NCBI GenBank assembly: GCA_000175855.1
Contig: ACYB01000035.1
Coordinates: 494,795 to 526,794 of the forward strand
Reading direction: 5' to 3'
Source: Raphidiopsis brookii D9
GTDB lineage: Bacteria > Cyanobacteriota > Cyanobacteriia > Cyanobacteriales > Nostocaceae
Length of the DNA stretch: 32,000 bases
Shown: positions 1 to 32,000 of the stretch, piece after piece
Layout: every line of letters begins with the position of its first letter
Position numbering within the stretch: the first letter of the stretch is position 1
Translations under genes and position numbers: made by a program
The notes under the pieces: model-generated
Database searches by the model: none
What the model was told of the DNA's origin: nothing
The model's input: the letters and a program-made list of their open reading frames with translations, nothing else

Positions 1-333
1 GGCAAACTCCAAGTAGGGAAGTCTCCGTTGTCCGAGAACTAACATGATTACACCTCTTGCTTGTGCTACTAAAATTGTGTTGGCCATTCGGTAAAAAAAC
101 AATCTTTCAATAGCAACTACGTCTGGTTGTAATTCATCTAGCAGGGTGTGCAAATCATCAAATAAAGTAGATAATCGTTGGGTGATTTCCATATCAGAGG
201 GGGTGCGAATCACACCGAAATCAACCATTGTTATGGTGGTGTCCGACAATTTGGCTGACCTTTGCTCCAAGGAAATCGCACCAAACCCAACTATTGCTAA
301 TCCTGGATCTAATCCTAAAATTTGCCGTGTCAT
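1..333 (-). CDS. ruvC: Crossover junction endodeoxyribonuclease RuvC, N-terminal part (gene runs off the left edge)
   Basis: Absent from the ORF track because it is open at the window edge. Reverse-strand translation from the ATG at 333-331 gives [24 protein letters not shown]...[42 protein letters not shown]. The GLDPG catalytic-Asp motif and the AIE-x-LFF motif are RuvC signatures. Confidence 0.85.
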
Positions 334-482
334 AAATAATAATTCCGGTTTCTGGATTGAAATTTGGTTGACCCAGGACTTGGTTGGGAGTTTCCGGTTA
401 GCAATGGCCAAATCATGAAGGATTAAATACTAGATAGTATATAATTTTAAACACTTCCTGTACCATACTCCCTTTTTTAGGT

Positions 483-1853
483 ATGTCCATCGGTTTTCTG
501 AAACAGGCTATTAATGCTATACACAACCAACCATATAGCAGCACTACCCATCGGGTCAACCAATGGTTTAAATGGTTATCTCCTGGAATATCGGTGAAAC
601 GGTGGTTTATGGTCACTGTCAGCGGTGTCCTCCTAGCCATTTTGGGTTTGGCCATTTGGATGAAGCTAACCCCCATCTTTTGGATCTTAGAGTTACTCAA
701 GGGTTTATTGGCCCTTTTAACGGACATTTTACCCCACTATGTCAGTGGACCCTTAGTTTTGTTATTGGGTGGACTCCTAGTGCTTTGGGGACAATCTCGC
801 ACCGTGGGTTCCATTACTCAAGCTTTAAGACCACAGGGATCCCAAGAGGAACTCATAGATGTGATCTTAGCACATCATCGTTTGTATCGAGGTCCAAAAA
901 TTGTGGTTGTTGGCGGTGGTACTGGACTTTCTACCCTACTAAGGGGACTAAAAACTTATAGCGCCAATATTACTGCGATTGTCACTGTTGCTGATGATGG
1001 TGGATCTTCTGGTAGGTTACGTCAGGAATTTGGTGTTTTGCCCCCGGGTGATATTCGCAATTGTTTAGCTGCTCTTGCAGATGAGGAAAAGTTATTAACT
1101 GAATTATTTCAATATCGTTTTCGAGCTGGTGATGGACTCACAGGACACAGCTTTGGTAATTTGTTCTTAACTGCTATGAGTGACATCACTGGGGATTTAG
1201 AACGAGCAGTGGCAGCTAGCTCTAAAGTATTGGCGGTTAGAGGACAAGTTCTACCTGCTACCTTGAGTGATGTTCGCCTTTGGGCGGAAATGGCTGATGG
1301 TCGTCGTATAGAAGGAGAATCTAGCATTCCTAAGGCTGGAGGTAAAATTGTCAAGATTGGCTGTCTCCCCGCCAACCCTCCTGCCATACCCGCAGCTATT
1401 AAGGCTATTCGCAGTGCTGATTATATTATTGTTGGACCTGGTAGTTTATATACTAGCCTCATCCCTAACTTGCTAGTTCCTGAAATTACTCAGGCGATAG
1501 CCTGTGCTAATGTACCTCGTATTTATATCTGTAATATTATGACCCAACCAGGAGAGACGGAAGGATATAGTGTATCTGAACATATTCGAGCTATTGACCA
1601 TGCTTGTGGCGATCGCAAACTTTTTGATGCTGTCCTGGTGCATAGAAGAAGTCCCTCGGCTCAAGCTTTAATCCGCTATGCTCAGCAAAATTCCCACCCT
1701 GTATTTCTGGACACGGAAGCTGTTTCCCAATTAGGAAGACGCATTGTTCCTGCTAATGTAATATATGAGGATGAAACGGGTTTTGTTCGTCATGACCCCC
1801 AAAAACTAGCTAGGGTTCTATTAAAATGGTATGGTGCTGCGAGTAAAAAATAG
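483..1853 (+). CDS. yvcK: YvcK/CofD-family (UPF0052, gluconeogenesis-factor-like) protein with N-terminal membrane segments
   Basis: 456-aa ORF. Hydrophobic N-terminal ~100 aa, then [31 protein letters not shown] and [13 protein letters not shown] motifs typical of the YvcK/CofD family. Confidence 0.8.
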
Positions 1854-1871
1854 GATCCACAAATTATTGTT

Positions 1872-2300
1872 ATGACTAGGATCTACCTGCAAGATGCAAA
1901 AGCTACACGGGAATTTGGCATTAATTTGGCAAAAACCCTGAAGCCAGGTACGGTAATTTTATTACAGGGTGATTTAGGTGCAGGTAAAACTACTTTAGTG
2001 CAAGCCATAGGGGAAGGTTTAGGTATCAGTGACCCAATTGTCAGTCCTACCTTTACCCTAATTAATGAATACACTGATGGCATCCTACCTCTTTATCACC
2101 TGGATTTGTATCGCCTAGAACCTCAGGACGTAGCCAATCTCTATTTAGAAAACTACTGGGAAGGAATAGACACCACCCTGGGAATTGTGGCTGTTGAATG
2201 GCCTGAACGCATGCCATACCTACCTCATAGCTATTTAAAGCTGATTCTGACTTATGAACAGGATAATAACTCTCGTTATGTAGAAATTATTAGCTGCTGA
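1872..2300 (+). CDS. tsaE: tRNA threonylcarbamoyladenosine (t6A) biosynthesis protein TsaE (YjeE ATPase)
   Basis: 142 aa. P-loop GDLGAGKTTLVQ, SPTFTLINEY and YHLDLYRL motifs; size typical of TsaE. Confidence 0.85.
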   Translation: MTRIYLQDAKATREFGINLAKTLKPGTVILLQGDLGAGKTTLVQAIGEGLGISDPIVSPTFTLINEYTDGILPLYHLDLYRLEPQDVANLYLENYWEGIDTTLGIVAVEWPERMPYLPHSYLKLILTYEQDNNSRYVEIISC

Positions 2301-3197
2301 CTACCTTGAAACATAAGCTAGAGCAAAACGATTAATTCCAGCTAGGTCAGTGTGAATAGAAATATGGGAATAATTGCCATTATTTATCAGCATTTCTCTA
2401 ACCATTTCGTCTTGTCCAGCCATCATTTCAATTAACCATACACCACCTGGGAGCAAATAGTGGGGAGAAACTTCTACTAGATAACGAATTGCTTCCAAAC
2501 CGTCCACACCTCCATCTAAAGCTAAATGGGGTTCGTGCTTGACTACTTCCGGTTCTAGGGTTCCTATCAGATCACTAGGAATATAAGGTGGATTGGACAC
2601 CATACCACTAATTTTACCCTTGAGGTGATTTAGAGGTTCCCACCAGCACCCCTGGTGGAATTCCACCCGCTGTGTAAAACCCAGGTTCCTTGCATTTGTC
2701 CTAGCAACGGCCAAAGCCTGTTCGCTTATGTCCGTACCATAAATCTTAGCATTTGTCAATACCTCTACCAAACCCAGGGCGATCGCTCCACTACCAGTAC
2801 CTAAATCCACCCAGATTCCGGATTGCAGGTCTTGGTTAGCAGATTCGATCACCAGGTCAATGAGTATCTCCGTTTCTGGTCTGGGGATTAACACTGCGTC
2901 GGACACAGCAAGGGTAAAGTTTCGCCAAGGGGTTCTACCTGCAAGATACTGAATTGGCACTCTTTGTTGTAACCGCTTTTGCCACAGACTGTCTAATTCA
3001 GCTAGGGATAGCACCATGGTCATTTCTTGGTAGTCTTTAAAAGATTCCAAACGCAGTGTTAATTTGTCCATTCCTGCTAGCTCTTGTAAGAGCCAATCCA
3101 CCTCTCGTGGTGAAATACCCTTAACTAAAGCAGTAGTTATAGCCGAATTTCGCCATTTCCATAGTGCAATTCCGCTAGTTAGCTGTTGATTAATCAT
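2301..3197 (-). CDS. prmC: Peptide chain release factor N5-glutamine methyltransferase PrmC (HemK)
   Basis: 298 aa. SAM-binding DLGTGSGAI and catalytic NPPY (VSNPPYIP). Its start overlaps the upstream gene's stop in an ATGA (3197-3194). Its stop abuts the tsaE stop with zero spacer. Confidence 0.85.
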   Translation of the reverse strand: MINQQLTSGIALWKWRNSAITTALVKGISPREVDWLLQELAGMDKLTLRLESFKDYQEMTMVLSLAELDSLWQKRLQQRVPIQYLAGRTPWRNFTLAVSDAVLIPRPETEILIDLVIESANQDLQSGIWVDLGTGSGAIALGLVEVLTNAKIYGTDISEQALAVARTNARNLGFTQRVEFHQGCWWEPLNHLKGKISGMVSNPPYIPSDLIGTLEPEVVKHEPHLALDGGVDGLEAIRYLVEVSPHYLLPGGVWLIEMMAGQDEMVREMLINNGNYSHISIHTDLAGINRFALAYVSR

Positions 3198-4012
3198 GAG
3201 CGTGGTTTTGGGGGTATGGTTTTTGGCTGGGCGCTATTGGAACGCAGACTATTAAGGTGTTGTCTGGATTCGGGGGATGGAATCAAAACCAGCTGTTTTA
3301 ACCAATCATCGTTGTTTTGAGTCAAGATATTAATTAATCCATCCACACCTACAACCTGAATATAGGACTGGGGGAACTTTCCCTTCACCTTGGTCAGTAA
3401 ATTTTGGGCATCTTGTTTGCTAAAAAACAAGGGAATTATGGTTTGGGGTTTTTTCCCACCTACTTGAATAGTAATGTGACTTTTATCCTTCCCAGATATG
3501 ACCATAAAAATCGGCACACTTTTTAACTGCTCTACCCGTTGACCACTAGCTTTCATTAGCTGTGCTGCTCCCGTCATTTCTTGGGACACCGGGTTAAAGG
3601 AAAACAAAAGCTGACTAGGTTGATTTTGTTGTTGTTGCTGTTTTTGATATATAAGTCCCAAAGGTACGGTAGTAACCTGCAACTTTTTGAGCATTTCCTG
3701 GTTTTTTGGGTCCTTGTCTTTCCCTCGAATTTGCCTAAACTTTTGCACAAAGTTTAAAGCTTCTTGACGGCTCATATATACATCCGTTACTGCTCTTTCC
3801 TGTTTTCCATCTTGGGAAGATATCATGCGACTTAAAGGTGTACCCTGGTCATTAGTTATCAAGTACACTGGAACTGCATCTAATTTACCCTTAATTTCTT
3901 GTGGTGGTAAGGCAAATACGGTGTTACCATGGCTTAAAGTAATCCCTAAAGTACTAGCGATTAAACCCAAGTTAATACCCACACGAACTAATGACTTGAT
4001 AAATGATTTCAT
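3194..4012 (-). CDS. Tic22-family periplasmic/thylakoid-lumen chaperone-like protein
   Basis: 272 aa with an N-terminal signal-like hydrophobic segment. Two repeats of the Tic22 pattern: (VPVYLITNDQGTPL ... MSRQEALNFVQKF) and (VPIFMVISGKD ... FFSKQDAQNLLTKVK). Internal poly-Q linker. Confidence 0.65.
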   Translation of the reverse strand: MKSFIKSLVRVGINLGLIASTLGITLSHGNTVFALPPQEIKGKLDAVPVYLITNDQGTPLSRMISSQDGKQERAVTDVYMSRQEALNFVQKFRQIRGKDKDPKNQEMLKKLQVTTVPLGLIYQKQQQQQNQPSQLLFSFNPVSQEMTGAAQLMKASGQRVEQLKSVPIFMVISGKDKSHITIQVGGKKPQTIIPLFFSKQDAQNLLTKVKGKFPQSYIQVVGVDGLINILTQNNDDWLKQLVLIPSPESRQHLNSLRSNSAQPKTIPPKPRS

Positions 4013-4120
4013 AACTGCTTCTGTCTAATTGGGCTTTATTACCAAGAACGGGTGGAGGAAAATCCTCACACCCCTTGACATTAATTTCTTGACATTAGTT
4101 TCATGGTCAAGATATTTATA

Positions 4121-6178
4121 TCAAGTTACACCGAAAACAATAACTAAGCCCAAAACAGCTCCGAACACAATCAGAGCATAAAACTGAGCGCGACCATTTT
4201 CTAGGTACTTCAGACCCTCACCACTGACCAGGGTGAAAAACCCAGTCAAATTAACCGCACCATCTACAACTCGAAAATCAACTTCCATAACTTGTCGAGC
4301 TACACGACGCAAACCAAGAACAAACACCCGATAATAGATATCGTCAAAGTACCATTTATTCAACGATAACTCGTACAGAGACCGGAACTTAGCAGCGATC
4401 GCACTGGGGTCAATTTTCTTAGACCAATACATAAGAATTGCCAAAGTAATGCCCACCACAGAAATAGCTACAGAACTACCCGCCATGAGATAAAATTCAT
4501 GGGGGTCAAATTTTGACGCTTTTTCCATTACTTCTGTGAGAGTTTCGGTTGGGGAAAAAATAAACTGCTCAAAATAGTTAGCATAGGGAGTTCCCACCAG
4601 TCCAATCAGAATAGAAGGAATAGCCAATACTAACAAGGGTAGAGTCATCGTCCAAGGAGACTCATGGGGTGAGTGTCCATGACCATGACTTTCCAACTCA
4701 CCTTTTTTCATTGCTCCTGGTCCAAAATTAGGTTGCAATTCCCCGCCTAACTTAGCAGTAGCTTGTTTGAGCATGGTTTTGATGGTTTGGTCATTACCCC
4801 GGAATTGACCCTCAAATGTTGAGAAATACATTCTAAACATGTAAAAGGCGGTGATTCCAGCAGTTACCCAACCAATCAACCATAGTAAAGGATTTGCAGC
4901 AAAAGCTGCACCCAATATTTCATCTTTAGACCAGAACCCAGCAAAGGGTGGAATCCCAGCAATTGCCAAACAACCTATTAAAAAGGTAATCCCCGTAGCT
5001 GGCATATATTTCCTTAATCCACCCATTAAGCGCATGTCCTGAGCTAAAACTGGGTCGTGACCCACCACTCCTTCCATACCATGAATCACTGACCCAGAAC
5101 CCAAAAACAGCATTGCTTTAAAATAAGCATGGGTCATCAGGTGAAATAAACCCGCACTGTAAGCACCCACTCCCATGGCCATGACCATATAACCCAATTG
5201 AGAAATGGTGGAGTACGCCAGTCCCTTTTTAATGTCATTTTGGGTAATGGCAATAGTCGCTCCCAAAAATGCTGTAAATGCTCCCGTAAAGGCAATCACA
5301 TTCATAGCAGCTGGCACGTGTTCAAACACCGGATACATTCGCGCAATTAAAAATACGCCTGCTGCTACCATTGTAGCTGCATGGATAAGCGCAGAAATCG
5401 GTGTGGGACCTTCCATAGCATCTGGGAGCCACACATGCAGCGGAAATTGGGCTGATTTGGCTACTGGACCGAGAAACACCAAAATGGCAAACAGAATCGC
5501 CAATGCATTGCTAATAGTACCCGATTCTACCAATTCTCCTAGGCGATCGCCCATGATAGTAAAATCAAAGCTACCTGTGGCCCAAAACAGTCCTAGAATC
5601 CCCAGCAACAACCCAAAGTCACCTACTCGGTTAGTTACAAATGCCTTTTGACAGGCCTCTGCTGCTGGTTTGCGGTCATACCAAAAACCCACCAGTAGGT
5701 ATGAACACATCCCTACCAATTCCCAAAAAATGTAAACTTGCACTAAATTAGGACTCAGTACCAACCCTAACATCGAAGAGCCGAATAAACTGAGATAAGC
5801 ATAAAATCGCACGTAACCCGGGTCATGACACATGTAGCCATCTGTGTAAATCATCACCAAAAAAGCTACCGTGGTTACCACTACTAACATCATAGCTGTC
5901 AGGTGGTCAATAGTATAGCCCATACTTAGGTGAAAGTTACCTGCTGATGCCCATTCCAGAGTAATTGTGTAGGGCGCATGACCTTGGTATTGACTCCATA
6001 ACAATGCCATAGAGAGACCCATAGCAATTCCCATCAAGGAGACAATCAGAACAGCATTTAGCTGTCGCAGGCGATTTGTTGTCTGATTTAACGATATTAG
6101 TCCTAGACCTACCAGCATTGCTCCTAAGAGGGGTAAAACTGGAATTATCCAGGCATACTGATAGATTACTTCCATCAC
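4121..6178 (-). CDS. ndhF: NAD(P)H-quinone oxidoreductase (NDH-1) subunit 5, NdhF1 type
   Basis: 685-aa polytopic membrane protein. MMEVIYQYAWIIPVLPLLGA N-terminus and conserved antiporter-like core (WLPDAMEGPTPISALIHAATMVAAGVFL). Length fits the respiratory NdhF1 rather than the shorter NdhF3/F4. Confidence 0.9.
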   Translation of the reverse strand: MMEVIYQYAWIIPVLPLLGAMLVGLGLISLNQTTNRLRQLNAVLIVSLMGIAMGLSMALLWSQYQGHAPYTITLEWASAGNFHLSMGYTIDHLTAMMLVVVTTVAFLVMIYTDGYMCHDPGYVRFYAYLSLFGSSMLGLVLSPNLVQVYIFWELVGMCSYLLVGFWYDRKPAAEACQKAFVTNRVGDFGLLLGILGLFWATGSFDFTIMGDRLGELVESGTISNALAILFAILVFLGPVAKSAQFPLHVWLPDAMEGPTPISALIHAATMVAAGVFLIARMYPVFEHVPAAMNVIAFTGAFTAFLGATIAITQNDIKKGLAYSTISQLGYMVMAMGVGAYSAGLFHLMTHAYFKAMLFLGSGSVIHGMEGVVGHDPVLAQDMRLMGGLRKYMPATGITFLIGCLAIAGIPPFAGFWSKDEILGAAFAANPLLWLIGWVTAGITAFYMFRMYFSTFEGQFRGNDQTIKTMLKQATAKLGGELQPNFGPGAMKKGELESHGHGHSPHESPWTMTLPLLVLAIPSILIGLVGTPYANYFEQFIFSPTETLTEVMEKASKFDPHEFYLMAGSSVAISVVGITLAILMYWSKKIDPSAIAAKFRSLYELSLNKWYFDDIYYRVFVLGLRRVARQVMEVDFRVVDGAVNLTGFFTLVSGEGLKYLENGRAQFYALIVFGAVLGLVIVFGVT

Positions 6179-6412
6179 TCACGCCTACTTTCAAAATTTT
6201 GACCATTTGAGGACAATAATGCCACAACTTTCCCCTTGATGACTGTGGATTAGGAAATGAGAGCAAATCAAAATTTTTTTCACCTCTTCTATATCCAGGA
6301 TGCAACAACTGGGCGGGAATTACCTCTCTGCTATATAAAATCTAGACAAAACTAGACTTTACTTTCTAATTCAACGGGAGCGAGGGGTTATCCCTCAGTT
6401 AATAGGACTTTC

Positions 6413-6811
6413 TTATGTTAAAGATATAGGTACGCCTACTTTTTTGCCTGTTTCCCTTTTTCTCTTTCCCACTCCCCTGTTACTAATATATTTGTATTTT
6501 ATTTCTCCCAATGCTTGACGTAAATCATCCCGACTGCGAAAACCTTCTAAACGTTCCCGGACAATTCCCTTTTCTATTAGTAGTAGGGTTGGTAGGGATT
6601 TCAGTCTATAGGTCGTAGACAACTTAAAATTTTGGTCGGCGTTAACCCCCACCAGTTTCACGCCTACCCCGCATTCAGCTTGAAACTGTAGCAACAATGG
6701 ATGGATAAGACGACACAATCCACACCAGGGAGCCTCAAAATTAACTAACACAGGTACTGAGGACTCTAAAACTTCTTCAGTAAATGTTCGATCACTAACC
6801 GATAACACCAT
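6413..6811 (-). CDS. Thioredoxin-fold protein with atypical WCGLC active site and basic C-terminal tail
   Basis: The ORF-track ORF starts at a GTG (6856). The first ATG (6811) gives MVLSVSDRTFTEEVLESSVPVLVNFEAPWCGLCR..., a standard thioredoxin layout with CGLC in place of CGPC. Lys/Arg-rich ~25-aa tail. Confidence 0.75.
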   Translation of the reverse strand: MVLSVSDRTFTEEVLESSVPVLVNFEAPWCGLCRLIHPLLLQFQAECGVGVKLVGVNADQNFKLSTTYRLKSLPTLLLIEKGIVRERLEGFRSRDDLRQALGEIKYKYISNRGVGKRKRETGKKVGVPISLT

Positions 6812-7232
6812 GACGCCTCTTGATTTATAGGGTTTTTTATCACCAGCAACTATCACCGACAGGTCTTAAGAAAATCAGATTTCTATGTGAAATTAGGGGA
6901 TTGACCACCCGCAATTTCTGACCTTCTTTTGCTCCGACACCAAAAATATTTAGGGACAGTTATAAAATTACTGTCAGGATATGCATGGTATCTTATCGCA
7001 TTAAACAGTTTCTATTTTTATTATTGGTTTTATCCAAACCAAGATATCTATCGGCTAGTCACCATGCATTAACTATGTTTTGGGTTTGCTTCATTGATAA
7101 TCCAGGTAATAATCTAGTATGACACAATTTGGGGATCATTAACCACTTTTAAGAAAGGCGGATAATTTAACCAACAGTTTAGCCAAATTAGTGAAATTAA
7201 AATCTTATGGCAACAGTAGGGATCGTTGCTAA

Positions 7233-7949
7233 CTACCATAATACCATATTGCTGGACAGGATTAACAAAGGATGAGACCACCAAAATAAACCTACAAAAA
7301 TGGCGACTCCCAAGTAAGCAGGACGAATAAATTCCTGCCACTTTAGCGATTGTCGACCATCAAAAATTGCTTGAAAGGGAATAATGGAAGTGCGCTGTCT
7401 GACTAGTTCAAAAGCTTCACCATATCTTTGACTCAACCGGTGATCTCCATGCCAAACTCCAAATAAATGGTGTAAAATTAAACCCAGTGATGTCACCAAA
7501 GTGAAGCTGGTGCCAATCCAAAGGGTGTGGGCAATACACCAGATCACTTGTCCTACCATTTGTGGGTGGCGAGTAATCCGAATAATACCTGTTTCATAAA
7601 GGTGGACTTGAGGCTTTTGAATGGCAGCAATTTCTAGTAAATTGAAGGTAGCAGGATATAAAAATAAAAAGGAAATCGCTGATAATACCCAAACGGTTAA
7701 CTTTACTCCCCCCATATCTTGTAATTGCCATAGTTGCCAACCATCATAACGATGATTAAAAAAGTAGCTAATTAAGACCGCTGCTAGGGGTAGGCTAATC
7801 AGTGCAAATGCGATTCGATACAATCTAGGTCCAACTTGTTTTTCTGCCCAGGGACGCAGAGCTGCACCTCCACTATGGGCGATCGCAAAAATCAACTGTA
7901 AACCCAACATGATAAAATGACTGGTGGTCAACCAAGAATTGGAAATCAT
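7233..7949 (-). CDS. NnrU-family integral membrane protein
   Basis: Polytopic membrane ORF. The RITRHPQMVGQVIWCIAHTLWIG motif is typical of the NnrU domain. The ORF-track start at 7958 is a TTG; the first ATG is at 7949. Confidence 0.65.
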   Translation of the reverse strand: MISNSWLTTSHFIMLGLQLIFAIAHSGGAALRPWAEKQVGPRLYRIAFALISLPLAAVLISYFFNHRYDGWQLWQLQDMGGVKLTVWVLSAISFLFLYPATFNLLEIAAIQKPQVHLYETGIIRITRHPQMVGQVIWCIAHTLWIGTSFTLVTSLGLILHHLFGVWHGDHRLSQRYGEAFELVRQRTSIIPFQAIFDGRQSLKWQEFIRPAYLGVAIFVGLFWWSHPLLILSSNMVLW

Positions 7950-8134
7950 AAAGTACAACTCGAATCCAACATTTACAATACCTCAGTGTAGCTAAGTGCA
8001 GGTAACAAATATAGAGTTAAAAACAGCTAACCGGTAAATGATATAAAAGTCATATAAATCATTGCCCATGTTAAAACTACCTGCGCCAATTAATTTTCCC
8101 AGATGCTCTTTCCCTAGTTTATAGGTTAAGCCCT

Positions 8135-9154
8135 ATGTCTGACCTTCCTTTCACTTTAGACCAGTTACGCATTCTCAAAGCTATTGCCCAAGAAGGGAGC
8201 TTTAAACGTGCTGCTGAGAGTCTTTATGTCTCCCAACCAGCTGTCAGCTTGCAAGTACAAAACCTGGAACGTCAGTTAGATGTTCCCCTATTTGACCGGG
8301 GTGGGAGACGGGCCCAACTGACTGAAGCTGGACATCTCCTCCTTAGCTATGGTGAAAAAATCTTGGGTTTGTGCCAAGAAACTTGCCGTGCAATTGAGGA
8401 TTTACAAAATCTTCAAGGTGGTACCCTGATTGTCGGTGCTTCTCAAACTACGGGAACATACCTGCTACCACGTATGATTGGTATGTTTCGTCAAAAATAC
8501 CCCGATGTGGCCGTACAACTTCATGTTCACTCAACCCGTCGTACAGCATGGAGTGTGGCTAATGGACAGGTTGATTTGGCAATTATTGGTGGTGAAATAC
8601 CCACGGAACTGGCAGAATATTTGGAGGTTCTCCCATACTCTGAAGATGAGTTAGCCCTCATATTACCCACCTTCCACCCTTTTACCAAACTCCATACCAT
8701 TCAAAAGGAAGACCTATATAAACTACAGTTTATTGCCCTCGATTCCCAATCTACTATCCGTAAAGTTATTGACCATGTGCTAGTACGTTGTGGTCTTGAT
8801 ACTAGAAGATTTAAATTTGAAATGGAGCTAAATTCCATTGAAGCTATTAAAAATGCTGTTCAGTCCGGTTTGGGCGCTGCCTTTGTTTCTACTTCAGCTA
8901 TTGTTAAGGAGTTACAAATGGGCATGCTCCATCGCTCAACCATTGAGGGTGTAATTGTCAAACGCACACTGTGGTTGATTTTTAACCCTAACCGCTATCG
9001 TTCTAAAGCTGCAGAAGCTTTCAGCGAAGAAATTCTTCCCCGCTTTGCTAATCCTGGATGGAATCCAAATGCCTTAAAAACCTCAACACCTACTAATAAT
9101 CTGTTAGATATAGACACAGATAATGACAGTTTATTCGCATCAGATTCGGAATAA
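8135..9154 (+). CDS. rbcR: LysR-family transcriptional regulator, RbcR/Ycf30-like
   Basis: The N-terminal [48 protein letters not shown] closely resembles plastid Ycf30 and cyanobacterial RbcR as I remember them. LysR substrate-binding domain follows, then a ~35-aa acidic tail. The subfamily call is from memory, not a search. Confidence 0.7.
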
Positions 9155-9173
9155 TTCACATTAACTTACTTCT

Positions 9174-10982
9174 ATGGAAAACTGGCAATTTCTAATCCAG
9201 AAACAGGGCGATCGCCATTGGCAAAGTCTCGACTCCTCCCGTTTGGAAATTTCGCTGGGTAGATATAGGGTCTTGGCTCGTTCTCATCTTGTTAATCAAC
9301 AGGTGGAGGTACTAGTAACCCATTCTCTCCCTTGGGCAGATCAATCTAAAAAGCCGATTATTCAGGGCACTCGTCGGTCTAATCAGGATGGTTGGATCGC
9401 AGTTTTACCTTTTACTGATCTCCAAGAGGGAATTTGGGAATTACAATGCTGGGGAAGGGTAGAAGAGGAGGATGAATCTTGGCAACACAATCTTGTACTG
9501 GGGGTTTCTTCCTCTGATGAAGACGGGTTAACACCATTGGAATATAACTATCCAATTGACACTCAAGCTGAGTACAGGTTTAATGATGCTAATAGTGATG
9601 CTATTTTATCTACTGGGGAAGATTTAATCAATCAGCCAGCCAGTCCCGTCTTGTCCGGAGGAGAAACAGCAGAGGAAATTTTACAAAGAGTCATAGATTT
9701 CGCCTTACCTAACTCCCCATCCGCTCCAGAAGATTTAGATGTATCTGGGGAGGATGTGGATCATTCCCCCTCTCTACCACTGGAACTGTTTTTGGAACAG
9801 AATACCTATATAGTTAATTGGGGTAAGCCGTTTAGTATTAACGGTTATGGAATTTTATCAAGCAACAAACAACTCACATCTCCCCCATCATCTCCCGTTA
9901 AAATATATCAGGTTCATTTGTCGGTTCAGGTGCGATCTCCTGGTCAATCCAAAATTCTCCTTGATTTCCCACAGCACCTCTCTACAGAAGAACTATTACC
10001 TTTTGCTTTTAGTCATAACCTTACTATTCCCCATAACTGCATATCAAAATTACTTTTGGCTACCGTAAATCTGTATGGAAGTTTTACTCCCCATGATCAG
10101 GTTATCCTACTGGCTAGTTTTCCTTTTAGTATCACAGCCAAATTTGACCAGTTACTACCCCTAACCTCACAGACCTCTCTGGTACTGTCTACTGCACCCA
10201 ATCGTTATACTGGGACTTTATCCGCTCCTTTATCTTCTCCATCACATCTGGGGTTGGAACTGTTTAATCTGGTCAAAAGACCCGAACTAGCGCATTTTCA
10301 CGTTTTAGAACCAGCTCCTCATCAACCACTTCCTCCCAAAATTCAACCTCTATCTAAAGAGAGTAGATTATCACTTGTACCAGTGGAAATAGAGAAGGAA
10401 TTTTATCCGGTAGATATGGCGGTAGAAGCAAACCTGGAAGTATCGAAACAGGATACTGTCAATTTACCGAGTGATGAGATAGTTATTGATGATGCAAGTA
10501 TTAATACAATCATTAATCCGGAAGAAGACGAGCAGTATGATAGTGCTAATCAATCCCCGGAGTTGGAAAAACAATCATGGAACGATGTAAAAACTGGAAA
10601 AGAGATACTAGATTTAGAGAGTTTACCTACCCCTGGACTGTTTTTACCCAGTAGTGAGTTACTAGCTGGATCTTTGATAAAAATTCGCTTGGAAGTTGAT
10701 CAGATGTATCCAAATTTAACTATAAAACTATGGGTAGAAGACTGCCAAAACCGGGAGTTATTAGATGGTCCTCATATATTAAGAGATTTCCAACCCTATT
10801 CCCCGGGAAAGTGGCAAACAATTACCCAGTTGCTTGTACCCCTGGGTTGTACCCAAATTCTCATAGGGGCGATCGCCGTGGAGTCTGACAGTCAAAGGGA
10901 AAGTCATAAGGTTACAGTCATCAGGAATCTAATGGTAAATCCACAAAGTTCGGTTCCCATATCAAGTCATAACCTTTGGTGA
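9174..10982 (+). CDS. Hypothetical protein, 602 aa, Ser/Pro-rich, no recognisable domain
   Basis: Long uninterrupted ORF starting 20 nt after the LysR gene on the same strand. No motif recognised. Only a short alternative-frame ORF overlaps it. Confidence 0.6.
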   Translation: MENWQFLIQKQGDRHWQSLDSSRLEISLGRYRVLARSHLVNQQVEVLVTHSLPWADQSKKPIIQGTRRSNQDGWIAVLPFTDLQEGIWELQCWGRVEEEDESWQHNLVLGVSSSDEDGLTPLEYNYPIDTQAEYRFNDANSDAILSTGEDLINQPASPVLSGGETAEEILQRVIDFALPNSPSAPEDLDVSGEDVDHSPSLPLELFLEQNTYIVNWGKPFSINGYGILSSNKQLTSPPSSPVKIYQVHLSVQVRSPGQSKILLDFPQHLSTEELLPFAFSHNLTIPHNCISKLLLATVNLYGSFTPHDQVILLASFPFSITAKFDQLLPLTSQTSLVLSTAPNRYTGTLSAPLSSPSHLGLELFNLVKRPELAHFHVLEPAPHQPLPPKIQPLSKESRLSLVPVEIEKEFYPVDMAVEANLEVSKQDTVNLPSDEIVIDDASINTIINPEEDEQYDSANQSPELEKQSWNDVKTGKEILDLESLPTPGLFLPSSELLAGSLIKIRLEVDQMYPNLTIKLWVEDCQNRELLDGPHILRDFQPYSPGKWQTITQLLVPLGCTQILIGAIAVESDSQRESHKVTVIRNLMVNPQSSVPISSHNLW

Positions 10983-11085
10983 ACTAACCACTTGATATTG
11001 TGTTAAAAATCTTGACCATTTGTCAAAAGGGTGGAAATTGTGCAGTAAACTCCTAAGATGACCCCGATTTTCAAGGACCCTTACT

Positions 11086-11226
11086 ATGTCAGGTTCATTA
11101 TTGCCATCTATTTTGGCTTATTCTTCATTTTTGCCTTCGATTTTTGTTCCTTTAACTGGTTTAGTTTTACCAGCAGTTGCGTTCGCTTCTTTATTCTTAT
11201 ATATTGAAAGCGAAGATATTGGCTAG
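11086..11226 (+). CDS. psaI: Photosystem I reaction centre subunit VIII (PsaI)
   Basis: 46-aa ORF, below the ORF-track cutoff, found by hand: [46 protein letters not shown]. One TM helix and a C-terminal LFLYIE-x-ED motif match the Nostocales PsaI pattern as I recall it. A hairpin follows. Confidence 0.75.
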
Positions 11227-11234
11227 TTGAGGCC

Positions 11235-11267
11235 CCTACCGACCCCAAAAGTCGGTGGGTATGTTTT
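11235..11267 (+). terminator. Stem-loop after psaI (candidate intrinsic terminator)
   Basis: CCTACCGAC-cccaaaa-GTCGGTGGG forms a 9-bp stem (one G.U pair), followed by tatgtttt. Confidence 0.45.
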
Positions 11268-11277
11268 AATGCCTAAA

Positions 11278-11362
11278 CGGAGAGGGGGAGATTCGAACTC
11301 CCGGAGGTTTTAGCCTCATCCGATTTCAAGTCGGACGCAATCGACCACTCTGCCACCTCTCC
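11278..11362 (-). tRNA. tRNA-Ser (anticodon UGA)
   Basis: Reverse strand reads GGAGAGGTGGCAGAGTGGTCGATTGCGTCCGACTTGAAATCGGATGAGGCTAAAACCTCCGGGAGTTCGAATCTCCCCCTCTCCG. 7-bp acceptor stem, anticodon loop CTTGAAA, long variable arm, TTCGAAT T-loop. No encoded CCA. Confidence 0.9.
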
Positions 11363-11424
11363 AGACTGTTACAATATAATATTAGGAATTATAGCCAATA
11401 ATTCAATTTTTGGCAATGGTTGGT

Positions 11425-11764
11425 TTAACTTTTGATTCCCCTAGATCCAATCCCCTGGATCAATTGCTTTTGTGCCACAAAGAATAATACTAGTACTGAA
11501 ACAGTAGCAATGGTAACTGCTGCCATCATTAATGGCCAGTTATTTGTAAACTGCGATCGCCACTAGGGTAGAATTAGCAAAAACCACTAGAAACCGACCT
11601 CTTTCCCAGGACTCCAGATAATTGGCCCAAGTCCAACTTTTTCCCGTCAACCCCAGACTTTCACTCGCTGAAGAAAAAGAGGTGAGAAAAACAACGATCA
11701 AAGGTGGTAAAATGATGAGTGATCCAGAAAAACTCCAAAAATGTTTGACCTTACCATTCCAGAT
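11425..11764 (-). pseudogene. Decayed remnant of a sugar-type ABC transporter permease (MalG/UgpE-like)
   Basis: No start codon. One reverse frame reads ...FSGSLIILPPLIVVFLTSFSSASESLGLTGKSWTWANYLESWERGRFLVVFANSTLVAIAVYK* (an N-terminal TM plus the W-x-NY / F-x-NS pattern of such permeases). A second frame reads LMMAAVTIATVSVLVLFFVAQKQLIQGIGSRGIKS* (a typical permease C-terminus). The central ~150 aa are missing. Confidence 0.6.
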
Positions 11765-11908
11765 TCAGATGCAACAACATTGTTTATGACTCAAAAATCA
11801 TTGGTTTTTCCTAGTATTACCATGGAAATAAGGGTGGGGGGGGACAGAGTTCTATCCTTAAAATTTCAGTCTCAATATAATATAATAGAGTGATGGAGTA
11901 AACATGTC

Positions 11909-12607
11909 ATGCAACAACTAGTTGAACAAATTGAAAAAACTGATTTTCAGAGCGCGAAATATAAAGACGCTTATAGCCGAATTAATGCCATAGTAATTGA
12001 GGGTGAGCAAGAAGCACACGAAAACTATCTCACCCTAGGCGAACTACTACCACCAAATAAAGAGGAACTGAGCAAGTTATCTAAGATGGAAAGTAGACAC
12101 AAAAAGGGTTTTGAGTCCTGTGGGCGAAATCTATCTGTTAACCCAGATATGGAATTTGCCCGTCAGTTTTTCTCCCCCCTACATAATAACTTTCAAATCG
12201 CGGCTCAACAAGGTAAAGTTGTTACCTGTCTACTGATCCAATCCCTAATTATTGAGTGCTTTGCGATCGCCGCTTATAATATATATATTCCTGTAGCAGA
12301 TCCATTCGCACGTAAAATTACTGAGGGGGTAGTAAAAGAAGAATACACCCATCTTAACTTTGGTGAAGTTTGGTTAAAAGAGAAATTTGAAGCATCAAAG
12401 GAGGAGCTGGAAGTAGCGAACCGTGAAAATCTGCCTATAGTATGGCAAATGCTCAATCAAGTGGCTGAGGATGCCAAAGTATTGGGGATGGAGAAAGATG
12501 CCCTAGTGGAGGACTTTATGATTCAATACGGAGAAGCATTGAGTAATATTGGGTTTACCACCCGGGATATCATGCGTCTTTCGGCTTACGGACTAGCAAG
12601 CATATAG
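11909..12607 (+). CDS. ado: Aldehyde-deformylating oxygenase (cyanobacterial alkane biosynthesis)
   Basis: 232 aa, ferritin-like di-iron protein. [10 protein letters not shown] and EEYTHLNFG (E-x-x-H) ligand motifs. [21 protein letters not shown] is characteristic of ADO. Confidence 0.9.
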
Positions 12608-12722
12608 CCACAGTTGATCAAATCCTCGGTTGTAAAACCGGGGTTACAAATAAGGTATTGTATAGGAAAATTGGTTCTGATTTCTAGTTTCTAGCTTTTA
12701 ATTGCACAATCTTATATCACTA

Positions 12723-13742
12723 ATGTTTGGTCTAATTGGACATCTGACAAGTTTAGAACACGCCCAGTCCGTGGCTCAGGATTTGGGGTACCCGGAATAT
12801 GCTGATCAAGGTCTAGATTTCTGGTGTAGCGCCCCTCCACAAATTGTGGACAATATCACAGTGACCAGCGTCACAGGTCAAAAAATCGAAGGAAAATATG
12901 TGGAATCCTGCTTTTTACCGGAAATGCTAGCCACTAGACGGATTAAAGCAGCGACGCGAAAAATATTAAATGCTATGGCTCATGCCCAAAAGCATAATAT
13001 TAACATTACAGCTTTAGGCGGATTTTCTTCTATAATTTTTGAGAATTTTAATTTAGAGCAGTTTAAACAAGTTCGTAACCTAACCTTGGAGTTTGAAAGA
13101 TTTACGACGGGTAATACCCACACAGCTTATATTATTTGCCAACAGGTAGAGGTGGCAGCTAAACAGCTGGGTATAGAATTGAGTAAAGCAAATGTGGCAG
13201 TATGTGGAGCAACGGGTGATATTGGGAGTGCAGTTACGCGCTGGTTAGATAAAAAAACCGATGTGCAAGAACTGTTTTTGATTGCCCGCAACCAGGAACG
13301 TTTAGAGAAACTGCAAGCAGAACTGGGACGAGGGAAAATCATGGATCTACAACAAGCTTTACCCGAAGCGGATATTGTGGTTTGGGTAGCAAGTATGCCC
13401 AAGGGGGTGGAAATTGACCCAAAAGTTCTCAAACAACCATGCTTACTAATTGACGGGGGTTACCCAAAAAATCTGGGGACAAAAATTCAACATCCAGGGG
13501 TACATGTGTTGAACGGAGGAATTGTGGAACACTCTTTGGATATTGAGTGGAAGATTATGAAAATAGTCAATATGGATGTCCCTTCACGTCAGTTGTTTGC
13601 CTGTTTTGCTGAATCAATGTTATTGGAATTTGAGAAGTTATATACTAACTTTTCCTGGGGAAGGAATCAGATTACGGTAGACAAAATGGAGCATATAGGT
13701 CAACTATCCCTCAAGCACGGTTTTAGACCATTATTAGTTTAG
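12723..13742 (+). CDS. aar: Acyl-ACP reductase (long-chain fatty aldehyde forming)
   Basis: [42 protein letters not shown] is the canonical AAR N-terminus. [10 protein letters not shown] is the nucleotide-binding motif. The ORF-track start (12702) is a TTG extension; the ATG at 12723 is preferred. Confidence 0.9.
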
Positions 13743-13793
13743 TAATAATGGCAAATACCTGATAATCAACTGATAACCGATAACTAACAGACC

Positions 13794-14774
13794 ATGGCAA
13801 ACACTGAGCGCAAACCCCTACTGTTGGATTTTGAAAAGCCTTTGGCAGAACTGGCCAAAAGGATTGACCAAATTCGCGAATTAGCAGATGAAAATGGTGT
13901 GGACGTATCCGGGCAAATCCGCCAACTGGAAACTAGGGCAATGCAACTGCGGGAGGAAATATTTAGCAGTTTAACACCGGCCCAAAAACTTCAGGTAGCT
14001 CGACACCCCCGAAGACCAAGTACCCTGGACTATATCCAGTCTATCACTGATGAGTGGATGGAATTACATGGCGATCGCTGTGGAGGAGACGATCCAGCTT
14101 TGGTGGGTGGTGTGGCACGTTTAGGCGGACAGCCAGTAGTAATGTTAGGTCATCAAAAGGGTAGGGATACTAAGGATAATGTGGCCCGTAACTTTGGCAT
14201 GGCAGCTCCGGGAGGATATCGCAAGGCCCTCAGACTCATGGAACATGCCAATAAGTTTTCTATGCCTATTATCACTTTTATTGATACTCCCGGTGCTTGG
14301 GCAGGTATAGAAGCAGAACACCAAGGACAAGGAGAGGCGATCGCCTATAATTTGAGGCAAATGTTCTGTTTCGATGTACCAATTATTTGTACAGTGATTG
14401 GCGAAGGTGGATCCGGTGGTGCTTTGGGTATTGGAGTGGGAGACAGACTGTTAATGTTTGAACATTCAGTGTACACCGTTGCTACTCCAGAAGCATGTGC
14501 TGCAATTTTGTGGAAAGATGCTAGTAAAGCTCCACAAGCTGCGGTAGCACTGAAAATCATTTCTCAAGATCTGAAAAATTTAGGTATTATCGACCATATT
14601 TTGCCGGAACCCCTAGGGGGAGCTCACGCAGATCCCCTAACGGCAGCGAATAGTCTTAAACAAGCCCTGTTAAATAGCCTAGATGAATTGAACCGACTAA
14701 CACCAGCGGAACGCCGTCAACTCCGTTATGACAAATTTAGAAAAATAGGTGTGTTTCATGAGGTAGGTCACTAG
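13794..14774 (+). CDS. accA: Acetyl-CoA carboxylase carboxyltransferase subunit alpha
   Basis: 326 aa. [23 protein letters not shown] and [24 protein letters not shown] motifs are diagnostic of AccA. Confidence 0.9.
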
Positions 14775-15145
14775 TACCTTACAGAATAAATTTTCTCCCA
14801 AAAATAACAACTAACTATATCTAACACAGCAACAATGTTATAATTAGTGGTGGAGTCTTAGAGATTCTTAACAGTCTAGAAAGGACACTTGTCAAAATGC
14901 CAACTCATCTCTGATAAAGCGCGCAAAAAGCAACCCTGTGTTGACTCTGTTCATCAGAAATTGACACTTATAGTTTTGCTTTAGGTTTTCAAGATATATT
15001 CTAATGTAACCCTAACCACTTACAAGAGGTGCGATGCGAACCGGAACGACTACTCGGCTATCCATCGTGTCTGTTAGGAAAATAACAGAATTAATAAATT
15101 AGGGGTAGGTGGTAGCCCCTAGCACCGGCAAAAATTGGAGATAGA

Positions 15146-15871
15146 ATGAGTTTTGAGAAGAAAAAACGCGCTTTGATTACTGGTGCAAGTGCTGGAATTG
15201 GCAAAGGGACAGCTATAGCCTTTGCTAAAGAGGGGATAGATGTTGCATTAGTGGGCCGTTCCCAAGAAAAATTACAGGGGGTAGTAGCAGCAGCAAAAGC
15301 AGCAGGAGTGGAAGCAAAAGCTTTCGCGGTTGATTTAAGTTGTGTTTCCCAGGTAAAAGCTAAAATTCAGGCGATCGCTGATGAATTTGGAGACATAGAT
15401 ATTTTGGTCAACAATGCTGGTATGGGATACACTGGCAATTTAAGTGACACCTCCCTAGAAGATTGGCGGAGAGTAATAGACTTAAATCTCACCAGTGTAT
15501 TTCAGTGTACGATGGGGATTTTACCCAGAATGAGACAAAGAGGAAAAGGGACAATTATTAACATAGCCTCTATAGCAGCTAAACAGGCCTTTGCTGGATG
15601 GGGGGTTTACTGTGTGAGCAAAGCTGGTTTATTGGCCCTATCTCAGACTTTAGCCCAGGAGGAGAGAGTTCACGGTATTCGAGTGAGCGCAATTTGTCCT
15701 GGGGCGGTCAACACCGAAATTTGGGATACAGAAACAGTAAATGCCAACTTTGACCGCAGTAAGATGTTAACTGCACAGACAGTAGCACAGACAATTCTAC
15801 ATAGTGCTTTATTACCCCAGGAAGCCGTAATTGAAGAATTAACTCTGATGTCTAACGACGGCGTGCTTTGA
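15146..15871 (+). CDS. Short-chain dehydrogenase/reductase (SDR) family oxidoreductase
   Basis: 241 aa. TGASAGIGK cofactor motif, NNAG, and catalytic Y-x-x-x-K (YCVSK). Confidence 0.85.
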   Translation: MSFEKKKRALITGASAGIGKGTAIAFAKEGIDVALVGRSQEKLQGVVAAAKAAGVEAKAFAVDLSCVSQVKAKIQAIADEFGDIDILVNNAGMGYTGNLSDTSLEDWRRVIDLNLTSVFQCTMGILPRMRQRGKGTIINIASIAAKQAFAGWGVYCVSKAGLLALSQTLAQEERVHGIRVSAICPGAVNTEIWDTETVNANFDRSKMLTAQTVAQTILHSALLPQEAVIEELTLMSNDGVL

Positions 15872-15910
15872 CTTGACAATAAACAATGACCAATTATCAA
15901 GACTAATACC

Positions 15911-16618
15911 ATGACCATTGCTAGTTCTAACGGTTCCAGTCGCTTACAATCTCCGCTGATTCCTGATTTATCGCAAGCTATCAGTACTAGACCTGACCGG
16001 AACACTCATAATGGTAAGCAGCCAGATCTGCACCAACCTTCGGAAGAAAGCATAGAGCAGATGAAAGCAGCTGTGCAAACCATGCTCATAGGTGTAGGAG
16101 AAGATCCGCAGCGAGAAGGACTTCTGAAAACCCCCAAGCGTGTAGCAGAGGCGATGAAATTTCTCACCAGTGGTTATAATCAGTCCTTAGAGGAACTGGT
16201 CAACGGTGCGATTTTTGACGAGGGGCACGAAGAGATGGTGTTAGTGCGAGATATCAACTTCTTCAGTCTTTGTGAACATCACATGCTACCATTTATGGGT
16301 AGGGCACACGTTGCTTACATTCCCAATAAAAAAGTAGTTGGGTTAAGTAAACTAGCCAGAATTGTAGAGATGTATGCTCGTCGTTTACAAGTGCAAGAAA
16401 GATTAACCCGACAAATTGCAGAAGCGGTTCAAACTATTCTTGAACCCAAGGGTGTAGCTGTGGTGATGGAAGCCACCCACATGTGTATGGTAATGCGCGG
16501 GGTACAAAAACCTGGATCCTGGACCGTTACCAGCTCTATGATTGGTGTATTCCAAGACGAGCAAAAAACCCGGGAGGAATTTTTGAACTTGATTCGTCAC
16601 CAAGCAGCATTCTTTTAG
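15911..16618 (+). CDS. folE: GTP cyclohydrolase I
   Basis: 235 aa. [25 protein letters not shown] and [11 protein letters not shown] motifs of FolE type I. Confidence 0.9.
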
Positions 16619-16662
16619 GTTTAAGGGGAAATGGGGAATTTGGGGAAAACAAAACAGGGAGA

Positions 16663-16736
16663 CGGGACTGGTGCGACTTGAACGCACGACCTGTCGCTTA
16701 GGAGGCGACCGCTCTATCCAACTGAGCTACAACCCC
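16663..16736 (-). tRNA. tRNA-Arg (anticodon CCU)
   Basis: Reverse strand reads GGGGTTGTAGCTCAGTTGGATAGAGCGGTCGCCTCCTAAGCGACAGGTCGTGCGTTCAAGTCGCACCAGTCCCG. Cloverleaf with anticodon stem GTCGC/GCGAC, loop CTCCTAA and T-loop TTCAAGT. Confidence 0.9.
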
Positions 16737-16790
16737 AAGAAAGTAAAAAATTGCTCCCCAATAAACTCCCTAGCAATTGTAACCTAGTTT

Positions 16791-17903
<1,113 letters not shown>

Positions 17904-18104
17904 CTAAAGTACTGTATTACAATGTTTGGATGTAGTTTTAGGAGCAATGCAGTTTCGTCTCAACAACAAACACAAGGAAAAACCAGACGGAGCAAGATGT
18001 CGAGCTAAACGCACAATTTCCAAAGAGAAACTATATCTACTTTAGTTTACGAATCCGAACCTTAATTTGCGAAATGCGACATTTAATGTGCGAATGCACA
18101 CAAA

Positions 18105-18177
18105 TGGAGAATAGGAGACTCGAACCCCTGACCTCTGCGGTGCGATCGCAGCACTCTACCAACTGAGCTAATTCCCC
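18105..18177 (-). tRNA. tRNA-Ala (anticodon CGC)
   Basis: Reverse strand reads GGGGAATTAGCTCAGTTGGTAGAGTGCTGCGATCGCACCGCAGAGGTCAGGGGTTCGAGTCTCCTATTCTCCA. G3:U70 alanine identity pair, anticodon loop ATCGCAC. Confidence 0.9.
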
Positions 18178-18192
18178 TTACTCTGCTCCATT

Positions 18193-18933
18193 CTAACACA
18201 GTGTTTCTCCATTTTTTAAATCTTTCTGTTCAAAAGTTTCCCAAATGCGTTCCCATTCCAAATCTGTTAAATGGTCTACTGTCCAGTTAGCTTGACGCTG
18301 GAGGATGTGAAAGGGGTAAGTATTAGCAATTCCCACGACTTTCATTCCAGCGCGTTTCGCCGCTTCTATTCCAGCTAGAGTATCTTCTAAAGCTAAACAG
18401 TCTTTTGGTTGTAAACTTAAATCAAAATTTATATCAGAATATAGCCGATTAAGTCTATCCACAGCTAATAAATACCCTTCCGGTTGGGGTTTACTCGTAG
18501 CGATGTCATCACCTGCAATGATCACCTGAAAATATTCTCTTATATTGGCACGTTCCAAAACTAACTCTATTTCTCGACCCAGGGCACCACTAACTAGACC
18601 CACGGGCAAATTTTGAGATTGGGCCTGTATAATTAGATCCTCTATTCCAGAATAGAGCGGTAACTGTTCCAGACTCTCTAGTTCCTTAATATATTTGTTT
18701 GCTTTATTTCGCAGCAGGTGGGTTAAATAGTCTTGACTGACCACCCTTCCACGACGCTTTAATAACTCCTCAAAACAAGCGCGATCGCTCCTTCCCAAAC
18801 ATCTCAAACGTTCATCTGGCTTTTGGGGTTGTAAATTTTCTTCCACCAGAATCTCATCTATCAGTTTTAAATGTATTGATTCGTCTTTAATAATCACTCC
18901 GTTAAAATCGAACAGGACTGCTTTTAAAGGCAT
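18193..18933 (-). CDS. HAD-superfamily hydrolase (beta-phosphoglucomutase/phosphatase subfamily IA-like)
   Basis: From the ATG at 18933: MPLKAVLFDFNGVII (HAD motif I, with Asn at the Asp+2 position), VSGA, and a C-terminal EDTLAGIEAAKRAGM motif. The 39-aa N-terminal extension in the ORF track has no support. Confidence 0.8.
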   Translation of the reverse strand: MPLKAVLFDFNGVIIKDESIHLKLIDEILVEENLQPQKPDERLRCLGRSDRACFEELLKRRGRVVSQDYLTHLLRNKANKYIKELESLEQLPLYSGIEDLIIQAQSQNLPVGLVSGALGREIELVLERANIREYFQVIIAGDDIATSKPQPEGYLLAVDRLNRLYSDINFDLSLQPKDCLALEDTLAGIEAAKRAGMKVVGIANTYPFHILQRQANWTVDHLTDLEWERIWETFEQKDLKNGETLC

Positions 18934-19094
18934 ATAAAAAACTAAGTGAAGATAACTAATATTCCCATTATTACAGGAATTTTTCTCTGAGTGTACACTA
19001 ATAGGGAACAGGGAACGGGTTGGGGATACAAAATTTCCCACCCAAAACATAAAATAGTAGGTTGTGGTGTGAAACTTAACACAGGAGTGGAGTA

Positions 19095-19921
19095 ATGGAT
19101 TTACGTCGGGATGCTTTACAAATTCTCAAGGAAACTAGTAGAACTTTTTATATTCCAATCAGCATTATGCCATCAGGACTACAAGAAGCTGTGGCATCAG
19201 CATACTTGTGTATGCGTGCTATTGACGAGATTGAGGACCATGCAACGCTGGAAAATCATACTAAGGGAATTTTACTACAAAGCATTAGCCAAACTTTACA
19301 AGCAGGAGTGGATGGTTTTGCAGTGGATGCTTTTTCCATAGGATTTAAGGGTTATGAAGATTCCTTACCTGAAGTCAGTCTCAGGATTAGGGAATGGGCA
19401 ATTTTAGCTCCAGAAAGCATTGCACCTCGCATTTGGGATGCAACAGCAGCTATGGCTGATAGAATGGCTTACTGGTCACAAATAAATTGGAAAATTACAA
19501 ATGAATATGACCTGGATCGTTACACCTTTGGAGTTGCAGGTGCAGTAGGTTTGTTACTCTCAGATTTATGGTCATGGTATGATGGAACGACGACTAACCG
19601 CATGGAAGCGATCGCCTTTGGTCGGGGTTTACAAGCAGTAAATATCCTACGTAATAATAGCGAAGATTTAACCCGTGGGGTAAATTTTTCCCGGAGGGTT
19701 GGAATCACCAGGACCTTCAACAGTATGCTCGTCGTCATTTAGCCTTAGCGGATAGTTATACTAATGGTCTTCCTCCTGGACCTGCTCTACAATTCTGTCA
19801 AATTCCCCTAGCTTTGGCCCATGGTACCCTGGATGCACTAGCTAATGGTAAGGAAAAACTCAGTCGTCATGATGTCTATGCTCTAATCGAAAATCTTATT
19901 AATGTCAATGCAGTAGTATAA
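19095..19921 (+). pseudogene. Squalene/phytoene synthase family gene split by a 1-nt frame disruption in a T5 run
   Basis: Frame 1 (19095-19742) reads MDLRRDALQILKETSRTFYIPISIMPSGLQEAVASAYLCMRAIDEIEDH... and turns to nonsense after GVNF. The -1 frame continues from 19688 as FPEGWNHQDLQQYARRHLALADSYTNGLPPGPALQFCQIPLALAHGTLDALANGKEKL...* and stops at 19919-19921. Joined length would be 275 aa. Confidence 0.7.
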
Positions 19922-19943
19922 ACAACCCCATCCCCGGGTGGGG

Positions 19944-21950
19944 ATGGATAACAAAATACCAGTCCCAAATTATTCATCCATGAACACAAATCTTCTAGGA
20001 AAAACTCTGAGCGATCGCTATGTTATTATACGTCAACTAGGACAGGGGGGATTTGGACGTACCTACCTAGCTGAGGATATGAACCGATTTCGGGAGTATT
20101 GCGTTTTAAAGGAATTTTCTCCTGTTGTCCAAACTCCAGAAGCTATTCAAAAAGCTCAAGAACTCTTTGAAAGGGAAGCCACCGTACTTTATCAATTAGA
20201 ACACCCTCAAATACCCCGATTTCGGGAGTTATTGCCCATTAACCTGGAGGGAAAGGAATATCTATTTTTAGTCCAGGATTACGTCCAAGGAATAACCTAT
20301 AGCTCTTTACTCAATACTCAACAACAACAAGGGGTAAAATTTTCTGAAACTGCAGTTCGTCAACTCTTAGAGCAAATTCTACCAGTTTTGCAATACATTC
20401 ACAGCATGGGGGTGATTCATCGAGATATTTCCCCTGATAACTTAATTCTCAGAAGTTCCGATCAGTTGCCAGTACTAATTGATTTCGGAGGAGTAAAACA
20501 AGTTGCTGCAAATTTGGCTTCTCAGTATTACCAATCTGGTCAACACAATCCCAGTAGTGGCACCTTATTAGGCAAAGTGGGATTCGCACCACCGGAACAA
20601 ATGCAAACTGGTTTGGTTTATCCTCATAGCGACCTATATGCTTTGGCTGTAACTGTTTTAGTATTAATCACAGGTAAAATGCCCCAAGAAATAATTGATA
20701 CTCAAACCTTACAGTGGCAATGGCGACGAGAAGTTAGACTTAGTCCACTCCTAGGTCAAGTTTTAGACCGCATGCTCTCCTATAGACCAGGCGATCGCTA
20801 TCAAACAGCCAATCAGGTTTTAGATGCTCTTAACTACCAAAGGGTGAGTTCTCCTATCTCCCAACCCCTCACCAGTCAAACAATGGCAATTTCACCCCCT
20901 CAACCATCTACACCCATTACCTCCACAGCTGAAACCGCTAGTGTTTGGAGCACAGCTAACATAATAATGGTTACTATGGCTATGTTCACCAGTGCAGGAC
21001 TATTATGGTGGGGGTTTAATAATCGTTATCAGCCAATTAGTAGTGACACCTCTAATGTCACATCTCCCACACCCACAATCACACCATCTGTAGATCCCAC
21101 AGCTAACTACTCCCCAGAGGAAAAACAACGTAAGCAAAAATTGCGCGATCGCCTAGAAGAATTAAACATCAATTCTAAGTTCTTTACCAGTTTGGTGAAT
21201 CAGGTATTTTGGGAAAAAAACCCCAGTTTAACAGGAAGGACTCTTAGCAGCGAACCAGAGGATGAAAGTTTACGGGAAGAATGGGATAAAACTGCCATAG
21301 AAGTTGGGGAGAAACTTGCTATCCTCAGCGAAAACGCACGTAGACAGCTAGGAACTTATACATCATCCACTAGACAAAAATGGCAAATGGTAATTAACAG
21401 CAGAAACGTTAGTAGTAAGGCATTATATGACCTAGCTGATGCTGCATTTTTCCGTATTTTTCCTGATCAAAATGGTAAGAATTTTATCTCCAAACCCATC
21501 GGTCAAGTTTGGCAGGGATTTGCCAACGATAGACTTAATGACATCATGGAAAACACGGCCTGGGAAAAAATAGTATTAGATCCTGGCAATACTCCTGGTA
21601 ATACAAGTAAAATGGCTAGGGGAACTCTAGATCCAGGAGGAGGCAAAGTTTTCATTGCCAAACTGGTTAAAGACCAAAATATGCAGGTGCAACTAGATGC
21701 GAACACGGAGGTTTTACTGTCAATTTATTCTCCATCTGGTAAGACAAAATTCTTGGAAGATTCAAAATCACGTCAACTCTCCCAAATATTACCAGAAAGT
21801 GGATTTTATGAATTTGTCGTAGTTTCCACAGCATCAAAACCTGAAGACTACGAATTCTCCCTTACCATAGAAAATCCTCTCGCACCAGAACCCATAGAAA
21901 CCCCCACCCCTGAAATTACCCCGGAAACCACTCCAGAACCTGCTCAGTAA
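19944..21950 (+). CDS. Hanks-type serine/threonine protein kinase with TM segment and C-terminal extracytoplasmic-like domain
   Basis: GQGGFGRTYLA glycine loop, VLKEF, HRDISPDNLIL, DFG, GFAPPE. Ser/Thr/Pro linker, one TM (IIMVTMAMFTSAGLLWWGF), a ~280-aa C-terminal domain and a PE/PT-rich tail. The ORF-track start at 19938 is a GTG; the first ATG is 19944. Confidence 0.85.
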   Translation: MDNKIPVPNYSSMNTNLLGKTLSDRYVIIRQLGQGGFGRTYLAEDMNRFREYCVLKEFSPVVQTPEAIQKAQELFEREATVLYQLEHPQIPRFRELLPINLEGKEYLFLVQDYVQGITYSSLLNTQQQQGVKFSETAVRQLLEQILPVLQYIHSMGVIHRDISPDNLILRSSDQLPVLIDFGGVKQVAANLASQYYQSGQHNPSSGTLLGKVGFAPPEQMQTGLVYPHSDLYALAVTVLVLITGKMPQEIIDTQTLQWQWRREVRLSPLLGQVLDRMLSYRPGDRYQTANQVLDALNYQRVSSPISQPLTSQTMAISPPQPSTPITSTAETASVWSTANIIMVTMAMFTSAGLLWWGFNNRYQPISSDTSNVTSPTPTITPSVDPTANYSPEEKQRKQKLRDRLEELNINSKFFTSLVNQVFWEKNPSLTGRTLSSEPEDESLREEWDKTAIEVGEKLAILSENARRQLGTYTSSTRQKWQMVINSRNVSSKALYDLADAAFFRIFPDQNGKNFISKPIGQVWQGFANDRLNDIMENTAWEKIVLDPGNTPGNTSKMARGTLDPGGGKVFIAKLVKDQNMQVQLDANTEVLLSIYSPSGKTKFLEDSKSRQLSQILPESGFYEFVVVSTASKPEDYEFSLTIENPLAPEPIETPTPEITPETTPEPAQ

Positions 21951-21983
21951 AAATACTAACATCAACAAATGGTTTCATAAATT

Positions 21984-22136
21984 ATGAACAAAATCGTGGG
22001 AAAGGATGAAAGCAACCCTGATAAAAACAACCCAACCGGGTATCAAGAGGAAAAGATTCTTTGTCCCCATTGTAAACGTACTGCTACTAATGGAATTAAG
22101 TGTAAAGGAATTTGTGTGGCTGACAGTAACTACTGA
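21984..22136 (+). CDS. Small Cys4 (CxxC...CxxxC) protein, 50 aa
   Basis: Found by hand: MNKIVGKDESNPDKNNPTGYQEEKILCPHCKRTATNGIKCKGICVADSNY. It fills the otherwise empty gap between the kinase gene and wecB. Zinc-ribbon-like cysteine spacing. Expression not established. Confidence 0.45.
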   Translation: MNKIVGKDESNPDKNNPTGYQEEKILCPHCKRTATNGIKCKGICVADSNY

Positions 22137-22151
22137 TAATCATAACTAATA

Positions 22152-23273
22152 TCACACTCCGTCCACGGTCAGACCTAAATAGTTGCGAACAATTTTCAAT
22201 ATTCGCTCTGCTGCATGACCATCCCCAAAAGGATTAATAGCATTTGCCATTGATAAATATGCTTCCCTATCACTTAACAACTCACTAGCAGCAGTTACAA
22301 TTCTATCTGTTTGTGTTCCCACTAATTTAGCCGTACCCGCTGTTATCGCTTCTGGTCTTTCTGTAGTATCTCTAAGCACTAACACAGGTTTACCAAGACT
22401 GGGTGCTTCTTCTTGCAGTCCACCAGAGTCTGTCAACAATAAGTAAGAGCGCCCTATTGCTCCTACTAATTCCGCATAATCTAATGGTTCTGTTAAAAAA
22501 ATCCGGGGGTGTTTACCTAATATTTCTTGTAATGGTTCTCTAACAGTAGGATTTTTATGTAGTGGTAATAATAAAGCTGTGTCGGAAAACCGATCTAAAA
22601 TTTCTAGAAAACCTTGAGCAATTGCTTGTAGTGGTTCCCCCCAATTTTCTCGTCGGTGAACCGTGGCTAAAATAGTTCTATATTCTCCCCACTTTAAACC
22701 CGGTATATCACAAGCTGGGTTGGCTTTTGCTACGTTCAACAATGCATCAATTACGGTGTTACCAGTCAGGTGGATTTCTCCTAAAACACCAGAATTCTGT
22801 AAGTTAGTCACCGCTAAGGAGGTAGGTGCAAAATGTAATTGACTAATTTGGGAAATTAATCTTCTGTTAGCTTCTTCTGGATAGGGATTAAACAGATCGT
22901 CAGTTCTCAACCCCGCTTCCAAATGACCTACAGGAATTTGCTGGTAAAAAGCTCCTAAAGCTGCTGCAAAGGCAGTTGTTGTATCTCCCTGAACAATCAC
23001 TAAGTCTATATTTAGCTTTTTATATAAAGTCTCTAAACCTTGCAAACTCCTACATGTAATATCATTAAGAGACTGTTTGGGCTGCATAATTTCTAGATCC
23101 CAATCCGCTTTCAAATTAAACAGCACCATTACTTGTGCGACCATTTCCTTATGCTGTCCCGTAAGAATTACTTCCACTTCTAAGTCCACAGCAGTTTTAA
23201 ATATCTGAATTACTGGTGCTAGTTTAATTGCTTCAGGACGAGTACCTAAAACAATGCCAATTTTTTTAGTCAT
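22152..23273 (-). CDS. wecB: UDP-N-acetylglucosamine 2-epimerase (non-hydrolysing)
   Basis: 373 aa. GTRPEAIKLAPV, QGDTTTAFAAALGAFY, HLEAGLRT, VHRRENWGEP, LLTDSGGLQEEAPSLGKPVLVLRDTTERPE: full WecB/MnaA motif set. Confidence 0.9.
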   Translation of the reverse strand: MTKKIGIVLGTRPEAIKLAPVIQIFKTAVDLEVEVILTGQHKEMVAQVMVLFNLKADWDLEIMQPKQSLNDITCRSLQGLETLYKKLNIDLVIVQGDTTTAFAAALGAFYQQIPVGHLEAGLRTDDLFNPYPEEANRRLISQISQLHFAPTSLAVTNLQNSGVLGEIHLTGNTVIDALLNVAKANPACDIPGLKWGEYRTILATVHRRENWGEPLQAIAQGFLEILDRFSDTALLLPLHKNPTVREPLQEILGKHPRIFLTEPLDYAELVGAIGRSYLLLTDSGGLQEEAPSLGKPVLVLRDTTERPEAITAGTAKLVGTQTDRIVTAASELLSDREAYLSMANAINPFGDGHAAERILKIVRNYLGLTVDGV

Positions 23274-23375
23274 TACTTATTGAAGTATTGGTCATGAAAT
23301 ACTACAGTAGCCATAATTCTATCCCAAATCATTCCCATTCATCAAAACAAAATTTTTTCCCTTCTCTTAAACACG

Positions 23376-23397
23376 AAAAAACCCGGTTTAACCGGGC
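23376..23397 (-). terminator. Candidate intrinsic terminator (reverse strand)
   Basis: Reverse strand reads GCCCGGTTAAACCGGGTTTTTT: GC-rich stem CCCGG/CCGGG followed by a T6 run. Lies downstream of the 23554-23925 gene and upstream of wecB. Confidence 0.55.
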
Positions 23398-23553
23398 AGA
23401 TGGACTGTTTACTAAATTTGACCTATCAAGTTGTAGCTCCAACCAGAACTCTATAAACAGAGTTCATGGCTAAAAATGAGATTTGGGTAGGCGATCGCCT
23501 ACCCTCCTTATAGGTAGCTACCGCTATTAATTGACATGTCAAACTTATATTAA

Positions 23554-23925
23554 TCATTTAATCTCACAAGTTAAAGGACAAGAAGCATAAACGGTAGTTT
23601 GCAACCTTTCCGCATCACCATATAGCCAACTTAACCACTTAACTTCTTTGGGATGAACACTCTTAGCAGTCAAGACACCCGCCACGATTAAAACTGACAT
23701 AACATTGAAAATTACTAAAGCACCTGCTACGAGTAAAACAGCGCTCGCAGGCATAACAGATTGCAAAACAATAGAGAGTAAGCAACCTACTGTAGCCATA
23801 ACTACAACTAGTGGAAAACCTACTACTAACAAGCACACTGCTAATGTGAAAGTCCAAATTAAAAAGCTTTTCATCATTAACAAGGAGTACATCTTCCCTT
23901 GATTAGAGCTTTGAGCCACAACCAT
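23554..23925 (-). CDS. Hypothetical small membrane protein (3 predicted TM helices)
   Basis: 123-aa ORF. AGGAGG lies about 8 nt upstream of the ATG at 23925. Three long hydrophobic stretches. No recognisable family. Confidence 0.6.
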   Translation of the reverse strand: MVVAQSSNQGKMYSLLMMKSFLIWTFTLAVCLLVVGFPLVVVMATVGCLLSIVLQSVMPASAVLLVAGALVIFNVMSVLIVAGVLTAKSVHPKEVKWLSWLYGDAERLQTTVYASCPLTCEIK

Positions 23926-24369
23926 GATCTTTCCTCCTAAAATTACACAGCAAGGTTTAAAGTTGAATTTCAGTTTTGCTCAATTCTTGAGATCACTGTT
24001 TTCATTCAGTGAAATTCAGTATATAGAACCTGAAGAAAAAGATGAGCATTTCTTTATTAATCTTTACACTTAATCTTTCGTAATCATGAATTTGATGCCC
24101 AAATCGGATTTGGTTCACTACTCCCAATTCCCCATATATCCCTAGATATATAACTTTGTGAATAGCAATCTCCATGAATCTTACCCAAAATCCGTCTCCT
24201 AACTCGCTTAATATTTCTTAACAAAAGTCTCCTTGTCTCTCATAATTGAAATGGGAAATAAAAGGCTAGTAGTGACCTATAATCCAGATAACGCGGTTCC
24301 ACAAAAATAAATGCTCTGCATTGACAGTGACCAGTGTTAACAACAAACAACAGGTATTAACTAAATTTA

Positions 24370-25146
24370 ATGAGTGTTTATAACTTAGGTACAAATATAG
24401 ATAAACCATCTTTACCTCAAGTGTTTAAAGGGATTGCCTTGTTTACACCTGGGGGAGATTTAATTTACTGTATTGATCCGAGTAAACAGAAGCGATGGCA
24501 TTTGCATTTGTGTGGGGTCTTGCAGGAAATACTGAATCTATCAGAACCTCCCCATTTTCTGGTTCCTTGTTATACAGCCACAATTGATCATTGGTTAAAT
24601 CCACGTACACAAAAAATACAGACATTTGCGGAGGCTTATCCTGCGGTAATGAGCTATCAGCCAGTATTGGGAGCAATTTTTGGGACAGGAAATGAGGTGT
24701 GGCAAAGGTCACCTTGGCGAGAGGATGTATGTGATCTCATGGTAATAGAGAGTTATCGTTCAACCTTTCCCGAATTATGGGAGGATCACGATTTGATCGT
24801 GCGTTTAGATAGCATGTCCATGCCATATTCACAGAAGCATGTCAATCAAAAACAGATAATACAGAATCATGAAGTTTATGTTTTACGTTTATTTGTTGCT
24901 GGTCATAACATGTCCACTGAAAGAATTTTAGAGAAACTACATGAATTATTAGAAGATTACTTAGGGGTTCCTTACACTCTCAAGGTAATTGATGTTTTAA
25001 CACATCCGGAGCAAGCGGAAATAGATCAGGTTTCAGCCACACCCACATTAGTTAAGATTTGGCCCCATCCTGTTCGTAGGATAGTTGGTGATTTGGATAA
25101 TGTGGAAAAGGTGTTACACACCCTGGGTAAAAAAGATAATTTTTAG
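24370..25146 (+). CDS. Elongated KaiB-domain protein (unknown ~160-aa N-terminal domain + C-terminal KaiB/thioredoxin-like fold)
   Basis: The C-terminal ~95 aa, VYVLRLFVAGHNMSTERILEKLHELLEDYLGVPYTLKVIDVLTHPEQAEIDQVSATPTLVKIWPHPVRRIVGDLDNVEKVL, aligns by eye along the whole of canonical KaiB (LKLYVAG...ALKVIDVL..P.LAE.D.I.ATPTL.K..P.PVRRIIGDLS..EKVL). Confidence 0.8.
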   Translation: MSVYNLGTNIDKPSLPQVFKGIALFTPGGDLIYCIDPSKQKRWHLHLCGVLQEILNLSEPPHFLVPCYTATIDHWLNPRTQKIQTFAEAYPAVMSYQPVLGAIFGTGNEVWQRSPWREDVCDLMVIESYRSTFPELWEDHDLIVRLDSMSMPYSQKHVNQKQIIQNHEVYVLRLFVAGHNMSTERILEKLHELLEDYLGVPYTLKVIDVLTHPEQAEIDQVSATPTLVKIWPHPVRRIVGDLDNVEKVLHTLGKKDNF

Positions 25147-25233
25147 GAGTGGGAAATCAATCCTTGGCGAATAAGTATTATAATGTGTGAGTGATATAAA
25201 GATCCTAACCTATTTAAACCTACAGTGGAAAGT

Positions 25234-26010
25234 ATGTATTTTACCTGGCTTGACAGTAACAGTTGGCTATTAGAAATTGGGGGGTGGCGTATTCTTTTAG
25301 ATCCCTGGTTGGTAGGAGATTTAACCTTTAATAATGTAGATTGGCTATTCAAAAGTTATCGCCTGCAGGATCGCCCCATACCAAACAATATAGACTTAAT
25401 TTTGTTGTCTCAAGGTTTGGAAGATCATGCTCATCCACCGACTCTTAAACAGTTAGACAGACATATACCTGTTCTGGGTTCTCCTCAAGCAGCTAAGGTG
25501 GTAGAAAAATTGGGATATCATCAAGTGAAGAGTCTCCATCATGGTGAGAGTTTCACCTTAGAGGATACTTTAAATAACAATTTAAAAGACCAACTAGAAA
25601 TTAAAGCCCTTCCTGGCTCTCCTGTAGGACCCAATGTGAGAGAAAATGGTTACGTGATCCGAAATATATCTAATAAAATGAGCTTATACTATGAACCACA
25701 TGGTTATCATTCATCCGCACTTGAAGAATTGAGTCCAGTAGATGTAGTTATCACACCTATAATTAACTTATCCTTGCCTCTCTTAGGTCCAGTAATTAAA
25801 GGTATGAATAGTGCTTTGGAAGTTGCCAAATTGTTAAAACCCCAAATTATGCTCCCCACTGCTGCTGGTGGAGATGTGTTCTTTGATGGGATATTAAGTA
25901 AAGTATTACAAGCACAGGGGAATGTGGCAGAATTTAAAGAGTTATTAGAAGTAAATAGTTTATCTACACAGGTAATTGAACCTAAACCTGGGGAGAGGAT
26001 TTCCGTTTAG
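25234..26010 (+). CDS. MBL-fold metallo-hydrolase
   Basis: WLLEIGGWRILLDPWLVG followed by LSQGLEDHAHPPTL (a degenerate HxHxDH-region) is typical of the beta-lactamase-fold hydrolase family. The ORF-track start at 25225 is a GTG; the first ATG is 25234. Confidence 0.7.
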   Translation: MYFTWLDSNSWLLEIGGWRILLDPWLVGDLTFNNVDWLFKSYRLQDRPIPNNIDLILLSQGLEDHAHPPTLKQLDRHIPVLGSPQAAKVVEKLGYHQVKSLHHGESFTLEDTLNNNLKDQLEIKALPGSPVGPNVRENGYVIRNISNKMSLYYEPHGYHSSALEELSPVDVVITPIINLSLPLLGPVIKGMNSALEVAKLLKPQIMLPTAAGGDVFFDGILSKVLQAQGNVAEFKELLEVNSLSTQVIEPKPGERISV

Positions 26011-26036
26011 GAAGATGGCGAATGGTAGTATGAGAT

Positions 26037-27683
26037 ATGGACTGGATTAATTTATTGAGATCCCTACAGTCAGATTTTATTAAAAGATTAAATTCTGGTT
26101 GTTTATTAAATTGTGAAATACCAGGAAGTCATAGTGAATTAACAATTATTTCCGGACAAAGACTGAAATCTCTCAGGGAATTTTGCTGGTCCATGGCGGA
26201 AAAGTATAAGCGTAGCTCTACGGTACGCGATGTGTTTGTTAGTAATCTTAAAGGTAAATTAGGCGAAGAAGTCGTTAAAGAACGATTGGCAGATTTTATC
26301 ACTGAGGTTGATTATGAAAAGCGTTTAGGTGGGGATGGTAAAAGTGATTTTACTGTCACTGCACATCCTTGGATTGGGATAGAAGTTAAATCTCGTCATG
26401 GGGATTTTGATAAGGTAAGATGGTCTGTGAGTTCCCAAGAGGTAGGAAAAAATGCCGTTATTGTTTGTATTTTAATTCGGGAGGAGGTGACAGAAGCTCA
26501 ATTAGCATATCATCTTTTTTTAGCTGGGTTTCTCCCCACAAAAATGATTAAGTTAAAAACTGGCAGAATTTCGTTTGGTATTGATCAGTTATTATATGGT
26601 GGAGGTTTATTACCATATTTAGAAGATTTACCAGCCATGATTAGTAATGGCATTTCTCAGAAAGCAATTTCATCTAATACAAGCGGTTTATACAACTCAC
26701 ATAATTTATACAATTTACAAAAGCACGCGCCAGATATGGGGGGAGATATAGTAGAGTTTTATGTGAAATTGGGGGATAAACATTTTGATCATGGTGACTA
26801 TATTGTGGCAATTAGTAATTATAGTCAAGCATTACAAAACAATAAAAAAAACAGTTATTACCAAGAGGAACTCCGATCTGAACTTAATCTCAGCCATAAA
26901 TATGCTGATAATATTAGTAATATTGATATTCATGCCTATTATAAACTTGGTTTAGCCTATTATCAATTAGGCGATTATGACATGGCAATTTCCAACTATA
27001 ACCAGGTAATCAATGCCAATGTAAATCATAGCAATGCTTATAATAAAAGAGGTTTAGCCCATTATAAGTCACGTAATTATCACAGCGCCATAGAAGATTT
27101 TAGCCAGGCAATTTCTATCAACCCCGAATTAGCAATTAACTACAAAAATCGAGCCGAAGCTCGTTATTTAATAGGAGATTATCAAGGAGCAATAGAAGAC
27201 TATAGTCAAGTACTTAGTATTCATCCCGATTTGTTAGATCAGCCAATATTGGTAGGAGATATAGGAGAATTATTTAACATCAAATGCCATGATGAAGTTA
27301 TTTATAAAAATCGAGCCGATCATCTCTATCAGCTAGGAGAATATGAAGAAGCAGTAGAAAACTATAATCAGGCGATCGCTCTAAATATTAACTATGTGGA
27401 TGCCTATTATCAACGAGGTAAAATATATTTTAATAGGGGAATATATGAAGCAGCGGTGGATGATTTTAGCATGGTTATCAAAACTCAACCCAATTATGGT
27501 GATGCATATTATTATAGAGGGAACTGCTGGTTAATTATGGGAAATAAACAGACAGCAAGTGGAGATTTTAAAAAGGCGGCGGATATATATTGGCAAGATG
27601 GTAGGTTAGCAGAATACAAACAAACCCAAGCCATGATTTTAGAGGTGGAAATTGAACAATCCCTGGATATTCTAGATTTCTGA
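26037..27683 (+). CDS. Fusion protein: N-terminal PD-(D/E)xK nuclease-like domain + C-terminal TPR repeat array
   Basis: 548 aa. N-terminal part has GKLGEEVVKERL (E77/E78), GKSD104F and IGIE116VK118SR, the E...D...ExK layout of the restriction-endonuclease-like fold. From ~aa 235 there are at least 7 TPR-like units (AYYKLGLAYYQLGDYDMAISNYNQVI, AYNKRGLAHYKSRNYHSAIEDFSQAI, ...). Confidence 0.7.
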   Translation: MDWINLLRSLQSDFIKRLNSGCLLNCEIPGSHSELTIISGQRLKSLREFCWSMAEKYKRSSTVRDVFVSNLKGKLGEEVVKERLADFITEVDYEKRLGGDGKSDFTVTAHPWIGIEVKSRHGDFDKVRWSVSSQEVGKNAVIVCILIREEVTEAQLAYHLFLAGFLPTKMIKLKTGRISFGIDQLLYGGGLLPYLEDLPAMISNGISQKAISSNTSGLYNSHNLYNLQKHAPDMGGDIVEFYVKLGDKHFDHGDYIVAISNYSQALQNNKKNSYYQEELRSELNLSHKYADNISNIDIHAYYKLGLAYYQLGDYDMAISNYNQVINANVNHSNAYNKRGLAHYKSRNYHSAIEDFSQAISINPELAINYKNRAEARYLIGDYQGAIEDYSQVLSIHPDLLDQPILVGDIGELFNIKCHDEVIYKNRADHLYQLGEYEEAVENYNQAIALNINYVDAYYQRGKIYFNRGIYEAAVDDFSMVIKTQPNYGDAYYYRGNCWLIMGNKQTASGDFKKAADIYWQDGRLAEYKQTQAMILEVEIEQSLDILDF

Positions 27684-27695
27684 TGGATTTTCAAC

Positions 27696-27720
27696 GAGAA
27701 TCAATGATGGATTGGTTGAA
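27696..27720 (-). repeat. 25-nt orphan copy of an internal psbA segment
   Basis: GAGAATCAATGATGGATTGGTTGAA at 27696-27720 is identical to 28039-28063 inside psbA (codons for FNQSIIDS on the reverse strand), in the same orientation, 164 nt beyond the psbA stop. Confidence 0.8.
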
Positions 27721-27721
27721 T

Positions 27722-27750
27722 GTGAGTTTTTAAAAAGAGCGATCGCATTT
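27722..27750. repeat. Left copy of the direct repeat bracketing the psbA unit
   Basis: GTGAGTTTTTAAAAAGaGCGATCGCATTT. The first 25 nt match 29149-29173 at 24/25. The trailing GCGATCGCATTT also matches 29190-29201. Confidence 0.8.
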
Positions 27751-27833
27751 ATTTAGGGAGAACAAAAATACTGGAATTAAAAAGGAGAATGGGGTAATTG
27801 AAAGTCTGATAAAGTCTTAAAGTATACCTAAAG

Positions 27834-27861
27834 AAAAAAGCCCCCCACCAGGTGAGGAGCT
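27834..27861 (-). terminator. psbA intrinsic terminator
   Basis: Reverse-strand RNA AGCUCCUCACCUGGUGGGGGGCUUUUUU has a GC-rich stem (with G.U pairs) followed by a U6 run, starting about 22 nt after the psbA stop. Confidence 0.7.
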
Positions 27862-27883
27862 TTTCATTTACAAGTATTGGTTA

Positions 27884-28966
27884 TTAACCGTTGATTGCGG
27901 GTGCAGTTAATGCTACAGGAGCTACCTCACCAGCTGCTAAATCCAAGGGGAAGTTGTGAGCATTGCGCTCGTGCATTACTTCCATACCCAGGTTAGCGCG
28001 GTTGATTACATCCGCCCAGGTTCCGATTACACGACCTTGAGAATCAATGATGGATTGGTTGAAGTTGAATCCATTCAGGTTGAATGCCATGGTGCTTACA
28101 CCCAGTGCTGTAAACCAGATTCCTACTACTGGCCATGCAGCCAAGAAGAAGTGTAGTGAACGGCTGTTGTTGAATGAAGCATATTGGAATATCAAGCGAC
28201 CGAAGTAACCGTGTGCTGCTACGATGTTATAGGTTTCTTCCTCTTGTCCGAACTTGTAACCATAGTTTTGAGACTCGGTTTCGGTTGTTTCTCTGACTAA
28301 GGAGGAGGTTACCAAGGAACCGTGCATAGCGCTGAACAAGCTACCACCGAATACACCTGCTACACCCAACATGTGGAAGGGGTGCATCAGAATGTTATGT
28401 TCTGCTTGGAACACAATCATGAAGTTGAAGGTGCCAGAGATACCTAAAGGCATACCATCGGAGAAGGAACCTTGTCCAATGGGGTAGATTAGGAATACTG
28501 CGGTAGCAGCTGCCAAAGGTGCTGAGAAAGCTACGCAAATCCAAGGGCGCATACCTAAACGGAAGGAGAGTTCCCATTCACGACCTAGGTAGCAGGCTAC
28601 ACCAATCAAGAAGTGGAAGATTACTAGTTGGTAAGGACCACCATTGTATAACCATTCATCTAAGGAAGCAGCTTCCCAAATTGGGTAGAAGTGCAAACCA
28701 ATAGCGTTAGAAGAGGGAACAACTGCACCGGAGATGATGTTGTTACCATACATTAAGGAACCAGCAACGGGTTCACGGATACCATCGATATCAACTGGGG
28801 GAGCAGCGATAAAAGCGATGATGAAGCAAGTAGTAGCTGCGAGTAGGGTGGGGATCATTAACACACCAAACCAGCCAATATAGAGGCGGTTGTTGGTGCT
28901 GGTGATGAATTCGCAGAAGCGGTCCCAGATGTTAGCACTCTGGCGCTGTTGAATGGCGGTGGTCAT
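27884..28966 (-). CDS. psbA: Photosystem II reaction centre protein D1 (Glu130 / D1:2-like form)
   Basis: 360 aa. [42 protein letters not shown] ... [13 protein letters not shown] plus a C-terminal extension. Counting from Met1, residue 130 is Glu (YLGRE130WELS). Confidence 0.97.
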
Positions 28967-29034
28967 GGTTTTATAATTGCGGTTTTATCAGAGGTTTATG
29001 TATGTTCCGGTAGGTGTTTCTACCTTATGAACTT

Positions 29035-29063
29035 ATATTAAGACAAATGTTTAGATTTGTAAA
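29035..29063 (-). promoter_or_regulatory. psbA promoter (-35 TTTACA / 17 nt / -10 TAATAT)
   Basis: Reverse strand reads TTTACA (29063-29058), a 17-nt spacer, then TAATAT (29040-29035), about 70 nt upstream of the psbA ATG. The -35 lies in a palindrome TTGTAAA-gagttt-TTTACAA. Confidence 0.6.
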
Positions 29064-29148
29064 GAGTTTTTTACAAAATTTTTAATAAATTTGCCAATTA
29101 GGGATTTTGCTATATGTGGTAGGGGTTTCCGGCTATGGGAGGGTAGGC

Positions 29149-29224
29149 GTGAGTTTTTAAAAAGGGCGATCGCTCATATGGAGTACTTCGCGATCGCATT
29201 TGACCAAGGTAGGAATGCGATCGC
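29149..29224. repeat. Right copy of the psbA-bracketing direct repeat, within a cluster of three HIP1 sites
   Basis: GTGAGTTTTTAAAAAGgGCGATCGC (29149-29173), then HIP1 sites at 29190-29197 and 29217-29224. The left copy looks like this one with the 24 nt between the first two HIP1 sites deleted. Confidence 0.75.
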
Positions 29225-29766
29225 CTTTTATAAAGGGTCTTTCTCGCTGAGGTATTGGAAAAACCAAATAAAATTAGTAGGAATAGGAATGTTATAAACA
29301 ATGATATTCTTTGAAAGAATATGTATTTACTGAAAGTTTAACTTTTATGAGTATATCTGAAACCAGAAGTGTTGAATGTTAAGAAATCTGTGATAAAAAT
29401 AGCCCAAAATATATTAAAATTTGAGCAAGCTATATCAAAATATAGATTTGATCATGATTATAAATTCATTTCCCATTTATGCCAGTCTCATCGCTTATCT
29501 AATTTTACAACTTGTATCTGTTCGTCAAGAATGGGGTAATAAAATGTTAGATAAATTCCGCTATCTTCAAGCTTGTATGTGTCAACAAATTAGTTATGTT
29601 CATTGGATGGAAGATATCATGAGATGTTGACATTTTCACCCTTAATAGGACTACTATAACTGAATATGTAAACTTTTGTAACGACATTCAACATTTCTGG
29701 AAAAATATGATATAATTCATACAAATTATTAATCAATAAGCTTGATCATTAAAATTAAAATGGTTT

Positions 29767-30786
29767 ATGACAATGGTTCAAAAAATCGCCTTATTTAATC
29801 ATAAAGGTGGTGTGAGCAAAACCACTACTACATTTAACTTAGGTTGGATGCTTGCTGAAAAAGGGAAAAGAGTAATTCTGGTAGATACTGATCCCCAATG
29901 TAATCTTACAGGTATGGCATTAAAAGAAGAAACAGAAGAAGATGAAGCCAGAATAGAAAACATTTATCAAAATTCTTCTAATATTAAAACTGGTTTAGCT
30001 CCTGCTTTTGAATCTCAACCAAGAGCTATTCAAGCAGTAGATTGTATTCCCATAGAAGGACAAGAAGGACTATTTTTATTACCTGGCCATGTTGGTTTTG
30101 CTGAATATGAAGTAACGTTAGGTATTGCACAAGAACTGAGTGGTTCAATTCATGCACTAAAAAATTTACCAGGCGCAATTTCTGATCTTTTAGAAAAGAC
30201 AGCTAATAAATTTAATGCTGACTACATTTTAATTGATATGAGTCCCAGTTTAGGAGCAATCAATCAAAATTTATTAATGATTAGTGATTTTTTCTTAGTA
30301 CCTACAACTGCTGATTTCTTTTCAGTAATGGCCATAGATTCTTTAGCTAGAATATTACCAAAATGGTGTGGTTGGGCAAAGAAAGCAAGTATAAATCCTA
30401 TATTAAAAGAAGCTACCTATCCATTTCCAGAGTTTAGGTTGAAATTTTTAGGAACTATAGTGCAAAACTATAGAATTATTAGAGGTAAAGAAACCAGAGC
30501 ATTTCAAACTTGGATAGAAAAAATAGAAAAGACAGTTACTACTAAACTAAAACCTATTTTGGAAATAAATAACTTATTATTACCTAATCAAACATATGCT
30601 GAACAGAACATGAATAGTAGTTTCACTGTGACTAAAATTTCTAACTTTAATAGTTTAATCGCTCTATCACAAAAACATTGTACACCAGTGTACGCACTTA
30701 CACCTGAACAATTAGATCAGGAAGGTATAGTATTAAAAATAATCAAAAAAAACAAGAAGAATTTAGAGAAACTTTTTCCGATTTAG
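29767..30786 (+). CDS. ParA/MinD-superfamily ATPase (deviant Walker A), orphan: no ParB partner
   Basis: 339 aa. KIALFNHKGGVSKTTTTFNLG (deviant Walker A KGGxxK[ST]), VILVDTDPQCNLT (A' motif), ILIDMSPSLG (Walker B). Very AT-rich coding sequence. The annotated 3' end may be truncated by a frame problem at an A8 run (see findings). Confidence 0.85.
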   Translation: MTMVQKIALFNHKGGVSKTTTTFNLGWMLAEKGKRVILVDTDPQCNLTGMALKEETEEDEARIENIYQNSSNIKTGLAPAFESQPRAIQAVDCIPIEGQEGLFLLPGHVGFAEYEVTLGIAQELSGSIHALKNLPGAISDLLEKTANKFNADYILIDMSPSLGAINQNLLMISDFFLVPTTADFFSVMAIDSLARILPKWCGWAKKASINPILKEATYPFPEFRLKFLGTIVQNYRIIRGKETRAFQTWIEKIEKTVTTKLKPILEINNLLLPNQTYAEQNMNSSFTVTKISNFNSLIALSQKHCTPVYALTPEQLDQEGIVLKIIKKNKKNLEKLFPI

Positions 30787-30816
30787 CAGATAAAATTATT
30801 TCCTTATCATCTACTT

Positions 30817-31578
30817 ATGCAGTCAGCAATTGAGCAATTTCGTATTAGTGCTCAGCGTGTTAGAGATTTAATTTCTCTTCATAATTCTCTGAAATCTCAA
30901 GCTACTGCTGCTTTAGATTTATCCGATATATTAAGAGCAGCTTTAGTTCTCATTGTCAGCGCATTAGATTACTATATTCATGAAGTTGTTACATTGGGGA
31001 TGCTGGAAATTCATCGAGGAATACGTCCTGAACCAGTAAATCCTCAAAATTCTGAATCAGCTTTTGGAAAGTTTAAAGTTCCTTTGGGAAGTGCTAGTGA
31101 AGATAGAACAACAGCTATAAATATTTCCTCTTGGATAGAGGGTGAAATACAGCAAAGTTATGGAGATGTCTTTTTGGAAGGTACTCATAATATTTCTAGT
31201 TTAATTCCTGTTATTTGCAATGCTATTGTGGATAAACTAAATAATAGTTCATGGTTAGAAAATGAAATTAGAAAAGAGTTCAGTAAACTAAGTTTTCAAA
31301 TACCAGATAACATTGCTGATGCAATTAGGTACATATCAAATAAAAAATTATGGGAAGAGGTTACTAATAAAATGAGAGGAAATACTACACAGGAATCTCA
31401 AAAAAGTATCAAACAACAATTAAGAGAAATTGTAAAACGCAGAAATCAAATTGCCCATGAAGCAGATATAGATCCTAGTTTTGGTTTAGGAAATCGCTGG
31501 CCTATAGATGAATTAATGGTTAATGATGCAGTAGATTTTATTGAGGAGGTTGTTGAGAGTATTCATCAAATTTTATAG
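30817..31578 (+). CDS. HEPN-like protein (putative RNase) with C-terminal Rx4H motif
   Basis: 253 aa, mostly helical by eye. N-terminal helix ILRAALVLIVSALDYYIHEVV. Near the C-terminus, LREIVKRRNQIAHEADID contains R209-N-Q-I-A-H214 (31441-31458), the Rx4-6H signature of the HEPN superfamily. Starts 31 nt after the ParA-like stop on the same strand. Confidence 0.6.
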   Translation: MQSAIEQFRISAQRVRDLISLHNSLKSQATAALDLSDILRAALVLIVSALDYYIHEVVTLGMLEIHRGIRPEPVNPQNSESAFGKFKVPLGSASEDRTTAINISSWIEGEIQQSYGDVFLEGTHNISSLIPVICNAIVDKLNNSSWLENEIRKEFSKLSFQIPDNIADAIRYISNKKLWEEVTNKMRGNTTQESQKSIKQQLREIVKRRNQIAHEADIDPSFGLGNRWPIDELMVNDAVDFIEEVVESIHQIL

Positions 31579-31625
31579 CTGACGGGGTGACAAACAAGGC
31601 TGAAAACAAGACGGTATAAAGAACG

Positions 31626-31730
31626 TAACGATTTATGGTAAAAAAGATAGGTCAGCTATTGTCAATAAGACCTATCTAACGATTTATGGTAAAAAAGATA
31701 GGTCAGCTATTGTCAATAAGACCTATCTAA
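31626..31730. repeat. Tandem duplication, 2.06 x 51 bp, each unit containing an 8-bp-stem hairpin
   Basis: TAACGATTTATGGTAAAAAAGATAGGTCAGCTATTGTCAATAAGACCTATC occurs at 31626-31676 and again, identically, at 31677-31727. GATAGGTC ... GACCTATC are inverted repeats (31646-31676 and 31697-31727). Confidence 0.9.
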
Positions 31731-32000
31731 TGAAAATGTTACCCTTATTCTATCAAAAGCACTTAAAAAGTCAATTGAGTTTAGCAGAATATCTGTTCCT
31801 CAAAATTTTGGTGAACATCTTACAGTCAATTAAAAATGTGAATTTAGAAAGGTTAGCGAATGGCGTACCGTTACCAATTAAATTTGAAAGTAGAAGAAAA
31901 AGAATACAAAGATTTTTATCATTACCAAATCTAACAATTGAAAAAATTTGGTTTCCCATTATTCAGGAATGGTTATCAATATATTTTACCAATGAAAAAA
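31730..32000 (+). mobile_element. 5' part of an IS4-like (DDE) transposase gene, running off the right edge
   Basis: Open frame from ATG 31730/31736 to the window end: (MK)MLPLFYQKHLKSQLSLAEYLFLKILVNILQSIKNVNLERLANGVPLPIKFESRRKRIQRFLSLPNLTIEKIWFPIIQEWL... The LA..xPxPIxFESRR+xxQRFL / WFP pattern is the N-terminus I associate with cyanobacterial IS4-family transposases. Family assignment is tentative. Confidence 0.6.

Follow-up and report, generated by a model that had tools for sequence, protein, structure and literature searches.

Two adjacent genes near the end of the window (the whole 32,000-nt stretch of Raphidiopsis brookii D9 DNA that was analyzed) were found to form a real two-gene unit, a cassette that moves through cyanobacterial chromosomes, the filamentous prophages of Pseudomonas, and the plasmids of Burkholderia. 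The upstream gene (gene 1) codes for an ATPase of the ParA/Soj fold whose deviant Walker A motif is intact, and the downstream gene (gene 2) for a member of the HEPN family, a predicted RNase in which the Rx4H motif is invariant. The best explanation, to which a probability of roughly 0.45 was given, is that the pair is a self-contained, horizontally mobile conflict module in which a HEPN RNase effector would be held by the ATPase, in the service of addiction or phage defence.

The pairing itself is not new. A ParA/Soj-HEPN dyad was already described by Anantharaman, Makarova, Burroughs, Koonin & Aravind (2013; PMC3710099), who proposed from comparative genomics that the ATPase is an antitoxin and the HEPN protein an RNase toxin. 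An earlier, sequence-only reading of this DNA had called the pair a candidate novel module, a description that has to be withdrawn, and the survey it mentioned as linking HEPN families to ParA/Soj-like ATPases is this same publication. The copy in the window adds a new member, slightly damaged, to a kind that was predicted computationally. A search of the literature found no experimental study of the ParA/Soj-HEPN dyad, only the 2013 survey and papers in which the Pf5 genes are listed as hypothetical or 'ParA nucleotide-binding domain' proteins of unknown function (PMC3820363, PMC7379572).

Table 1. Features of the cassette and its borders. Here and throughout the text, coordinates are positions within the 32,000-nt window, and all features lie on the + strand.
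Feature	Position	Strand	Remark
Upstream leader, part of the cassette	29541-29766	+	Identity with locus L081 (99.2%) starts exactly at 29541
Promoter-like site TCAACA-17-TATAAT with TG	29688-29716	+	Consensus match only
ParA/Soj-type ATPase ORF as it stands (gene 1)	29767-30786	+	339 aa; frameshifted near the 3' end
Walker A KGGVSKTT codons	29803-29826	+	In gene 1
Frameshift site, A5 run	30735-30739	+	One A fewer than the A6 of L081 (99.2% identical)
Alternative frame, conserved ATPase C-terminal helix (...NNQKKQEEFRETFSDLADKIISLSSTYAVSN)	30740-30833	+	TGA stop 30831-30833
HEPN-family (RiboL-PSP-HEPN type) predicted RNase (gene 2)	30817-31578	+	253 aa; looks intact
R209 codon; H214 codon	31441-31443; 31456-31458	+	In gene 2; R209-NQIA-H214
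IS4-family insertion sequence, left end	31579-32000	+	Abuts the HEPN stop codon; outside the module, marks its 3' boundary
Perfect 51-nt tandem duplication	31626-31727	+	Inside the IS4-family element

Both open reading frames lie where the sequence-only reading had placed them (Table 1), and the ATPase motifs that it named were read directly in gene 1: KGGVSKTT (K13-T20), DTDPQ (residues 40-44), and ILIDMSP (residues 154-160). The protein matched the Pfam models AAA_31 (108.9 bits against a cut-off of 27) and CbiA (57.1 bits against 25.4), and the Walker A block NHKGGVSKTTT was identical in 65 of 78 loci. An AF2 model was built on P0271, an intact homologue 99% identical to gene 1, and reached a pLDDT of 87. 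Its best PDB matches in Foldseek were Soj (2bek; E 4e-13, TM normalised to target 0.75) and DIP2308 (3pg5), an uncharacterised protein from Corynebacterium that gave the highest query coverage (TMq 0.63) and is also the closest in size to the cassette ATPase (361 vs 355 aa). With the ParABS, Soj-Spo0J, McdAB, and MinDE systems, the cassette shares the fold of its ATPase, a deviant Walker A that has the signature lysine K13, and a layout of two genes in which the ATPase comes first. However, the cassette ATPase is about 100 residues longer than those of ParA/MinD systems through insertions and a C-terminal helix (355 vs about 250-265 aa), and, unlike in ParABS and McdAB, the second gene does not encode a ParB, RHH, or McdB-type adaptor and centromere repeats were not found.

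The window copy does not encode a full-length ATPase in frame: homologues measure 350-356 aa, against 339 aa for gene 1, and the tail conserved at their C-termini (QEEFRETFSDLADKIISLSSTYAVSN) is encoded in the other frame at the 3' end of the gene. Through a 1-nt deletion, about 32 residues that include the conserved C-terminal helix (residues 320-349 of the model) gave way to 16 unrelated ones, and the canonical 17-nt overlap of the two genes was lost along with the helix. The deletion was placed in the A5 run by DNA alignment of the window with the loci L081, L002, and L006. The sequence-only reading had recognized a frame problem, which is real, but had assigned it to the A8 run at 30745-30752, a site ruled out by the alignment with L081. 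It had also anticipated that the genes would overlap once the frame was resolved, and the stop codon of the other frame indeed restores the 17-nt overlap; the gap between the genes as they stand is 30 nt and not the 31 nt reported. With an ATPase lacking its C-terminal helix, the cassette of the window may be impaired; alternatively, the missing A may stem from a sequencing error in the homopolymer.

Gene 2 had been read as a HEPN protein on the strength of its Rx4H motif, and a profile search agreed, with a match to HEPN_RiboL-PSP (PF18735) at 58.7 bits against a cut-off of 28.4. The score against the MAE_28990/MAE_18760-like model PF18737 (23.4) stayed under its cut-off of 26.8. Among 80 relatives of gene 2, PF18735 was matched by 78 (E<=0.001) and the MAE_28990/MAE_18760 model additionally by only 10; 'MAE_28990/MAE_18760 family' is the NCBI name of some of the homologues. 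In these 80 sequences, which span 31-79% identity, R209 and H214 were invariant, and R208 and N210 were kept in at least 90%. Equally invariant were R40, S48, D51, and H55 of the N-terminal helix, whose resemblance to a conserved HEPN helix had been pointed out previously. When the 76 full-length sequences from genome loci were considered, R209 was present in 99% and H214 in 97%. An insert of about 48 aa (residues ~93-140) is absent from relatives of about 200 aa. The candidate catalytic residues are R40, H55, R209, and H214 in the HEPN protein, and K13 and K18 in the ATPase.

The AF2 model of gene 2 was all-helical, with a pLDDT of 92.9. A structure search did not confirm the HEPN fold, which was counted against the main reading, and a PDB profile search with the gene 2 alignment returned non-significant matches only. 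The two best of these were ApeA defence proteins, in which the motif helix aligns with the RRNxIAHE of gene 2 at a non-significant E of 0.27-0.37. NCBIfam gave no informative match. In Pfam and NCBIfam searches with gene 2, no HTH, RHH, or ParB match rose above threshold, and Myb and ARID appeared below it only. In PADLOC-DB 2.0.0, the HEPN protein had no matches (0) and no model, and the ATPase matched PDC-M28B over the P-loop only (residues 4-59), which likewise counts against the main reading.

The two genes were strictly linked, in agreement with the co-conservation that the sequence-only reading had asked for. Of 80 genome loci from cyanobacteria, 78 had the ATPase gene immediately upstream of the HEPN gene, and one of the remaining two was truncated by a contig end. 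The same held for all six distant metagenomic representatives with enough upstream DNA and for 22 of 41 IMG/VR viral contigs, and the pair was also found in two Pf phage records from Pseudomonas and on a conjugative plasmid of B. glumae (12 plasmid records matched, of which one was inspected). Hence, across distant taxa the ATPase gene is both directly upstream of and co-directional with the HEPN gene, the arrangement of a dyad. An overlap of 17 nt between the two genes was observed in about 70 of the 78 loci, which implies translational coupling. Additionally, the pairwise distances of the two proteins correlated (r = 0.69, Mantel p = 0.001). A conserved third gene was looked for at the cassette loci and none was found. 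More distant HEPN relatives without the ATPase were located beside prophage integrases, at prophage ends, or between hsdM and hsdS in a type I R-M operon, a point in common with the stand-alone or R-M-linked HEPN proteins of abortive infection and defence (AbiD/F-like, ApeA). In contrast to those proteins, which act alone or via fused sensor domains, the window clade always occurs with a separate ParA-type partner.

The cassette was sharply delimited and had the composition of mobile DNA. Homology with L081 ends exactly at 29541 and 31578, beyond which the flanks are unrelated and hold different IS elements. The minimal unit is about 2.04 kb (29541-31578). The insertion sequence that had been noticed beside the pair belongs to the IS4 family and aligns, starting at the first query base, with 92-93% identity to IS4 copies carried by plasmids of Nostoc and Planktothrix. 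The GC content is 31% at the cassette vs 40-46% over most of the window, being already 33-39% from about 23 kb, and in 74 of 78 loci the GC content of the pair fell below that of its flanks, by about 5.5%. The sequence-only reading had described an AT-biased island free of HIP1, and HIP1 is indeed absent from the window after 29224. As a feature of this window alone, however, the island is not significant, as it is a 2.8-kb stretch and a second gap of 3.9 kb occurs at 23498-27372. Across the 78 loci, four HIP1 sites were observed against 133 expected (P ~2e-51), a depletion of about 33-fold relative to the flanks. The AT-richness and the HIP1 depletion thus indicate that the cassette behaves as mobile DNA. 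The mobile character previously attributed to it is borne out by these properties and by its carriage on prophages and a plasmid.

The neighbours of distant copies included a type IIG R-M gene, a STAND ATPase, and conjugation genes. An Rfam search of 28900-32000 was negative, a result that speaks against an RNA antitoxin belonging to a known family. No tRNA was present near the cassette as an integration site, and no repeat family was found in 29000-29766; the sole multi-copy repeat in the search was the 51-nt duplication inside the insertion sequence. Promoter-like sites were no more numerous than in shuffled sequence.

In the preferred explanation, the downstream gene would be a HEPN RNase acting as an effector or toxin; as with other enzymes of this superfamily, two copies would pair, and their Rx4H residues would together build a composite active site. 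The upstream gene would encode a dimerising ParA/Soj-type ATPase, produced ahead of the RNase and linked to it by translational coupling. This ATPase would bind the RNase and keep it inactive in the manner of an antitoxin, with a nucleotide-dependent switch probably added in most lineages. The RNase would be released when the ATPase is lost or when its nucleotide or partner state changes; element loss, phage attack, and energy collapse are possible causes of such a change. The freed RNase would cleave RNA and bring about growth arrest, and the predicted pay-off is stabilisation of the carrying element, a defence of the abortive-infection type, or both.

Natural variants bear on this mechanism. 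The Walker A lysines were lost in three Crocosphaera species, Prochlorothrix, and an Oscillatoria MAG, where the ATPase remained full-length and the HEPN motif intact. In the lysine-less lineages of Crocosphaera, dN/dS was about 0.35 for the ATPase and about 0.15 for the HEPN protein. The retention of the pair after loss of the lysines argues for neutralisation by binding, without a need for ATP. In three other cases, a nonsense codon interrupted the HEPN gene beside an intact ATPase, a toxin-like decay that fits a costly effector whether the ATPase is an antidote or an activator.

The second of these roles reverses the direction of control: the ParA-type ATPase would be a sensor (e.g., of foreign DNA or a phage protein) and an activator that switches on the HEPN RNase, and its loss would be harmless. 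This arrangement was judged rather unlikely, although several observations speak for it. An apparently intact HEPN gene lies beside the frameshifted ATPase of the window and beside a missing ATPase in a Stigonema MAG (L048), a combination that would not be expected of an essential antidote. As ATP-bound dimers, ParA proteins bind DNA without sequence specificity, and the pNOB8 ParA-DNA structure was among the fold matches of the ATPase model. An NTPase sensor combined with an effector is a common layout in defence systems, and carriage on prophages and plasmids suits activation as it does restraint. On the other hand, the ATPase-first order with overlapping stop and start is the usual arrangement of antitoxin and toxin, and the persistence of the pair in lineages without the Walker A lysines is hard to square with an ATP-driven sensor.

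Both proteins were under strong purifying selection (dN/dS of 0.05-0.25), and identity across cyanobacterial orders was 63-90%. The immediate neighbours were mostly housekeeping genes, and synteny was stable within Nostoc. With this conservation and these surroundings, the locus resembles a resident pair more than a fast-evolving defence locus. The same observations favour a domesticated cyanobacterial housekeeping pair, in which certain cellular RNAs would be processed or degraded by the HEPN RNase, whose regulation or positioning would fall to the ParA-type ATPase. Such a role is nevertheless improbable, given that AT-richness and the 33-fold HIP1 depletion recur in every lineage, that pseudogenised copies and near-identical, IS-flanked copies in different contexts exist, and that the dyad is also carried by Pf prophages, Burkholderia plasmids, and viral contigs. 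Similarly, the genus Crocosphaera harbours two very different versions, with ATPases 76% vs 52% identical to that of the window, which likewise counts against a housekeeping role.

A function in DNA partition or cargo positioning, with gene 2 as a non-catalytic HEPN-like adaptor replacing ParB, would suit the ParA/Soj fold with its intact motifs, the presence of the pair on plasmids and prophages, and the annotation of the Pf1 ATPase in AY324828 as 'similar to Soj (ParA) in chromosome partitioning functions'. It is nevertheless very improbable: HTH, RHH, and ParB models gave gene 2 no match above threshold, the residues invariant in gene 2 are those of the catalytic-type Rx4H set, no iterated centromere-like repeats precede the ATPase gene, the majority of copies are single cassettes in chromosomes, and ATPase-dead lineages persist.

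The restraint of a HEPN RNase by the ATPase has a parallel in the type VII toxin-antitoxin system HepT-MntA, also a two-gene mobile module, where a HEPN RNase toxin is neutralised by an upstream enzyme-type partner, the role proposed here for the ATPase. In HepT-MntA, however, the partner is an MNT nucleotidyltransferase that AMPylates the toxin, whereas the window pair has a ParA/Soj P-loop ATPase in that place; the HEPN proteins belong to DUF86 there and to PF18735 here, and no modification chemistry is inferable for the window pair. The dyad of the 2013 survey (PMC3710099) shares with the window pair the co-directional order, an Rx4-6H HEPN protein, and a SIMIBI-class ParA/Soj ATPase at the position held by MNT in MNT-HEPN modules. 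The survey named MAE_18760 as the family of ParA-linked HEPN proteins and listed RiboL-PSP-HEPN as 'operon with ParB', whereas the Pfam match here is RiboL-PSP-HEPN (78 of 80), a family comparison made through Pfam models. The dyad was also termed 'less common' in the survey, whereas here it turned up across the cyanobacteria as well as in Pf prophages, plasmids, and viral contigs.

A broader proposal, which is offered tentatively, is that the ParA-HEPN dyad represents an uncharacterised class of immune or addiction system that senses nucleotide or DNA state, with a ParA-family ATPase, from a class of proteins known otherwise as cargo positioners, gating a HEPN RNase. It would be common in cyanobacteria and used by Pf prophages and plasmids against competing elements, and the ATPase-dead lineages would represent a shift from nucleotide-gated to purely stoichiometric control. 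Should the prediction of a toxin restrained by its ATPase hold, the functions of ParA-family ATPases would extend beyond spatial organisation to that of an enzyme-type toxin regulator, and a widespread, compact, RNase-based conflict system would be added to cyanobacteria, where, to our knowledge, few defence or toxin-antitoxin systems have been tested. The natural ATPase-dead and HEPN-nonsense alleles are usable as controls.

The pair is of direct relevance to Pseudomonas aeruginosa, as it sits in the accessory region of the Pf filamentous prophages, which influence biofilm and virulence. In the Pf5/Pf1-like prophages (PA14_49010-49030, tags by name; Orf317 'Soj-like'), the two genes lie at the variable end, in the same gene order. 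Identity to the cyanobacterial proteins is 36-38% for the ATPase, across almost its entire length, and 25% for the HEPN protein, which has the same motifs. Unlike its cyanobacterial counterpart, the prophage HEPN protein is a short version of about 200 aa without the insert, and its ORF is unannotated in AY324828.

In the window, ORF1 (the ATPase gene) and ORF2 (the HEPN gene) are co-directional and 30 nt apart (see table). ORF1 encodes a deviant Walker A motif, KGGVSKTT (K13, K18), along with DTDPQ and ILIDMSP, and matched AAA_31 and CbiA (ParA/MinD class) above the Pfam thresholds. ORF2 contains R209-NQIA-H214 and matched PF18735 (RiboL-PSP-HEPN) with 58.7 bits against a cut-off of 28.4, and its score for PF18737 (MAE_28990/MAE_18760-like HEPN) was slightly under threshold. 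The G+C content is 31% at the pair, compared with 40-46% across most of the window, with values of 33-39% setting in at about 23 kb; no HIP1 site was found in the window beyond 29224. The sequence-only reading had described this region accurately, since its ORFs, motifs, AT bias, HIP1-free stretch, and adjoining IS were all confirmed.

Features of the window in and around the ATPase-HEPN pair
Feature	Position	Strand	Size or remark
KaiB-domain protein	24370-25146		258 aa
TPR-repeat protein	26037-27683		548 aa
psbA-cassette spacer, HIP1 octamers	29156-29234		octamers at 29166, 29190, 29217
ORF1, ATPase	29767-30786	+	339 aa
ORF2, HEPN protein	30817-31578	+	253 aa
IS4-family element	from 31579 (31579-32000)		directly 3' of HEPN stop codon
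Perfect tandem duplication in IS4-family element	31626-31676, 31677-31727		51 nt; transposase start at ~31731

The structure model of an intact ATPase homologue (pLDDT 87) matched Soj, ParA, and Corynebacterium DIP2308 (uncharacterised, 361 aa). Together with the Pfam matches, this bears out the proposed ParA-type ATPase, and the gene 1 product is a true member of the ParA/Soj fold that carries some 100 additional residues in insertions and a C-terminal helix. For gene 2, searches turned up over 1,100 close relatives, each about 249-254 aa long and nearly all from cyanobacteria. Metagenomes contributed 885 further relatives, counted as 50%-identity cluster representatives, which were mostly about 200 aa long and lacked an insert of about 48 residues. 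In an alignment of 80 sequences (31-79% identity), 78 of which matched PF18735, the residues R40, S48, D51, H55, R209, H214, and D217 were invariant, a set that comprises the Rx4H motif and the N-terminal helix. The initial HEPN call was thus upheld by the Pfam score and the invariance of R209 and H214, and the N-terminal helix it had singled out holds the invariant R40, S48, D51, and H55.

The ATPase gene was directly upstream of the HEPN gene in 78 of the 80 genome loci recovered using the HEPN protein as query; these loci belong to the Nostocales, Oscillatoriales, Chroococcales, Leptolyngbya, Prochlorothrix, Trichodesmium, Microcystis, and Arthrospira. Of the remaining two, one ends at a contig end; in the second (L048), the HEPN gene is intact and no ATPase gene is present. 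Among distant HEPN representatives (28-38% identity, tblastn), the same ATPase gene was upstream in all six with enough upstream DNA. No conserved third gene was found beside the pair across loci, and identity of the other Nostocales loci compared (L001-L006) to the window was confined to the two genes. Pairwise distances of the ATPase and HEPN proteins were correlated (r = 0.69, Mantel p = 0.001), and both genes are under purifying selection (dN/dS 0.05-0.25).

Homologues of ORF1 are 350-356 aa long and share a conserved tail (...NQKKQEEFxxTFSDLADKIIALSSSYAVSA), which forms a long C-terminal helix (residues 320-349) in the structure model; about 70 of 78 loci show a 17-nt overlap between the ATPase gene and the HEPN start. 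In L081, a metagenomic cassette copy 99.2% identical to that of the window, the gene is intact (355 aa). A DNA alignment revealed one A missing in the window at 30735-30739 (A5 vs A6 in L081), and the other reading frame of the window encodes the conserved tail with a stop at 30831-30833, restoring the 17-nt overlap. Therefore, the window ATPase either comes from a damaged allele or reflects a sequencing error in a homopolymer. A frame problem had been suspected in the A8 run; the defect is real, but its site is the A5/A6 run, as the A8 run (30745-30752) is identical in both copies.

Across the 78 loci, the pair averages 5.5 percentage points lower G+C than its flanks and contains four HIP1 sites vs 133 expected at flank density, where composition alone is estimated to account for just an approximately two-fold drop. 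The 99.2% identity to L081 (3123-5161) covers exactly 29541-31578 of the window and nothing outside, and the IS elements on either side differ; the L081 cassette is preceded by an ISL3 transposase and followed by IS630-type genes. In both copies, the HEPN stop codon is the precise end of the homology, which reflects either two different IS insertions at one spot or transfer of the cassette as a unit. The Crocosphaera genus includes two very different versions of the pair. Outside cyanobacteria, the dyad occurs in Burkholderia glumae conjugative plasmids (such as NZ_CP021160, L093) and in Pf filamentous prophages of Pseudomonas, at their accessory end, with the ATPase 36-38% identical over near-full length, the HEPN protein 25% identical, and the same motifs. 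The Pf records are Pseudomonas phage WX-TY (L094, 2676-4308) and the Pf1-like prophage AY324828 (L095), whose HEPN ORF is entirely unannotated. The dyad was also found in 22 of the 41 IMG/VR contigs that encode a HEPN relative. HEPN relatives under about 27% identity had no ATPase partner and adjoined prophage integrases or sat between the hsdM and hsdS genes of a type I R-M operon; ATPase-less RiboL-PSP-HEPN relatives at 27% identity or less include L116 (2773-6934), L114, L119, L122, and L133. In one metagenomic contig (L090, 81-3791), the dyad has a full-length phosphoglucomutase gene on one side and a 174-aa PGM_PMM_III-domain fragment on the other, and looks as if inserted into, or beside, a duplicated gene end.

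The function of the ParA-HEPN module is a prediction. The most likely reading, at a probability of roughly 45%, is that the ParA-type partner restrains an RNase effector, for element addiction and/or abortive-infection defence. Three loci carry a HEPN nonsense codon beside an intact ATPase gene, the decay pattern expected of a costly effector. An intact HEPN gene with the ATPase gene damaged (window) or missing (L048) is hard to square with a strict antidote model. In a variant that we consider rather unlikely, the ParA-type ATPase would be the sensor and activator of the HEPN RNase.

One or both Walker A lysines were lost in three Crocosphaera species (L035, L040, L051), Prochlorothrix (L074), and an Oscillatoria MAG (L058), with altered motifs such as NYEFGLSQT, NHNGGDSTAL, and GGVSTTT. 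Because these ATPases are still full-length and kept beside a HEPN protein with an intact motif, the partner has an ATP-independent role, most simply binding. The Crocosphaera ATPase has a dN/dS of about 0.35, compared with 0.05-0.1 elsewhere, indicating a constraint that is relaxed yet real. HEPN RNases are active as dimers, whose active site is composite, and ParA proteins dimerise as ATP sandwiches. The most economical model would be that the two proteins form a 2:2 complex, with the HEPN dyad masked or distorted by the ATPase dimer.

Cyanobacterial neighbours of the pair were mixed, including Uma2 nucleases (20 of 126, a raw count that implies no enrichment), AbiL/OLD-like ATPases, restriction enzymes, and many housekeeping genes; a domesticated housekeeping role for the pair itself is improbable. 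A partition role is very doubtful and the module is not a ParABS system, since both a ParB-type protein (Pfam) and centromere repeats are absent. An identity with HepT-MntA was likewise rejected.

The pairing is not new, because the comparative-genomic survey of Anantharaman et al. (2013; PMC3710099) had included it. The sequence-only reading was right to mention surveys that link HEPN families to ParA/Soj-like ATPases; its interpretation is reasonable, yet not novel as it had suggested. The survey termed the ParA-HEPN dyad "less common" and postulated the ATPase as an antitoxin, acting via nucleotide-dependent conformational change or phosphorylation. In contrast, the distribution observed here is far wider than that term suggests, and the HEPN protein is by Pfam a RiboL-PSP-HEPN, a family entered there as "operon with ParB", although this difference is possibly one of naming only. 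The Pf5 copies appear in the literature as hypothetical genes or with function unknown (PMC3820363, PMC7379572), searches found no experimental paper on the dyad, and no PADLOC 2.0.0 model covers the HEPN protein. As a module, the pair is widespread, well defined, and easy to test, and specialists would know it from the 2013 survey.

Several minor features were observed nearby. The three HIP1 octamers of the psbA-cassette spacer fall within 60 nt and are the last before the AT-rich block, and the outer two form an 18-nt inverted repeat (TTTAAAAAGGGCGATCGC / GCGATCGCCTTTTATAAA). The tandem duplication in the IS4-family element lies just upstream of the transposase start, and relatives on Nostoc and Planktothrix plasmids appear to lack it, since 373 nt of the 422-nt query were matched. 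The TPR repeats begin at about residue 275 of their protein; its N-terminal ~250 aa have no Pfam match and include a D...E-V-K pattern (SDFTVTAHPWIGIEVKSR) that, by eye only, recalls PD-(D/E)xK nucleases. The KaiB domain is confined to residues 173-252 of its protein, and the long N-terminal extension that precedes it matches nothing in Pfam.
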